Shown: positions 1 through 64,000 of the stretch, in pieces
Numbering within the stretch: the first letter of the stretch is position 1
How the letters are laid out: each line of letters opens with the position of its first letter
Virus record (IMG/VR): IMGVR_UViG_3300020431_000009
Span: 550-64,549 of that record
DNA: 64,000 bases
Reading direction: 5' to 3' (one strand)
Origin: a virus
Taxonomy: Duplodnaviria; Caudoviricetes
Notes under the pieces: generated by a model
The model's input: only the letters and a program-made list of their open reading frames with translations
The model's database searches: none
Told to the model about the DNA's origin: nothing
Made by a program: the position numbers and the translations under genes

Positions 1-236
1 TCATGGTTATGTTCTACGCGTAACGACTCAGTAGTTTCATACATGACAACATTAACATAATGCGTAATCATTTCATATTGTGCATCAGTTAGATCATTCC
101 AATCTTTAGTTGGCCAGAAACGTTCTGCCATTAATCTAGCGAGACGTAATTTATTTTCAATTTTAATTTCAGCACGTTCAAACCATGCAATTGTTTCTTC
201 TTCTCGGTTGCCTTTAAACGGTGGGATAACAGACAT
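1..236 (-). CDS. hypothetical protein, runs off the left edge
   Basis: Hand-read ATG at 236 (MSVIPPFKGNREEETIAWF...); open to the window edge and abuts the stop of the upstream gene. Confidence 0.5.
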   Translation of the reverse strand, partial: MSVIPPFKGNREEETIAWFERAEIKIENKLRLARLMAERFWPTKDWNDLTDAQYEMITHYVNVVMYETTESLRVEHNH

Positions 237-245
237 AATTATAAT

Positions 246-917
246 TCAGTTGATGTATTTATTGAGTTGTAGCCACTCTTTTGTCATAGGAGTTGGTTCG
301 TATATCTCCCACATATTACCACCAGCACAAGCAGCAAGAGCATTCATTGTCATGTTTTCAGTACGACCAGCCCAACCTGCTTCTGCTTCCCAAGGTAATG
401 CAGACTTAGGATATGTACGTTCTGCGAGTACACGCCAGATCATAGGAACTTCATCCTCTGGCATAATAATAGCAATCATACTATTATCAATCGTACCTGC
501 CATACAATCTTGTGCTGCATGCCATCCTTCATGTCTCATGACCATCATGAGAATATTAGGTTTACCCATGTAATCCTTATTCAAGAAGAAGTTATTGGAT
601 ACAGTATGATAGACACCACGATGACCATGTGGGAAATACTTTGAATCCGCAAGGAATACATTGACACCAACTTGATTGAGTGAGTGAATCATATTATGAA
701 ACTCACCTGTTACACTCGTAAATTCTTGAGTGTTATCATACTCTGATGAGATATCAAGCATCGAGTATACTTTCTTGACACCATCAGTACACTCACCTAA
801 TAACATACAACCCATGGAGTCCATAGAGTTATATCCTTGAGTGATCTTACTATCATCAGCAAATGCTGGTGTAGTGAGAGTTAATGCTGCTGCGAGTAGT
901 ACATTACGTAATTTCAT
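246..917 (-). CDS. putative exported zinc-metallopeptidase-like protein
   Basis: Signal-peptide-like N-terminus (MKLRNVLLAAALTLTTPAFA) and HExxH motif HEGWH. Confidence 0.55.
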   Translation of the reverse strand: MKLRNVLLAAALTLTTPAFADDSKITQGYNSMDSMGCMLLGECTDGVKKVYSMLDISSEYDNTQEFTSVTGEFHNMIHSLNQVGVNVFLADSKYFPHGHRGVYHTVSNNFFLNKDYMGKPNILMMVMRHEGWHAAQDCMAGTIDNSMIAIIMPEDEVPMIWRVLAERTYPKSALPWEAEAGWAGRTENMTMNALAACAGGNMWEIYEPTPMTKEWLQLNKYIN

Positions 918-1072
918 GTGTCGCTCCGAGGGTCATTGTCATGATCAGTTTGTCCTTGTTCTTTGATTTGTTGCAGTAGTTGTTCTGAATCAGCATATCG
1001 TTGTTCATTACATGCTGTCATGTATTGAATGATAAGCGTTCTCATCTCAGGTGAGATGTCATAGTCCGCCAT
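914..1072 (-). CDS. small hypothetical protein (52 aa)
   Basis: Hand-read MADYDISPEMRTLIIQ...; its stop overlaps the next ATG and it fills the gap between neighbours. Confidence 0.5.
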   Translation of the reverse strand: MADYDISPEMRTLIIQYMTACNEQRYADSEQLLQQIKEQGQTDHDNDPRSDT

Positions 1073-1319
1073 AGTTCTCCGGGAGTGAGAGATACAGATT
1101 CAAGAGATCATCCTCATTATAGAATGCAGTCTCTTCCTTCTCCATGTTATCAGGGTCCATCCATTCAAAGAACTCATCAGCAAGTGCTAATGCATTATCA
1201 ATCTCATCATTTGCCATGAAATAGCGGAAACGTTCTACACACCAGTCATAGATGTCATCACGTTGTTGTGAGAGACGATCAACAGTTGCGGAGTCGTCAG
1301 TGATTTTGTAGTTGCTCAT
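1059..1319 (-). CDS. hypothetical early-region protein
   Basis: ORF track; tightly packed with overlapping stop/start. Confidence 0.7.
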   Translation of the reverse strand: MSNYKITDDSATVDRLSQQRDDIYDWCVERFRYFMANDEIDNALALADEFFEWMDPDNMEKEETAFYNEDDLLNLYLSLPENYGGL

Positions 1320-1564
1320 GATTTGGTTGCGAAGAGAATGTTAGCGAGGTGATCATACTGAACGAATTCTACATCCTTAGGGAGTAGAGATGCTGCAGCA
1401 GCAGCAAAATCGTTAGGAAACTTCTTAAACAAGCGCCAGAACTTCTGAACACCATCATAATCTAGATCTTCACGCGGAAGAACACGAATCTCCCACGCTC
1501 CACGAGTATACCGATTAGGATACGGTTGGATGTATTCTTTGATGTGATCTGCTAGCATGTTCAT
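1316..1564 (-). CDS. hypothetical early-region protein
   Basis: ORF track; ATGA overlap with neighbours. Confidence 0.7.
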   Translation of the reverse strand: MNMLADHIKEYIQPYPNRYTRGAWEIRVLPREDLDYDGVQKFWRLFKKFPNDFAAAAASLLPKDVEFVQYDHLANILFATKS

Positions 1565-1797
1565 TTGACAAAGACCTCGTTGAGTTTGGTGTGTTCTTCA
1601 GTTAGTTTAGCAATTTGTTGCATGTGATACGCTACATGAGCAAGATACTCTTGCTCTTCTTCATCGACTTCATCATAAGCAATGTCATAGCAGTCATCAA
1701 TGTCAACAGTGTTATCATCATAACACGTCATGCCATACATGGTATCCGTAGAAGAATCCATCGCATAGGCATTACCAGCAGCAACGAGATAGAACAT
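1561..1797 (-). CDS. hypothetical acidic early-region protein
   Basis: ORF track; directly downstream of a consensus promoter. Confidence 0.7.
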   Translation of the reverse strand: MFYLVAAGNAYAMDSSTDTMYGMTCYDDNTVDIDDCYDIAYDEVDEEEQEYLAHVAYHMQQIAKLTEEHTKLNEVFVK

Positions 1798-1820
1798 GGG
1801 AGTGGAAGCAGTGTGAATTT

Positions 1821-1849
1821 AGTATACTATGTATTTGATGGAGTGTCAA
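1821..1849 (-). promoter_or_regulatory. sigma70-type early promoter
   Basis: TTGACA-17 nt-TATACT. Confidence 0.85.
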
Positions 1850-2310
1850 CCCACATATTGTGCGTTACGGTAGAGATAACCGCCTGCCCAGTCAGCATTA
1901 GCAAGCATCAACTCACGCTCTTTGATGATCAACATGTTGAAGCGCACACCTTTAGCAGGTGCTTTGATCGATGCTGCCTTGTATACTTCACCAGTCTTCT
2001 TATCAACGAAGCAGTGAACAGAGCGACTACCACCATCAGTAGTCATCATCACCTTGTGATACTTACGACCAGTATCAACAGTGAACTGATATGCGCCAAT
2101 GTTATTCTTCAGGTCCGCAATCTTGTTCTTATAGAATTCTTTGTTATCAGGATTGCTGGTAGCAAAGAACTCAGCACGACGAATAGACTCACGAACAAAG
2201 TCTTGCTCAAGTGCTTGACAGAGCGCAAATGTGTGACCTAGGATCGCTTGTGCGATGTCCTTACGTGCTTCAGCAGATGCAGTGTAGTCAGCGAAGGTGG
2301 TGGTGGTCAT
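1846..2310 (-). CDS. hypothetical early-region protein
   Basis: ORF track start at 2355 revised to ATG 2310 (MTTTTFAD...), which lies downstream of a TATACT -10 at 2332-2337. Confidence 0.7.
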   Translation of the reverse strand: MTTTTFADYTASAEARKDIAQAILGHTFALCQALEQDFVRESIRRAEFFATSNPDNKEFYKNKIADLKNNIGAYQFTVDTGRKYHKVMMTTDGGSRSVHCFVDKKTGEVYKAASIKAPAKGVRFNMLIIKERELMLANADWAGGYLYRNAQYVG

Positions 2311-2351
2311 GTCTGTTGTGTTGATGAACTTAGTATAGCGTGTGGTGAGGG

Positions 2352-2513
2352 TCAAACCATGCAGACGTGGACACTATGAGTACCGTCCTTATCCAGTTGA
2401 CGACCCATCAGTTCACTATGGATACTACGTGCCAACTGCTGATCGAGCGTCTGATAGCAAACCTCACCCTCTTCAGGAGTGACTGCGGTGATCTCGTAAT
2501 ACTCGCCTTGCAT
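2352..2513 (-). CDS. small hypothetical protein (53 aa)
   Basis: Hand-read MQGEYYEITAVTPEEGEVC...; preceded by TATACT and an AAGGA Shine-Dalgarno. Confidence 0.6.
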   Translation of the reverse strand: MQGEYYEITAVTPEEGEVCYQTLDQQLARSIHSELMGRQLDKDGTHSVHVCMV

Positions 2514-2549
2514 GGTGTCCCTTGGTTGATGAATATAGTATAGAGCAGA

Positions 2550-2801
2550 TTATGCCTTGCGGATCTCACCACCGACCACTACGTCAGCTGGCACACGAGA
2601 GATGGTGTAGCGACGGATCTGCTGAGAGAATTCATACCATGCTTCCACAGTCTCGTTCACGATGCGATTGTGCTGACGATCCATGCCCTTAGCAGTCGTA
2701 CACTTGCCTTCCTTGCGGAAATAGATGATGGGTTGCTGTGGTGCCTCATGAGTGTCAATCTCGATCTTGTAGAAGGAGTGCTTAACGACTGTGGTGGTCA
2801 T
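2550..2801 (-). CDS. hypothetical early-region protein
   Basis: ORF track; TATACT -10 and AAGGGA leader upstream. Confidence 0.7.
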   Translation of the reverse strand: MTTTVVKHSFYKIEIDTHEAPQQPIIYFRKEGKCTTAKGMDRQHNRIVNETVEAWYEFSQQIRRYTISRVPADVVVGGEIRKA

Positions 2802-2870
2802 GGGGTGTGTCCCTTGCTGATGAATATAGTATAGGGCATTTGGATGCCCTGTGGTGGTTCAGTGGTCAGT

Positions 2871-3086
2871 TTACGAAGTGGTCAGTCGAGACATGCTGAT
2901 CATGAATAGGAACACTACCATGACCACCACATCCCATGACTTTGTTCTGATGAAGTATGGGATGCTAATCAGATCAGCAACACAATTCAACATCACACCA
3001 GCAATCACATTCACATGAAGAATAACAAAATAGGCAGTGATAACACCAACGCTGCCTAATACTCTCGCTTTACTATCGAGTTTCAT
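2871..3086 (-). CDS. small membrane protein
   Basis: Three hydrophobic segments in 71 aa. Confidence 0.65.
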   Translation of the reverse strand: MKLDSKARVLGSVGVITAYFVILHVNVIAGVMLNCVADLISIPYFIRTKSWDVVVMVVFLFMISMSRLTTS

Positions 3087-3247
3087 TCATAGTAGATCCA
3101 ATGCTTCTGGTGATAGTTCATCACTAGCACTCTGACGCCAGTTCTTGTTCACCTTGTCAATGTCTTCTACTAAATCCCATGCTGGTACAGCATCATCGAT
3201 GTTCTCCAGAATCCAACGGTCGAGCATTACTTCAGAAATAGACATGA

Positions 3248-3532
3248 TTAATCAGTTGATACGAATGATTTGAGTAGTGGCATAGCAGAGTATGCCGTGG
3301 TGTTGCTTACGTCTACAGTTTTACCTGGACGTTTGTGGTTAATTGGGGCAATGTAACATTGCTTTTTTGTGTTGTAGAATCCCCAGATTGATCTGATAGG
3401 CTCATTAGTGTAACTATACCGAGCATGATTCCGAATCCAAATGCCAACGACGTTGGACTTATGTTCATGAATCTCATAGGTGAAACCTTCTGGGGGTTGA
3501 TGAGGGAAATCAGTTGGTAGTTCTGTCATCAA
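3248..3532 (-). CDS. hypothetical protein
   Basis: ORF track; coupled to neighbours. Confidence 0.65.
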   Translation of the reverse strand: MMTELPTDFPHQPPEGFTYEIHEHKSNVVGIWIRNHARYSYTNEPIRSIWGFYNTKKQCYIAPINHKRPGKTVDVSNTTAYSAMPLLKSFVSTD

Positions 3533-3735
3533 AGATCAGCATGGAGCATGTCATCTACAGTCATCTCAAGTTCTGCTGCTCGTAGTTCTAATGAATCCAT
3601 ACCAGCAGTGTCATCATCATGAAGATCAAACATATCAGTATCAATATGCTTGGTGAACTTACCAAACAACATATCGAGAAAATTGTGGTCGTCTTTAGTG
3701 AACATGTGTGGTTCCTTGTTGAATAGTTGAGTCAT
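3529..3735 (-). CDS. hypothetical protein
   Basis: ORF track. Confidence 0.6.
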   Translation of the reverse strand: MTQLFNKEPHMFTKDDHNFLDMLFGKFTKHIDTDMFDLHDDDTAGMDSLELRAAELEMTVDDMLHADL

Positions 3736-3837
3736 AGTAGTTCATCATCTTACTATCACGCTGTGCTAAGAATAGCAGATAGCATGTGAGAGCGACAAAG
3801 ACAAAGATGCCACTCAAGAGATACTGTGTGATTCTCA

Positions 3838-4080
3838 TCAAACTGCCATCGGGGTGTACTCAGAGCGTGGCATCTGCGACATGTTGTATCCACTAACTGT
3901 AGCACCGTTAGCAATACGTGTCTCCCACTCATTACGTGCTGTGAGAATAGTTACAGTGCTGTAAGACTTAAGACCGTTAGCATTCCAGGTGACACGCTTC
4001 TGGAAACGCTTGACTCCCTCGTCAGCGATGAATGCTTCAGGGAAGAAGTCAACAGTGCAGACGTTGTTGGTGAGTTGCAT
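3838..4080 (-). CDS. hypothetical early-region protein
   Basis: Start revised to ATG 4080 (MQLTNNVC...) after an AAGGA SD and a TATATT -10 at 4105-4110. Confidence 0.65.
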   Translation of the reverse strand: MQLTNNVCTVDFFPEAFIADEGVKRFQKRVTWNANGLKSYSTVTILTARNEWETRIANGATVSGYNMSQMPRSEYTPMAV

Positions 4081-4291
4081 GGGGTGTGTTCCTTTGACTC
4101 TCTTAATATACACGGTTATGGGGTGCTGTGCGCGTTTTGTAGACAGTTCGCTAACTGGTCGTATGTGGCACCATCATCGACGTTGTTCAGCATAGCATGG
4201 ATTTTGGTGGTGCCTAGATTGCATCCCATCATCATATCCATCAAGAATAGGATCTGAGAGGTCGTTAGAGGCACGTCTATAGTCCGGTCAG

Positions 4292-5266
4292 TCATAAGTG
4301 GTTCAAGACGCTTGTGGGCGATCGTGGAGGGGTCTCAGACAGTCTATCAGCATAGAACCGATTAAGCAACCACCTGACTTCCATGAAACTGATCCGTTTT
4401 CTGTACTTGCCTGAGGTCATGGGAGACTTGAAACTAGTAAGGAAAAAATCCATAGTCTCATCTCTCCACTGGTCTATCAGGGCATTGATTGCAGGTAGAT
4501 CTGCCTCTTTTACCATTGTTGTCTCAATCGGGAAGTGATTCCTGTTAGTTGGTTTACACTTACCCGTGCTATTCACCAGTGATGGTATATCATTGTCCTG
4601 TAACATACGGAGATGAATGTTATTCTGTGTATTTGTGTCAATTCCATTTACCAGGACGGGTGCTAGGTCGTGTGGGTTGAAGCGCACATGAAAATCAGTT
4701 TTTGTTGGTGTGTTGTCAGATGTGAGCATAATCTCCTCACCATTGACAAATGTGCGCGTGTGTTCTACTCTATGCGGAACAAAATATGCAACACCTGCGG
4801 GTGCATCAGTATCAGTGAATAGTTGCATATCAAACTTATCCCATGCATACAATCTATTCTTGAATAATCTTTGGTTCCAGAATGTACTGGGTACGATTGC
4901 AGCGACGTACTCACAGTTATCCAGCATTAGTTGTAGTGCATCAAGGTACATGTCCTCATGTATTAGTTGCACTGGTAGTTTCTTACGTGATACTACTGTC
5001 TTCGCAAGGTATGGTGGGTTAGTGATACACACTCTGTACCCACTAGGAAACTGTTCAAATGTATTTCTATACTCTACATCAGGGTGATTGGGTTCAATAT
5101 CATACCCATGCCACTCTGCATTTACATACGAGAAAAGGTGCCCCGCACCTGCAAATGGTTCCAAGATTGTAGTCTTGGGAACCATCTGATACCAGGAGCG
5201 AAATGCACCGGAGTTATTGAATGGGTCAGTCGTTGTATAATACTGACCCAGAAGTTGCTTACTCAT
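4292..5266 (-). CDS. N6-adenine DNA methyltransferase (gamma-class motif order)
   Basis: GQYYT (motif X), ILEPFAGAG (motif I), YDIE (motif II), NPPY (motif IV), followed by a C-terminal putative target-recognition region. Confidence 0.85.
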   Translation of the reverse strand: MSKQLLGQYYTTTDPFNNSGAFRSWYQMVPKTTILEPFAGAGHLFSYVNAEWHGYDIEPNHPDVEYRNTFEQFPSGYRVCITNPPYLAKTVVSRKKLPVQLIHEDMYLDALQLMLDNCEYVAAIVPSTFWNQRLFKNRLYAWDKFDMQLFTDTDAPAGVAYFVPHRVEHTRTFVNGEEIMLTSDNTPTKTDFHVRFNPHDLAPVLVNGIDTNTQNNIHLRMLQDNDIPSLVNSTGKCKPTNRNHFPIETTMVKEADLPAINALIDQWRDETMDFFLTSFKSPMTSGKYRKRISFMEVRWLLNRFYADRLSETPPRSPTSVLNHL

Positions 5267-5273
5267 TCAATAT

Positions 5274-5978
5274 TCAGCTAATACCTAGGCGTTGTTGAAA
5301 TTCTACATGATCAACGACCCAAACTGTGTCAGAGTCGTAGTTAAACTTGAGGCGATCAAACTTGTTAGTCAGGTCAGTATCGATGAGGATGACATATACT
5401 TTGCCTTCCTCACCATACTGTTGTGCCCAATCAGCAAAGTGTGCTGCTTCATGAAACACGTTGTCCTGATGTCCACCTTCACCAAAACAAATCTTGGCAA
5501 AGATATATCCTTCGACATTGCCGTTGATCACACCATCGATAGACTTGAGGCACTCAAGTTTATCAAGACCAGACTCTTGGAACTCTGCTTTGTTCAACAA
5601 GCGTCCATCCTTTGTAGGACGGAGATCCTGGTTGTTCAAAGATTGTACGTAGATACCATAACCACTAGAGGCACGGTTAATCTGATCAAGGACGTAAGAT
5701 TCGTCCTTTGAACCTTGACGTGAGGCAAGAATAGCAGTACCATGAGCAACTGCTAAAGCAAACTCATAGTCTGCTTTGCACTTCTCGTAGATATACTCGC
5801 GACTGGTACGAAGGAGTTCAGCAAGACGATCAAGAGACTTGAAGTTAATCAGTTTCTTAAGATCAGCGTCACTGATACTCGCTGTATGACAAATACCCTC
5901 AGCAAGAGCGATATTTGTCTCAAATTGGCGCGTGATACGAACTTTTGAAAGATCGGATTTGAACATTACGATTGCCAC
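5274..5978 (-). CDS. putative restriction endonuclease (PD-(D/E)xK-like) paired with the MTase
   Basis: KSIDG...YIFAK...GGHQDN resembles a nuclease core; stop lies 7 nt from the MTase start under one promoter. GTG 5978 or ATG 5966 are both possible starts. Confidence 0.5.
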   Translation of the reverse strand: MAIVMFKSDLSKVRITRQFETNIALAEGICHTASISDADLKKLINFKSLDRLAELLRTSREYIYEKCKADYEFALAVAHGTAILASRQGSKDESYVLDQINRASSGYGIYVQSLNNQDLRPTKDGRLLNKAEFQESGLDKLECLKSIDGVINGNVEGYIFAKICFGEGGHQDNVFHEAAHFADWAQQYGEEGKVYVILIDTDLTNKFDRLKFNYDSDTVWVVDHVEFQQRLGIS

Positions 5979-6037
5979 CTACATGGGTGGGATTATAGAA
6001 TGTGGAGTCTTTAGGGCGCTTCCTCTCCCATGAACCT

Positions 6038-6066
6038 AATATACACGAGTTTGGGGTCTGTGTCAA
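6038..6066 (-). promoter_or_regulatory. sigma70-type early promoter for the nuclease-MTase pair
   Basis: TTGACA-17 nt-TATATT. Confidence 0.8.
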
Positions 6067-6083
6067 CCCCCTAGTCCAGTCTG

Positions 6084-6242
6084 TTAACTGTCCCCAAAGA
6101 TAGGATGGAGTTCTGTTTTTGCATGTACAGTTTTATTGATGTGTTGCTCCCATGCAACAGCATCATCTAGGTTATAGAAGATCGCTTGCTGCTTCGCTTG
6201 ACTCTTCTTCTTGTTCTTCATCCACACAACTGCATACTTCAT
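6084..6242 (-). CDS. small hypothetical protein
   Basis: Start revised to ATG 6242 (MKYAVVWMKNKKKSQAK...). Confidence 0.6.
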   Translation of the reverse strand: MKYAVVWMKNKKKSQAKQQAIFYNLDDAVAWEQHINKTVHAKTELHPIFGDS

Positions 6243-6405
6243 CCCAATACTCTCGAAAAACACATAAAGTTGACTGATAACGACCATGACGACATGATGG
6301 GTCAGGTCGATCGATGTAACAAATGGTGATATACTTATCACCAATAAAATCCACCCACCCCGTGGTGGTGCGGTACTTGACCATCATACCACGAGTAAAT
6401 TTCAC
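6172..6405 (-). CDS. hypothetical protein
   Basis: ORF track. Confidence 0.6.
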   Translation of the reverse strand: MKFTRGMMVKYRTTTGWVDFIGDKYITICYIDRPDPSCRHGRYQSTLCVFREYWDEVCSCVDEEQEEESSEAASDLL

Positions 6406-6602
6406 TCGTCAACCTCTTCAAATGGTTGACGATTCATGTTCTCTGGTTTGGGGAGACGGAACATCTCTTTGAGATCATTTAACTCACTCAATTGCTTTTG
6501 AAGACCATCAATTTGACGTTGCAGAATTTGAAAGTTGGTATCATTGTTATTCTGCATCATCAAAAAGTTGTTGATTGCTGCTTTGAAATCTTCTTCGTTC
6601 AT
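6402..6602 (-). CDS. small coiled-coil hypothetical protein
   Basis: ORF track; heptad-like LQRQIDGLQKQLSELNDL. Confidence 0.65.
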   Translation of the reverse strand: MNEEDFKAAINNFLMMQNNNDTNFQILQRQIDGLQKQLSELNDLKEMFRLPKPENMNRQPFEEVDE

Positions 6603-6603
6603 G

Positions 6604-6897
6604 TCAATTGCGGGCAGGAATTTGGTGATCTAGATTAAGAGCAGTGTTGCCAGTCATATAGTCTCGAAGAGACATAGCACGACAATATGCTTTCTTGTGA
6701 TATTCTATCACATCATCGACGCCAGATAGCATCTCTTCATGCGCTTGTCGTGCTGATACTTTATCATCGTTGAGATAATCATCGATCGCATTTTGCATAC
6801 GATCTTTGCGCTGTTTTGAATACTCATGTTGCCAGTTGATTTCAGTTGTCATTAAAGTCTTCGTTGCGACGTTTGTCAAGATATTCAATAATTTCAC
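6604..6897 (-). CDS. hypothetical protein
   Basis: ORF track; true start may be the internal MTTEINW. Confidence 0.6.
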   Translation of the reverse strand: MKLLNILTNVATKTLMTTEINWQHEYSKQRKDRMQNAIDDYLNDDKVSARQAHEEMLSGVDDVIEYHKKAYCRAMSLRDYMTGNTALNLDHQIPARN

Positions 6898-7039
6898 TAC
6901 GCCATTCTAGCAGTTCATGATAGCATTCCTGATCATGTGCGTCCTGACGTAGTTGATGATCTGGTTTAAGAACACTCTCATAAAAGATATAGAACGCATC
7001 TTTACGTTTCTCGTGTTTCGTGGTACTATTCCAATCCAT
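6842..7039 (-). CDS. conserved cyanophage hypothetical protein
   Basis: ORF track. Confidence 0.7.
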   Translation of the reverse strand: MDWNSTTKHEKRKDAFYIFYESVLKPDHQLRQDAHDQECYHELLEWRSEIIEYLDKRRNEDFNDN

Positions 7040-7074
7040 GTGATAGAGGCGTTATAGGAGACATTGTAGCATGG

Positions 7075-7299
7075 TTATTCGATTTGGTCAACCGATTCGA
7101 TATCACACACTGGCACCTCATGTTCACCACCAATGATGTACCAGTGCATTAACTGTCCATGATATTCGGGATGTGCAACGTATTCTGTAGTATACTCTCG
7201 TTTACCACAATACAACAATTCAGATTCATGAATATTATTCTCACGAAGCATTGCTTGGAGTTGCATATGCTGGAGTTCTACCTGATCGGGAACTTTCAT
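7075..7299 (-). CDS. hypothetical protein, first gene of the early cluster
   Basis: Start revised to ATG 7299 (MKVPDQVELQHMQ...) downstream of the promoter at 7322-7351. Confidence 0.7.
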   Translation of the reverse strand: MKVPDQVELQHMQLQAMLRENNIHESELLYCGKREYTTEYVAHPEYHGQLMHWYIIGGEHEVPVCDIESVDQIE

Positions 7300-7321
7300 G
7301 TGGTTTGATGGACGCTCTGCT

Positions 7322-7351
7322 ACCATAGCACAGGTGTCAACCCACTGTCAA
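7322..7351 (-). promoter_or_regulatory. sigma70-type promoter at the late/early boundary
   Basis: TTGACA-18 nt-TATGGT preceded by TG (extended -10). Confidence 0.6.
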
Positions 7352-8200
7352 GTCCTCAAATTCTACAATCTTAACATGCCTCATGAACATGTCTACTAAT
7401 TCTCCCTCTGCAGAAACAATAAAGTCGATAGCAAACATGCTTCTATTGACACATGTTTGATCAATGAATTGCTTTTGTTCTTCGCTGATTAGATCTGCTG
7501 ATAACAATTTGTCAAGCATAGCACTCTTTCTCAGTGGATTATCACATATTTCATTCCATAACTTAGTCGTAGGATCACGCAATAGTGTGACTCTAGGCAT
7601 AAGAGGTTTGAAAGTATATCTTAGGTCAGTAGAACCGTAGAATGTATCAATCTCCCCTTTACAATCCCCTTTATATCTTTTACAGAACTCATTGATATCA
7701 TTTAATTTCTTATTCTGTGCATATTCTGCGAGATTGTATCCAGGATCATAAATCCTCATCCCAGTATAATTAGCATCTTTATCGTAATGAACACCAAGAA
7801 TATCAGTCTCTACATCATCTGTTACATCAGTTAATCTATCGATGGTAGTTTTACATGTATTCAAAGATTTAAATGCACAAAAGTTGACAAAATACTTCCA
7901 AATGCTTTCACTCGCAAATCTAGTATATTTTATTGGATTTACCAGGTAGTAAGACTTTACTTCTGAGTCAACATATTCAATGCTAACAACTTTGTTATCA
8001 TCATGCTGAGGTACTGTTGCATTAGGAAATCTAAACTGCATAAACCTGTTAAGTTTAGCAGTGATATCAGCATCAAAGTTAGGCAGATAAGAAGAATCTT
8101 TTAATCCAGTATATCTCCATGGCATCCTCTCATATGTTGAAACATACTCAAAGCTGTTGAGATTATACTTATCCGCCTTGTAAAAAATATCAGAAAACAT
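7337..8200 (-). CDS. hypothetical protein (287 aa)
   Basis: Long ORF at the end of the late operon. Confidence 0.75.
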   Translation of the reverse strand: MFSDIFYKADKYNLNSFEYVSTYERMPWRYTGLKDSSYLPNFDADITAKLNRFMQFRFPNATVPQHDDNKVVSIEYVDSEVKSYYLVNPIKYTRFASESIWKYFVNFCAFKSLNTCKTTIDRLTDVTDDVETDILGVHYDKDANYTGMRIYDPGYNLAEYAQNKKLNDINEFCKRYKGDCKGEIDTFYGSTDLRYTFKPLMPRVTLLRDPTTKLWNEICDNPLRKSAMLDKLLSADLISEEQKQFIDQTCVNRSMFAIDFIVSAEGELVDMFMRHVKIVEFEDLTVG

Positions 8201-8201
8201 T

Positions 8202-8546
8202 TTAGTTAGATAAAATTGTTTGACCTAGTTCATTATATAATGTAAAGTGAATGTAGTTCTCAGGAATCACACAAGATTCTTGACTGCCTGGAAAACTAGT
8301 CTCCAAAAATTCGATGGTATCTTCAAGATCATCCACTTCAACAAAAACAAATTCCGAGTTTTGTAAAGATGTAAACATATCCGCTGGTAAGATGTCTTTA
8401 TACAGTTGATATGAAGTATTAATAGCATCTACATCAGAACTATTGTTCCAACCATGAGATCTCAAATAAATTACACATTTACCCTTAGCAATAGCATATC
8501 GCTCAATAAAAGTGTCAAAATAAAATACTTCGTAGTCTGAGTTCAT
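8202..8546 (-). CDS. hypothetical protein
   Basis: ORF track; coupled to neighbours. Confidence 0.7.
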   Translation of the reverse strand: MNSDYEVFYFDTFIERYAIAKGKCVIYLRSHGWNNSSDVDAINTSYQLYKDILPADMFTSLQNSEFVFVEVDDLEDTIEFLETSFPGSQESCVIPENYIHFTLYNELGQTILSN

Positions 8547-9109
8547 GAGTCTTTAAGTAGTAGTTTCCAAGCAATAGTGATACGTAGTCCAGAATATGTT
8601 CTAGACGTAGGTTCTGCAGCATGTGGGATTATTCCAGGAAATAATATTGCTGCATTTGGTTTAGGAATGTGAAAATATGTATCCTCTCCTAAATTAAAGG
8701 CTGTTTTGCCTCCCCACTCCAATCTCCACACATCATTAGCGTAAAAAAGAAATGTTCTTCCTCTCTCATCATACCAATCTTGATGAAAAGAACCTTGTGT
8801 GCCGTAGGTATGACCATTGGCATACACATCACATAGTTCATAATGTTGTTGAGTCTTTTCCTCAATGATATTTAGAAGGTATTCTGCAAAGAAGTTGTTA
8901 TCTATGAAATCTATACGCCAAAAAGGCAGACCACGACGCTTATCTCCCTCAGCATGTGACCCATGACCAAAGTACCAATTGGGACCATGTACAAACGAAA
9001 GTATTTTCTTATAGTCTTCATGAGAAAACACATCATTATAATTTACAATATCACTAGAACTATACATGACATTCAATCCAGCAAACAAATACGTTTCGTT
9101 GACCAGCAA
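8543..9109 (-). CDS. 2OG-Fe(II) oxygenase
   Basis: HQD (HxD) motif, WGG, distal PHAA His and R-x-T (RIT) co-substrate residues. Confidence 0.85.
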   Translation of the reverse strand: MLVNETYLFAGLNVMYSSSDIVNYNDVFSHEDYKKILSFVHGPNWYFGHGSHAEGDKRRGLPFWRIDFIDNNFFAEYLLNIIEEKTQQHYELCDVYANGHTYGTQGSFHQDWYDERGRTFLFYANDVWRLEWGGKTAFNLGEDTYFHIPKPNAAILFPGIIPHAAEPTSRTYSGLRITIAWKLLLKDS

Positions 9110-9545
9110 TTACTTCATTTACTCTATGGAGTAAATTCCCTGGGTATATAATTGCTCTGCCTTTTGATAATTTAATACTGTTAGTATTTTCTATCACCAA
9201 TTCACCACCTTCATAGTCTTCATTCAGAAAGCATGTCATACTATAATCCGATCTAACTCCACCACAAGGATTAGAATCATAATGATCTTGATATTGCCCA
9301 CCAACACCATACTTAACAAAGTATACTTGTGATATCTCTTTTATCTCGATAGGAAAATTAGATCTGGATATAATATCACGACAATATAAATTTAACTCCA
9401 GATTGCCTGGTCCATCATATACCGTTTCACATACTTTACGAGCAGTTGGATTGCTGATTAAACCATTATCAAATGTAAGGTGATTAAAATACTCATTAAT
9501 AAATTTCAATTGCTCATCATTTAATAAATCAATTTCACAAATCAT
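9060..9545 (-). CDS. 2OG-Fe(II) oxygenase, PKHD/prolyl-hydroxylase-like
   Basis: YQDHYD, FLNEDYEGGEL, IYPGNLLHRV...GQR. Confidence 0.85.
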   Translation of the reverse strand: MICEIDLLNDEQLKFINEYFNHLTFDNGLISNPTARKVCETVYDGPGNLELNLYCRDIISRSNFPIEIKEISQVYFVKYGVGGQYQDHYDSNPCGGVRSDYSMTCFLNEDYEGGELVIENTNSIKLSKGRAIIYPGNLLHRVNEVIAGQRNVFVCWIECHV

Positions 9546-10499
9546 TTATTCCTCAGATACTAAATCAGAATCGTTAACGTAATACAAACTCCAGTCAATA
9601 GGCACTACATCTTCAACATTCAATAGTTTCATAATTTCAAGAACAGATTCTTTAACTTTTTTATATTGAGTCCTATACTGACCAGATAAATTATACATGT
9701 TTTGTTCTCTGCTGGCAACAAAGTCAGAAGAGGCACCATAATCATGCTTGACCCACTGTTTTGGATCGTTAACATCCATAAATGCAGGTGCATCAGTTAC
9801 TTTGTCTTCTAGTTTTGCATTAGGATAAATTGTTCTATAGATTTTAGGGTCTACAGGATACTTGATATCATAAGTATACCTAAAGAATGCTAAGTTGTCA
9901 TCAAAGTCTCCTGGATTTTTGAGAATAAAATTTCTAATATATGCTCTCCATGCAATCCACTCATCTTTTTGACCTTCATAATGATCTTCCACGTCTGGTA
10001 AAATTCTCCAATCACTCATAGACAAGAGATCATTCTTTTGTCTCTTTGCCTTCATATATTTCTGCTGAAAATACTTAGTAGAGTCATCAATCTTATCAAT
10101 TTTTTCATAAACTTGTTCTTCCCTCACTACTAAGAGAGATTCATAAAATGCTTTAAACTTTTCGTTTAACTCTGCTGCCTGTTCCTTAGTAGCACTCTTG
10201 AATTCATATGTAGACCAATAGTTAGCGCCTGTAGAAAAATCATGCTTCAATTTTCTACGCTGACATCTATATAAACCATTGTTATAATACTGGAAGTGAT
10301 CTAATTGATCTTTCTCACTATGCCAAAAAGGATCAATGACCCTCTCTAAAAATCTTTCTTTTAATGTGGCATCTAACTTGACGCGCTTCACTGCAGATTG
10401 ACCATTGCCTTGAAGGTCAACCGCAACATCAGGATTGAATAGAATATTATCGCTGAGTAAATCAACGTCTAATACTGAAAATTGTACAGATTCTGCCAT
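9546..10499 (-). CDS. putative tail fibre assembly/chaperone-like protein
   Basis: SDWRILPD...WIAWRAYIR resembles phage tail-fibre-assembly chaperone motifs; downstream of fibre genes. Confidence 0.45.
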   Translation of the reverse strand: MAESVQFSVLDVDLLSDNILFNPDVAVDLQGNGQSAVKRVKLDATLKERFLERVIDPFWHSEKDQLDHFQYYNNGLYRCQRRKLKHDFSTGANYWSTYEFKSATKEQAAELNEKFKAFYESLLVVREEQVYEKIDKIDDSTKYFQQKYMKAKRQKNDLLSMSDWRILPDVEDHYEGQKDEWIAWRAYIRNFILKNPGDFDDNLAFFRYTYDIKYPVDPKIYRTIYPNAKLEDKVTDAPAFMDVNDPKQWVKHDYGASSDFVASREQNMYNLSGQYRTQYKKVKESVLEIMKLLNVEDVVPIDWSLYYVNDSDLVSEE

Positions 10500-10507
10500 G
10501 GGTCTCC

Positions 10508-11155
10508 TTATTGAGCTTTAATATACCATCCTGTCAAGATGTATTTATTCTTGGTAAAGACTGTATTACCTTTATGGGTGTGTGTATAACCAGCAGGCCA
10601 CATAACAACAGTACCAGCAGTAGGGCGGATTCTTCTTCTTTGATATAAGAATTCAGTCTCTGCCTCACCTTCTGGCATATCATTTAGGTAGATCATCCAA
10701 ACTACTTCACGCATGGCATGATGAATACCGGTATTTTCATAATGCCATAAATGATAACCACCACCTGGTGGAGTTATCTGTGCTTTAATATCAGTAGAGA
10801 TTAAAGGAACTCTAGAAAGAGTACCAAATACTTTTACATAATGAGAACAACATGAGTTTAAAATTGATTGTACTTCAATTTCAAGATTTCTATTAGCATA
10901 ATTTAAACAAAAAGCAAAATCTTTTCGTCCAAGTTCTCCACCATAAACTTCTTCAGACTTATGCACTTTAGTCTCATCATATGGTCCAGATGGAATAGAA
11001 CCATTTTCCATTACATAATCACAATATTTAATAATTCTATCACATAATGGTTTTGGTACAAATCCTTCCCAGACACCGATAAAATCATTAAATTCAGACT
11101 TGGTAAAATCACTTTTCTCCATCAATTCTAATGGACGATATGGTTCAACTGCCAT
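10508..11155 (-). CDS. 2OG-Fe(II) oxygenase
   Basis: GGYHLWHYE, MIYLND, ETEF, HTHKGN, K-Y-I-L-T-G-W. Confidence 0.85.
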   Translation of the reverse strand: MAVEPYRPLELMEKSDFTKSEFNDFIGVWEGFVPKPLCDRIIKYCDYVMENGSIPSGPYDETKVHKSEEVYGGELGRKDFAFCLNYANRNLEIEVQSILNSCCSHYVKVFGTLSRVPLISTDIKAQITPPGGGYHLWHYENTGIHHAMREVVWMIYLNDMPEGEAETEFLYQRRRIRPTAGTVVMWPAGYTHTHKGNTVFTKNKYILTGWYIKAQ

Positions 11156-11162
11156 AATAAAA

Positions 11163-14100
11163 TCAGAATGCCTTAATGATATATTTAGTCTTATGAAATG
11201 GATTGATAATAGGAACTTGTCGTTGAGGTCTCATAGTAATATCAGGAGTTGGTTTTTTGAAACTAGATGAGAACTTAAATTCAGCATCAGTCATGTCCAT
11301 AAAAATATCAGATTGGGAAAATACAACTTGTTTTGAAGTAGATGCTCCACCTAATCCAGATCCAAATCCACCTCCAATTATACCAGCACCAGAAACGTTA
11401 CCACCAGTAAAATCAGTGTTCGGATTACCAACAACATCTTCAGTAATCATATGACTATGTGAATTTGTTTGACCAGAAGCAGGAATATAGGAATCAAGAG
11501 CAAAACCTAAAGGTCTAACATCAATGCAAGCAGCACAATTACCTCCACTACCTTGAAGTGTTGCTCCAGAAAGTTCTGCTAAATCACTAATCCACCATAC
11601 CATATAACTTCCGGAGACAGTAATATATGTTGTAGGATCACCATTAGCACCTGTTTTACTTGTTCCCATATAATCTTCAGCGAATGTTGTAAAATCATCC
11701 CATTGATCTCCAAGATATCTTTGCATTTCACTAGAAAAGTTTGGACTTACACCACTGACCCAACTAACCCAATTTTCAGCAACCCACGCATTCTCTACTT
11801 CAGAACCACCAGTTTCAATATTAGCAGCAAATTGCGTGCTCGGGTTCTGTCCTAAACCAAACAATGCTCTAGTACTCCAAGCAATAACTGGATCACCCTC
11901 CTCACCATCAGGAGTAGCACTAACAAATTGGTGTTCATGTACAGGAACTCTTGGTAAAACATCAGACAAAGGACCTACCTGTGCTGATACAGATCCAGTG
12001 ATAGTGAAAGGAATATCATCTACAATAGTATTAAGATTCTCCAATCTTACTGTTCCCAAAGAGAAAAATTGACTATCCAATCCCGTTGTCCCAGTTCCCT
12101 CAATCTGTTCCAGCGGATTAGAACCAGAAGTGTCAACTTTATCAAAATACCAATATCCACCCTCAGCACCAACATCAAAGATGCCAGATCCAGTAGTTAT
12201 TGGCAAGAAAGCAGAATTACCTCTGCTAGCATCAACCAATCCAACACCACACAATCTTCTATTTCTATAATCAGGAACTTTAAAAGATCCACTGAAGATT
12301 GTCGTTTCATATGTGGTAGTAATAGTTTGTCCATTGACTACTGTAGGAGGAGTAGTTACAGATTGCACACTCTCCACTACAGTTCCGCCATATTGTGTTC
12401 CGATTACATTATATAAGTCCGTATATAAATTTGGATCCAAATCTCTACCATCACATTCAATAAATCCTGGATATCTAGCATCTAATGTACCAAGAGCGAC
12501 TGTACCGTCAAGATCACCATATCCAACAACGACATTTTCCTTTAGAATAGAAAGAACAGAACCAATTGGATAACCATCAAACTTTTGTGTCTTTTTACTA
12601 TACCACACACCAAGATTATCAGGTGCTGGAGGAACTGTCACGTAAGATTGAATCGACCACGTAAAAGAAACTGAAGGAATATCAGTTGCCTCTGTTCCAA
12701 CAATAACATCAGTAAATTCTGTTGTTCCTAGTTGCTGAGGAGTAAGAAGAACCAAGTAGAATGAAGTATTGACGGCAGGATCAAATGTTCTTGGTCCTAC
12801 AACAGGTGTTGCTTCAGCATCTATACCAATTAAAGCACCATTTGTAGCAGTAATTGTAATTGGTCTATTGATACTGGTAATAGTAACAGGACTAGAAGAA
12901 ACATATGTACCAGGAACTTGATTTACTTTACTTCCCGGTTGATTAAACTGAGCATCATAATCTGGTCCAGTACTTGTTAAAATACTCCAAGATGGAATGT
13001 CTAGATCACCAACACTAATCTGCATAGTGCGAGATCCAATACCACTGCCATCAGAAAAGTCTGGTGATGATCGCATATAAAGTGTGATCCTATCACCATT
13101 CTGTACTGATGTCGGGAAAGTACCTACTGATCCACTATTAACTTTAACTCTAACTTCCGTAGAGTCAGTAGACACTAAATTAACAGGAACTGATATACTT
13201 TGACCTGTACCAGGATCTGTTCCAAGTCCACTAATACCAGCTAATGGTCTAGACTCAGAAGCAATCAATGCATCCTCAACAACATCAGATAAGGGTGTAT
13301 AAGACCACCCATTGGGAGTTGATGATGGTGCGCTTCCAGTTGTTATTGTCCACATAGACAAACTAGCACCATCTCCAATAGAAAGAGTAGTATTATTTCC
13401 AGTTTGAGGATTAGGTGATGTAGGAAGTTTTAATTGTAAATAATCACCATTATTAACAGTTCCAGTGCTACCACTAAATGTTACTCCATCAAGAACATCA
13501 AATCCTTCTCCATTAGTTGTTGTTGTATCTACACTCGAAACTGCCCATTCACCATCACCATCTACAGATATATCTGCAGGACCGATTAAACCTTGGATTC
13601 TAACTATATTACTATAAGCATCAATATTTGTATCAAGTCCCACTAAATCAGTAAAAGTGGGAAATGGTTCAGGAATGTTTAGTGGAACAGATTTGCTTAA
13701 AATATTCCATACTTCATTGGCAGTTCCAATATTAAGAGTAACTCTAGTAAATTGATTGTTAAAATTTTGAGTCTTGCCTCTAATTTGAATCTTAGCACCA
13801 TTTTCTACAACTTCAGTTCCATCTCCCTGAATCCAACCAGTATCGTATGTACCATCCCCATCATAATCAATCCGCATAGCAAAAACATCAATACCACCAG
13901 CAACATTAGCACCGATAGAAACTGCTGCTTGAGTAGTTGGTGTCAAACCACTAACTACTACAACCTCTTCACCACTACGCGATCCATCAGCATAAGTAAA
14001 GAGAGTATCCAATTCAACATTATCAACATATGCTTGAAATGGAAATGGATCTGGAGTAAAATCTTCCGGAACTGTGGTAATAACCCAATATTGAGGAAGA

Positions 14101-14219
14101 TCACCAATTAAAATAGTAACAGTTTCAGAATAATCCCATATTGGAGGTGCCTTAAACCTAAACTGAATATAATCACCCTCAGAAACATACAACGGGGTGT
14201 TTGAGTGTGAATACGTCAT
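11163..14219 (-). CDS. tail fibre protein with tail-collar domain
   Basis: Beta-rich repeats, then FIECDG...LYNVIGTQYGG...FKVPDYR collar motif and HEH/HSH metal-binding fibre motifs. Confidence 0.8.
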   Translation of the reverse strand: MTYSHSNTPLYVSEGDYIQFRFKAPPIWDYSETVTILIGDLPQYWVITTVPEDFTPDPFPFQAYVDNVELDTLFTYADGSRSGEEVVVVSGLTPTTQAAVSIGANVAGGIDVFAMRIDYDGDGTYDTGWIQGDGTEVVENGAKIQIRGKTQNFNNQFTRVTLNIGTANEVWNILSKSVPLNIPEPFPTFTDLVGLDTNIDAYSNIVRIQGLIGPADISVDGDGEWAVSSVDTTTTNGEGFDVLDGVTFSGSTGTVNNGDYLQLKLPTSPNPQTGNNTTLSIGDGASLSMWTITTGSAPSSTPNGWSYTPLSDVVEDALIASESRPLAGISGLGTDPGTGQSISVPVNLVSTDSTEVRVKVNSGSVGTFPTSVQNGDRITLYMRSSPDFSDGSGIGSRTMQISVGDLDIPSWSILTSTGPDYDAQFNQPGSKVNQVPGTYVSSSPVTITSINRPITITATNGALIGIDAEATPVVGPRTFDPAVNTSFYLVLLTPQQLGTTEFTDVIVGTEATDIPSVSFTWSIQSYVTVPPAPDNLGVWYSKKTQKFDGYPIGSVLSILKENVVVGYGDLDGTVALGTLDARYPGFIECDGRDLDPNLYTDLYNVIGTQYGGTVVESVQSVTTPPTVVNGQTITTTYETTIFSGSFKVPDYRNRRLCGVGLVDASRGNSAFLPITTGSGIFDVGAEGGYWYFDKVDTSGSNPLEQIEGTGTTGLDSQFFSLGTVRLENLNTIVDDIPFTITGSVSAQVGPLSDVLPRVPVHEHQFVSATPDGEEGDPVIAWSTRALFGLGQNPSTQFAANIETGGSEVENAWVAENWVSWVSGVSPNFSSEMQRYLGDQWDDFTTFAEDYMGTSKTGANGDPTTYITVSGSYMVWWISDLAELSGATLQGSGGNCAACIDVRPLGFALDSYIPASGQTNSHSHMITEDVVGNPNTDFTGGNVSGAGIIGGGFGSGLGGASTSKQVVFSQSDIFMDMTDAEFKFSSSFKKPTPDITMRPQRQVPIINPFHKTKYIIKAF

Positions 14220-14247
14220 TCCTAGATAGATGCATTTCCAGTTCTAC

Positions 14248-14254
14248 TATTTAT
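14248..14254 (-). promoter_or_regulatory. T4-type late promoter
   Basis: ATAAATA about 30 nt upstream of the 14219 start. Confidence 0.65.
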
Positions 14255-14255
14255 C

Positions 14256-17200
14256 CTACTCATCTGAACCTGCCGGTGGTGGAGATCCTGTCTGTCTCAA
14301 CTTTTTCCATTCCCCAGATTGATTAACATCTATTAAAATAGGCAGACTTGATTTAATTTCAACAGGAATATCTATGTCCTCAATTAAATAAAGATCAGAT
14401 TGGACAATATCATTTGGAGCAATATTAGGTGTATATACTGGTTCCTGATCCTTGAATAAACCATCAGTCTCATCTATATTAATATTATCGGGTTCTTCAT
14501 CAATCACAATTTCGATTCTCTTTGAACTTACAGCTGTTCCACCTTGTCCAGTAGCTGTTAAAATGTAATTTACAAATCTAGGTCCGAAGTCATCATATGT
14601 AATGTTAGTGTCAATATCATTTTCCTCAACTGTAGCTCCAGTACCACCTAATAGTGCAGTAGAAGAAGTTGTGTATGAAGTCTCTCCTTGATCAGAATCA
14701 TACGTATTGTACTCATATATTTTCTGTATAGTAACAGAAACATTAGCATAACTTACAGTAAATGAAATTGATCCTTGTTCATCATAGTTTAAAGTTAATG
14801 GTACTTCAAAAGAATCAATCGTAGGAATTTGATAAACTTCAAGAACAGCACAAGCAACTGGTGATGCTCCAGCTGGTCCATTAACATAAGCACAGTATGT
14901 TGTAGTAGTTTCGGGACTTACTGGTTGACTGCTACTTAGATTTCCATTACTAATACCACCAGATGTCCAAGTAATACTATTAGCATCTCCAGTATAATAC
15001 CATGATAACTGTGCTACGCCACCTGCAACAATAGCAGGTACATTGACAGAGATATAAAAAATAGGAGGTATTAATACAGTAATAGTAACTGATGCCGAAT
15101 ATGATCCAGTAGTAGATCCAGAAGCAGATAAAGTGTAAGTCGTAGTACTAGTTGGGTATACTGTAGCACTGCCACTGAAAACAAGTCCAGAATAATCCGT
15201 ATACCCTGATGTTGGTGCTTTAAAACCAGTATTGGGTCCATTAGCAGTATATGGTCCTTCGCCACTAGAACTTGTCGTCCAAATTGTTCCAAATCCATTA
15301 GGAGGACCACCATTTGGGTCAATTTTTTCGTAAATAGTTGTTGTGCCTACAGGATGACCTGATGAAGAAAATGGATATACATATCCGATATTCGCTGTTG
15401 GTTTAACTCCAGGTGCTTCTGCATCATACCCGAAAAATGTACCAGGTGCCTGTGTAGTAAACGATTTGAATAAAGTACCTTCTTGAGCATATCCACCAGG
15501 ATTTGATGGAGAGCACATGTGATCACCTGGAGCAGGAGATGTACTGAACCATCTAGGAATATTTTGTACACTATAAGTTACTGCCGATCCAGATGAGGTA
15601 AGTGATCCATAACCGCTAATGGATGCAGAAGTGTATCCACCAGTCAAATTCCAACTAAAAGATGCACCTTGTCCTTTAATAATTGTACTACTACTACCGA
15701 AAGATGCAGTCGCTTGCTTTGCTATAGTTCCAAAATCCTCATCTATATTTGTAGATACCAAATCAGTAGTATTGGAAGAAACTTGAATTTCTTCTTCAGA
15801 AGTTTCAATTAAATTATCTAAATGTTCATTATTTTTCAAAGGTTCACTAGTACTACTTCCTTGTGGTGGAGAAGAACCATTTACTCGTACATCTGACCAT
15901 TGTCCGGATTGATTAACATCTACTAAAATAGGTAGACTTGCAGTAATTTCAACGGGAATATCTATACCATCAATTAAATAAAGATCCGATTCAACAACAT
16001 CATCTGGAGCAATATTGGGTGTATATACTGGTTCCTCATCCTTGAATAAACCATCAGTCTCATCAATGTTGACGTTATCCGGACTCTCATCAATAATAAT
16101 TTCTACTCGTTTTGATTGACTGACAGATCCGCCTCCTCCCTGAATTGTCAGGATATAGTTTACAAATCTTGGACCAAAATTATTATATGTGATACCAGTG
16201 CTAAGATTAGTTTCTTCGACTGTAGCATTAGGTCCGTTTAATTCAGCAGATCCAGAAGTTGTGTATGAAGTCTCTCCTTGATCAGAATCATACGTATTGA
16301 ACTCATAAATTTTTTGTATTTTTACAGAAATATTAGCATATTTTACTTTATAAGTAATAATTCCCTGCTCCCCATAATTAAGGGTTAATGGTACTTCAAA
16401 CTCTTCAATTACTGGTAGCTGATATACTGTAAGCGTAACTGATGCTGAAGGACTAGTTCCACCTAATCCAGTAGCATATGCGGAATATGTTGTAGTAGTT
16501 GCGGGACATACTTGTTCAGTACTGGTTACATTTCCATTGCTAATATTACCAGATGTCCAAGTAACATTACTAGCATCTCCAGTTGTATACCAATTGATTG
16601 TAGCACAAGCGCCAGCAATAATATATGATTGCGTTAAATTTATATACAGTACGGGTGGAACATAAACCGTGACTGTCGCATACCTAATAGTATTACCACC
16701 TTCACCACGAACATCAAAGAAATATGTTGTTGTACTAGTTGGACATACCTGTGTGCTACCACTAGCAGCAGATGATATGTTTGACATATTACGATAGGTA
16801 ATATTCACACCAGAAGAACTCCAAGTGAGTGTAGAACACTGTCCTTGAATAATAGTACCGGGACTTCTACTAATAGATACTGTTGGTGCTGGGGGTCGAG
16901 ATGGTGCATCAATCGTGAAAGCAATGCCGTATGGATTAGGAGAAAAATCATTCGATGATGGTGCATTATAAACCCAACCAACTAGACTCGTCCACCCCTG
17001 CGTAGAATAAAATACTTGAGTAGCAGATCCACCAAATCCAGCTACGGGACAAGTTCTACCATCAACCGTAAGTTGTCCACTGTTGTCAGCAGATGCACGA
17101 ACTGTATAATTTCCACTCCAAGGAAAATATACACTACCACTAAAATAGTGTGTAATACCAACATAAGCAGATCCTGGTCCACTATTGGGACCAGTAAATC

Positions 17201-17297
17201 TAACGGAGTAATTATTCATTAAAGAACCCCAAGCACCATTAGTGTAGTCTCCACCAATGCCCCCAGGTACATTTCTACTTGTGTAAATAATTGCCAC
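14256..17297 (-). CDS. virion/tail-associated protein with two duplicated modules
   Basis: Ser/Thr/Gly-rich Ig/PKD-like repeats; PA14-like N-terminus (FSGSVYFPWSGNYTVRASADNSGQLTVDG); internal duplication. Confidence 0.75.
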   Translation of the reverse strand: MAIIYTSRNVPGGIGGDYTNGAWGSLMNNYSVRFTGPNSGPGSAYVGITHYFSGSVYFPWSGNYTVRASADNSGQLTVDGRTCPVAGFGGSATQVFYSTQGWTSLVGWVYNAPSSNDFSPNPYGIAFTIDAPSRPPAPTVSISRSPGTIIQGQCSTLTWSSSGVNITYRNMSNISSAASGSTQVCPTSTTTYFFDVRGEGGNTIRYATVTVYVPPVLYINLTQSYIIAGACATINWYTTGDASNVTWTSGNISNGNVTSTEQVCPATTTTYSAYATGLGGTSPSASVTLTVYQLPVIEEFEVPLTLNYGEQGIITYKVKYANISVKIQKIYEFNTYDSDQGETSYTTSGSAELNGPNATVEETNLSTGITYNNFGPRFVNYILTIQGGGGSVSQSKRVEIIIDESPDNVNIDETDGLFKDEEPVYTPNIAPDDVVESDLYLIDGIDIPVEITASLPILVDVNQSGQWSDVRVNGSSPPQGSSTSEPLKNNEHLDNLIETSEEEIQVSSNTTDLVSTNIDEDFGTIAKQATASFGSSSTIIKGQGASFSWNLTGGYTSASISGYGSLTSSGSAVTYSVQNIPRWFSTSPAPGDHMCSPSNPGGYAQEGTLFKSFTTQAPGTFFGYDAEAPGVKPTANIGYVYPFSSSGHPVGTTTIYEKIDPNGGPPNGFGTIWTTSSSGEGPYTANGPNTGFKAPTSGYTDYSGLVFSGSATVYPTSTTTYTLSASGSTTGSYSASVTITVLIPPIFYISVNVPAIVAGGVAQLSWYYTGDANSITWTSGGISNGNLSSSQPVSPETTTTYCAYVNGPAGASPVACAVLEVYQIPTIDSFEVPLTLNYDEQGSISFTVSYANVSVTIQKIYEYNTYDSDQGETSYTTSSTALLGGTGATVEENDIDTNITYDDFGPRFVNYILTATGQGGTAVSSKRIEIVIDEEPDNINIDETDGLFKDQEPVYTPNIAPNDIVQSDLYLIEDIDIPVEIKSSLPILIDVNQSGEWKKLRQTGSPPPAGSDE
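14275..16670. repeat. approximately 800-bp intragenic duplication, offset 1590 bp
   Basis: About 14275-15080 vs 15865-16670; 46-bp identity at 14664-14709/16254-16299 and a second block at 14431/16021 with the same offset. Confidence 0.85.
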
Positions 17298-18991
17298 TAT
17301 ATTTCCTCTACGTTTTGCCAGATCCCTGATTGATTTATATCAACTTTAATCTGTCGATTAGATTTTATGGTAACTGGAATGTCGATGCCGTCAACTAAAA
17401 GCAATTCAGTTAAGATATCTGTATCGGGAGTAACTACCGGATCCTGATCTTTAAATGCATCATCAGTTTCTGGAATACCTAAATTTTCCGGAGTGATATC
17501 AATATTCACTGGAATCACTACATTATCACTAGCGACTCCACCTCTACCTGCAGCAGTTATTAGAACTGATATACTTTCAGGTCCAATGTTATTCCAAGCA
17601 ACAGGAACTTGAGTTAATACAGAATTTACAACAGTATCAGAATCTGGTCTTCCAGATTCCGCTGTAATTGCTGGATCAATACTTATTGGATCTCCGGCAG
17701 TATTTGTTCCATCAACATAGTAATATGTTGGTATGATAGTGATCGCCACATCAGCATATTGAGTTTCAAATGAAACATTTAAAGTATCACCATAGTTAAT
17801 TTCAGAAGGAGCTTCTATACTCGCAGTTGCAACGTAAAAAACATATACTGTCAAGAAAGCAATTTCGGATGATCCTCCAAGTCCAGAAGCTTGAGCACTA
17901 TAATATGTTGTTATTTCAGGAGTAAGTGTTATATTACTGGTCAAAAGTGTATTGTTTATATTTCCAGACAACCAAACAAAACTGTCTGCATCTCCAGATG
18001 TTGACCATGATAACGTTGTAGATGAACCTTTGATTAGTTCTACAGATGTAGCAGTTAATGTAATCTCTGGACGAATAAGCATGTAAATCTTAACGCTTCC
18101 AAATGAACCAGGAGAATATCCCCCAGTTCCCCTAGATCCAACGTTAACAACATGGGTTGTGCCAGGAGCATATATTATAGAATCAATTAAATTTTGTCTA
18201 GTAAAATTAGCTAAGGCACCGCCTCCGCCACCTCCCCCCTGACCTTGAGCACCTGCTTTTTGTCCAGTAGCAGTGATACTAAAACCACGGACATATCCAT
18301 TAAATCCACCTCCCTGACAAAACCATGCTCTAAATCCACTACTGGTTTTATAAGCAATACCAGAATTATAATAAGGAGGAGCCCCGGTGCCACCGCCAGC
18401 AGCCTGTTGAGTAACGTTGGTAATACTTATACTATAATTAGCACTAGTAAAAGCATTGTTGAAATAGATAACATAATGTTTTAGTGATGGACTATTTGAA
18501 CAAGATACTCCATCTGCTGCACCAGATCCAGCGTAATAAACTTGAATGTCAGAGCTAAAACTACGAAATATATGTTGGTTAGTGGTATTATTAAATATAT
18601 GTTGAACAGATGAAGTATATGTGTACGTACCAGGATTTCCTGTGCCGCCATCACCAGCTCTTGTACCATTAATCGTAGGTCCGTATCCTAGAGACGGCAA
18701 ACTTCCAGAAGTTCCATTGTATGTACTAACAGAAACTCCATAATTAGACCAATTAAATATCGACAATCCACTTCCACCAGCACCTCCTCCAGGAACGCTA
18801 CCAGCATTACCACCAGTTGCTTTTATACCTAAAAGTTCTGTATCTCCACCGTCAGTTCCAGAAATTCTGGTAAAAGATGCATCTACATTTTCTCCAGATC
18901 CTCCTCCGCCCCACATTCTGAGTTGCAATTCAGATACATTAATTGGAATAGTAAAATTCTGACCGTCAGTTAGTGTTGTTGTAATTGGCAT
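17297..18991 (-). CDS. virion/tail-associated glycine-rich protein
   Basis: MWGGGGSG glycine-rich domain; C-terminus is a third divergent copy of the module in the downstream gene. Confidence 0.75.
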   Translation of the reverse strand: MPITTTLTDGQNFTIPINVSELQLRMWGGGGSGENVDASFTRISGTDGGDTELLGIKATGGNAGSVPGGGAGGSGLSIFNWSNYGVSVSTYNGTSGSLPSLGYGPTINGTRAGDGGTGNPGTYTYTSSVQHIFNNTTNQHIFRSFSSDIQVYYAGSGAADGVSCSNSPSLKHYVIYFNNAFTSANYSISITNVTQQAAGGGTGAPPYYNSGIAYKTSSGFRAWFCQGGGFNGYVRGFSITATGQKAGAQGQGGGGGGGALANFTRQNLIDSIIYAPGTTHVVNVGSRGTGGYSPGSFGSVKIYMLIRPEITLTATSVELIKGSSTTLSWSTSGDADSFVWLSGNINNTLLTSNITLTPEITTYYSAQASGLGGSSEIAFLTVYVFYVATASIEAPSEINYGDTLNVSFETQYADVAITIIPTYYYVDGTNTAGDPISIDPAITAESGRPDSDTVVNSVLTQVPVAWNNIGPESISVLITAAGRGGVASDNVVIPVNIDITPENLGIPETDDAFKDQDPVVTPDTDILTELLLVDGIDIPVTIKSNRQIKVDINQSGIWQNVEEI

Positions 18992-18992
18992 G

Positions 18993-19880
18993 TTAGAATT
19001 TAATAATATATTCTACTAACATAAAGGGTGTAACTAATTGATCTAATTTTTCCGTATCATTAAGATCTACGTCAACAAATGCAGAAACTTCACTCATATC
19101 AACCTGTTTTTCTGAATATTGATATTCAAAATTATGGGAATAAGATGTTGGTCTGAGAATGTTATGCGAGTGAACGGATTCTTGACCAGCTTGATTACTG
19201 AATCCCCACTCATGTCCAGCGCCACTATTACCAGTAAATCTACCAAAGTCTTTACCTCCAGCTCCACCTACTTTATGGTTAGTAGTATAATTTAGAAAAT
19301 ACTGAGATCCTGAGTGAGCATGTCCCTGAAAATTTTCAATCGTAAGAGTTTCTTCTGAAGTAGATCTTTCAATAGTATACCTAGGATTTCCAAACATTTG
19401 AATACCACTTTGAGCATTTACCTGAACATTACCATTAAAACTAGCAGAAATTCTATTTCCTGAGTTAGAAACAACCTCAACTTGTGGTCCAACTCTTGTG
19501 GTTGGAGTAGTTTCAATTGTTCCCCTGTCTATAGTAAAGTTGTTGTATATACCAGTTCCTCTTCCACCAATAATAACTTTAGAACCTAGATCTGGAAGTT
19601 GAAATTGTCCTAAGTCTCCTTCTGCTTCATCTGGTTCTCTAATAACAGCGTTATCTTTCCGGAACCTAGATGCAGAACCAACTCCAAGAACTTCTGATAA
19701 AGCAATATAACTTTGAGCATTAAAGATTGATCCGTCACATCTAAGATATCCAGCTGGCAAATCTTGTTTAAACTGAGCATTATTTGGATCATTAACTGTT
19801 CCTAGACTAGGACTAGTATGAATTAAGATAGTTCCTACCATCCCCCCATAGCGCGATCTTTCTTTTGCGTAATTTGCCAT
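18993..19880 (-). CDS. tail-collar-domain protein (short fibre/baseplate)
   Basis: GYLRCDGS...FQLPDLG collar motif; HAHSG, HSHNI. Confidence 0.8.
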   Translation of the reverse strand: MANYAKERSRYGGMVGTILIHTSPSLGTVNDPNNAQFKQDLPAGYLRCDGSIFNAQSYIALSEVLGVGSASRFRKDNAVIREPDEAEGDLGQFQLPDLGSKVIIGGRGTGIYNNFTIDRGTIETTPTTRVGPQVEVVSNSGNRISASFNGNVQVNAQSGIQMFGNPRYTIERSTSEETLTIENFQGHAHSGSQYFLNYTTNHKVGGAGGKDFGRFTGNSGAGHEWGFSNQAGQESVHSHNILRPTSYSHNFEYQYSEKQVDMSEVSAFVDVDLNDTEKLDQLVTPFMLVEYIIKF

Positions 19881-19881
19881 T

Positions 19882-21129
19882 TTAGTATGCTCTGATAATG
19901 TATACTACAGTTAATGATGGTTGACTTGTATTCATATCTATTTGCAATGCTCCTACATTAGTAGCATTATCAAGAGTTGTATTTACTGGAATATTTACAC
20001 TAGCAACTAGTCTAGATTGTGGTTTTAAACTCGATTGCTGGTATATAATTGCGAATGGTTCATGAGCATGTGCTTGAATACTACTATCTGTCCACCCAGA
20101 TCCATTATTACTGATCAAAGTTCCAAAAGTTCCTAAACTTGGACTATCTTCATAAAAATTTCTATAACCAGCTGGAACTGAAATATTATTTCCATTTCTA
20201 CCATAAGCGATAGTATCATCACTATCTAATTGGTTATAAATCCATTCACCTTTACTAGCAATAGGAGTTCTAGCAAGTGAGAATGGAATAAGGTTAACAG
20301 GAGGAGCTTCTGATGTAGTAGCACCCACTACTCTTCCTGCTTGACCACCACCAAATCCAGTTCCCAAATTAGTCCAAGAAGTAAAATCCCCACCGTTATT
20401 TCTTAATTGTTCACCCTTATAAAATTGCTCATACTCAAAGTAAATTTCATCAATGAATCCATCACTGTCCTCAGTATCACTTGTATTGTCCCAGGCACCG
20501 TGTGTCCAATCAATCTCAATATTGTCCCAAGGAATAGTTCCTATGCCTGGTTTAGATGCAGGATTGGCGCTAATAGTTTCATAACTTCCACCATGACTAT
20601 GTTGCCTGATGTGTGTATGACCTAACTTTCTTCCGCCAATAAACATGGTTTTTTCACCATCTCCAGGAATAATAGTATTTCCGGAAATGTTACCACTATA
20701 TCCCAATCTATCATTTAAAGTAAATACAACATCAGTGTAAACATCAGTAAACACTGTTGGAGCAGCAACATCTGTATTAACACCAATAAATGGTGCTATA
20801 ATATTCTTAGCATCAGCATCATCATCAATAGTATTATTTTTATTACCAAAATAAGTTTCTTCGATATCCATCAAAAATCTACCTTGATTTAAATTAGGTA
20901 GGAGAATATCGCCGTCATAATTTGGAAAAGAACCTCCAAAATTTGATGCGTTTGGATCTTGATTATAAGTATCCCCAATTGCTTGCGCTAAAAGAGGAAA
21001 TTGATCTGCTTCGACAGCACTGCCATCACATAGAATCCATCCTTTGGGCACTTCACTAAGTGCCCCAGACCAAGGAGCGATGGTGCCCATCACCGCTGCC
21101 TTCATAGTTTTTGTTTGCTGATAGAACAT
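19882..21129 (-). CDS. tail-collar-domain protein
   Basis: GTIAPWSG...PKGWILCDG...LLPNL collar motif; C-terminal QPSLTVVYIIRAY. Confidence 0.8.
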   Translation of the reverse strand: MFYQQTKTMKAAVMGTIAPWSGALSEVPKGWILCDGSAVEADQFPLLAQAIGDTYNQDPNASNFGGSFPNYDGDILLPNLNQGRFLMDIEETYFGNKNNTIDDDADAKNIIAPFIGVNTDVAAPTVFTDVYTDVVFTLNDRLGYSGNISGNTIIPGDGEKTMFIGGRKLGHTHIRQHSHGGSYETISANPASKPGIGTIPWDNIEIDWTHGAWDNTSDTEDSDGFIDEIYFEYEQFYKGEQLRNNGGDFTSWTNLGTGFGGGQAGRVVGATTSEAPPVNLIPFSLARTPIASKGEWIYNQLDSDDTIAYGRNGNNISVPAGYRNFYEDSPSLGTFGTLISNNGSGWTDSSIQAHAHEPFAIIYQQSSLKPQSRLVASVNIPVNTTLDNATNVGALQIDMNTSQPSLTVVYIIRAY

Positions 21130-21133
21130 TTAA

Positions 21134-24100
21134 TTATACTTCCATTAAGTACCAACCTGTTAACGCAGATGGAACGCCAGAACCGCTTCCATCTGGATTT
21201 ACGCCACCAGCATAAACCAATCCAAATGCCGCATTTGGTGTTTGAACGATTAGTTCTCCGCCATTATATCCTGCGAAGGATGAAGGAGAAACACCGCTAA
21301 GAGCAGCACTTCCTGTATTAGAGAGTTCATTCTGCACTTTAACATCATCTACTGCTCTAATAACGAGACTTAGACTATAAGTTAGAGATCCACTAATATC
21401 TATAATACGAATGGTATCTCCAATTAAAGGATTGCCTGGTAATTTGAATAATGTATTGCCTGTCGAGTTAACAAAGTAGTTAACGTTTGATTCGCCAACA
21501 ATGACAGTATCACTTGAATGTACCCATTTAGCACCACCAGTTCTAGTAATGTAATTAGGAATCTGAGCAATTGTCATTCCTCCATCTTCTTCGACAGAGA
21601 ACATATCCGCTCCACTGCTATTCTTAATAACAGTTCTTCTATCAATTTGATCACCACTAGAATCTTTATATTGGATATCCAATCCACCTGTAAAGATCTT
21701 AATAGATCCACCAAATGTACTAGTACCAGTTCCAAGTGCTGAGAGACTACCATATACTGTCAAGTCTCCAGAAGAATTATCAAATGTAAGTCTTGGAGAA
21801 GAAAGATCAGCATCACCAGTAGAAGGATCTGTACTAAAGAATCTCATTCCTCCTGTACTTAAGATGGTTCCAGTTGCAGTATCAATTTGGAAAGTAACAG
21901 ACTCACTAACCGCAGAATTACCGCCATTAGTAAGAGTTAGGAACTCGGTATTACCTTGTGGGGTTAACTTAAACAGTTCACCATCTTGAGCAGCGAAAGT
22001 CGATCCTCTTAATGTAATAGTATTGTTTGTAGTTAAAGTTCCAGCAGTAGTAGTATTACCAGTGTTAGAATCAACAGTAAACTTATTGAATCCAGATCCA
22101 GCAAGGATATCACCGAAGATGTAAGTATTACCAGTAGTAGATTCTACCTTGAATACTTCAGCAGCAGGGTCACCACCATCATTAACGCTCAAGGATTGTG
22201 GAGAAGTGCTGATTAGATCTTTGACACTAACAAATTCAGATGAAGATAACCTCATGAAGTCTCTAGTGGAAATAGTTCCACCAAACTCAGCAACCCCAAT
22301 TCTTGCATCAGCAGAAGTAGCAGGAATTCCATTTTCTGGAACATCAATTAGATCGTTAAAGTCAAGGTCAGAACCAGTAATATAAGAAGCATTTGACTGC
22401 TTAACTAGTTTGGCAATAACACAACCATCTGGATGATTGAGGTATGTTCCTGTTCCTTCTTGACCTCTACCAACAATTAATCTATAACCATTTGGATCAG
22501 CAGGGTTTGCAACGTTAGCAAGACCAATAACACGAACAATTTCACTCTCTGCCTCATTTCTCAAACCTGTTAATTGGTTTGGAGCAACACCAACAATATC
22601 AGGAGAAGTAGGATCTGCTCTATCGATTAAGAGAAGATCACCAACTTGGAAATCAGTAATAGTTGGTGTTGTAATTGGTAGAATGTATGATTGACCAGCA
22701 TCATTGGTTCCATTTACTTGGAATGTAAGGTCTCCACCACCAACTCCACCACCAAGTTGAGCATTAGTAATTGTAATAGTTTCATCATCAATATACCCAG
22801 AACCAGGAGACTCAACGGAAATATCAATTGTACTATCAAATCTAACAATAATAGTAAATGTAGCACCAACACCAACACCATCAGAGGTAGCAGTCAAGAA
22901 CGAATATGTCGCTGCTGGTCTAGACGCAGCGCCAGTATTAACAATATTATCGATCGATGCAATTTGTCCGCCTGCTAACAAGAAGGAATTGGAACCCCAT
23001 GCAGCAACACCACCAGTATCAATAAACTTACCAGTAGATTCATATTTGTAAAAATCGATGTTTGGATTTTCTACACCACCAACATTATGAGCAACGATAG
23101 TCGTTCCAAACCTACCTCTTACAATTTCAATAATACCAGAATTCAAACCACCGTCTAATCTGATATTACCTTCAACAATTGCCGAAGCAAGAACATTTAG
23201 TGTGTTTCTAACAGTGGTTGTTCCACCAGTAGAACCTAAATTAAATGTAGTTGCGTTAGTAGCAAGATTAACTGTGTTAGTTTGATCTCCATCAAATAGA
23301 TTGACAGTTCTAGTTTGAGTGAACAATCTAGAAGTACTTGTTCCGGCACCATATCGTGTGCCAATTTCAAGTTCACCAGCAATTAGAGTCTGTCTGGTTC
23401 CAATTTCAGTAAAGGATGCGGTATTACCCCATGCTCCACCAAGAGTAATTTCACACTTATTAGTAACATCATCACTAACACTAGCAATATCAACTGTAGC
23501 ATCAGTAGAATTTCTATGAAGTCTTAAAGTTGATGTTGTTGCAGCATTACCAATCTGAATCGTTTGGTTGGGGGAAGAGTTAGCAATGTTAATACTTTGA
23601 GCAACAGTTGTGTTGTTCAAGAAGTTAAAGATCTGACCTTCACCTGCCCAGTTTAGAATATTTGCATTCTGTGGGACAAAGTTGAATGTGTTATTTGTAG
23701 TGGTTAGATCACCACCATTAACTTGAATGTCAGAAGTAAATTCAACATCACCAGTAAATCTACCAGTACCAATAACCGTTAGAGTCTTATCTAAGTTGAA
23801 TTGTGGGTTAACAGCATTTCCAACTGTAGTATTAATACCAAGTCTACCACCATTTGTGGTCATGACACGAAGAGTTGCCGTGTCATCTGGGTCGGAACTA
23901 TCGCCACCAACTAAGAGAGCATGATCTAGATCTGTTTCAGTCTTAACAACTGTAGTCTCATTCAAGTAATCATTAATTTTCTTACCACTAATGAATGCAT
24001 CACCTACAACATCTAGGTTTGCTCTTGGATCAGTTTCAGGAGAGATGAATCCATCCTGAGATGCAATATGAGCAGAACGAGCAAGAGTGTTAATACCAAC

Positions 24101-27100
24101 CTTGAAGTCTCCCATGACCTCAGTGTTAGTTCTGAATGTTTCAGCACCAACAACACCAACTTCTTTCCAGTTAGAGTTAGAATAATCAATAGATGGAGCA
24201 ACCTGTCCAACAGGAACGTCAGTTACACCACCAGTTCCACTCCAAGATAGGAGATCAACAGGAATTGCATCAATAACTTGGAAGTGAACATAGTTATTTG
24301 CAGGATCAAATGCATCACCATTTGGACTATAAACCTGCCAGACAGAATTTAATCTAGAATCTGGATAGTTATTGATTCTAATTTGAGAACCAGAGGTGAT
24401 ACCAACTGCAGAATTAGCAAGATTGACGCCCTGATCCTTAAATGTCAATTTAACAACATTAGTACCATCAAATTCGATAGTGAAAATATTGCTTTGAGGA
24501 ATAGCTTCATAGTAATTTGCGTAAATCCAACCCCATGATCCAGACTTACCAACTTCTAGTCCTTTAAGAAGAATATCTCCTGCTTTAACAGCAACACCAT
24601 TATAGTTAATAAACTGATTAACATATACTCTATCACCACCAGAGGCAACTAAAGAGTTATTGTTTGGTGTGATATTAGAAGGAAGACCATTAATAGTGTG
24701 AGTTTGGATCTGATAACTTTGTCCTGTTCCTCTCGCATTCCAACCAAACACAGCAGCATCAATTCTATTCTTACTGATGCGAATATCTCCGTCATTAACT
24801 ACCTTAAAGGCAGTTCTATCAAGAGATTCATCTTGCTCAAGATTCGTAATAGGATCAACAGAAGATACATTAGAGCGAATGATTAGGACATCACGAACTT
24901 CAGTTAGATCATTATCCTGAACAGAAACGATTAGAGGAGACTGGAATACGTTCTGTTGAGTGCCATCACCACCAACAACTGTAATGTTCTGGTTGAATGT
25001 TACAGGAGTATCGAAAGTGGTAACTAAGTTGCCAATATCTTCATCATCATCTGCACTAGACTCAAGAACTGCTGCTTCAAGGAAAGTTTCCTCTCCCGTA
25101 ATAGCGTTAATCTTGCGATTACCAATGTAGAGATCACCATTGGAATTTAGACCCGTGTAGAAGACGATACCACCGTCTTCTTTCTTACTTTGTGCGTAGA
25201 AGTCCTCTTCAGGTGTTAAGACAACTTCCTGACGCGCTGGGAGACCAGTAGAGTAGTTTCCTGGACCGAATCCAAGATACTCAAACGTATGATTACCAGC
25301 ACGAGCAATAGAAGGTCTTCTAAGTTCAACATAATAGCGTTGATCTGCTAGAACTTCACTATTACCAGAAATCCTAATCTTACGATCCTCAGAACCAGAA
25401 GTAGCATTGCCATTCTGTGCTTTGATTTCCGTTGCCCCACTGTAATCATTAGTGATAAATGCAGGTTGATTAACAAAATCTTCAACTAATTCTCTAGTTA
25501 TAGAGTTCTTATAATCGTTTGTAGATACAAGACCATGGATATAGTTGTCAGCAGAGGAATATGTTGAAGGAGGATCAATCGATTGTACAGCAAGTGCTAA
25601 TTCTTCTGCTGATGTGCCATTCTTCTTAAACCAGAGAGGATCATTCTTGTAATCTAAAGGATACAATCTGCTGACGGGTTGAGAGAACTTAAAGTTTCTA
25701 AAGTTTCCACCAGCACCAGCTCCTGTTGGGAATGGGGAGATATTACCACGTAAACAACTTAAGTAATAAACACCATCTTGCTGACCTGCGATTCTACGTT
25801 GTAGTGTCTCATAACTAAAGACATAGAACGTATCTTCAATAACACCAGCATCTTCAACAGAATCAACATAATATTCAATACCAGAGTCATCTTGAATAGT
25901 ATCACCAGGAGTGATAGTATAAACATTAGCGCCTTTTTGCTTGTAATAATACTGGGGATAATTTTTTCGGATTTGTGTTTTTAGAGGTAGCGATTTGCCC
26001 ATGTCTTGATCTTCAAGCATGTCAGCAAACGTGCTTCCCTGTTGGAATTTAATATTATAATATTCACTAAATTCTAACTTGCCACCACGAATATTTTTAA
26101 GGATGAGATAATGCTCACCATTAACAGTCATGTAAGCATGGATATTAGCAATACCAGTAGAATTACCAGACCAAGAAACTTGGTTACTACTAACGCTTTC
26201 TGTCTTGTTAGTTGTCCAACTACCACCTTGTGGTGCATTAGTTTTAACTGTAGTAAATGATTCGTTTCTTAAACCAGAGTAATTGACGGTATCAATACTG
26301 TGATCAAAAACAGTCATTTCTAGATATTCAATTGTTGGATCTAGATTGTCTTCGACATAACGCGCAGATTGAATTGTCGCTTGAATACCAGAATTAAACT
26401 TAGCAAACTTTGGATTCAAGTATGGATCATATGCTGCATCGATGTTAAGACCTGCGGTTGACAAATCAGATTCAGAGTTTCCAATGAATTCACCTGCTTG
26501 AATTGGGTTTTCAAAACGAGCACCAAAAACACTACCAACAACGGGTTTCAGTAAAAGTTTCTGTGGTACTAACTTACGTGTATCATCAGTTCTTGTCTTA
26601 ATAACAAATCCGTTGATAGGATCTCTTGCATTCCCAAGATACTTGGGAATAACATAACGAATCTTATATGTTCTATCATCTGCTTCACGCTCATCTTCCA
26701 AACGTGTGAACCACATGTCTGTAGATCTGTTTCTGTCTGCTAAATCAGACTGCTTGATTCTCCATTGAATATTAGTTTCTCTAACTGTTTGAAGAACGTT
26801 ATTGGATCCTTCGTCTTTACAATTTACATACCACTTACCAGTTTTATTTGTTAAGCGTGAGAATGCAGGATCAAATTTAACAGGACTTCTGCGTTTGTTA
26901 GAGAATACATCAAACTTCATAGTTTGACCAGAAACAAATGTAATTGGATTTACATTGTTAATTGCATCTGCATGAGTTTTATGGATAGTAAATACTTTAT
27001 CGTTTTGATAACGAGCAAAGAACTCAATTTGTGGATTAATTTTGCCATAGTTGACATCACCAGTATCTTGTACTGCAACATCAGCGTCTGCAGCATATGT

Positions 27101-30100
27101 TGTTGATACTTCAGGTAGCGAAGGTTGTCCTTCTGCTTGTCTAAAGAAAACTTTATGTGGAGTTACAGATGCAAATGGTACATCAAAGACGTGAGGAACA
27201 CTAGTCTCAATACCAGCATTGATTGCAGTAGTTATCTTAGCAGTATAACTATGAAGATCATATTTCTCATCTAAAATAAACTGATAGATGTCAATCTCAA
27301 CATTAGGATCAATACTGTCTGCTTCCGAAGAATAGAGGTATATACCTGCTGCAGCATTCTCTTTAGAAGTTGCTAACATTAACTTGGTCTGATCACTACC
27401 ATTAAAGAATGTAGTGTTGCTATAATCTTCTGGTTGAGTTTTTCTACCAGGAGCAATTACATAATATGTTGTATTAGTTTCAAATCCATTGGGTAGTCTG
27501 ACAAGACGCTTATCAACATCAACATACTTGCCAGTATTAGTATCAAAACGAGGACGTGGAACAAGTCTTACTGGAGTTCCAGTTTCAAAATCATGAGGAT
27601 TAGAAGCACCAGTACCAGTTGTATTGATTGAGAATGCTGTAGACCTAGAAGCAAACAAAGAAAGATTTGCTGTTTGTGGTTGTCTAGTAACACTATCAAC
27701 ACCACTATTAATGATAGTAGTAATGTTTCCAATTAATGTATCGATAGCATCAGCAGTAGAAGCACATTCTCTCTTCTGATACGTAAGACCCGTATTAGGA
27801 TCAGTAGCTACTTGACCAGTCTCAGTATCCTGTATAACATCAGGACCAGATGCTTCCGGACCAACGGTTACAGTTTTTGGTAGTGTGTCTGCCCAAGATC
27901 CTTTCTCGTATGAGAAGTATAGATCGAGTGTGCCACTTTGTAGCGCATTTACACTAGGACCATCGTTTAGTTTAGATCCTATGGCACCCAATTCAATCTC
28001 AGTACTACTTACAATTGACTTAACATAGGTGCCGTCTGGAATACTATTAAATACTAAAGATGATCCAGATTGAAGCAAACCATTAACGTATGCAGGATTA
28101 ACAGAATCTGTATTATCATATTCTGCAACTCGCATTCCAATAAGAACACCACGAGTATCTCCAATATTAACAATTGAAGATCCGCTAACTGATGTAGCAT
28201 CAAAAGCAAGGAAATCAAAGTTTCTCATGGCAGCAATTGCCATGTCTCTTACATATTCCCATGCATCAATAGTTTCTGTCTTCTCACCGTCGATGTAATC
28301 TAATTGATTACCAACATAGTATGCTTCACCTGCCTGCACAGAGTTGATGTTGCCACCAAGTCTGAGGTCATTAACAACAGCATCAACAATGTAAGATACA
28401 TCACGGAAACACTTGGAAGCTTCTGCTTCTAATGTAAATGTACCACGATTAAGTACTGGCAGATCGCTTAGATCATTGCTAGTGAATGCATCAACAGCAA
28501 TATCAAATAAGTTTTCAATTGTACTACGAACGTTTGCACAATCCCACTCTCCATGATCAATTGCGGGTGGATTAAACTGTCCTGAATGTACGATATCATT
28601 AACAATACCAATTAATGTATCAACAGTTTGAAGTACATCCGAACAATTTCCAAGAGTGTATTCTGTTGGTTGTGCTGGTTCTGTTCTGGTAGCTGTAAGT
28701 GTACCTGAAGCACCATCTGTTCCAATAGATTGAACAATTATACCCATAAGAGTATCAAAAGCAGCAATCGGTCCAGCACAAGAAGCGGGACCATAATTAG
28801 GACTATCCCAATCGCTTACAATAGTTAAATCAAATTTCTGACTAAATGGGTTGTTTGGTGATGTATCTACAGGATTTCCATTAACATCATTACCAAATCC
28901 AGTTACATAACGATTTCTGATTACATCTCTAGAAATAGAAGTGGCATAAGCGAATACTCTTTGTGCTTCATCACGCTCAGGATCAAGGAACGTACTTACA
29001 GACTCACCTTTAAGAATACAATCGGGAAGTGAATTAATATATGTGTGAGCATACTGATCACCAGGAGCACTAACACCTACATTAACTATAAATGTATTGG
29101 GTGTTGATGAAGTAATTTCTAACCAAGTGTCAGAAGCAGGATCAGTTATACGAGGATAAGCATGTGCAGTGTTATTACCATCCATATCACATGTAAACGT
29201 GATACCATTATCAGCAATCTTAATGTAGTTTCCAACAACCATTCCGTGATTGGGAATAGTAATTTCTAAAGTTCCAGTTGCCGAATCATATGATGCTAAA
29301 TCTGGTGTAAATCTCTTTGGATTTAAACCTGCAAAAATGTTTGTGATGTATACTTCTGCTGCATCATATGTCTTGCTGTTTCCACCAAACTTAACGTTCC
29401 AAAGAACTTGGTCAAGAACATTATAAACATCATCTAAACAATCTTGCTCAGTATTTGTAACCTGTGGTTGATATGATGGGAAATCAGACAGCATACGATC
29501 ATATGCTTCTTTAGCAATGAACTGTTTGTTTGCCATTACTTGATTATAAGCAGTGGCAAAAGTATCACCAACAACTACAGGATCACCAACTTGATCTAAT
29601 GTAATTGTAGAGTCTTTTTGGTGTAATTGGTTATTAATAGCACGATTGATTGCATCAGCAGCACGAGCAAATGCTGTGATCGATTGTGATTGCTCTCCAA
29701 GAAGTCCGTTTGGAATAGGATTGCCATCCTTGTTAAAGTATCCTCTCGCCATCGCGACAGAATACTCATTACCACCAAACCACAAGTCTTGCTGAACTGC
29801 TCCAACTATGTACCCAATATCTCTACGGCACTTAGTTTCGCTAATAGATTGTACACCTTGAGTTAGTAGTACGTAATTAGGATTAGTTGGATCAGTTAGT
29901 GAATCATTATTGTTATCAGAAACAACCTGAGTTACAATTGTAGTTAAGGTAGCAATTGCATTCTGGACATCAGTACAAGAGGCAGGGTCTAAATTATCTG
30001 GAAGATCGCCAAGTCCATCTCCATATATTGCTTCACCAACAGAAACAAGTGTATCTTGATAACCGTTAGTTAATTGGTTAGAGACTGCTAACTGCATATA

Positions 30101-33079
30101 ATCTCTAGCAGCATTAAATCCCCAGTTGCTTTGAGCAGTTTCTCCTTGCAAACCACCAACAACCCAATTACCACTACTATCAAAGTATCTTGAAATAAAC
30201 TTATAAGTCCAGTTGTTGCCATCTAGGAAAATATCCATGGCAACAGCTTCGATAAAGTATCCTAAATCTCTGCGACACTTGGCATCACTTCCACCAGGAT
30301 AATTGAATGCTGGGAACTGTGTATTAATCGCATTAATAGCATAGTTAATGATATCATCTGTATTTCTTCTAATAAAGCGATATGCATTCTTATATCTGGA
30401 TCTATCAGTTTCTTGAGGATCACCAGGGAAGTAAAAATTCTCATGATATACTGAGATCTCTGCTAAAGCATTATCAATGATAAATTCTTTGTTTTCTTCA
30501 ATTAGATTATAAGCGGACTTATATCTCTTAGCATCTTTATTAGAAAGATCAATAGTAACACCATTTGTAGTATCACCATCTAGTTCTGCCTGAGAACCTG
30601 TCTTACCATTTGTGATATCACCACAAGGGTTATTTGTCTTAAGCGAGAGATCAGGTAATGTTCCACTTGGATCATAAAGATCTGCCTTGACGGTTAAAAG
30701 GTTAGCAACTGCTTTCTTACACTCATCGCGACACCTATTAAATACCCAGATGTATTGATTTTCTGATCCAAGAAATCCTTGTGAAAGAGTACCATCACCT
30801 TCAAAATACTCACGAACTTTTTCAATAGTATTATAGTTCCCACCATCTCTTAAGTCTTCTCCAATTGCATCAACAATGAATCCAATCTCATCAACTGTTA
30901 CAATAGTTGCGCCAAATGTTTGAACAGTTGAACCATATACGGTATTAACAATCTGTTGACGATTGTCAATAATCATATTGCGAGCATCAAAATATCTGTT
31001 CGCTTGAGGATCCCGACCAGGATTAACATAAGAAATGTTCTGTAGTCTAGGATATTTTGTTAGGATATAACCAAAGACTTCCTCTTGAATCATGCGACGG
31101 TTGCTTTCAATCAAGTTAGCAGCATCAGCAGATACACTATTGATTGAGAATCCAGATGGATTTAAGATCTGTGGAGCAGCAATATACTTAACAAAACCAG
31201 TTGGTTCTAGCGTTACATTAAACTCTTCAGTGCCACCAGCAGTTGCCGGATCCAATCTTACATATAGTTTTTCTTCACTCTTTGAACCAAGTCTATAACC
31301 AGCAATAGTTACAGCAGGACGATCAATTGGATTGATGATATCTTCACTACCAAGATACAACTTAGTAAAGTTGTTTGTATCCTGAATACTACCTTGAATA
31401 TCAATGGTGTAATATTGAACTTTCTTGGTGTTTGCTGCAGTCTCCTCTATAACTTTTGGAGGAATGATGTCAGTAATAAAACCTGCTTTATCTTGGTTAA
31501 AGGCAAATCCTTTATGACCAATTGCGTGAAGTGAAGTATTACCGAAGTTGGAGTTCGAGTTTGTGATGGACATATCACCACCACTTTCCATCAGGAAGTG
31601 ATCAGCGAAACCAACAGCAAAGATCGAAACGTTCTGAATGAATGCATCTTCTGATGCACGAACGTGGAAGTTTCTCCACTCATCCTTCCAGTATGCATCA
31701 CCTTTGGTGTGATAAGGAACAGTAGCAAACGCATCAGTTAGTGATGCTTGATTCCAAGTGTTAGAATACTCATCATAACGAATGAATGCTCTGTCATCCT
31801 TCTGAAGCGAAACGCCCGTATACTGAGCGATAACCATTGACTTAAAGCCTGTCGCCTTAAGACCATTCGCCCAGATACCACAGATACCCCATGTAGAGCG
31901 GATAGAGCAGTTAAAGACATATGGAGAGGCAGACTCTACACTATCAACTTCAGCGAGCGTCTGTGCATTAGAACCCAAAGAAGGAGTAGTGTCTACACTA
32001 ACAAGTTGACCCGAAGCAATACCTGTTCCGATTGCACTAACAACCTCAGCAACTTCGTAAGTAAACTTACGGGGATCATTTTGATCAATAGTCTTAATTG
32101 GGAAGATGCCCTCAAGAACACTATCAATTTCAGTGTTTGAGATAGCAACAAACTGACCAGCAAAGTATCCGTGGTCTACTTTAGTTGTTACCTGAACTTC
32201 AGTTGTGGATGCAGGAAGACTTGGGATTGTGGTAGCATCATTGAACTTAAGAGATTCAATAACTCTAGAGTCAGATAGAGGTCCAACAATTCTGTTCTCT
32301 TGGACTCGGAAATCAAATTCACCCGGATCATCAATTGTGGGTTGGTAATCAGAAAAACCTTTAGCGATCTTTCTGTAGAATAGACCTAGTTCTTCTGTAT
32401 CTGCGTATTCAAATACCGTTAGTTTGTGGTGAGAATAGTTAGGAGCAACCTTTTTGGTGAAATCATTAGGATCATAATAAACCTCACCCGTGCCATCTAC
32501 ACTATTAAAAAGAGGAGATTCTGCAGTAGTCTGACCATCTTTAATAGTAAACTGCCAGAAATAGCAACCACCTGTTACATTAAAGATAGCAGAACGAGGA
32601 ACAGTTACTGATGCAGGGTCAGGAACATATAGAGGACGGATAACTGTGCGACGGAGGTCATAACCTACAAGAGATGAACCTCTGGGGATGATAGCGCCAC
32701 CCTCAGTATTGTTAAACTTATAAAGGACGTTATCAGGGTTGGAAATATCAAGAATGGAATTATCAGTCCACTCATTATTTGCTTGATCAAATCCAAATAT
32801 ATCAATGTTTGTAGTATCTACAAGACCAGGACGGTTATCAATGTAGTGAATACCAGGCATCAGCATAATGCTGAACTGGTCAAACCTATCATTACCAAAT
32901 CCAGGAAGATACGAGTATCTTGCAATCTCTAGAAAAGCACGTTGGATGCTCTTGAATGGCGTTACGGGTGAGTTACCTCTATTAGATAACGCATCTGTAG
33001 CGTTGAAATCATCAGGAGAAACATAAAGATACTTACCAGTTTTGCTGCTGATAAGGTTATCCAGACGTGTTAATGGCAT
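21134..33079 (-). CDS. giant virion structural protein (baseplate/fibre-associated, 3981 aa)
   Basis: Uninterrupted 11.9-kb ORF under a perfect late promoter; beta-helix-like N-terminus, KCxRDxGY repeats and fibre-like C-terminus. Confidence 0.8.
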   Translation of the reverse strand: MPLTRLDNLISSKTGKYLYVSPDDFNATDALSNRGNSPVTPFKSIQRAFLEIARYSYLPGFGNDRFDQFSIMLMPGIHYIDNRPGLVDTTNIDIFGFDQANNEWTDNSILDISNPDNVLYKFNNTEGGAIIPRGSSLVGYDLRRTVIRPLYVPDPASVTVPRSAIFNVTGGCYFWQFTIKDGQTTAESPLFNSVDGTGEVYYDPNDFTKKVAPNYSHHKLTVFEYADTEELGLFYRKIAKGFSDYQPTIDDPGEFDFRVQENRIVGPLSDSRVIESLKFNDATTIPSLPASTTEVQVTTKVDHGYFAGQFVAISNTEIDSVLEGIFPIKTIDQNDPRKFTYEVAEVVSAIGTGIASGQLVSVDTTPSLGSNAQTLAEVDSVESASPYVFNCSIRSTWGICGIWANGLKATGFKSMVIAQYTGVSLQKDDRAFIRYDEYSNTWNQASLTDAFATVPYHTKGDAYWKDEWRNFHVRASEDAFIQNVSIFAVGFADHFLMESGGDMSITNSNSNFGNTSLHAIGHKGFAFNQDKAGFITDIIPPKVIEETAANTKKVQYYTIDIQGSIQDTNNFTKLYLGSEDIINPIDRPAVTIAGYRLGSKSEEKLYVRLDPATAGGTEEFNVTLEPTGFVKYIAAPQILNPSGFSINSVSADAANLIESNRRMIQEEVFGYILTKYPRLQNISYVNPGRDPQANRYFDARNMIIDNRQQIVNTVYGSTVQTFGATIVTVDEIGFIVDAIGEDLRDGGNYNTIEKVREYFEGDGTLSQGFLGSENQYIWVFNRCRDECKKAVANLLTVKADLYDPSGTLPDLSLKTNNPCGDITNGKTGSQAELDGDTTNGVTIDLSNKDAKRYKSAYNLIEENKEFIIDNALAEISVYHENFYFPGDPQETDRSRYKNAYRFIRRNTDDIINYAINAINTQFPAFNYPGGSDAKCRRDLGYFIEAVAMDIFLDGNNWTYKFISRYFDSSGNWVVGGLQGETAQSNWGFNAARDYMQLAVSNQLTNGYQDTLVSVGEAIYGDGLGDLPDNLDPASCTDVQNAIATLTTIVTQVVSDNNNDSLTDPTNPNYVLLTQGVQSISETKCRRDIGYIVGAVQQDLWFGGNEYSVAMARGYFNKDGNPIPNGLLGEQSQSITAFARAADAINRAINNQLHQKDSTITLDQVGDPVVVGDTFATAYNQVMANKQFIAKEAYDRMLSDFPSYQPQVTNTEQDCLDDVYNVLDQVLWNVKFGGNSKTYDAAEVYITNIFAGLNPKRFTPDLASYDSATGTLEITIPNHGMVVGNYIKIADNGITFTCDMDGNNTAHAYPRITDPASDTWLEITSSTPNTFIVNVGVSAPGDQYAHTYINSLPDCILKGESVSTFLDPERDEAQRVFAYATSISRDVIRNRYVTGFGNDVNGNPVDTSPNNPFSQKFDLTIVSDWDSPNYGPASCAGPIAAFDTLMGIIVQSIGTDGASGTLTATRTEPAQPTEYTLGNCSDVLQTVDTLIGIVNDIVHSGQFNPPAIDHGEWDCANVRSTIENLFDIAVDAFTSNDLSDLPVLNRGTFTLEAEASKCFRDVSYIVDAVVNDLRLGGNINSVQAGEAYYVGNQLDYIDGEKTETIDAWEYVRDMAIAAMRNFDFLAFDATSVSGSSIVNIGDTRGVLIGMRVAEYDNTDSVNPAYVNGLLQSGSSLVFNSIPDGTYVKSIVSSTEIELGAIGSKLNDGPSVNALQSGTLDLYFSYEKGSWADTLPKTVTVGPEASGPDVIQDTETGQVATDPNTGLTYQKRECASTADAIDTLIGNITTIINSGVDSVTRQPQTANLSLFASRSTAFSINTTGTGASNPHDFETGTPVRLVPRPRFDTNTGKYVDVDKRLVRLPNGFETNTTYYVIAPGRKTQPEDYSNTTFFNGSDQTKLMLATSKENAAAGIYLYSSEADSIDPNVEIDIYQFILDEKYDLHSYTAKITTAINAGIETSVPHVFDVPFASVTPHKVFFRQAEGQPSLPEVSTTYAADADVAVQDTGDVNYGKINPQIEFFARYQNDKVFTIHKTHADAINNVNPITFVSGQTMKFDVFSNKRRSPVKFDPAFSRLTNKTGKWYVNCKDEGSNNVLQTVRETNIQWRIKQSDLADRNRSTDMWFTRLEDEREADDRTYKIRYVIPKYLGNARDPINGFVIKTRTDDTRKLVPQKLLLKPVVGSVFGARFENPIQAGEFIGNSESDLSTAGLNIDAAYDPYLNPKFAKFNSGIQATIQSARYVEDNLDPTIEYLEMTVFDHSIDTVNYSGLRNESFTTVKTNAPQGGSWTTNKTESVSSNQVSWSGNSTGIANIHAYMTVNGEHYLILKNIRGGKLEFSEYYNIKFQQGSTFADMLEDQDMGKSLPLKTQIRKNYPQYYYKQKGANVYTITPGDTIQDDSGIEYYVDSVEDAGVIEDTFYVFSYETLQRRIAGQQDGVYYLSCLRGNISPFPTGAGAGGNFRNFKFSQPVSRLYPLDYKNDPLWFKKNGTSAEELALAVQSIDPPSTYSSADNYIHGLVSTNDYKNSITRELVEDFVNQPAFITNDYSGATEIKAQNGNATSGSEDRKIRISGNSEVLADQRYYVELRRPSIARAGNHTFEYLGFGPGNYSTGLPARQEVVLTPEEDFYAQSKKEDGGIVFYTGLNSNGDLYIGNRKINAITGEETFLEAAVLESSADDDEDIGNLVTTFDTPVTFNQNITVVGGDGTQQNVFQSPLIVSVQDNDLTEVRDVLIIRSNVSSVDPITNLEQDESLDRTAFKVVNDGDIRISKNRIDAAVFGWNARGTGQSYQIQTHTINGLPSNITPNNNSLVASGGDRVYVNQFINYNGVAVKAGDILLKGLEVGKSGSWGWIYANYYEAIPQSNIFTIEFDGTNVVKLTFKDQGVNLANSAVGITSGSQIRINNYPDSRLNSVWQVYSPNGDAFDPANNYVHFQVIDAIPVDLLSWSGTGGVTDVPVGQVAPSIDYSNSNWKEVGVVGAETFRTNTEVMGDFKVGINTLARSAHIASQDGFISPETDPRANLDVVGDAFISGKKINDYLNETTVVKTETDLDHALLVGGDSSDPDDTATLRVMTTNGGRLGINTTVGNAVNPQFNLDKTLTVIGTGRFTGDVEFTSDIQVNGGDLTTTNNTFNFVPQNANILNWAGEGQIFNFLNNTTVAQSINIANSSPNQTIQIGNAATTSTLRLHRNSTDATVDIASVSDDVTNKCEITLGGAWGNTASFTEIGTRQTLIAGELEIGTRYGAGTSTSRLFTQTRTVNLFDGDQTNTVNLATNATTFNLGSTGGTTTVRNTLNVLASAIVEGNIRLDGGLNSGIIEIVRGRFGTTIVAHNVGGVENPNIDFYKYESTGKFIDTGGVAAWGSNSFLLAGGQIASIDNIVNTGAASRPAATYSFLTATSDGVGVGATFTIIVRFDSTIDISVESPGSGYIDDETITITNAQLGGGVGGGDLTFQVNGTNDAGQSYILPITTPTITDFQVGDLLLIDRADPTSPDIVGVAPNQLTGLRNEAESEIVRVIGLANVANPADPNGYRLIVGRGQEGTGTYLNHPDGCVIAKLVKQSNASYITGSDLDFNDLIDVPENGIPATSADARIGVAEFGGTISTRDFMRLSSSEFVSVKDLISTSPQSLSVNDGGDPAAEVFKVESTTGNTYIFGDILAGSGFNKFTVDSNTGNTTTAGTLTTNNTITLRGSTFAAQDGELFKLTPQGNTEFLTLTNGGNSAVSESVTFQIDTATGTILSTGGMRFFSTDPSTGDADLSSPRLTFDNSSGDLTVYGSLSALGTGTSTFGGSIKIFTGGLDIQYKDSSGDQIDRRTVIKNSSGADMFSVEEDGGMTIAQIPNYITRTGGAKWVHSSDTVIVGESNVNYFVNSTGNTLFKLPGNPLIGDTIRIIDISGSLTYSLSLVIRAVDDVKVQNELSNTGSAALSGVSPSSFAGYNGGELIVQTPNAAFGLVYAGGVNPDGSGSGVPSALTGWYLMEV

Positions 33080-33119
33080 GATTAATCTGACCCTGCGGTA
33101 TATCTTTTATCCTAGGATT

Positions 33120-33127
33120 TATTTATA
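33120..33127 (-). promoter_or_regulatory. T4 late promoter
   Basis: Exact TATAAATA 41 nt upstream of the giant ORF. Confidence 0.85.
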
Positions 33128-33229
33128 CACGGGGTCTATACCTATCTTTGAGAATAAGCATTAATGCTATTTCTTTAAGACACATGTAAATGTATCCAAA
33201 TTGTTCTCTATAAGTTGTTCTATACATAA

Positions 33230-33301
33230 CTCCCCCTCCTGGGATCGAACCAGGGACAAATTGATTAACAGTCAACCGCTCTACCGCTGAGCTAAGGAGG
33301 A
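33230..33301 (-). tRNA. tRNA-Asn(GTT)
   Basis: Cloverleaf; anticodon arm GTTGA-CTGTTAA-TCAAT; GGTTCGA T-loop; no encoded CCA. Confidence 0.95.
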
Positions 33302-33305
33302 TTGA

Positions 33306-33379
33306 CGGGATAGATGGGACTTGAACCCACGACCCCCTGCGTGACAGGCAGGTGCTCTAACCATCTGAGCTACTACCCC
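33306..33379 (-). tRNA. tRNA-Asp(GTC)
   Basis: Cloverleaf; CCTGC-CTGTCAC-GCAGG; GGTTCAA; followed by TCA rather than CCA. Confidence 0.95.
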
Positions 33380-33894
33380 ATACGGGTGAAATTGAATGGA
33401 CCGTAATCAGATCCCCATACTTTTTGATGAGTTTCTGAATGAAGACCACGGTCCATTACTTGGTAATTTGTTTCAGTAAGAAGGACTTCGTTATTAACAT
33501 AAGTCCTAACTCCTCCACGCATTACATAACATTCACAAGTATCATTCTTACCTGTAAATGTTTTAGTTGCAGTCTCTCTAATAATATTATCACAACCCTC
33601 TCGATATGTCAAGAGATCATCAGTAAGTTTATCAAGGTTCCTGCATCCAACAAAGTCTGCTGGTGTTCTGATCTCATAATTCTTAAGTCTAAGGTAATCA
33701 CCTTCATCAACTACTTCAATTACAAATTGTCTATATGGACGATCTAATTGATAGTTGTATGCCTGTTCTCCATAAAATCGAGTCTCCCCAATCTTACGAT
33801 GACTAACACGAATGTGAGCATAACGAGTAGGATGACTTTGTGCTTGACGTTTGTTAGCAAAAGTTCCCTCAAATAATTCAAGAAACGTGTTCAT
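33373..33894 (-). CDS. cpeT: CpeT/CpcT-family phycobilin lyase
   Basis: FxNxxQA..P, GEQAY...RPYRQ, GCD, DRG...VWGS.YGPF motifs. Confidence 0.9.
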   Translation of the reverse strand: MNTFLELFEGTFANKRQAQSHPTRYAHIRVSHRKIGETRFYGEQAYNYQLDRPYRQFVIEVVDEGDYLRLKNYEIRTPADFVGCRNLDKLTDDLLTYREGCDNIIRETATKTFTGKNDTCECYVMRGGVRTYVNNEVLLTETNYQVMDRGLHSETHQKVWGSDYGPFNFTRMG

Positions 33895-34159
33895 CGGGCA
33901 TCACTTCAGGATTAATAAGATCTAATTCAAATAATACAGGGTGGCATTCTTCAGCAATCAAGTAATCAGAGTACTTAAAAATATCTTCTAGTGTATAGTC
34001 TTGATTCATTGCTGCTTCTGCCAGTATCCACTTATCGTTCTTCTGTTCATCTTCGAGAACATCAAAAGCAAATGGCATACTTTCAACATAATACATCAGA
34101 ACAGGTACGTTATCTACAAATACATGTTTACGTGTGATTGTATACCTGAACTGTGCCAT
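33878..34159 (-). CDS. hypothetical protein (93 aa)
   Basis: Start revised to ATG 34159 (MAQFRYTIT...) because the longer ORF overlaps tRNA-Leu. Confidence 0.7.
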   Translation of the reverse strand: MAQFRYTITRKHVFVDNVPVLMYYVESMPFAFDVLEDEQKNDKWILAEAAMNQDYTLEDIFKYSDYLIAEECHPVLFELDLINPEVMPDEHVS

Positions 34160-34197
34160 GATGTTATGATTTCCTGTTAATGTTATATTTAACAGGA

Positions 34198-34282
34198 TGC
34201 GAGTAGGGAGACTTGAACTCCCACGGGCATAATGCCCAACAGATTTTAAGTCTGGTGCGTCTACCGATTCCGCCATACTCGC
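34198..34282 (-). tRNA. tRNA-Leu(TAA)
   Basis: Class II cloverleaf with long variable arm; CCAGA-CTTAAAA-TCTGT. Confidence 0.95.
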
Positions 34283-34285
34283 AAA

Positions 34286-34358
34286 TGCTTCCTGAGAGGA
34301 TCGAACTCTCCTTAGGCAAATTATGAGTTTGCTGCATTCACCAGATTGCTAAGGAAGC
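34286..34358 (-). tRNA. tRNA with CAT anticodon (probably Ile2, alternatively Met)
   Basis: GCAAA-CTCATAA-TTTGC anticodon arm, similar as recalled to cyanobacterial Ile2; lacks initiator features. Confidence 0.85.
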
Positions 34359-34380
34359 ACTCCATGTATTATAACATAGA

Positions 34381-34518
34381 TTAGGCAGGACGGGTAGGGG
34401 GTGCTGACAGATTGGTAATTGACTGTCGCTTGATGAATGCCTTGAGTTCAGGAGTCTCATCCCACTCCCAGATCTCTTCATGTCCTTTTTTGTCGATCTT
34501 CTTAAATGTCTTTTTCAT
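34381..34518 (-). CDS. small hypothetical protein (45 aa)
   Basis: Hand-read MKKTFKKIDKKGHEEIWEWDETPEL... Confidence 0.55.
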   Translation of the reverse strand: MKKTFKKIDKKGHEEIWEWDETPELKAFIKRQSITNLSAPPTRPA

Positions 34519-34702
34519 TGGAATACTCCTCTAATTTATCCATAACATCGTCAAATGAACCAATACTCTCAATCTCTGTGATGAGAGTAGCGATTTGTTT
34601 ACATACTAGTGGTCGTTCTTGTCTAGCAGCATATGATAATGCGTTGCGAAGACTGCTTGTAGCCTCCGCAAGACTCTCCTCTACTTGTTTACCTAAAGCC
34701 AT
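34502..34702 (-). CDS. conserved cyanophage hypothetical protein
   Basis: ORF track; GAGGA SD. Confidence 0.7.
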   Translation of the reverse strand: MALGKQVEESLAEATSSLRNALSYAARQERPLVCKQIATLITEIESIGSFDDVMDKLEEYSNEKDI

Positions 34703-34753
34703 TGCTCCTCTTTATCCTCGACATAGTTATTATACTGGGTTTCTTGAGTGCTG

Positions 34754-34993
34754 TCAAGCCACAAGCATCCCAGCATCCTTCATGTAATTTAGTGTGTCAT
34801 GCATGTTGCCAAGATGCTTGGCACCAATAGAGACCTGAGGATAGGTTGCCTCAGGTCCAAACTCTGCTTCAAACGCTCTTTGAGTGAAGTGTTCGTTGAG
34901 TTTATACTCATGAAAATCTCCTCCAATTGTCTTGAGCAGTGCTGCAATACGCTCACACTCTTGACTGCCGTTAGAATAGATTACTGCTTGCAT
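34754..34993 (-). CDS. glutaredoxin-like protein lacking the first Cys
   Basis: SQEC in place of CxxC; TYPQV cis-Pro motif. Confidence 0.65.
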   Translation of the reverse strand: MQAVIYSNGSQECERIAALLKTIGGDFHEYKLNEHFTQRAFEAEFGPEATYPQVSIGAKHLGNMHDTLNYMKDAGMLVA

Positions 34994-35002
34994 AATTGTT
35001 TT

Positions 35003-35938
35003 TTAAAGTGTATGTATATTTCCAATGACCCATGATCTCATGCCAAATGGTGTATCGGCAATAATAGTCTGAGTATGTTCCACAACCTCTTGTGGTACAA
35101 CTAAACAGAATCCAATACCAAGGTTGAATACATTACGCATCTCTTCCTCAGGAACGTCTCCTGCCTGTTGGATCTTGGTAAAGAGTTCTGGTCTCTCCCA
35201 AGCATCATAGTCAACATTAACTCCAAGACCCCTTGGAAGGCATCGTGGGAGGTTCTCAGGCAGTCCTCCACCTGTGATGTGTGCCATACCTAGGATAGGA
35301 ATCTCATCTAGAAGATATTCAACCAATGGAGCATAGATGGTAGTTGGAACCAACAGCTCAGGCATCTCCTTATACTTAATGTAATTTCTCCACAGCATAT
35401 CATTGATGAGTGTATATCCATTACTATGAAGACCACTACTTTCAATACCAATGACTACATCACCAGGTCTGATGTTACTACCATCAACAATCTCATTCTT
35501 CTCTACAATACCAGTACAGAAACCAGCAAGGTCATAGTCAGTTGCTCTAAAATGCTCTGCTGTTTCTCCACCTAGGAGTTCCATACCAGTAAGTTCACAT
35601 GCCTTGACAACTCCATGTACAATTTCACTGACGTTAGCATCAAGTGTTTTGGCAGAGATATAGTCTAGAAAATATAATGGTTTAGCACCAGAACATATAA
35701 CATCATTGACGCACATAGCAACGAGATCCTGACCAATAGTGGAGTAATCAAATGCAATCCTACAAATGTTAATTTTAGTTCCGACACCATCAGCACCAGA
35801 TACCAGCACAGGTTTCTCATATCCTGATGGGATCTCCATCATTCCATTGAACCCACCAATACTAGGTGCCATCACCTTAAGATATTCCACAAAGGATCTA
35901 CCCCTTTGAATGTCAACACCAGAAGTTTTGTAGTCCAT
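35003..35938 (-). CDS. purM: phosphoribosylaminoimidazole (AIR) synthetase
   Basis: YKTSGVDI, DGVGTK, DLVAMCVND, GGETAE, SSGLHSNG, AHITGGG, FNLGIG. Confidence 0.97.
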   Translation of the reverse strand: MDYKTSGVDIQRGRSFVEYLKVMAPSIGGFNGMMEIPSGYEKPVLVSGADGVGTKINICRIAFDYSTIGQDLVAMCVNDVICSGAKPLYFLDYISAKTLDANVSEIVHGVVKACELTGMELLGGETAEHFRATDYDLAGFCTGIVEKNEIVDGSNIRPGDVVIGIESSGLHSNGYTLINDMLWRNYIKYKEMPELLVPTTIYAPLVEYLLDEIPILGMAHITGGGLPENLPRCLPRGLGVNVDYDAWERPELFTKIQQAGDVPEEEMRNVFNLGIGFCLVVPQEVVEHTQTIIADTPFGMRSWVIGNIHTL

Positions 35939-36207
35939 TAATAAATTTCTCCTTTTGCAATTTGTTCACGACGTTTTAGTTTCCATACTATGTAATCCAT
36001 TGTTGGGATACACATAGGGTTCCAACCAACAAAGGTTGTTGACTCTCCACTAGGTATCTTCCAACAGGGAGCATCATCATTGTCAAGGTCTAATGATTTA
36101 CGATACTCATCCTCACCAAACATAACAACAGCACGTTCTGCTTCATTCAAACTCTTGAAGCAATCAAAACAGTTCTTTCTAATCTCATCAGGGATGTGAT
36201 GTTTCAT
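35938..36207 (-). CDS. hypothetical protein
   Basis: ORF track; between purC and purM. Confidence 0.7.
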   Translation of the reverse strand: MKHHIPDEIRKNCFDCFKSLNEAERAVVMFGEDEYRKSLDLDNDDAPCWKIPSGESTTFVGWNPMCIPTMDYIVWKLKRREQIAKGEIY

Positions 36208-36902
36208 TGAATAGCAAGTGGTTGTAGTCGGTCAAGGATCTCACGATAGGCAGGAACAATATCTCCTTCATCCTTCCTGAATAGATCCTTATCAAATCTC
36301 TCATCACCACCAATCTTCCACAGTCTCATACTATCAGGACTGATCTCATCAGCAAGCATCAGTTCTCCATGGGCAGTGTATCCATACTCAATCTTAAAGT
36401 CAACCAGATCAATACCCATGATGTAGAACATCTGACGAAGGTAATCATTGATCCGTAGTGTCATCTCAATGAGAGGTTCTGGATTATATCCCATCAGTTT
36501 TACACGATCTCTCGTAAGTAATGGGTCATGCTTACTATCATCCTTCAGGAAAAACTCAACAATAGGATGTGGTAGTGAATAACCTTCTTGTAAAGTTGTC
36601 TCGCGAACAATAGATCCGGCAGCACGGTTCCTACAAATAACTTCCAGAGGAATGATGTCTACCTTCTTACAGATCATCTTATTCGCACCAACCATATTAA
36701 TATAATGTGTTGGGATATTTTCTTTGGCAAGTTTCTCGAAGATGAGAGATGAGATACTACAGCAGAGGGATCCTTTTCCTAAAGGATGGTCAACCATCTC
36801 ACCATTGCCAGCAGTTACCTTATCATGGTACTCAATGATGACTTGCTGTGCATCGTCACCTGCGTATACCGTCTTTACCTTTCCTTCTGTAATTACTTCC
36901 AT
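36204..36902 (-). CDS. purC: SAICAR synthetase
   Basis: EGKVK, IPLEVICRN.AAGS, LVDFKIEYG, ADEISPDSMRLW, DKDLFR. Confidence 0.97.
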   Translation of the reverse strand: MEVITEGKVKTVYAGDDAQQVIIEYHDKVTAGNGEMVDHPLGKGSLCCSISSLIFEKLAKENIPTHYINMVGANKMICKKVDIIPLEVICRNRAAGSIVRETTLQEGYSLPHPIVEFFLKDDSKHDPLLTRDRVKLMGYNPEPLIEMTLRINDYLRQMFYIMGIDLVDFKIEYGYTAHGELMLADEISPDSMRLWKIGGDERFDKDLFRKDEGDIVPAYREILDRLQPLAIQ

Positions 36903-37099
36903 CAGTCATCCTCCTGTTTGTATGTAATAGTGATTTGATTGTATACTTCGTCTCTGTTATCGCTGTTGTATACATGACAGCGTTCTACCTTAGCGTCCAA
37001 TAGTTTCTCAATATTATTGAGTTGCCATTCAGCAGCATACTTCTTAAATCCATCGTCCATCCAAGTCTTATTGGATCCTGGTGTGTTAAAATCATCCAT
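36902..37099 (-). CDS. hypothetical protein
   Basis: ORF track. Confidence 0.6.
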   Translation of the reverse strand: MDDFNTPGSNKTWMDDGFKKYAAEWQLNNIEKLLDAKVERCHVYNSDNRDEVYNQITITYKQEDD

Positions 37100-37374
37100 T
37101 ATTCAATACCTGGTGGAAAAGTGTCAATCTCAGTCAGTTCATAGTCCCAGTCTTCCATGACTGTGTTGGCAAGAAATCTATCAGATAGCATTTCGAGTTC
37201 CTTCTCAGCATACTCTCTGCTCTCTGCTTCCAACCAAACATCAATTACCTTACCAAGTCTAAGTTTCTTGATGTTTAACTCAGACAATCGCTTACAGGCA
37301 TCTCTCACGGCGTTGCCAGGAGAGTCATCAACCTGTGATCGTAGTCTGATGAATACTAGTGCTTTAAATTTCAT
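37099..37374 (-). CDS. purS: FGAM synthase subunit PurS
   Basis: D..GNAV, LRLGKVI, LANTVMED motifs; next to purC. Confidence 0.9.
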   Translation of the reverse strand: MKFKALVFIRLRSQVDDSPGNAVRDACKRLSELNIKKLRLGKVIDVWLEAESREYAEKELEMLSDRFLANTVMEDWDYELTEIDTFPPGIE

Positions 37375-37539
37375 GCTTGTTCCCTCTCGTCAAGTGCTTC
37401 ATGAATAATTTGTTTTAACTCAATACGTTCTTCTGGTGTGAAGATTGTACGAATTTTCACTGGCATAGGATCATAACTACTTGGTTTCTTTGATTTGCCA
37501 GGAAGACTCATGCCCTGTGTGTCAATTTTGTCCATTATA

Positions 37540-38052
37540 CTATATCCAGTCAGGTTTGTGGTGTGGTAATCGTAAGTAGTTATCTTTCACCCATGGTTTG
37601 GATGCGATATACATTTTATATGCTTCGATGGTAGTGATACTATCATCAAATTTATACTCCTCAGGCATTGCTCGAACAAAAGGAGTGTGATCATCCCATC
37701 TTACATCAGGAATGATTTTGTCAGCAGCAAGAAGAGTGGTAAAACAGGTATGAACTTTTGCATAGCGAGCAGCATATTCACTACAGAGAGCAAACCCATG
37801 AGCAAGCAACCATCTAGAGTTTGCTATAGTCTCGTTTGCCCAAATAGTACAAGGGTGATTACGGAATGCTCCCTTGTCCGTAGCATAGGGTGTGCCGTCT
37901 TTCTTAGGCAGTGTGCCATAACCATGTCCCCACTTGTCTGAGGCGACTATAGAGAGCATCTGACAGGTTTCCAAAGGCATCTTGACAATGTGCTTGTCTG
38001 GTAGAACAGCAGCAGATTTCCATGGAGACTCGTCAGTGACGAAGATATTCAT
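37540..38052 (-). CDS. pyrimidine-dimer DNA glycosylase/DenV-like protein
   Basis: MNIF...LPDKHIVKMPLETCQML...HPCTIWA signature. Confidence 0.6.
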   Translation of the reverse strand: MNIFVTDESPWKSAAVLPDKHIVKMPLETCQMLSIVASDKWGHGYGTLPKKDGTPYATDKGAFRNHPCTIWANETIANSRWLLAHGFALCSEYAARYAKVHTCFTTLLAADKIIPDVRWDDHTPFVRAMPEEYKFDDSITTIEAYKMYIASKPWVKDNYLRLPHHKPDWI

Positions 38053-38188
38053 TTTTTTGACTCAACCCAACAAGGTTTACATAACGAATTTTTGTATCTT
38101 TTCTCGGATGGGACATAGCATCCAACCTGAGGGCATTGATTCGCTGGAATCATTTTACCACACCCAACGCATTTTGTCTCCCACATCT

Positions 38189-38488
38189 TCATAATGTTCT
38201 CTCAAGTCTATTCGTTGCTTGATCTGGAAAATCTCTTGGTCTACTATCAGTAGCATTGTCAGTTTTAGGGGAACCTTCATTCGCCTTCATAGTATGCTGA
38301 TAATTAGGTCGTGGGTATCTGATACAGAATGGATCAGGCATCCAATAAGTAACCTGCCATTCTTGTTCAGGATTTAACTCTAGATGTTTCTCTACACTGT
38401 GAGAAAAAATACCTATTTGGATATATCCATCATGACTGAGACATCTACCATCACCAATGTCAACTAGGAATAGCATCTTACTACTCAT
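38189..38488 (-). CDS. hypothetical protein
   Basis: ORF track. Confidence 0.65.
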   Translation of the reverse strand: MSSKMLFLVDIGDGRCLSHDGYIQIGIFSHSVEKHLELNPEQEWQVTYWMPDPFCIRYPRPNYQHTMKANEGSPKTDNATDSRPRDFPDQATNRLERTL

Positions 38489-38709
38489 AGTCGTTCTTGC
38501 TCTGGGTTAAGATTTTTCACGAATTGCTCAGGATCCTTTTCTGACTTGTGTACCCAATGATAGCGCATCATCTCGAAAATAGGATCCCACATGGGGATAC
38601 AAACATAATCCTTCATGTGTGTCTCGCAGCAAGTTCCTTCAGTTCCTTTGCTGTGAGTTTATCTAACTGCTCTGTAAAGTGATCAAGCAGCAATTGTTTA
38701 TATTGTTTC

Positions 38710-38904
38710 TTAGTCATGGTATTGTTTGATTAATCTTTCAACTTGCTTCTTGTCGCAACCACAAGGAGCATTCCCTAAACATCTACGAATTAATTCGTTA
38801 TCGCTGATAGAAGGTTTGATAGTAAACCCCCATTTGTCAACTTCACCTTCAATAGGTGCTTCGCATGGATCAAATTCATGTGGCATTAGTCTCGCTGTCT
38901 CCAA
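38710..38904 (-). CDS. hypothetical protein
   Basis: ORF track. Confidence 0.55.
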   Translation of the reverse strand: METARLMPHEFDPCEAPIEGEVDKWGFTIKPSISDNELIRRCLGNAPCGCDKKQVERLIKQYHD

Positions 38905-39200
38905 TCATCAGGTTTGTCTTGCTGAAACCAATTCTTGATATCATCAGCATCAGTGAATCCCTTCTTATGATTGGATGGATCGGGATCACCTAACCCCATC
39001 CTATTCAGAAAATCGTCTGTGCTGCCCTCTTCAATGTTTTGGGATGCTTGGCGTCTTGCCATCTTTAACATCTCATTAGCAGATGTATTTGCTTTAGCAA
39101 GTTTCTGTGCCCAGATCATATCATCTAATTTTACATCATCATTATTTGCGATACGTTTACAAATAAATTCCAGTCGTAGTCTATATTGTGTAGATAACAT
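38886..39200 (-). CDS. conserved cyanophage hypothetical protein
   Basis: MLSTQYRLRLEFIC... Confidence 0.75.
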   Translation of the reverse strand: MLSTQYRLRLEFICKRIANNDDVKLDDMIWAQKLAKANTSANEMLKMARRQASQNIEEGSTDDFLNRMGLGDPDPSNHKKGFTDADDIKNWFQQDKPDDWRQRD

Positions 39201-39236
39201 GTGCCACTCATTTCCACGTAATTATTTAGAACCATG

Positions 39237-39260
39237 AAAAAAGGGACCCGAAGGTCCCCT
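39237..39260 (-). terminator. intrinsic terminator
   Basis: GGGACC-TTCG-GGTCCC followed by T6. Confidence 0.9.
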
Positions 39261-39313
39261 TGGGTGTTCCGACTTTTGTAGAGACCGCACGAAAGGAGTC
39301 TCCACATTATTTA

Positions 39314-39685
39314 TCAGAAGCTGTACTTCAAACCGAGTTTAGTTCCATAACCACGGTCGATGTCGCTGTCGCCACTACCAACGAAGGAGACTTCGCCGTA
39401 TGCACCAAGAGCATCGGTCAAACCGATACCAACGCCTGCCTTACCAGAAGGAACAGTGTCGGTCTCAGCGCCGTCAGGAGCAACCACGGTAGCGCCGCCC
39501 TGGACGTAGTAAGAAGCGTTCTCACCAAGTTCGCCTTCGTAACCTACGTGAAGGTCCGTTGCGGTTCCAGAGTAGTTGGATCCCGTCCAGCCAGAATTAG
39601 CTTCCACGTTAACGTAGGGACCAGCAAACGCAGCGCCAGCAGAGAGTGAAAGAGCAGCAGATGCTGCGAATACAGATTTGATCAT
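39314..39685 (-). CDS. small outer-membrane beta-barrel/porin-like protein
   Basis: Signal peptide ending AAFA, amphipathic Gly/aromatic strands, C-terminal KYSF beta-signal. Confidence 0.7.
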   Translation of the reverse strand: MIKSVFAASAALSLSAGAAFAGPYVNVEANSGWTGSNYSGTATDLHVGYEGELGENASYYVQGGATVVAPDGAETDTVPSGKAGVGIGLTDALGAYGEVSFVGSGDSDIDRGYGTKLGLKYSF

Positions 39686-39760
39686 TTTTGTTAATTACCT
39701 TTTGTTTACTTGCGGAATGAATACCCGCAGATGATGGATCGGTTCGACTCCCGATCGCAT
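39686..39760 (-). promoter_or_regulatory. structured 5' leader with two hairpins
   Basis: GATCGG-8-CCGATC (39737-39756) and TGCGG-9-CCGCA (39711-39729) between promoter and SD. Confidence 0.55.
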
Positions 39761-39766
39761 GAGTTT

Positions 39767-39795
39767 ATTATAGCAGAAGACGCTGGATGCGTCAA
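39767..39795 (-). promoter_or_regulatory. sigma70-type promoter
   Basis: TTGACG-17 nt-TATAAT. Confidence 0.85.
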
Positions 39796-39929
39796 CCAGG
39801 TTATGCAAGTAGTTGCGGCACTCGCCTGATTTGCTACAAGAGTAATTTATCAGGGTTGAGTCCAGAAATCAACCCCCCTTGTGCCAGTTTACCATTTGGA
39901 TATCCGATAGGTGTGATAATATAAACTTA

Positions 39930-40952
39930 TTAGTTGAGTAAGATGATAGAACCTTTAATGTTAACCGCACCAGAAGCGGTGATATTTGCAATACCACCTG
40001 CAATCATACTTGCATTTAAACCTGCCGTTGCCGTAAATGATGTTCCAGCAGCAACAGTAACAGCAGCACCAGCAGTCTCTGTAAGGGCAGCTCCAGCAGC
40101 AATCAAGATAGCATCTGTTGCTTTGACAGAAGCCCCACCAAGAAGAGAATTAACACTATATGTTGTATCTCTTGCTTTAACTAGTGGGGGTGTTCCTGGT
40201 TTACCAGCAACAATAGTTTGCGACACACCACCAACCCACTGAGAATAATCTCCAAGAATCTTCCAATTGACATGACCCGGCGAAATTACGTTCTGTGATG
40301 CTCTAGGATCAAATTGTACTAGTGTTTCCTCACCAGCACCAAATGTCATCTTCTGCCCTAAAATAATTTCTTTATCTTGACTCGCAACTTTTTCTACAGT
40401 ACCAGCATTCATGACGATCTTTCCGCCACCAGCAGTTCCTGCTTGAATATTAACCTGAGTTTTGCCAATCAGTATTAATTCTTCTGATGCTTCAATGACA
40501 ATCTTCTGTGCTCTGATATATCTGGTGCCTCCAGTTGTTTTTTCAACATAATCACCATAACATAACACGTTTAATGCTTGACCTTCATCTGTGTCATCTC
40601 CTACATTAAACTCTAAGTTAGATCTATGTTCATGTTTTTGTTGTTGTCCCCAACTATGAATACACAATTTTCCACTACCAGGACCACGTTCTTTGTCTTT
40701 TGTTCCAGTAATAAGTTTAATTTGACCTAAGTTATTCTGCACAATAGCAGAATCTTCTGGTCCATCGATACGCAATGCTTTAGATGTTTTATCCGGCAGC
40801 ATTCTTTCATAGATTTCAGACCCAGTTAAAGTTCCTTTATACCAAGTCCTAAACCTAGGATTTTCCGCCAAATCCTGAGATTCATCAGGAGTTGTGGGTT
40901 TAGCAATAGTCTTAGGATACGTAGAAGCAGCTTGTGGATTCATTATGGACAA
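39930..40952 (-). CDS. gp5 C-terminal-like beta-helix spike protein
   Basis: VgrG/gp5-like short repeats ending ITASGAVNIKGSIILLN; coupled to the gp5 N-terminal gene. Confidence 0.65.
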   Translation of the reverse strand: MSIMNPQAASTYPKTIAKPTTPDESQDLAENPRFRTWYKGTLTGSEIYERMLPDKTSKALRIDGPEDSAIVQNNLGQIKLITGTKDKERGPGSGKLCIHSWGQQQKHEHRSNLEFNVGDDTDEGQALNVLCYGDYVEKTTGGTRYIRAQKIVIEASEELILIGKTQVNIQAGTAGGGKIVMNAGTVEKVASQDKEIILGQKMTFGAGEETLVQFDPRASQNVISPGHVNWKILGDYSQWVGGVSQTIVAGKPGTPPLVKARDTTYSVNSLLGGASVKATDAILIAAGAALTETAGAAVTVAAGTSFTATAGLNASMIAGGIANITASGAVNIKGSIILLN

Positions 40953-43867
40953 TCAACGTAACGACCAGTTCCAATTTTAGTAGAACCAATTTTGGTAAGT
41001 GCATCTGTATCTAGACATGCTAGAGAGGGCAATAATTTAGCACCATATCCATTACCACCAATAACTAGAATCTCAGGATACTTTTTATATGTAGTTATCC
41101 TGTCAAGAATTCTAGCACCAATAACAAATCCTTGGTCATCGATGATTGCTTCTGCTACATCAGTTCTTCCATCAACATAAATTGTTGGTACTTCTGTATA
41201 ATTACTACCTGGTCTGACGAGAGTAAAAGAGTCAATAATACATCGCTTATTGTTGTTATCTGGAAGATTTTTCCTATATCCAAATCCATTTGATTTAACA
41301 CGAATTTCAGTAAGAAATCCATCTCGATCCAGTAAAGCAGTTGCAGTGGCACCAATGCCTTCGCCAATAACAAACACATATGGTGCTTCCGCCCACGGAG
41401 AACCAGGATTAGACACTGGAATATCAATAATTCCACCATTATCATCAGTGATAACATCACCAGTATCAATAGTAGGTGGAACAAATATTCTAGTATCAGT
41501 TGCTGGTCCTTCACCTTCGCCATCATCTACAATATCGTCTGCTGTTAAAATTACCACATCAGCAAATGCACCAGTTCCATTAATTGTTAGTCTAAGAATC
41601 TCTGCGTCTTCAACCACACCATCTTCTTCAATACCAATAGTAATAGTAGATTTGTTATCATTAATAATTAAATCACCAACCATATCCCCACCAATAATAT
41701 CTTCTGATGTAATTCCATCACCAGAAAGAGTATAGTACAAGATTTCACCATTCTCGAAATTTGTAGTCTGAACAGTGTAAACAATAAACTCACCTTCGGG
41801 ACAAGAGTCTCTATTTGCTTCTATAACTACAGTTTTAGAAAGTTCAAATCCAGAATTATCATCTCTGCCGTCTCCATCATTATCAATGAACGGAATATCC
41901 GTAGTATCATCACCATCATCATCACCATCATCAATCGGATTAGTAATTTCTGGTGGAAACAATTCAGGAATTTCATATTCTGGATTTTTAGTAATTCCTG
42001 TATATGGATTATATGGTTCTTTTAGATTTTTTTCAGTAATTGTTCCTGTAGCTATAGTTCTAATAAATCGTGTTTGAACAACACTACCTTTCATAGGAGT
42101 ATTCTTTCTTATGAGAAGTTTAAAGGTTTCATCTTCTTCTCGTATGGAATCATTTAATGTTCTAACTTGAATAACTTTTTCAAGTTCTCCAGGTGCAAAT
42201 CCAAGAATTCCTTTTTCTGGAATATAATCTTGTCCTTCAGTGGCGCTACCGTTATATTTTAGAGTTCTATATTTAACAGAAGATGCAATAGATACATTTC
42301 CTTTTCTCTTGACAACAAATTTAGCAACCTCTCCCTCTTCTACAGTAACATCATCAATCGTATATGTAATCTTTTTAGTTTGTTTTACACCATTGTTATC
42401 GGGATCTTGTTCTTCTCCAGGAAGAATATCTCCATCATTTCCAATACCACTACCACCCTTAGGAACTCCGCCAGTGAATCCAATAGTCGTAAACTCTAAA
42501 GTATTGCCTTTGTAAGCATCATCGCAAACATACTGAGTGTAATCAGCACCTGTTGCTGGAAATAAATTATCGATGTCCGATAGTAGATCATCCAAGAAGT
42601 CTCCTTCTTCTTTTAATTCTTCTCCACCATTTGTACAAACTGCTTTTTTCTTGCTACATGATCTATCTGGACCAGAGCATGAAATTCCTAGTAAGTTTAA
42701 TACAAAATTAATTGCTCCACCAAGAATGTTTAATGGTCCCGCAATTGCTCCTAAGATATCACTAATTGGACCAAGAATTTGACCAAGAAGATCATTCATT
42801 AATGAATTAATCTTCGACATGATACCACCAACTAGAGCATCAATTTGACAAGCTACAGACTTATAAATCTGTTCAACATAACTCATTAACAAATCTGTAA
42901 GAAATTTTCCTAGGCGATCTCCAAGATCCGCCATTGAGCATCCTAAGTTTGCTAATAAATTATTAAAAAATTCTGTAACCGGTGTCAATGAATTGCCAGT
43001 TTCTGTTGGAAGAAGTAATGCTTTGATTAGATCATTAACAGCAGCTTTAAGTTTCTCAATAATAAATCCCTTTACTTTAGCAACAAACTCACTAACAACC
43101 AGCATTGCTTTGTTAATGTATCCTCTTGCTATGCCAACACCATCCTGGATTGCACCACTAGCTTGGTTAACAACATATGTACCAATATTACCACCACTAT
43201 TTTGGACCGCAGCAAGAAATTCTCCCATGATACCAGTCAATTGTGATGTCATGTCATCTTCATCACATTTTTCTGCTTTAGATTGGCACCAATCTTCTGC
43301 TACTGCACTCCTATTCTTTAATGGATCTATTTTCTTTTGTGGAGTAGTGACTCTTTGATTTCCTTCTCCATCTTTTGTACCATCAGATAGTCCACCAGTA
43401 GCAGTATTTTTTTCTGTACCTTTTTGTTTTGGCGGACCATCTGCTTTTTCATTAATTTGTCCAATTGCAGTGGTAAATGGCGGAGTATCTGGTGTTCTCT
43501 CACCAAATACTTTTGTTGCACCAGGAGTCTGTCCAATAGACCCCATGATGATAGGTTTTTGTTTCTCGGTATCCATATAGAAACCGATAACCCAACAACC
43601 AATCTCTAGTTGTGGGTGTGCTCCACCAGCATTACCCGGAATGAATGGAACTGTAACAGGCATCATCACAGTTGCCCATGGCAAATCTGCCGTATCAAGG
43701 AGTTCCTTTTTACCAGGATGATCTCCTACAATACGAACTTTGAAACGATAACCACCTTTGTTATTTGTTTCGTCAGTGGCAGTTCCTTCAATTTGACCCA
43801 CCCACCAATTAAACCCATCGTTTCCGATGCGCTGAGTAGGAATCAACTGTGATACTAATTGGTCCAT
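40943..43867 (-). CDS. baseplate hub gp5-like protein (OB-fold N-terminus, Calx-beta domain)
   Basis: FNWWVGQIE...FKVRIVGDH...LPWA OB-fold; SATEGQDY...FAPGE..K.I.V..LND...E.DETF Calx-beta. Confidence 0.85.
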   Translation of the reverse strand: MDQLVSQLIPTQRIGNDGFNWWVGQIEGTATDETNNKGGYRFKVRIVGDHPGKKELLDTADLPWATVMMPVTVPFIPGNAGGAHPQLEIGCWVIGFYMDTEKQKPIIMGSIGQTPGATKVFGERTPDTPPFTTAIGQINEKADGPPKQKGTEKNTATGGLSDGTKDGEGNQRVTTPQKKIDPLKNRSAVAEDWCQSKAEKCDEDDMTSQLTGIMGEFLAAVQNSGGNIGTYVVNQASGAIQDGVGIARGYINKAMLVVSEFVAKVKGFIIEKLKAAVNDLIKALLLPTETGNSLTPVTEFFNNLLANLGCSMADLGDRLGKFLTDLLMSYVEQIYKSVACQIDALVGGIMSKINSLMNDLLGQILGPISDILGAIAGPLNILGGAINFVLNLLGISCSGPDRSCSKKKAVCTNGGEELKEEGDFLDDLLSDIDNLFPATGADYTQYVCDDAYKGNTLEFTTIGFTGGVPKGGSGIGNDGDILPGEEQDPDNNGVKQTKKITYTIDDVTVEEGEVAKFVVKRKGNVSIASSVKYRTLKYNGSATEGQDYIPEKGILGFAPGELEKVIQVRTLNDSIREEDETFKLLIRKNTPMKGSVVQTRFIRTIATGTITEKNLKEPYNPYTGITKNPEYEIPELFPPEITNPIDDGDDDGDDTTDIPFIDNDGDGRDDNSGFELSKTVVIEANRDSCPEGEFIVYTVQTTNFENGEILYYTLSGDGITSEDIIGGDMVGDLIINDNKSTITIGIEEDGVVEDAEILRLTINGTGAFADVVILTADDIVDDGEGEGPATDTRIFVPPTIDTGDVITDDNGGIIDIPVSNPGSPWAEAPYVFVIGEGIGATATALLDRDGFLTEIRVKSNGFGYRKNLPDNNNKRCIIDSFTLVRPGSNYTEVPTIYVDGRTDVAEAIIDDQGFVIGARILDRITTYKKYPEILVIGGNGYGAKLLPSLACLDTDALTKIGSTKIGTGRYVDCP

Positions 43868-43872
43868 ATTAA

Positions 43873-44100
43873 TTAATCATCATATACTAGACATTCTGGT
43901 TCTGATGGATTTTGATCACAAAAAAGTTCCAATGCCGTAGGATCGTGATGATCACCACCTTCAATTTCTGTTTTGTGATGTTCTACATAATCCTCTAATT
44001 CATGAAGTTCGCCTTCAATATGACGACGTTGGTTAGGAGAAGTCATAGGATTATCAAGGATTTCTTTATCCTTGGCAATATGTGCTTCGATGTTTTCCAT
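43873..44100 (-). CDS. cp12: CP12 Calvin-cycle inhibitor
   Basis: C-terminal LELFCDQNPSEPECLVYDD; CTAAATA late promoter at 44122-44128. Confidence 0.9.
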   Translation of the reverse strand: MENIEAHIAKDKEILDNPMTSPNQRRHIEGELHELEDYVEHHKTEIEGGDHHDPTALELFCDQNPSEPECLVYDD

Positions 44101-44120
44101 AAGTAATTGCTTCTACGTTT

Positions 44121-45530
44121 TTATTTAGTGCCGTGGTTTGATTCTATGTCCCCATACGAATCTCGCATCAATCTTAAGGTTGTTGTAAACTTACCATTAG
44201 TAGATTTGGTACTATCATAAGTATGTGTCACTTCCTCGATGAGGTAAATGCCACTGCTTTCTTGATCGTATGGTTCATCCTGTATTCTAGCACCAGGAAC
44301 TTTATTTACAAGTTTTATGTTGATCTTATCACCTGCACAGATCTCTGAGTTGCCAGGAATCACAACTGTTGCCATTTGATGCTTTAGTAATTCATATCGC
44401 ATTAACGACTGTGCTGCAAAATGTTTATGAAAATCACAAAATTCACTTGGTTCTTCTGATTTATCTTCTTCTTCGTAAGATGCAATTCCTGGTTCATTAT
44501 ACCAGGATTCGTGATCTAAGATTGTAGATACAATTCTAGTTGGATAATCAGAAATAGATTTATCTCCAAATTTAATTAAAGATGGTTTATTTTGTGCTCC
44601 AAGATGCTTCATGCTATCATATGCATCTTCTAAACTATAGTCATATTCATTATATTGACCTGTAGAATGATTAAAGAAAACAATGAGACTGGAATACTTT
44701 CCCTTCCTCATAGCAGTCATAACATCAACTTCAGACCGAAATACTGCTTGAGAAATTGTAAGTCTATCATCCGCACCATCTGATTGATTAGCTGGTTTTT
44801 CAATGTATGGACCCCATGTATTCTCATCATTTTCATCTAATAGATCGTCAACAGCAAAGAAGTTATACCCTCTCTTATTTTCCCAGAAAAAATACCCAGC
44901 AGATCCACTAATTTTACCTCTATCTCCATCAGATTTTGAGTTTTTTCCTCCAGATCCACCACTATCAATTTTTACACTCTTTACACACAACGATGAGATA
45001 ACGTCAAATGGTCTCCTATTTGTAGGAAGCATTTTTACAGCAAATTGAGTTGGTGATGTCATACCATTCAAATTTACTACAAATGGTTTGTCTGTATTTA
45101 AATTTTCCTGTAAAATTTTAGCAACAATCTCTTCTGGTTTTCCTTCCAATCTTTTCATTAATCTCACACATTCATTGTTAAGTGCTTCAACAGATACAAG
45201 ACCTAACGTAAATGCTTGTGTTTGGTTTTTAGCATATCTATTACCCACTTTCCATACTTGCATTACATATTCTTGTGGATCATCTGCAGAAGAAGTATCC
45301 ACAACGATCTTAACAGTCTCACCACCTTGAATAGGAAGATTTGCTAACAGTCCGGCACTATCAGCAACAGTCATAGTTCCTGCAATAAACGGACTAGTAA
45401 CATTCTCAACATATGAAAATGTATTTACCATTTGCTTTATTTCATACCCCTCTGTTTCTCCAAGTGCTGCTATAACAACACTCTTTAAAGAGAAATCTGT
45501 GATATTTTGAAACTGTTGTGATTGTGCCAT
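44121..45530 (-). CDS. baseplate hub protein (gp27-like)
   Basis: YVENVTSPFIAGTMTVAD...LPIQGGE, YFFWEN..GYNF, GIYLIEEVTH; located between tape measure and gp5. Confidence 0.65.
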   Translation of the reverse strand: MAQSQQFQNITDFSLKSVVIAALGETEGYEIKQMVNTFSYVENVTSPFIAGTMTVADSAGLLANLPIQGGETVKIVVDTSSADDPQEYVMQVWKVGNRYAKNQTQAFTLGLVSVEALNNECVRLMKRLEGKPEEIVAKILQENLNTDKPFVVNLNGMTSPTQFAVKMLPTNRRPFDVISSLCVKSVKIDSGGSGGKNSKSDGDRGKISGSAGYFFWENKRGYNFFAVDDLLDENDENTWGPYIEKPANQSDGADDRLTISQAVFRSEVDVMTAMRKGKYSSLIVFFNHSTGQYNEYDYSLEDAYDSMKHLGAQNKPSLIKFGDKSISDYPTRIVSTILDHESWYNEPGIASYEEEDKSEEPSEFCDFHKHFAAQSLMRYELLKHQMATVVIPGNSEICAGDKINIKLVNKVPGARIQDEPYDQESSGIYLIEEVTHTYDSTKSTNGKFTTTLRLMRDSYGDIESNHGTK

Positions 45531-48433
45531 TATGTTAGAGACCTAATTTTTAAATCTTGGAACGCACCAAGACCTGCAGCATTCATATCAATGCCAGCAG
45601 ATACACCATTTGGATTAACTCCACCACTTTGCTTACCGCCGCCAGAACCATAGTAATTATTGACTACTGTAGGTGATCCACCGCCCACACGGGAAGCAGA
45701 TGCTACTTGTGCTGAAGTTGCCATGATAGGTGTTCCAGTTTGTGGTGATGCAGGTGCTGCAGAAATAGGACCAGGACTAGGAGTAGCGCCAGTAATAGTA
45801 TTCGCACCCAAAGCAGACATTCCAGCATTTTGGAACATTTTTGATTTTTGTTCTGCTGTTAAAGGAGCACCCGAAGGTGGAGCTCCAGGAGTTCCTGCTT
45901 GTGCAGTGGATACTGCCTGTTGACCAGGCATTCTATACAATGCTCCCTGTCCACCATAATATGAATTATATCCTTGTGCTGTAGAAGACCAACTCATCGC
46001 TGCTTTACCAGATGAATTGGATAAAATAAATTTATTATCGGTTGCAACACCAATATGTGCCTGTGGTGGAGACTTCTGATCCTTCATAACAAATACATCG
46101 CCTGGTTGTTGTTGACCATATGGGACCTGCTGCCAACCAGCATCAATCATAGATTTCTCAGCATCAGGAACATATAGTGATGATCCCCATGGTGGAGTGA
46201 TACCTGCTTTGTTGAATACTTTGTTTACAGCATATACACAACCATTCTGACCACCATCAGGACCGTCTGCTGTGCTCATTCCTTTCAAACTCTGTGCTGC
46301 AGCTGCAAGATTTTGAGATCCCCCAGATCCAGTTTGAGCAGCTGCTTTGAATGGCGACCCTGATGCCTTAAGTGCAGATAACTGACCCTTAACAGAAGAG
46401 AAACTAGTCAAAGATTTGTTAGTACCAACTCCATCATAAAATCCTTTTCCAGATGCATTTTTAGGTAGTGCTGCCCATTCCATAGAGAGATTTTTAGCAA
46501 ATTGATCTTCATCAATCTCTCCAGACATAAAGTCATCAATGCCTCTTCTCTTTAAAAGCAATTCAAAGATCTTGTCTTGACCTGCTTTATCAAATTTAAA
46601 TGATGAAGTATCAATACCAGCATTCTTAAGGACTTCACTGGCAGTTCTCATTTGAATTTGATAACGACCCATGGCAAACTGACCACCTTTTTCCGAATTT
46701 AATTGATCTATAGTTTTGCCAAGCACAGATTCATCTTTCGCTCCACCAACCATCTTAGTATAATCATTTCCAGACTCAAGACCACCAATAAAGTCTGCAA
46801 GTCCACCAGTATTAACTGAGGATAAATTTTTATCTCCACCAAGACCAAAGATATTATTAAGTCCACCACCTAGAAAATTACCTAAACCTTTAGCTAATCC
46901 ACCTATAATTGGACCAAATATTCCAGACATAATATTTCCAAAAAGATCACCAAACATTTTAAATCCACCCTTGTTTTCAAAATATAATTTAAGACCTGCT
47001 GACTGTAAATCAGCATATTCTTTTTTACCTTTTTTCTGTGCTTCAAGAATACCTTCACCCATTGCTTGGAAAGTTTTTCTGCCCCTTCTACCTTCTAATG
47101 GGAAAACACCTTCTGCTCCTGCTTCACCCATAAGGGCATTAGTCGGTTGTGTAATGATGCCACCCTTAGCGAATGGCGTCATTCCCATATCTCTAGCAGC
47201 AAGAGCAGCGTCAATACCAACTGATCCAACTGTGCCAATACCAGGAACTGTTGATGCTGCACCAGATGCTAACTCAAGACCAGCACCTACAAAATCACCC
47301 TGTAACGCTCTCTGCGCTGCAAAGACAGCACCAAGACCCAAACCAACTAAAGGTATCTTTTTACCAACTGATTTAGCAACAGCGCCCGCTCCTATCTTCG
47401 CAGCACCCTTAACACCAAGTTTAGCAGCTGCTTTGCCGCCATATTTACCTGCTGCTTTTGCTGCTGCTTTACCACCATATTTTGCTGCTAATCGTGTTCC
47501 TACTCGTGCTGCACCACGCTTACCAACTGCTTGTACTACCTTTTTAGCACCAACTTTGCCACCAATACCAAGTCCAGGACCACCACCAGCGCCACCGCCA
47601 CCAGATCCACCACCACCAGGTAGTAATTTTTGGAATTTTTCTGGTGTAGTAAATCCAGAACGATCAGAACCTTTTTCTAATGCTTTTTCTTCGCCTCTAG
47701 CAAGTGCTCTAGAAGCAAGTTTATCTGATTGAGCTTGTTGCTCGTTATGCATCGAGCGTTGCGATTTTGTCTGCTCTTCTGTTAGATTGGATAAAGTAAC
47801 AATTGCTTGTGTATTCCTATTAACAGCAGCGACAATATCGACACCACTATCAGGTGAAATTGCAGGAGTATTTGCCGAAGCAGTTCGCATTTCCTGCGAT
47901 TTTCTGAAATCTGAAACTCTTTGCGATTTTGTTAAATATTCTCCACTATCACCAACACCAGTTTGCGCTTTTGCAAAGAAATTTTCTGCATTTAGCGGTT
48001 TTGCTTGTGGTGCAGAAGTAGAACCAAAATCAGTAAAAGTTCCACCTTTTCTGGTCTGTGGACCACCTGCTACATCAGGATCAGTAGTTCCTAAGTATTT
48101 TTGTTCTTTTCTATTAATATCAGTGGCATTTCTACCAACAATAGCAGTTTTTGCTTCTGTGTTTACAATACCTGCTTTTTTGGGAGCAATAGCACTAGAA
48201 GTAGCACCTGTTAGTAGTTTTGTTGCAGCACCGCCAAGCATTTTCTGCCCTGACGGTGGAAGTTGTGCTCTATCCTTTCCCCCAGGTAATAAATCCCTTA
48301 CTTCTTTTACGTTAGCGTTAACGACACGGAGATCTTTACGGAAAAGTTTCTTGAATGCATCATATAATTTCTTATATGGGATTCCAAGTCCTTCTCCTGA
48401 TACTGCTTCTGGTGTAAGATAACCGTGTGCCAT
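45530..48433 (-). CDS. tape-measure-like (gp29-like) protein with lysozyme-like and NlpC/P60-CHAP-like domains
   Basis: Ala/Gly-rich helical stretch; LES...AMGRYQI...EWAALP muramidase-like; GCVYAV...PGDV...HIGV amidase-like. Confidence 0.7.
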   Translation of the reverse strand: MAHGYLTPEAVSGEGLGIPYKKLYDAFKKLFRKDLRVVNANVKEVRDLLPGGKDRAQLPPSGQKMLGGAATKLLTGATSSAIAPKKAGIVNTEAKTAIVGRNATDINRKEQKYLGTTDPDVAGGPQTRKGGTFTDFGSTSAPQAKPLNAENFFAKAQTGVGDSGEYLTKSQRVSDFRKSQEMRTASANTPAISPDSGVDIVAAVNRNTQAIVTLSNLTEEQTKSQRSMHNEQQAQSDKLASRALARGEEKALEKGSDRSGFTTPEKFQKLLPGGGGSGGGGAGGGPGLGIGGKVGAKKVVQAVGKRGAARVGTRLAAKYGGKAAAKAAGKYGGKAAAKLGVKGAAKIGAGAVAKSVGKKIPLVGLGLGAVFAAQRALQGDFVGAGLELASGAASTVPGIGTVGSVGIDAALAARDMGMTPFAKGGIITQPTNALMGEAGAEGVFPLEGRRGRKTFQAMGEGILEAQKKGKKEYADLQSAGLKLYFENKGGFKMFGDLFGNIMSGIFGPIIGGLAKGLGNFLGGGLNNIFGLGGDKNLSSVNTGGLADFIGGLESGNDYTKMVGGAKDESVLGKTIDQLNSEKGGQFAMGRYQIQMRTASEVLKNAGIDTSSFKFDKAGQDKIFELLLKRRGIDDFMSGEIDEDQFAKNLSMEWAALPKNASGKGFYDGVGTNKSLTSFSSVKGQLSALKASGSPFKAAAQTGSGGSQNLAAAAQSLKGMSTADGPDGGQNGCVYAVNKVFNKAGITPPWGSSLYVPDAEKSMIDAGWQQVPYGQQQPGDVFVMKDQKSPPQAHIGVATDNKFILSNSSGKAAMSWSSTAQGYNSYYGGQGALYRMPGQQAVSTAQAGTPGAPPSGAPLTAEQKSKMFQNAGMSALGANTITGATPSPGPISAAPASPQTGTPIMATSAQVASASRVGGGSPTVVNNYYGSGGGKQSGGVNPNGVSAGIDMNAAGLGAFQDLKIRSLT

Positions 48434-48435
48434 TA

Positions 48436-48627
48436 TTACCTTGCTGCTTTTTCTTGTTCTTGTTTGACTTGTTCTAGGTATTGCATGAGGAGACTAGTGT
48501 AAACTTGTCTCTCCCAAGGCATCATATCTTCTATTTCACTCAAACTATATTTATGGTGTTGCATCAAGGCAAAATTAGTCTTGTAATACCCCTCTAACGT
48601 GTTATGAAAGAGGCTTATCCGAAAAAA
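48436..48627 (-). CDS. gp51-like baseplate hub assembly segment, probably reached by -1 frameshift from gp26
   Basis: -1 frame is open 48627-48436 (...YYKTNFALMQHHKYSLSEIEDMMPWERQVY...); first ATG only at 48564, without an SD. Confidence 0.75.
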   Translation of the reverse strand, partial: FFRISLFHNTLEGYYKTNFALMQHHKYSLSEIEDMMPWERQVYTSLLMQYLEQVKQEQEKAAR

Positions 48628-49325
48628 TTAGATAATCCTTGAATTACAACACTATTTTCAACTCCAGTATTTGGGTTTTTTAACTTAATCTCATGTTTAA
48701 GGACTGGCATCTCAGAGAAAAATTCCTGAACTTTTTCAAATTGCTTATTTGTCAATCCTTCAATAAATTCAACAAATTCTTTTTTTGATGTGGTCGAACT
48801 GTCGTATACATCTTCACCATCAAAAATTTGATCGACGCATTTTCCCATGATCTCAATAACTTGTTCGCTAGTATCTTTTGCGATAATTGATACTTTTACA
48901 AATTCTTCAAATGAAGGATACTTCATAATAAGTCCCATACTGTCTGACAGCATGATTTTACTAGAATGGTCTTCTGATTTGATAACTTGGACATCTGTCA
49001 AATTAAGATTGTACTTAACTTGCGTTTCACCGTCATCTTCACATGTTAGCAACATTTCAACAACTTCGCCAACTGATACAGCACGAATTTGTAAGAAAAT
49101 ATATTCTAAATCAAAAATCGCTAAATCTTCTAATTTTACGCGAGTTGTAATACAATTTTTCAGTAATGTCCTTGTAGCATCCTCAATCTGCTTATCATCT
49201 CCAGATTCGAGTGCCAACAATAATAGTTTTTCTTCTTTTACGACAAATGGGCGATATTTGATTTTTTTGCCATTTGAAGGAATTTCCAATTCATAAGTTG
49301 GTAATGCAACTTTTGGTAATGCCAT
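48615..49325 (-). CDS. baseplate hub assembly protein gp26-like
   Basis: MALPK..PTYEL.IPS..KKIKYRPF.VKEEK.LL; late promoter CTAAATA at about 49349-49355. Confidence 0.9.
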   Translation of the reverse strand: MALPKVALPTYELEIPSNGKKIKYRPFVVKEEKLLLLALESGDDKQIEDATRTLLKNCITTRVKLEDLAIFDLEYIFLQIRAVSVGEVVEMLLTCEDDGETQVKYNLNLTDVQVIKSEDHSSKIMLSDSMGLIMKYPSFEEFVKVSIIAKDTSEQVIEIMGKCVDQIFDGEDVYDSSTTSKKEFVEFIEGLTNKQFEKVQEFFSEMPVLKHEIKLKNPNTGVENSVVIQGLSNFFG

Positions 49326-49360
49326 TATACTTAGATCATATCATATTAATATTTAGTGCG

Positions 49361-49404
49361 ACTTTTTGACGCAAAAATGGGCGGGGAAAATTTTCCCACT
49401 TTTA
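49361..49404. repeat. 44-bp phased A/T-tract element, copy 1
   Basis: 34/44 gapless identity with 52947-52990. Confidence 0.6.
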
Positions 49405-49410
49405 TGGAAT

Positions 49411-50058
49411 TCAAAAGTTAATTTTCGGTCTAATATCGTTCTTAATCACATAGTGTCTCATGTAAGAGAACTGTGCTGTTACTTGCGTCAACTGACTATT
49501 ACCAAACTGTAAAGGTATTGCATCAATAGCATAGGGATATGCTTGCTCCAAAATATATGTAATGGGTGCTCTTTCTATGGGAGAATTTGGTCCAATTTCA
49601 GTCTTGGTAATAGCAATTTTACATGCATATTCATCCCTATATTTCAATTTAATATTTCTTCTCTCTGGTCTACCAGCATCGAAAGCAGAAGATTCCATTT
49701 CAGATTTTGATCTACCAGAAAAATCTTCGCCAGTTTCATTAAAAATAGAGTCAGTCCAATCTTGTAAAAATTTAAGCGATGTCATATTAGCATCACACAT
49801 AAATCCCAATTGAATTTCAGTAAACACTCTTGTATGAGGATAGTTTACAGAACCACTACCAACATACGTGCCATTCATTTGACCTTGTGCTGTATTAGTG
49901 TTTGGCAATTGTGCTTCAGTGCAAAACATTTCAAAGTAGTCAGATGATTGTCCACCCGGAGGAGTAATTGGTGGATTGATAAACTTCACAACAAAGTTAT
50001 TACTGAACGACATTCCGCCGTTTGCTGCCATTGTTGTTAATAGACGATCTATCGACAC
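49411..50058 (-). CDS. tail tube/baseplate initiator protein (gp54/gp19-like)
   Basis: N.F.V.F, C..AQLP, F..W, Y.L..AYP..I, V.F.Y tube fold motifs. Confidence 0.7.
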   Translation of the reverse strand: MSIDRLLTTMAANGGMSFSNNFVVKFINPPITPPGGQSSDYFEMFCTEAQLPNTNTAQGQMNGTYVGSGSVNYPHTRVFTEIQLGFMCDANMTSLKFLQDWTDSIFNETGEDFSGRSKSEMESSAFDAGRPERRNIKLKYRDEYACKIAITKTEIGPNSPIERAPITYILEQAYPYAIDAIPLQFGNSQLTQVTAQFSYMRHYVIKNDIRPKINF

Positions 50059-50089
50059 ACTAAATACCTATGTTGGTCCTTCTATATTT

Positions 50090-50521
50090 ATGGCATACTC
50101 TGGATTTTACAAACCCAAAAATCCTACTAAGTATCGTGGCAATCCTTCAAACATAGTTTATAGATCACTATGGGAACGTAAGTTCATGGTGTTCTGTGAT
50201 AGTAATCCCTCAATAATTGAATGGGGTAGCGAAGAAGTAATCATTCCTTATCGCGCACCTGATGGTAAAGTAAGACGATATTTTCCTGACTTTTACATTA
50301 AAGTAAAAGAAAAGAGTGGAAAACTTACCAAGTATATTATTGAGATCAAACCCAAAAAACAAACAAAACCACCGAATGAGAAAAATAAAAAAACTGCTGC
50401 CTATCGTAATGCCGCACTAACTTATGTAAAGAACCAAACTAAATGGTCCGCTGCGAGAGAGTATTGTGAAGACAGGCAGATGAACTTCTTAATACTAACC
50501 GAAGATCACTTAGGAGTCTAA
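50090..50521 (+). CDS. head completion protein gp4
   Basis: Start revised to ATG 50090: MAYSG.YKP.NP.KY.G...YRS.WE...WGSEE..IPY...RYFPDF..EIKP. Confidence 0.9.
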   Translation: MAYSGFYKPKNPTKYRGNPSNIVYRSLWERKFMVFCDSNPSIIEWGSEEVIIPYRAPDGKVRRYFPDFYIKVKEKSGKLTKYIIEIKPKKQTKPPNEKNKKTAAYRNAALTYVKNQTKWSAAREYCEDRQMNFLILTEDHLGV

Positions 50522-50522
50522 A

Positions 50523-51212
50523 ATGGCAACCGGATTTGCGTCAGTCCAACGTAATATTACAAATAAAGACCCAGGATACAAGACATTATTTGAAAGAGTA
50601 TCCAATTCCACAGGAGGAGAAAAGAAATCTCTAACTTGGTATAGATCTGCAGTAAAAGCAGAAGCAAGTAAATACAAAAAGAATTTTAACAATTACATCT
50701 TAGACGAACGTAAAGATCGTGCTGGTGCTGTCAAAGAACAAGACAAGAATGAACTGCGTAGATATGCAGTAGCAGGTCATCTGTATATGTTTGAGTATAA
50801 GGCAAAGATGAAGCATCTGCCTTACTACGATAGATTTCCTTTGCTATATTGTTTTAAGGCACCAGGGAAAAGTGAATTTTGGGGTGCTAACTTACACTAC
50901 CTGTCCCCAAAGAAAAGATTGATTGTTACAAAGAAATTGATGCAAGGCAGAGTTGATATACCTAAGGTATGTTTTCATAAATATCTGAGTAGTCATGTAG
51001 ACGGATTATATCTTGACCTTGCTTCAACAGAATGGGACACTGCTATTCTTTTGCCAACCGAGGATTTTGTGAAAGATGTTAATGGAAGAACTTTCCCTAT
51101 CGATAAAAAGATTGTGTGGGAAGAAACTGATGACAAATTCTACGATAAAATCTCAGGTCAAAGAATGATTAAAGGATATGGAACTAAGCAGTCAAAGGAG
51201 ATGTCTAAGTAA
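50523..51212 (+). CDS. DNA end protector gp2
   Basis: LYMFEY.AK..LPYYDRFPL, GANLHYL, HKYL..HV. Confidence 0.85.
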   Translation: MATGFASVQRNITNKDPGYKTLFERVSNSTGGEKKSLTWYRSAVKAEASKYKKNFNNYILDERKDRAGAVKEQDKNELRRYAVAGHLYMFEYKAKMKHLPYYDRFPLLYCFKAPGKSEFWGANLHYLSPKKRLIVTKKLMQGRVDIPKVCFHKYLSSHVDGLYLDLASTEWDTAILLPTEDFVKDVNGRTFPIDKKIVWEETDDKFYDKISGQRMIKGYGTKQSKEMSK

Positions 51213-52318
51213 TGAAAACAAATACTGGCGGTAAACCAACTGCTAATGGCACCAAAATAGGTCAAACTGTAAAGACTGAAGCAGCAGGAGCACAAGGAAG
51301 TAAGTATCAAGTTTACTATCAATGGGATGGTTCTACGTGGAATAGTATTAATAAATCAAAGTACTTAGAGTCTACGCCATCTGGAACATTCTCTTATAAA
51401 ACAGTAGCAGCTCCAACTCTTTCGAGTGCTACTGGTTCTCGTAGATATCCAAGAGATGCAGCGATGACAGCGAATTCTGATTATGTATTATTTGAATTTT
51501 ATGAATACCAACCACCATTTCAAAACATAAACAAAGGTAACACTAAAGATAACAGCACACCTCTTGCAACATATAACGAAAGTGTTGCTGCAGAAAAATT
51601 TTACAAAAAAACTACAGAGCAATCAATTATCCTATACATGCCAGAAGATGTTTCTACTGGATACAAAGCGAACTGGAGTGGTAAAGCATTCAGTAATATT
51701 GGCAGAGATGCACTTACAACAGCAGGATCTGGTGATTTTGGTCAAGGGATGCAAAATGCTTTAACTACAGCAGGAACTGCATTTGATCAAGCTATTCCGA
51801 ATTTAGGTAATAAAGTTATTAGAGATACTATATCAAAAATTACTGGCGAATCTTTAAGTCAGAATGATGTTTTTGGTGCAACTCGTGGTGTTATCCTTAA
51901 CCCTAACGTTGAACTATTATTTACTGGAACAGATCTCAGGAATATTTCTCTAAATTACAAACTTGTTCCAAGAAATGCATTAGAAGCAACAGAGATTAAA
52001 GAAATTTGTAGAATATTTAAACGTGCAATGCTACCTAAGTTTTCAAAAGGAAACGAGTTAAATTTTTCACAAGGAACAAATGCAAAAAATAATTTTATTA
52101 GAGTTCCAAATGTCTGTCGATTAACATTTATGCGTGGTAATGGTCCTAACCCAGATGTAGCACAGTATAAAATATGTGCCACGACAAATGTAGAAATTAA
52201 TTACACTCCTGATGGAACGTATGCTACATATGATGATGGCAGTATGGTTGCTATTGGTTTATCATTATCATTCCAAGAAACAAAACTCATTTTCTCAGAA
52301 GAGGCAGACAAATACTGA
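51212..52318 (+). CDS. baseplate tail-tube cap gp48
   Basis: LYMPE, NPN.ELLF.G..LR, L.P.N..E..I, NY.PDG, L.F.E..L. Confidence 0.85.
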   Translation: MKTNTGGKPTANGTKIGQTVKTEAAGAQGSKYQVYYQWDGSTWNSINKSKYLESTPSGTFSYKTVAAPTLSSATGSRRYPRDAAMTANSDYVLFEFYEYQPPFQNINKGNTKDNSTPLATYNESVAAEKFYKKTTEQSIILYMPEDVSTGYKANWSGKAFSNIGRDALTTAGSGDFGQGMQNALTTAGTAFDQAIPNLGNKVIRDTISKITGESLSQNDVFGATRGVILNPNVELLFTGTDLRNISLNYKLVPRNALEATEIKEICRIFKRAMLPKFSKGNELNFSQGTNAKNNFIRVPNVCRLTFMRGNGPNPDVAQYKICATTNVEINYTPDGTYATYDDGSMVAIGLSLSFQETKLIFSEEADKY

Positions 52319-52947
52319 TGTACTTCTCACTAATCCCAAACATCTCATACGATGAGAAACCGATCAGTTATCCTTTCTCAGAATCTGATTTTATAACTGC
52401 GAAAAATTTCTTTCGTAGATACAAAATTAATGATGATGTATTATCATACGCAGTAATTTTCAACAAGTATACAATTGAAGATCTTGATAGACCAGATACT
52501 CTTGCTGATAGAATGTATGGAAATCCATTTTTTGATTGGGTAATTTTACTGACAAACAATATGGTTAACGCTCAGTATGATTGGCCGATGACAAACTATG
52601 AGTTAACTAGTGTGCTAGAGTCAGAATTTGATGATCCATATGGAGAGATCAATCACTACGAAACATATGAAATTGGTCAGTACCCTGCTGGTGTTCATGT
52701 AGATGAGACTTTCTACAATACTACACATAAATTGAATATCAATGGTGCTATGACAATAAAAAACGGCAACGAGATTTGTCGTGCCGTTACCGTTGCTGAA
52801 TACTATACTGCTGAGAATGAAAAGAAGCGTCCCATTTACTTATTAAAACCAGCATACTTCCAACAGTTTATAGATGATTTTAGAAAAAGAAATTTATACA
52901 AAAAAGACGCCAACTATATTAGTCAGCGTCTAAAGAAAACTGGTTGA
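52318..52947 (+). CDS. baseplate wedge subunit gp53
   Basis: MYFS..P, RPD.LA..MYG...DWVILL.N, DWP, HYET, NE.KR.I.LLK. Confidence 0.9.
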   Translation: MYFSLIPNISYDEKPISYPFSESDFITAKNFFRRYKINDDVLSYAVIFNKYTIEDLDRPDTLADRMYGNPFFDWVILLTNNMVNAQYDWPMTNYELTSVLESEFDDPYGEINHYETYEIGQYPAGVHVDETFYNTTHKLNINGAMTIKNGNEICRAVTVAEYYTAENEKKRPIYLLKPAYFQQFIDDFRKRNLYKKDANYISQRLKKTG

Positions 52948-52990
52948 CTTTTTCAGGCAAAAATTTGCCCGAAATTTTTTCCCAGTTTTA
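52947..52990. repeat. 44-bp phased A/T-tract element, copy 2
   Basis: Lies at the convergent junction after gp53; matches 49361-49404. Confidence 0.6.
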
Positions 52991-53197
52991 TCGTTTTGAA
53001 AAACCCAATTGGTAGCAAGTAGATGTTGCTATTTCTGGTTTCTTTTTCAATACTCTGTAAGCATGACCATGAACATCTGTTTCTAAAGTAAGGTGTGCTT
53101 TAGTGTGAACGATCTGAATCACCAGTAACATACCAAACAACGAAAGGTTGACCAGAGTTACTGGATGAAGCAGAGCTTTACCAAGAGTTTTAATCAC
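52988..53197 (-). CDS. small membrane protein
   Basis: One hydrophobic helix; GTG start overlapping the upstream stop. Confidence 0.6.
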   Translation of the reverse strand: MIKTLGKALLHPVTLVNLSLFGMLLVIQIVHTKAHLTLETDVHGHAYRVLKKKPEIATSTCYQLGFSKR

Positions 53198-53307
53198 TTA
53201 ATGAATTTATCCATTCTTAATTTGATGTAATACATTCCGAGGACCCACAGGGAGAAGAGGAACCCCTCCCCGTAGGACATGGAGTTCCAAGCGTGAACTA
53301 CATCCAT
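53194..53307 (-). CDS. small membrane peptide (37 aa)
   Basis: Hand-read MDVVHAWNSMSYGEGFLFSLWVLGMYYIKLRMDKFIK; TGATG coupling to gp32. Confidence 0.55.
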   Translation of the reverse strand: MDVVHAWNSMSYGEGFLFSLWVLGMYYIKLRMDKFIK

Positions 53308-54230
53308 CACTCTTCAGCAAGACGTGCGAAGTAAGACAGTGCGTCGTCATCCTCAACGATTGCCTCTTCCTTGACGGGAGAGGGAGCATTCATCTGCTGA
53401 CGGAAAGAAGATCCACCAGTGATGTCAGGGTCGTTGAACCCACCAGTAGCAGCGACTGGTTCATACTCTTCGCTGTCTACTGTAGGAACAGCAGTGCGTT
53501 GAGTGATACCAAGCACCATGTTCAGACGACGCTCAAGATCCTCATAGGATTTGAACTGATCTTTATTGGTGAATGCTTCAAGAGAATTCTCTTGCTTCCA
53601 GATTGCTTCTAGTTGATCATCATCAGCTGACAGAGCAGAGACAGAATCAAACTCAGAACTATCATAGTTCCAGTAACCTGCGACCTTCTTGATCTTCAGT
53701 TTGAAGTTAGCACCTTCCCAAAGGTCAAAGACATTAACTGGTGTCTCATCTTGGAACTCAGGTTGCATAGCAGAGAGGATCTTGTCATGGATCTTCTTGC
53801 CAAACTTGTAAAGGAATACTTTACCTTCGTTCTCAGGGTGCTTAGGATCTTTCACGACATAGATGTTGCTGTAATACTGGAGCTTACGCTTCTGTTTACG
53901 AGCAGTTTCTTTGTCTTCATCTGCACCGCTATTCCAGAGACGGCGGTTCACTTCACCAACGGGATCCTTCTCGTTGAGTGTAGTTAGAGAGTTTTCAATA
54001 TACCAACCACCAATACCTTGGAAGGCATGGGAGTATAGTTTTGCCCAAGGAACGGTCTCGCCGTCAGGGGCAGGGAGGAAACGGATAACAGCGTATCCAT
54101 TTCCAGAAGCGTCAACCTCTGGTTTCCAGAAACGTTCATCAACGTTCTTACCGCTGGATGATTTCTCTAATTCCTTTTGAAGGAAGTCAAAGTTGGTCTG
54201 GGATTTACGCTTAAGGTCTGAAAAAGACAT
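53307..54230 (-). CDS. single-stranded DNA-binding protein gp32
   Basis: D.RFWKP..D.SGNGYAVIRFLP, WYIENSLTT, WNYDSSEF, acidic C-terminal tail. Confidence 0.97.
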   Translation of the reverse strand: MSFSDLKRKSQTNFDFLQKELEKSSSGKNVDERFWKPEVDASGNGYAVIRFLPAPDGETVPWAKLYSHAFQGIGGWYIENSLTTLNEKDPVGEVNRRLWNSGADEDKETARKQKRKLQYYSNIYVVKDPKHPENEGKVFLYKFGKKIHDKILSAMQPEFQDETPVNVFDLWEGANFKLKIKKVAGYWNYDSSEFDSVSALSADDDQLEAIWKQENSLEAFTNKDQFKSYEDLERRLNMVLGITQRTAVPTVDSEEYEPVAATGGFNDPDITGGSSFRQQMNAPSPVKEEAIVEDDDALSYFARLAEE

Positions 54231-54316
54231 AGGATTTTTAGATTGAATTGGATTTGGTTTTCGTGTTGGGTCTTACGTGCGAACCAGTCTCCCAGTCCCG
54301 TCTGCCCAACGAAGTT

Positions 54317-54345
54317 ATTATAACAGGTGGTGGGGTGGGCGTCAA
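54317..54345 (-). promoter_or_regulatory. sigma70-type promoter of gp32
   Basis: TTGACG-17 nt-TATAAT. Confidence 0.85.
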
Positions 54346-54689
54346 CCCGGCGGTCCCTCACCATTTTCAAAACGAGTCTTGAGAATTTGAACTTTCTCCA
54401 ACAACTCATCAAACATCTGCTCGATAGGTGTGCCAGGTGTAGCACCTAGCATAACAACCCCTTGCTTCATTGTCTCAAGGACAGAGACAGCTTCAGGATC
54501 GTCACTCAACTTGATGCGAGCATGAAAGATCTTTTGTTTTTCAATAAGAGTTGCTAGAGTATCAAAGTATTCTAGTTTACGTTCTTCATTGAGAAGAGCA
54601 AAGTTCATAGCAGATCTAAAACAATACTGCTGAAGTTCCATCATCTCTTGGATATCTCCTCGGATGATATCTGATTTAAAGAAGCTCAT
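54342..54689 (-). CDS. conserved cyanophage protein (DUF1825-like)
   Basis: MSFF.S..I..EM..LQ, Q..F..R..LSDDPEA. Confidence 0.65.
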   Translation of the reverse strand: MSFFKSDIIRGDIQEMMELQQYCFRSAMNFALLNEERKLEYFDTLATLIEKQKIFHARIKLSDDPEAVSVLETMKQGVVMLGATPGTPIEQMFDELLEKVQILKTRFENGEGPPG

Positions 54690-54940
54690 ACTAACATTAA
54701 TTTGGCACGACTGGTTTTTTTCATAAAGTTAAGTTGTTGAGCATCGTGACGGAGTTTTTCCTTTAATGGTTTGCTGATCAACTTATTGATGCTATCTAGT
54801 TCAATCTCATTCACTTCACAGTAGTGGATAACCGAATCAATGTAATTCATATCGGGATTGCTAACTGCAATCTTCTCCACCTCCTGCGAGAATCTCGCAG
54901 TAGTCATAAACTTATCCTCTAATAATTGTTTTTTGTCCAT
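54686..54940 (-). CDS. late transcription coactivator gp33
   Basis: FS.EVE, YID.VIHYCE.NEIE, LISKPLKEKL..A..LNF. Confidence 0.85.
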   Translation of the reverse strand: MDKKQLLEDKFMTTARFSQEVEKIAVSNPDMNYIDSVIHYCEVNEIELDSINKLISKPLKEKLRHDAQQLNFMKKTSRAKLMLV

Positions 54941-55607
54941 ATCGTTCTTGATACTCCGAGATATAACTCATTAATTTCATAAAGAATTCTTTCTTAGGTG
55001 GAAGCACCTTGACTTGAGTCTCTCCGTTTTCACAAGCAACGATAGTTACGAGTTGCTTGACACTCAACCCGTAGTTTTCTTGAAGCATACATGCATATGC
55101 TGTTTCTTGAACGAAGTAATCGTAAAGATATTTCTCACGCTTAGGTTCAGCAGCTGTCTTAAAGTCAATGATAGACAACACACCGTCGAACTCAGCGATA
55201 CAATCTACTCGCCCCGCAATCTCTAAATGTTTAGAGTAGAGCGCCGCTTCCTGTAAGTAAATATTATTTATACGGTCCAAAACAGGGCGACTGTGATTGA
55301 ACATAAGAACAGGAAGAGGGAACTTACTATACTTCTTTAGGTCTAGATTATTATTAAAATAGTCTTCAGCAATAGAGTGATACTTTGTGCCACGACCAGT
55401 AGCACGAGTTGTCTTAGCATTCGCTGCCTTCTCGCCAACGCGAGCTCGCCACTTAGCAATGCCTGCTTTTTTTGCTGCGTTGTTGCCAATCACAGTGGTG
55501 ACAGATGGATAATGATGTCCTGTTGGTGTAAGATAAACACGTTTGCCCTCCACCATTTCAGCAGACATTTCAATAGGATCTAGTCCCACATGATTGAACA
55601 GTTTCAT
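54912..55607 (-). CDS. PD-(D/E)xK exonuclease
   Basis: YPSVTTV, RGT.YH..AE, AGRVDCI...IIDFKT, YFVQ..AY. Confidence 0.85.
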   Translation of the reverse strand: MKLFNHVGLDPIEMSAEMVEGKRVYLTPTGHHYPSVTTVIGNNAAKKAGIAKWRARVGEKAANAKTTRATGRGTKYHSIAEDYFNNNLDLKKYSKFPLPVLMFNHSRPVLDRINNIYLQEAALYSKHLEIAGRVDCIAEFDGVLSIIDFKTAAEPKREKYLYDYFVQETAYACMLQENYGLSVKQLVTIVACENGETQVKVLPPKKEFFMKLMSYISEYQERYGQKTIIRG

Positions 55608-56356
55608 AGACCCAGATTAATTTTATTAATGATGTAAGATTTGACAAGACCAGAGCGAACGATATCATCCACACCAAACTCAACCAGTGAGAACTCATCC
55701 ATATTTTGTAGGATGCGTTGGAAGTCTAGGATACCTGAACGTTCAGAGATCTTTTGAAGATCAGTTTGTGCTGCGTCTCCACAGAAAATGATCTTACTGT
55801 CCTGTCCCACACGAGTGATGATACTATCCAGTTCATGGAAGTTTAGGTTCTGACACTCATCAATGATAACGATAGCATTGTCTAGTGTAGTACCACGTAT
55901 GAAACTAGTAGACCAGAAGGAGATAGTTTCCTGTGCCTTCAGGTTATCATAGAGCATTTCATATGATGCATCGTCTGGCATCTCAAACATGGATTGAACC
56001 ATGTTCTTGTATGGTATCTGATAGAGAGAAGACTTATCCTCATGGTCTCCAGGGAGGAAACCAATCTCCCTAGTAGCGACAAGAGAGCGAACAATATAGA
56101 TCTTTTCAAAAGGTGTATACTCATTGAGTACATCCTTAAGTGCTTTGTAAAGAGCAACATATGTTTTACCTGTGCCTGCGACACCATAGGCATAAACCAT
56201 CTTACCTTTGTCCCACTCATCAAACATAACCTGCTGATTATGAGTAAGAGGTTCAACAGGGATCATGTATGCCTCATCAATAGGCTTACGACGCTTCCTC
56301 TGCTTCGCATTCATACCTTGTCCAGGTGCTTTAGTAGTCTTCTTTCTAGCTGGCAT
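55604..56356 (-). CDS. phoH: PhoH-like ATPase
   Basis: Start revised to ATG 56356; GVAGTGKT, IGFLPG, FIRGTTL, IIDECQN, GD..Q.D, VRSGLV. Confidence 0.95.
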   Translation of the reverse strand: MPARKKTTKAPGQGMNAKQRKRRKPIDEAYMIPVEPLTHNQQVMFDEWDKGKMVYAYGVAGTGKTYVALYKALKDVLNEYTPFEKIYIVRSLVATREIGFLPGDHEDKSSLYQIPYKNMVQSMFEMPDDASYEMLYDNLKAQETISFWSTSFIRGTTLDNAIVIIDECQNLNFHELDSIITRVGQDSKIIFCGDAAQTDLQKISERSGILDFQRILQNMDEFSLVEFGVDDIVRSGLVKSYIINKINLGL

Positions 56357-56357
56357 G

Positions 56358-56621
56358 TCAGTTATACTTTTGTGTGATGGTTCTATTTCTTGGTGCCTTA
56401 GGAGCAATCTTATTCTTCATTATATCATGAAAACCAGGATGTGTTCTACTCATCTTGTCTCTCCATTCACCAACCTCACCAGAGGCAGGACATGTAGATG
56501 GATCACTCCAATCTCTATCCCATTCTGGATTGTCATCTTTCCACTGACTCCACTCATGAACACTAAGTCTTACTTCTTTTTGTTCACCAGTTTCTTTGTT
56601 AATCACTGGGTAAGTCGCCAT
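56358..56621 (-). CDS. conserved T4-like hypothetical protein
   Basis: MATYPVINKETGE... Confidence 0.7.
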   Translation of the reverse strand: MATYPVINKETGEQKEVRLSVHEWSQWKDDNPEWDRDWSDPSTCPASGEVGEWRDKMSRTHPGFHDIMKNKIAPKAPRNRTITQKYN

Positions 56622-56835
56622 CGTCTCCCTCCTTTACTTTATTAAATCCAAATGGACCTGCTCCCTTTTCTTCTAGTGCTAGCTTCAGTGCGACACCACC
56701 AATCGCTTCCATCACTTTAATAACTTGCTCAGGTTTAGCATCTTCACCAAGTTCTTTGGCAACATACCAATACTTAGGCCAAAATGTTTGACCTGCCAAT
56801 TCATAATCTTCTAACGTTAATAGTTTCATGACCAC
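56599..56835 (-). CDS. hypothetical protein
   Basis: ORF track. Confidence 0.65.
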   Translation of the reverse strand: MVMKLLTLEDYELAGQTFWPKYWYVAKELGEDAKPEQVIKVMEAIGGVALKLALEEKGAGPFGFNKVKEGDDGDLPSD

Positions 56836-57476
56836 TCCAGTGCTTCAGCACAAATAGGTAATTCTTTTACAAATACATCGCGACATTGTTGAGCAATATC
56901 CATGTGTTCTTTTTGTGTTCCATGAGCAGAACGCAGATCAATATAATGCATCCATGAACGAACTGAGCCACTCATGTAGATTTTTGTAGGGACTGCCAAA
57001 GGAAGCACAAATCTAGCACATTCCTTTGCCACACCATGATCAAGCATAGTTTGATATAGATCCATACCAGAAGCAAAATGCCTCTCGATAGCAATCTCAA
57101 ACTCTTGCTTATGAAAAGCATCTAAATCATCAGTAGAATTCTGACGATTCTTTTTATCCTGACGACGCAAATCAGGTAGAGGAATTGTATCTGCCAGCAT
57201 AGAACTGTCAGCATACCGTTGAGAAAACTCTTGGAATGTGAAACTCCTATGCCTCAGAATTTGAGCTGCGATTCCGCGATTGGTTTCAATCTCTAGTGTC
57301 ATGAACGCTTGTTCAAATACAGACCAGTGATTATGTTTGATACAATAACTAAGGAGTCCCGATACTTTCGGATTGTCCTGGTTGTTCGGGTTGCTCACCC
57401 TCGCTACGTACCCCATCATCTTCTCCGCTTCTGGGGTGATAGAAACTAGACGGACTGACCCATGTTGTTGCTTCAT
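56826..57476 (-). CDS. thyX: flavin-dependent thymidylate synthase
   Basis: H.SVFE, RHRSFTFQEFSQRY, E.ARFVLP. Confidence 0.95.
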   Translation of the reverse strand: MKQQHGSVRLVSITPEAEKMMGYVARVSNPNNQDNPKVSGLLSYCIKHNHWSVFEQAFMTLEIETNRGIAAQILRHRSFTFQEFSQRYADSSMLADTIPLPDLRRQDKKNRQNSTDDLDAFHKQEFEIAIERHFASGMDLYQTMLDHGVAKECARFVLPLAVPTKIYMSGSVRSWMHYIDLRSAHGTQKEHMDIAQQCRDVFVKELPICAEALEWS

Positions 57477-57642
57477 TCTTGAATCCTTTACTCATCATTT
57501 CACGTTTTTTCTTGAGACCTAACTTAGCAGCACGTAACTGCAATCGCATGTAATGGATCTCCTCATCAGTATACATCATCGGATTCTTATCCGCAAGCTT
57601 AATCGCTTTCTTTGCTACTTTAATTGTATCTTTAAACCTCAA
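57349..57642 (-). CDS. hypothetical protein overlapping the thyX start
   Basis: GAGGAGG SD before TTG; 128-nt overlap with thyX. Confidence 0.55.
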   Translation of the reverse strand: MRFKDTIKVAKKAIKLADKNPMMYTDEEIHYMRLQLRAAKLGLKKKREMMSKGFKNEATTWVSPSSFYHPRSGEDDGVRSEGEQPEQPGQSESIGTP

Positions 57643-57902
57643 TGGGTTACCTCCTCTAAGTATTGAAGGAATGCTTTCTCAGCACCCTCCGTTGATTTAT
57701 TGCCTTGAGATACCCAGTGATGACAGAACTCATACAGATGCTTTCCTGTTTTTAGTTTCAAATAATGTTTCAATTTGATAAACACATCTGCGCGAAGACT
57801 CATACGTTCATCACTGTATCTCCAGTCAGACTCTATGTCCATATATTTATGAGTAATATCAATACATCTTAGCACAAAAAAAGAGGGGTCGCAACCCCTC
57901 AC
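57639..57902 (-). CDS. hypothetical protein
   Basis: ORF track; true start probably the internal MDIESDW. Confidence 0.6.
   Translation of the reverse strand: MRGCDPSFFVLRCIDITHKYMDIESDWRYSDERMSLRADVFIKLKHYLKLKTGKHLYEFCHHWVSQGNKSTEGAEKAFLQYLEEVTH
57876..57900 (-). terminator. intrinsic terminator with embedded -35, copy 1
   Basis: GAGGGGT-TGCG-ACCCCTC plus T7; identical to 58210-58234. Confidence 0.85.
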
Positions 57903-57909
57903 TTTGTAT

Positions 57910-58176
57910 TTAATCTACTGCTTGTGTATTTGACTTGGCGATTGTCTGTCGCCGCTCTTCGTCAGCAATGTAGTCAATGTTCATCGTTCGCCGTCTCTGA
58001 CGAGCCTGTTTAAACTGCTCCATCTTGACGTGATCTACTGCTTTCTTAATTGCTTTGTAAGTTCCTGGTTCAACGTCCCATTCACCATTCTCTGCTTTGA
58101 TACAGTATGTATCTGCTAGTTTTAGCAAGTGATCCAGTTTAGCATTAGAAACGTTTGTGGTCGGACCTTTAGCCAT
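57910..58176 (-). CDS. hypothetical protein flanked by identical terminators
   Basis: ORF track; own promoter at 58200-58228. Confidence 0.7.
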   Translation of the reverse strand: MAKGPTTNVSNAKLDHLLKLADTYCIKAENGEWDVEPGTYKAIKKAVDHVKMEQFKQARQRRRTMNIDYIADEERRQTIAKSNTQAVD

Positions 58177-58209
58177 GGTGTTTTGTCGTTTGCTCTAGTA
58201 TTATAGCAT

Positions 58210-58234
58210 AAAAAAAGAGGGGTCGCAACCCCTC
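58210..58234 (-). terminator. intrinsic terminator with embedded -35, copy 2
   Basis: Same 25 bp; TTGCGA-17 nt-TATAAT spans it. Confidence 0.85.
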
Positions 58235-58243
58235 GTGATGATA

Positions 58244-58414
58244 TTATGCTAAGATTCTCCTACAAATACGTTTACACAATGACTGACCTTCTCGACATTC
58301 GATTAAGCATTCATAGTATTCATTAATTGTTTCTAGTTCCTCTTGTGATTGTTGTACGGATGATTCAAAATTTCTCCACTCATGTAGTTGATTGAATGGA
58401 ATTAGATTATGCAT
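58244..58414 (-). CDS. small Cys-containing protein (56 aa)
   Basis: Hand-read MHNLIPFNQLHEW...YYECLIEC...LCKRICRRILA; GGAGG SD. Confidence 0.7.
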   Translation of the reverse strand: MHNLIPFNQLHEWRNFESSVQQSQEELETINEYYECLIECREGQSLCKRICRRILA

Positions 58415-58555
58415 GATGCACCTCCTTAGTATAGAATAAAACTAAATCATAACTAAGATTTATTTCTTACATCACTAGTCCTCATTTCTACAACTAATTA
58501 TAACGGTTTCCTAACATTTTAGCATCCGTAAATATGCTCAAAAATAAATAGGCAC

Positions 58556-58581
58556 AAAAAAAAGAGGGTCTAAACCCTCTT
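58556..58581 (-). terminator. intrinsic terminator after the DUF4278-like gene
   Basis: AGAGGGT-TTAG-ACCCTCT plus T-run. Confidence 0.8.
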
Positions 58582-58595
58582 GGTAAGTAAGTTAA

Positions 58596-58763
58596 TCACT
58601 TAGTGTAAAGTTTACCACGATAGCAGAATGTACCATGGGTCTCTTTTGATTCTACACAACGAGTAGAATACTCAACACCACGATATGAGGTGTGAGAGAT
58701 CTGTGCGTCGTGAAGGGCAGATGCTTTGTTGATCTGCTTCTTGATCATGTTTAGTGTGTTCAT
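58596..58763 (-). CDS. DUF4278-like small protein (55 aa; domain shared with GS-inactivating factor IF17)
   Basis: Hand-read; two YRG motifs (SYRGVEY, CYRGKLY); AGGAG SD; downstream of a glnA-type riboswitch. Confidence 0.75.
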   Translation of the reverse strand: MNTLNMIKKQINKASALHDAQISHTSYRGVEYSTRCVESKETHGTFCYRGKLYTK

Positions 58764-58797
58764 TTGTCAGTCTCCTGAAGTTAGGGTTTTTAATCCC

Positions 58798-59025
58798 CGT
58801 TCCTTCAGTCGTGTGCGTCCCATGGGTAGCAATGAGGGGTTGATTCCTTCATGACCTCAATCAATTCCACCTTATATTCGGTAGGAATATTCTCATTTGT
58901 TCTCATCCGTAGCATAATGCTATCAGCTTGAGCACATGTGAGTGATGAATAGAATAATAGTTCTAACATGGGATGAACGGCTCCGTTCCGCGACTTACTT
59001 GCGTCCTCCTTGTGGAAGATGAACG
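58798..59025 (-). ncRNA. glutamine riboswitch (glnA motif) with long P3 insertion
   Basis: P1 CGTTC/GAACG, P2 TCTTCC-ACAA-GGAGGA, CGCAAGTA junction, P3 AGTCG/CGACT, GAAG; starts right after a promoter. Confidence 0.8.
58805..58969 (-). CDS. 54-aa ORF nested inside the riboswitch
   Basis: MLELLFYSSLTCAQADSIMLRMRTNENIPTEYKVELIEVMKESTPHCYPWDAHD; stop codon lies in P3'/GAAG. Confidence 0.65.
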   Translation of the reverse strand: MLELLFYSSLTCAQADSIMLRMRTNENIPTEYKVELIEVMKESTPHCYPWDAHD

Positions 59026-59032
59026 TGTGGTA

Positions 59033-59061
59033 ATTATACCATACTTTATTTATGGTAGCAA
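59033..59061 (-). promoter_or_regulatory. sigma70-type promoter of the riboswitch unit
   Basis: TTGCTA-17 nt-TATAAT; an ATAAATA late-type motif also lies in the spacer. Confidence 0.75.
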
Positions 59062-59062
59062 G

Positions 59063-59332
59063 TCAGTTTCCAGCTAAGTAGAACGAAGATTCTTTCGCCT
59101 TACATACCCTCTTGACTTCTGCGTCATAGACAGGAACTGTTCCAGCACCAGTGATTAAGTTCTTAGCAAATTCCCATGCCTCTCTGTAACGATAAAACTT
59201 ATACACATCGTTATAAGTTTTAGCAGATACAAGAATACCATCCTTCCTCCATGTCTTCATCGTATGCCAGACAGTAGGTTCAGATAGTTTACGATAGAAA
59301 ATACACCAATTGCCCTTTTGATTTGCACTCAT
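59063..59332 (-). CDS. hypothetical protein
   Basis: ORF track. Confidence 0.65.
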   Translation of the reverse strand: MSANQKGNWCIFYRKLSEPTVWHTMKTWRKDGILVSAKTYNDVYKFYRYREAWEFAKNLITGAGTVPVYDAEVKRVCKAKESSFYLAGN

Positions 59333-59571
59333 TTGCTTTTCTTGTTAGGATTTTGCCAGAGTTTAGGATTAGCTCTACCCTCTGTTTGGTTCATACTAAT
59401 TACACTATGATACTTGTCCCAGTAGTGATCAAATATCTCTGATTTCTTAGCAGATATAACAATGTCATGTTGAACACCACCTTCAGTATTATACTCAATA
59501 ATATAAGCAGTACATGGTAGTGATGTATCCTCTGCTAATTTAGGATCACAGTTTTCGTGAAGTAAATTCAC
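59329..59571 (-). CDS. hypothetical protein
   Basis: Start revised to GTG 59571, overlapping the upstream stop. Confidence 0.65.
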   Translation of the reverse strand: MNLLHENCDPKLAEDTSLPCTAYIIEYNTEGGVQHDIVISAKKSEIFDHYWDKYHSVISMNQTEGRANPKLWQNPNKKSK

Positions 59572-59999
59572 GAGCGACCTCCCCATTGAATCTGAGGATA
59601 TGCTTCCTCCACACACTGCTTGGTGATCTTCCAACGCTTGCCAAGTTTCTTATCCTTCATAAGACACAACACCTCTGCTTCTCCCTTGTGTAGACCCTCT
59701 AGGAGTTGAATGAATAGGGTTTCGCGACGACTTTGAGATACGTTTGCTCCACCCTTAAAGAAAAGATAGAGCTTACGATACTCGTGAACAAGTTTCGTAT
59801 GCTCTGTATCTTCTGGTGCTTCATTCTTTTCATACGGAACATCACCAGCTGGAAGCATAGAGATAATGCTCTCATCAAAGTTGGCAATTAGAATTTGCCT
59901 GAGTGCTGGAGAGTTATGCTCCTGCAGAAGTTTAATTTTTTGAGTCTTAGTTTTAGCGTTGCTTATTTTTTGCAGCACTTCATTCAGTAATAATTGCAT
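59568..59999 (-). CDS. conserved T4-like hypothetical protein
   Basis: EVLQKIS..K...KIK.LQ, RETLFIQLLEGLH..EA; late promoter at 60022-60028. Confidence 0.75.
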   Translation of the reverse strand: MQLLLNEVLQKISNAKTKTQKIKLLQEHNSPALRQILIANFDESIISMLPAGDVPYEKNEAPEDTEHTKLVHEYRKLYLFFKGGANVSQSRRETLFIQLLEGLHKGEAEVLCLMKDKKLGKRWKITKQCVEEAYPQIQWGGRS

Positions 60000-60024
60000 G
60001 ACCTAATTAATATCATAAGTGTAT

Positions 60025-60249
60025 TTATTCTTCTTCAAGTTCCTCTTCATCTACGAAGCGAACTGATAGAAGTTCTTCGTTGATCCATTGACCGTCTCCG
60101 TCTAACATCTCTGGATGAATGTTGTCTTCTTGCATACGATACATGTATTCATGGAGTTTTTCGTTTGCTGTCCACCCAGTAATCACACCAACACATAAAA
60201 ATATAAAGGAAACAGTTGCTGAGAAATAAACAATGGTTGCTTGCGTCAT
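60025..60249 (-). CDS. small membrane protein
   Basis: N-terminal TM helix; HPEM.D.DG. Confidence 0.7.
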   Translation of the reverse strand: MTQATIVYFSATVSFIFLCVGVITGWTANEKLHEYMYRMQEDNIHPEMLDGDGQWINEELLSVRFVDEEELEEE

Positions 60250-60264
60250 TGGTTCAACTCCAAT

Positions 60265-60438
60265 TTAAGTTTGCTTGCTGTCCCACAAAAGTTCAAAGTT
60301 GAAATAGACTCTTCGCTTTAGTAGGGTAAAAAATCTAGTGATAGCGATACCTTTTGATGGGGGTTTCGCTTCTTCCTTTTCTGCCTTCGCCCCCCGAAGC
60401 ATTAGTTCTATGCCTTTATTTATTTTAAGATCTTTCAC
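60265..60438 (-). CDS. small hypothetical protein (57 aa)
   Basis: Hand-read from a GTG overlapping the grx stop. Confidence 0.45.
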   Translation of the reverse strand: MKDLKINKGIELMLRGAKAEKEEAKPPSKGIAITRFFTLLKRRVYFNFELLWDSKQT

Positions 60439-60677
60439 TTTTTTGGTGCAGAGACTAATCCATTTTCTAGAAAAAATTTAGCAGTCTCTACTAAACCACC
60501 GACCTCTTCGCCATCGATAACAACATATGGAAAAGATGTTGCATTAGGATAATCTTTTTTCATTTCTGTTGACGTTGCTTGAATATCTTCGTAGTCATTG
60601 ATATTAGCACGTTCAAAAAGTTCCTTTAACTTTTCACAGTAGCGACATCCAGGCGTGGAATAAAATTTAATTTCCAT
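60435..60677 (-). CDS. glutaredoxin (NrdC-like)
   Basis: Start revised to ATG 60677; CRYC active site, SFP, GG. Confidence 0.9.
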   Translation of the reverse strand: MEIKFYSTPGCRYCEKLKELFERANINDYEDIQATSTEMKKDYPNATSFPYVVIDGEEVGGLVETAKFFLENGLVSAPKK

Positions 60678-60701
60678 AAAAAGCAAATGACTAACATATG
60701 T

Positions 60702-60752
60702 AGTATACAATAAAAAACCACCCCCGTCAAGAGGATGGTCGAGGAGGTGGTC
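60702..60752 (-). promoter_or_regulatory. terminator-like hairpin with embedded sigma70 promoter
   Basis: CCACCTCC...GGGGGTGG plus T6, with TTGACG-17 nt-TATACT (60702-60730). Confidence 0.75.
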
Positions 60753-60800
60753 TGAATGGACAGTCTGGACACCCAGCACCACAACATCCTCTAGAAAGGT

Positions 60801-61445
60801 TCATAATTTAACCCAATGGTTTTGATTGGCAACATGTTCTGTCCACTCTTCTTTTCGTATAATATCAAACGCAAATGTCATTCTGATTTTATTATCTTTT
60901 ACAGAATCTGTATAGTGTTTCATCCAACTGGGGAAAATAGTAATCTTACCATCAAAGTTTTTTGATTCCCAGTTCTCTTCGGTAAAAGGATTTACATAAT
61001 ACGTTGACGTTTGATTAACTTGTACACATACATGACCACTTAAGTAACAAGCAGGTGTTGGGTTATGTATGTGAGGGAAAATCTTTTGATTTTTTCTCAT
61101 CACATTTGCCCATGACTGTACATAGATTTCATCTAAAGGTGGATACTCTAAGGATTCTATAAACTGATCATGAACTTTACGAATAACTTTCCTAAGTGGT
61201 TTTGCATTATCAAATTCAAGAAGATTGTAATTTCCAGAACGTGAAGTTAAACTATCCTTTCCTAGTTTAGTACCCCAATCACTAACAAATTCATACTTGT
61301 CAATGATTTCTTCTTCTTTAGACATTACTTCTTTTTGTATAAGATACAAATCAAACTCAACTTGACCTTCACCAATATAATATTCCCAAGAAGGAGCGAA
61401 TGGAGTATCACCGTCTTTATTAAAACCGTATATTTGTTCAAGCAT
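60801..61445 (-). CDS. putative 2OG-Fe(II) oxygenase (TIGR02466-like)
   Basis: SWAN...PHIH...LSG, IFPSWMKH, R.T.AFD. Confidence 0.7.
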   Translation of the reverse strand: MLEQIYGFNKDGDTPFAPSWEYYIGEGQVEFDLYLIQKEVMSKEEEIIDKYEFVSDWGTKLGKDSLTSRSGNYNLLEFDNAKPLRKVIRKVHDQFIESLEYPPLDEIYVQSWANVMRKNQKIFPHIHNPTPACYLSGHVCVQVNQTSTYYVNPFTEENWESKNFDGKITIFPSWMKHYTDSVKDNKIRMTFAFDIIRKEEWTEHVANQNHWVKL

Positions 61446-61468
61446 AAAAAAGAGGGTGTTTAACCCTC
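61445..61468 (-). terminator. intrinsic terminator
   Basis: GAGGGT-TAAAC-ACCCTC plus T5. Confidence 0.7.
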
Positions 61469-61479
61469 AAAGTATACCA

Positions 61480-61692
61480 CTATTCAGTTTTTTTGTAAAG
61501 GTCTTCCAGTTTTTCTCTAGTTAAATCCACATACATTAACTCTTCACCTGCCTGTGGTGCTTCAGGATGACGTGGTTTGGGTCTATTCATTTCTATTTTA
61601 ATAGATTGAATATTAGCCCACATCATAGCGAAGGCACCACCAGCAATGAGAGCAAAGCATATAAAGTAAAGTGAGACTTCAAAACTATTCAC
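61480..61692 (-). CDS. DUF2973-like small membrane protein
   Basis: TM helix followed by RHPE...GEEL. Confidence 0.65.
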
Positions 61693-62744
61693 AATGCATT
61701 ACCACGAGGCAGAACTTCCTCAGGGAAGATAAAGTTTTCATGTGGTTGATCGGCAGGTGCTAACCATGCTCTCAATCCTTCATTTAAAAGTATATTTTTT
61801 GTGTAAAATGTCTCGAATTCAGGATCCTCTGCTGCTCTGATCTCTTGACTTACAAAATCATAAGCACGAAGATTAAGAGCAAGCCCAATGATGCCAATAG
61901 AAGATGTCCAAAGACCCATGACAGGAACAAACAACATAAAGAAGTGCAACCAACGCTTATTGCTAAACGCAATCCCGAAGATTTGCGACCAAAAACGGTT
62001 CGCAGTGACCATAGAATAGGTCTCTTCTTCTTGAGTGGAATCAAATGCCTTGAATGTGTTTGCTTGTTCTCCATCTTCATACAATGTATTCTCTACAGTT
62101 ACACCATGGATTGCTGATAGCAATGCTCCACCTAGTATACCAGCAACTCCCATCATATGGAAGGGGTTGAGGGTCCAGTTGTGGAAACCCTGAAGGAACA
62201 ACAGGAACCTGAAGATCGCCGCGACACCAAAGGACGGCGCGAAAAACCAAGAGGACTGTCCCAAAGGATAGATGAGGAACACACTGACGAATACAGCAAT
62301 AGGACCAGAAAAAGCAATCGCATTGTAAGGTCTGATACCAATCAGGCGAGCAAGTTCAAATTGCCTAAGCATGAAACCAATGAGAGCGAAGGCACCGTGG
62401 AGAGCCACGAAATTCCAGAGTCCCCCAAGCTGGCACCACCGCTGGAAATTCCCCTGAGACTCAGGACCCCAAAGTAGCAGAAGAGAATGACCCATAGCGT
62501 CAGCAGGCGTCGAGACAGCTGCCGTAAGAAAGTTAGCACCCTCAAGATAGGAAGAAGCAAGACCGTGGGTGTACCAACTCGTAACAAAAGCTGTGCCAGT
62601 AAGCCAACCGCCAATGGCAAGATAAGCAGTGGGAAGAAGTAGGAGTCCAGACCAACCCACAAAGACAAAGCGATCCCGTTTAACCCAGTCGTCCAGGACA
62701 TCGAACCACCCCCTAGTTGGTGTTGTTAGTGTACTTGTTGTCAT
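61689..62744 (-). CDS. psbD: photosystem II D2 protein
   Basis: Full-length D2 ([10 protein letters not shown]...[10 protein letters not shown]). Confidence 0.99.
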
Positions 62745-62786
62745 TTTTTGTTTACCTTAGACATAAAACTTTACATTTGTAGAGAT

Positions 62787-62811
62787 AAAAAAAGGAGGTC
62801 CGAAGACCCCC
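62787..62811 (-). terminator. intrinsic terminator between psbA and psbD
   Basis: GGGGGTC-TTCG-GACCTCC plus T7. Confidence 0.85.
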
Positions 62812-62834
62812 AAATTATACCATAGGTTGAGTAA

Positions 62835-63911
62835 TCAACCAACAGAAGGAGCAATCAAGGCCACAGGTGTGGACTCAGCTGCTGCAAGATCAAGCGGGAA
62901 GTTGTGCGCGTTGCGCTCGTGCATGACTTCCATGCCGAGACCGGCACGGTTGAGCACGTCTGCCCATGTGTTGAGGACACGTCCTTGTCCGTCGAGGATG
63001 GACTGGTTGAAGTTGAATCCATTGAGGTTAAATGCCATGGTGCTTACGCCCAGTGCTGTGAACCAGATTCCGACTACAGGCCATGCTGCTAAGAAGAAGT
63101 GAAGTGAACGTGAGTTGTTGAATGAAGCGTATTGGAAGATCAAACGACCAAAGTAACCGTGAGCGGCGACAATGTTGTATGTCTCTTCTTCTTGACCAAA
63201 CTTATAACCATAGTTCTGTGACTCAGTTTCAGTCGTCTCACGGACGAGTGAAGATGTAACCAAAGAACCGTGCATGGCGGAGAACAGTGAACCACCGAAG
63301 ACACCAGCGACTCCCAACATGTGGAAGGGGTGCATCAGGATGTTGTGCTCTGCTTGGAAGACAAGCATGTAGTTGAATGTACCACTGATACCCAAAGGCA
63401 TCGCATCAGAGAATGAACCTTGACCGAAAGGATAGACGAGGAATACAGCAGATGCTGCTGCTACTGGAGCAGAGTATGCTACACAGATCCAGGGACGCAT
63501 ACCTAAGCGGTAAGAGAGTTCCCACTCACGTCCCATATAAGCATAGATGCCGATAAGGAAGTGGAAGACTACGAGTTGGAAAGGACCACCGTTATACAGC
63601 CACTCATCAAGAGATGCTGCTTCCCAGATGGGATAGAAGTGAAGACCAATTGCGTTGGAGGATGGGACAACAGCACCAGAGATGATGTTGTTTCCATACA
63701 TGAGTGAACCAGCTACGGGTTCACGGATGCCGTCAATATCGACGGGGGGTGCTGCTACGAAAGCAACGATGAAGCAGATGGTTGCCGCCAACAGAGTTGG
63801 GATCATCAGTACACCAAACCAACCGACATACAGACGATTGTTAGTTGATGTTACCCAATCGCAGAAATCATTCCACGGGGATGTTTGTTGTCTAGAAAGA
63901 GTTGTAGCCAT
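62835..63911 (-). CDS. psbA: photosystem II D1 protein
   Basis: Full-length intron-free D1 ([10 protein letters not shown]...HNFPLDLA). Confidence 0.99.
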
Positions 63912-63914
63912 TGT

Positions 63915-64000
63915 AATTGAAAGAAAGTAAGATCATCAGGGAAATGATGGTTTTACTATTTCCTCGCCACCCTAAGGCAAGGATATGAAAGACGTGTTTA
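63915..64000 (-). ncRNA. PhotoRC-II-like structured psbA leader
   Basis: Hairpins CCTTGCC-TTAGGGT-GGCGAGG and CATCA-TTTCCC-TGATG separated by AAATAGTAAAAC; location fits the motif as recalled. Confidence 0.65.

Follow-up and report, generated by a model that had tools for sequence, protein, structure and literature searches.

Introduction

The type-1 glutamine (glnA) riboswitch, Rfam family RF01739, raises the synthesis of IF17, the product of gifB, in Synechocystis, and binding of glutamine has been proposed to melt a helix that blocks the ribosome binding site (Klahn et al. 2018, PMC6212724). In riboswitches of type 1 the G of the junction strand J2/3 forms a ligand-dependent linchpin pair with the C that follows helix P1 (PMC11477058). 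Glutamine-II riboswitches (the Downstream-peptide motif, RF01704) are found in marine picocyanobacteria and occur in the hosts of the phage considered here. The short homologues of IF17 in picocyanobacteria lack its C-terminal GS-binding part (Klahn et al., PMC6212724).

Glutamine riboswitches are already known from T4-like cyanophages (PMC9964418, PMC9602691). The Rfam glnA matches tabulated for these phages span 92 nt in ACG-2014f, 95 in P-TIM68, 99 in S-CREM1, 101 in S-PM2 and 235 in S-ShM2 (PMC9964418 Table S7), and they are listed without a description of an inner core or a nested gene. Two homologous sensor cores can share one leader, as tandem glutamine doublets and tandem glycine riboswitches do (PMC9481103), an arrangement that the leader described below resembles in this respect.

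Riboswitch aptamers are usually treated as compact non-coding domains; in the leader described here the helices close around a translated gene, and in some relatives around two. Group I and group II introns hold homing-endonuclease ORFs in their loops. Like those introns, this leader is a functional RNA that accommodates an entire ORF in the loop of a peripheral hairpin; unlike them, it belongs to an mRNA and is a probable sensor of a metabolite. The DNA analysed, called the window, is a stretch of 64,000 nucleotides that forms part of a T4-like cyanomyovirus record.

Results

The locus and its transcription unit

The minus strand of the window carries, in this order, a promoter (59061-59033), a leader, ORF54, ORF55 and an intrinsic terminator (58581-58562), which together make a self-contained two-gene mini-operon (Table 1). 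An earlier note on this DNA, made from the sequence, had named most of these elements, and all of those it claimed were verified in place on the minus strand; the TTGCTA-17-TATAAT promoter, for instance, is recovered by a consensus scan. Transcription is predicted to start 1-3 nt ahead of the first CGUUC, written CGUUC(1), and relatives have a homologous promoter, TTGACx-17-TATAAT. The -10 box of the promoter lies within a palindrome. No GTA-N8-TAC sequence (NtcA box) was found within 120 nt upstream in the window; among 136 relatives such a sequence precedes CGUUC(1) by 52-61 nt in 58.

Table 1. Positions of the leader elements and genes in the window
Feature	Position	Strand	Basis or remark
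Sigma-70-type promoter, TTGCTA-17-TATAAT, TG extension	59033..59061	-	consensus scan, 10/12 matches
C1, CGUUC, outer P1 5' strand	59021..59025	-	invariant in 140 sequences; corresponds to RF01739 positions 3-7
P2 hairpin, UCUUCC-ACAA-GGAGGA	59004..59019	-	basal pairs covary; many stem variants
J2/3, CGCAAGUA (DNA CGCAAGTA)	58996..59003	-	invariant; contains AGUA, one E-loop half
P3 5' strand, AGUCG	58991..58995	-	partner 58807-58811
Inner hairpin P1', GAACG(1)-GAGC-CGUUC(2)	58975..58988	-	11 compensatory GC->CG
P2' 5' strand, UCCCAUG, with the ORF54 start codon	58967..58973	-	four basal pairs paired in every sequence
ORF54, 54 aa, phrog_504, in the P2' loop	58805..58969	-	conservation, dN/dS, profile match
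P2' 3' strand, CAUGGGA, also codes Pro-Trp-Asp of ORF54	58818..58824	-	covariation
Inner junction strand, CGCACA	58812..58817	-	CGCAAA in most relatives; mirrors CGCA of J2/3
P3 3' strand, CGACU	58807..58811	-	its U opens the ORF54 stop UGA
GAAG, second E-loop half	58803..58806	-	shared with the anti-SD 5' strand CUGAAG (58803-58808)
G2, GAACG (58798-58802), outer P1 3' strand, and the following invariant G	58797..58802	-	
Anti-SD 3' strand, CUUCAG (58775-58780), overlaps the AGGAG SD of ORF55	58772..58780	-	covariation; in the minimum-energy fold
ORF55, 55 aa, phrog_545, DUF4278/IF17-like, two YRG motifs	58596..58763	-	profile matches
Intrinsic terminator, closes the unit	58562..58581	-	consensus scan

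The nearest isolate is Synechococcus phage ACG-2014e, with 88.6% identity over this stretch. A DNA search matched the locus in 415 phage records, while ORF55 was found in 371 phage records and in at least 587 IMG/VR stretches. We fetched 215 loci, which gave 192 distinct leaders, and used an alignment of 141 two-unit leaders (A1; 140 distinct) as the basis of all pair counts. The element layout is far beyond chance: hundreds of cyanomyovirus records and contigs share it, the core letters are conserved and the long-range pairs covary.

An outer core of glnA type

The outer core runs in the canonical type-1 order, CGUUC(1)-A-P2-CGCAAGUA-P3...P3-GAAG-GAACG(2), and the CGTTC and GAACG, AGTCG and CGACT, GAAG and CGCAAGTA elements that the earlier note had picked out are all present. 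As in the gifB leader of Synechocystis (PMC6212724), the CGUUC and GAACG strands of P1 are there, an A and a covarying P2 follow CGUUC, and AAGUA and GAAG stand around P3; the P2 hairpin directly follows CGUUC-A, and the P3 so flanked encloses 179 nt. The core letters CGUUCA, CGCA, AGUA, GAAG and GAACGG are conserved across the 141 leaders, whether ORF-bearing or ORF-less, with AAGUA and AAG invariant and the first letter of GAAG either G or A. The three basal pairs of P2 are 99.3% paired in 140 leaders, with UA, AU, CG and GC exchanges, and the strands of outer P1 are invariant in the same 140, so that covariation is uninformative on its pairing.

The window departs from type 1 in the junction. 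It has CGC and not CGG in J2/3 (the Rfam type-1 consensus for this strand is CGGAAGUA), and P1 is followed, like that of type 2, by a G rather than a C; the letters CGC...GAACG-G are those of the type-2 consensus and differ from the linchpin letters of type 1. The C of J2/3 is presumably the linchpin partner of the G after GAACG, and a swapped C-G linchpin pair is possible in the window.

The gathering cut-offs of Rfam are 35 bits for RF01739 and 33 bits for RF01704. A scan of the window at gathering threshold returned only tRNAs and no glutamine riboswitch, because 179 nt sit inside P3; in E-value mode the window reached 22 bits for RF01739 and 21.3 bits for RF01704. The glnA match to be expected from the earlier note is there in a weak form, below the cut-off; like the RF01704 match, it takes in the 5' part and uses the proximal GAACG to close it. 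The ORF-less leader of ACG-2014f bears out the glnA-type identity, with 41.1 bits against the 35-bit cut-off of RF01739, the same outer CGUUC...GAACG pairing and a P3 insert of 41 nt, in which a simple hairpin, UCCAG-GAAA-CUGGA, makes up the second stem. On this homology we regard the leader as a type-1 glutamine riboswitch homologue. The compact cyanophage matches in PMC9964418 lie at the same locus and have the same double-core RNA as the window. The S-ShM2 glnA match (162519-162753) spans the nested gene SShM2_194, as in the window, and this long form is absent from current Rfam scan results.

The leader also shares with glutamine-II riboswitches the letters CGUUCA-hairpin-CGCA...GGAACGG and the association with short DUF4278 genes. 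It differs from RF01704 in that no pseudoknot is supported, the window scores 21.3 against the required 33 bits, and the pairs of the 3' hairpin of the model are mismatched; 11 natural variants, moreover, break the C1:G1 pairing, that of CGUUC(1) with GAACG(1).

A second core inside P3

The earlier note had described the P3 interior as a loop of about 180 nt, a view that is incomplete, as the interior holds a second aptamer-like junction and the ORF lies in the hairpin loop of that junction. The 179 nt read C-GGAACG-GAGC-CGUUC-A-UCCCAUG...CAUGGGA-CGCACA, which gives the order GAACG(1)-loop-CGUUC(2)-A-P2'-CGCA with ORF54 within the P2' hairpin loop. The second copies of GAACG (58984-58988) and CGTTC (58975-58979) are where the note had them, and CGCA.A never varies, whether or not a leader has the ORF. 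We conclude from this arrangement that what fills P3 is a second aptamer-like core, not a plain loop, and that the leader consists of two interlocked three-way junctions sharing helix P3, of which the inner one is circularly permuted, with P1' loop-capped and P3 open towards the outer core. The two E-loop strands, AGUA after unit 1 and GAAG after unit 2, meet only in the nested fold.

Covariation across the related leaders supports P3, P1', P2' and the anti-SD helix described below, while outer P1 never varies. P3 and the 7-bp stem P2' both covary and so do pair across the ORF, as had been proposed. P3 is 100% paired in 140 leaders, with GC->AU at two positions and GU intermediates, and P1' is likewise 100% paired, with GC->CG in 11 sequences. 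P2' is 100% paired over its four basal pairs, the fourth of which is CG in 109 leaders, UA in 22, UG in seven, AU in one and GC in one (24 double changes). For the nested fold as a whole 93.5% of cells are paired, against 33-54% with the partners slid, and 13 pairs have changed in both partners, where shuffles give 6.6 (none of the 500 attains 13), all these being counts from related sequences and not of independent events, so that some changes may be single events.

The duplicated words could also be read as two aptamers side by side, in which CGUUC(1):GAACG(1), glutamine-II-like, would control ORF54, CGUUC(2):GAACG(2), with the ORF in its hairpin loop, would control ORF55, and GAACG(1):CGUUC(2) would be the ligand-free alternative. 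This is how Rfam aligns the 5' part of the window (22 and 21.3 bits). Unit 2 taken alone scores 35.4 bits in P-TIM68, 33.3 in S-PM2, and 32.1 bits for RF01704 in ACG-2014f; AGCCGACU stands in each of the two units of S-PM2, a trace to be expected of a tandem duplication; glutamine doublets are common, with 157 reported (PMC9481103); and a fold with C1:G1 and the anti-SD helix lies within 2 kcal/mol of the minimum. The natural variants nevertheless point the other way. In 11 sequences GAACG(1) has become CAACG and CGUUC(2) has become CGUUG, a double change that keeps their mutual hairpin but disrupts the junction pair of each tandem P1 helix. P3 pairs across the units with compensatory changes, the E-loop halves are split between them and there is a single expression platform; what a doublet would have, two complete aptamers in series that can each fold alone, is not seen, as P3 and the E-loop form only between units. 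Unlike tandem riboswitches (Sherlock et al. 2022, PMC9481103), the cores of the window are nested rather than serial, with one P3 and one platform, and we consider a side-by-side arrangement unlikely for this leader. Such a fold is possible in some lineages, S-PM2 and P-TIM68, since their P3 has a C-A mismatch and their unit 2 is self-contained at 33-35 bits.

Genome contigs were scanned for CGGAACGG-N2-6-CGTTCA, the word of the inner hairpin. The matches listed were chance ones in unrelated bacteria, and only one of the 120 listed had a further motif, apparently by accident.

The nested gene ORF54

The start codon of ORF54 lies within the 5' strand of P2', and its TGA is formed by the last base of CGACT and the GA of GAAG. 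ORF54 is present in 130 of the 141 two-unit leaders. Its ATG stands 4 nt past CGUUCA(2) in 129 of these 130. The boundary between CGACU and GAAG holds its stop in 122; the stop comes 15 nt earlier, in frame, in five, and the remaining three are truncated. The 127 ORFs encode 123 distinct proteins, all of a single family: the N-terminus is hydrophobic, two Cys are invariant and the tail reads WDA(N/H)D. The median dN/dS of 0.32 indicates, together with the other evidence, that the nested ORF (58969-58805) is a gene, as the earlier note had assumed; differences by codon position number 31593, 18317 and 38575, so that the third position changes most.

ORF54 matches phrog_504 with an E-value of 1.5e-29. 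Its relatives are confined to phage and metagenome data and are without a named function, and no Pfam or NCBIfam family was matched. A confident AlphaFold model (pLDDT 81.7) shows a small helical protein with two main helices, a short N-terminal helix and a floppy tail, and no PDB fold matched it at E <= 0.001. In ACG-2014f, where the riboswitch has no ORF, a homologue of ORF54 stands free in an ordinary operon some 34 kb distant. This copy is without aptamer pieces and also without the WDAND tail; the tail of ORF54 is therefore imposed by the overlapping RNA core. The profile match, the codon-level constraint and this free-standing homologue lead us to regard ORF54 as a real gene. A GGAG formed by the P1' loop and the last stem G is found in 120 of the 130 ORF-bearing leaders and in 0 of the 11 ORF-less ones, and is likely to be the SD of ORF54. 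Leader-peptide attenuation through glutamine codons was rejected, as ORF54 has one Gln and belongs to a conserved protein family.

The conservation might be a by-product of protein coding and of recombination between conserved blocks, or might be chance. The letters GGGACGCA.ACGACUGA do also encode the WDA(N/H)D tail, so part of the conservation could be at the protein level. Identical letters are, however, conserved in ORF-less leaders, the free-standing homologue does without this tail, CGUUCA(2) and the entire 5' half are non-coding, and covariation exceeds that of all 500 shuffles and all slid controls. We find such an origin of the pattern very hard to credit.

A reading to be taken somewhat more seriously, though still quite improbable, is that the sensor is vestigial in ORF-bearing phages, its RNA pieces being kept as ribosome sites or coupling hairpins after the glutamine response was lost. 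The start and stop codons of the nested genes sit in stems, like those of translational-coupling hairpins, a ribosome terminating on ORF54 would alone open the anti-SD helix, and the window falls under the Rfam cut-off. Yet the ligand-core letters are conserved in 130 ORF-bearing leaders despite a highly variable protein (123 distinct among 127), P3 and P2' have been kept by compensatory change over about 180 nt, and ORF-bearing and ORF-less leaders have the core in common.

Relatives with a gene in each hairpin

The first core at first seemed to be absent from 27 leaders, an impression overturned when CGUUCA was found far upstream, before a second nested gene. In 25 of the 27 it lies about 213 nt upstream of CGCAAGUA, just after the promoter; the other two loci are too short. 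In 23 of these 25, UCY(N)AUG comes next after CGUUCA, with a full-length ORF of between 65 and 75 codons, mostly 65-68, whose stop in most cases lies in the 3' strand of P2, 2 nt before CGCAAGUA. The stems are UCUUAUG/CAUAAGA with UAA, UCUCAUG/CAUGAGA with UGA and UCC(A)UAUG/CAUAGGA with UAG, so the stop codon of the first-hairpin ORF and the 5' strand covary. In an alignment of the two nested protein families (92% probability, E 5e-7) Cys matches Cys. Both hairpins enclose genes in these relatives, and the first gene is paralogous, which fits a duplication of the whole unit CGUUCA-stem[gene]-CGCA.

The downstream gene ORF55

The description of the downstream gene as DUF4278-like holds for the family and falls short for the window protein itself, which scores 19.6 bits (E 0.0012) against PF14105 (DUF4278), below the Pfam gathering value of 25.3. 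Among 28 diverse homologues from the locus PF14105 matches 26 at E <= 0.01, the best at 1.3e-7, and we therefore regard ORF55 as DUF4278/IF17-like at the family level. The only invariant columns in the 28 homologues are Y27 R28 G29 and Y48 R49 G50, and on our reading of the profile match two YRG motifs typify the DUF4278 family. The profile of the ORF55 family found no solved structure.

The probable expression platform

The helix CUGAAG:CUUCAG takes its 5' strand from the end of P3 and GAAG. It had been proposed in the earlier note from complementarity, and covariation now supports it: it is 99.9% paired, and one of its pairs is AU in 56 leaders, GC in 56 and GU in 28, and never A-C. The G-to-A change in this helix preserves the ORF54 stop (UGA -> UAA). 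In the minimum-energy fold computed for the ligand-free leader (-74.4 kcal/mol, z -3.4), the anti-SD helix is formed together with P2, P1' and P2'. The energy penalty for imposing P1 and P3 is about 2 kcal/mol for the window and 6.5 for the compact form, in a model that omits the E-loop and the ligand.

As in the gifB leader, the RNA stands at the 5' end of the mRNA, a DUF4278-type gene lies downstream and a blocked ribosome site is the likely platform. It is unlike type 1 in that the anti-SD strand is the P3/E-loop strand 5' of P1, and not sequence 3' of P1, and in that P3 is not a hairpin and encloses a second core and a gene of 54 codons.

Discussion

Taken together, the comparisons make it probable that this leader is a nested double-core glutamine riboswitch whose inner P2' loop carries a gene and which acts as a glutamine ON switch for ORF55. 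The ON direction is inferred from the gifB leaders, which are turned on by the freeing of a blocked ribosome site (PMC6212724). Without glutamine, CUGAAG:CUUCAG would form beside the SD of ORF55, tying up GAAG and the P3 end and bracketing GAACG(2), and ORF55 would be poorly translated. With glutamine, P1, the E-loop and P3 would form and be stabilised by the ligand; this fold would remove CUGAAG from the anti-SD helix, free the SD of the IF17-like gene and so turn ORF55 on.

The same fold would bury the ribosome site of ORF54, its GGAG lying in the 4-nt loop of P1' and its AUG in P2', so that glutamine should lower initiation on ORF54. Ribosomes on ORF54 would in turn melt P2' and P3 and cover GAAG-GAACG(2) at the stop codon, which would block sensing and transiently open the anti-SD helix. 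In this respect the locus is again unlike intron ORFs: the start of ORF54 lies in a stem and its stop overlaps the P3 end (in some relatives the stop of a nested gene is inside the stem), and translation and folding should therefore be mutually exclusive. Glutamine sensing and ORF54 translation would thus compete for the same RNA, and the net effect may be reciprocal control of ORF54 and ORF55 or a translational veto on sensing. Were ORF54 translated efficiently, its terminating ribosomes would open the anti-SD helix at any glutamine level and so blunt the switch.

A fuller version gives one RNA two opposite outputs with a translational veto, in which the glutamine fold would repress ORF54 and induce the IF17-like gene while ribosomes on ORF54 would keep the sensor unfolded. 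We put this forward tentatively, at rather short of an even chance. If it is true, then in the relatives with two nested genes one ligand would repress both paralogous microproteins and induce a third gene.

A literature search found no paper on an interlocked double core or on a gene inside an aptamer stem. The statement in the earlier note that the nested ORF had not been described stands as far as discussion of the layout goes; the 235-nt match of S-ShM2 had, however, been tabulated uncommented (PMC9964418). Family scans undercount phage riboswitches of this kind, as the few ORF-less forms alone are recovered, against about 370 phage records with the locus.

A sensor with an enclosed gene is conserved in hundreds of ocean cyanophages, and some relatives have two enclosed genes. 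This makes the leader a natural system for ribosome traffic against ligand-dependent RNA folding. It points to a family of two-cysteine microproteins tied to an IF17-like gene, and suggests that phages may control the nitrogen status of their hosts by way of an IF17-like protein.

An apparent second nested gene in the leaders of related phages

The nested gene of the window (ORF54, phrog_504) lies in stem P2' of the glnA-type leader. In 27 of the 192 distinct leaders from related loci, the first hairpin (P2), which follows the 5' strand of the outer P1 stem, CGUUC(1), apparently encloses a gene as well. Of the 25 of these loci that have enough upstream sequence, 23 contain a full-length, gp196-like ORF of 65-75 codons (mostly 65-68) within P2. 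Its AUG lies within the 5' strand of the P2 stem, while the stop codon is mostly found in the 3' strand, 2 nt 5' of CGCAAGUA, and the 5' strand covaries with the type of stop codon used by the enclosed ORF. Alignment of the enclosed protein with the ORF54 family by hhalign gave 92% probability with an E value of 5e-7, and the protein is likely to be a paralogue of that family.

A variant leader with three cores was also observed, in which each of the three units is followed by its own GGAACGG.

Location of features in the window and in related phage loci
Feature	Location	Strand	Description
Promoter palindrome GTATGGTATAATTACCAC	window 59025-59044	minus (promoter)	-10 box TATAAT at its centre
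Upstream ORF, phrog_6087	window 59063-59332	minus	89 aa
Long public call, ORF54 family	window 58805-59050
Genes in P2 (examples)	L102:7821-8018; L107:2394-2591; L156:3118-3315; L081:256-453 (S-TIM5)
Three-core leader	L169:6502-6861
L169 unit 1			plain hairpin
L169 unit 2			CGUUCA; gp196-like gene in stem loop
L169 unit 3			plain hairpin
Free-standing phrog_504 homologue	L337:795-971 (ACG-2014f 177494-177670)		within ordinary operon

Promoter region and neighboring genes

Equivalents of the promoter palindrome occur in relatives (AGGTCTATAATAGACCT). In the scan the window palindrome doubles as a plus-strand hairpin resembling a terminator. Its possible roles include an operator and a 5' hairpin in the RNA. 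Of 136 related leaders, 58 carry an NtcA-type box, GTA-N8-TAC, that lies directly upstream of the -35 box and 52-61 nt ahead of CGUUC(1); window 59026-59140 has none. The phrog_6087 ORF stops 2 nt upstream of the -35 box from which the riboswitch is transcribed.

The regulated gene exists in two forms (loci L093 (S-PM2), L094 (P-TIM68), L126, L149 and L174). The short form, of the MA(K/Q)VTYRG... type, has 38-47 aa. The window type is extended at its N-terminus by 22 residues (MNTLN...ALHDAQI). The two YRG motifs are retained in both forms.

A free-standing homologue and public gene calls

The phage ACG-2014f has a riboswitch without a nested ORF and a free-standing phrog_504 homologue, from which the WDAND tail is absent. 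In many public gene calls, members of the ORF54 family are 77-91 aa long (proteins P0002, P0003, P0005 and others), with starts placed upstream, within the promoter and aptamer. These longer calls are probably a gene-calling artefact that masks the RNA.
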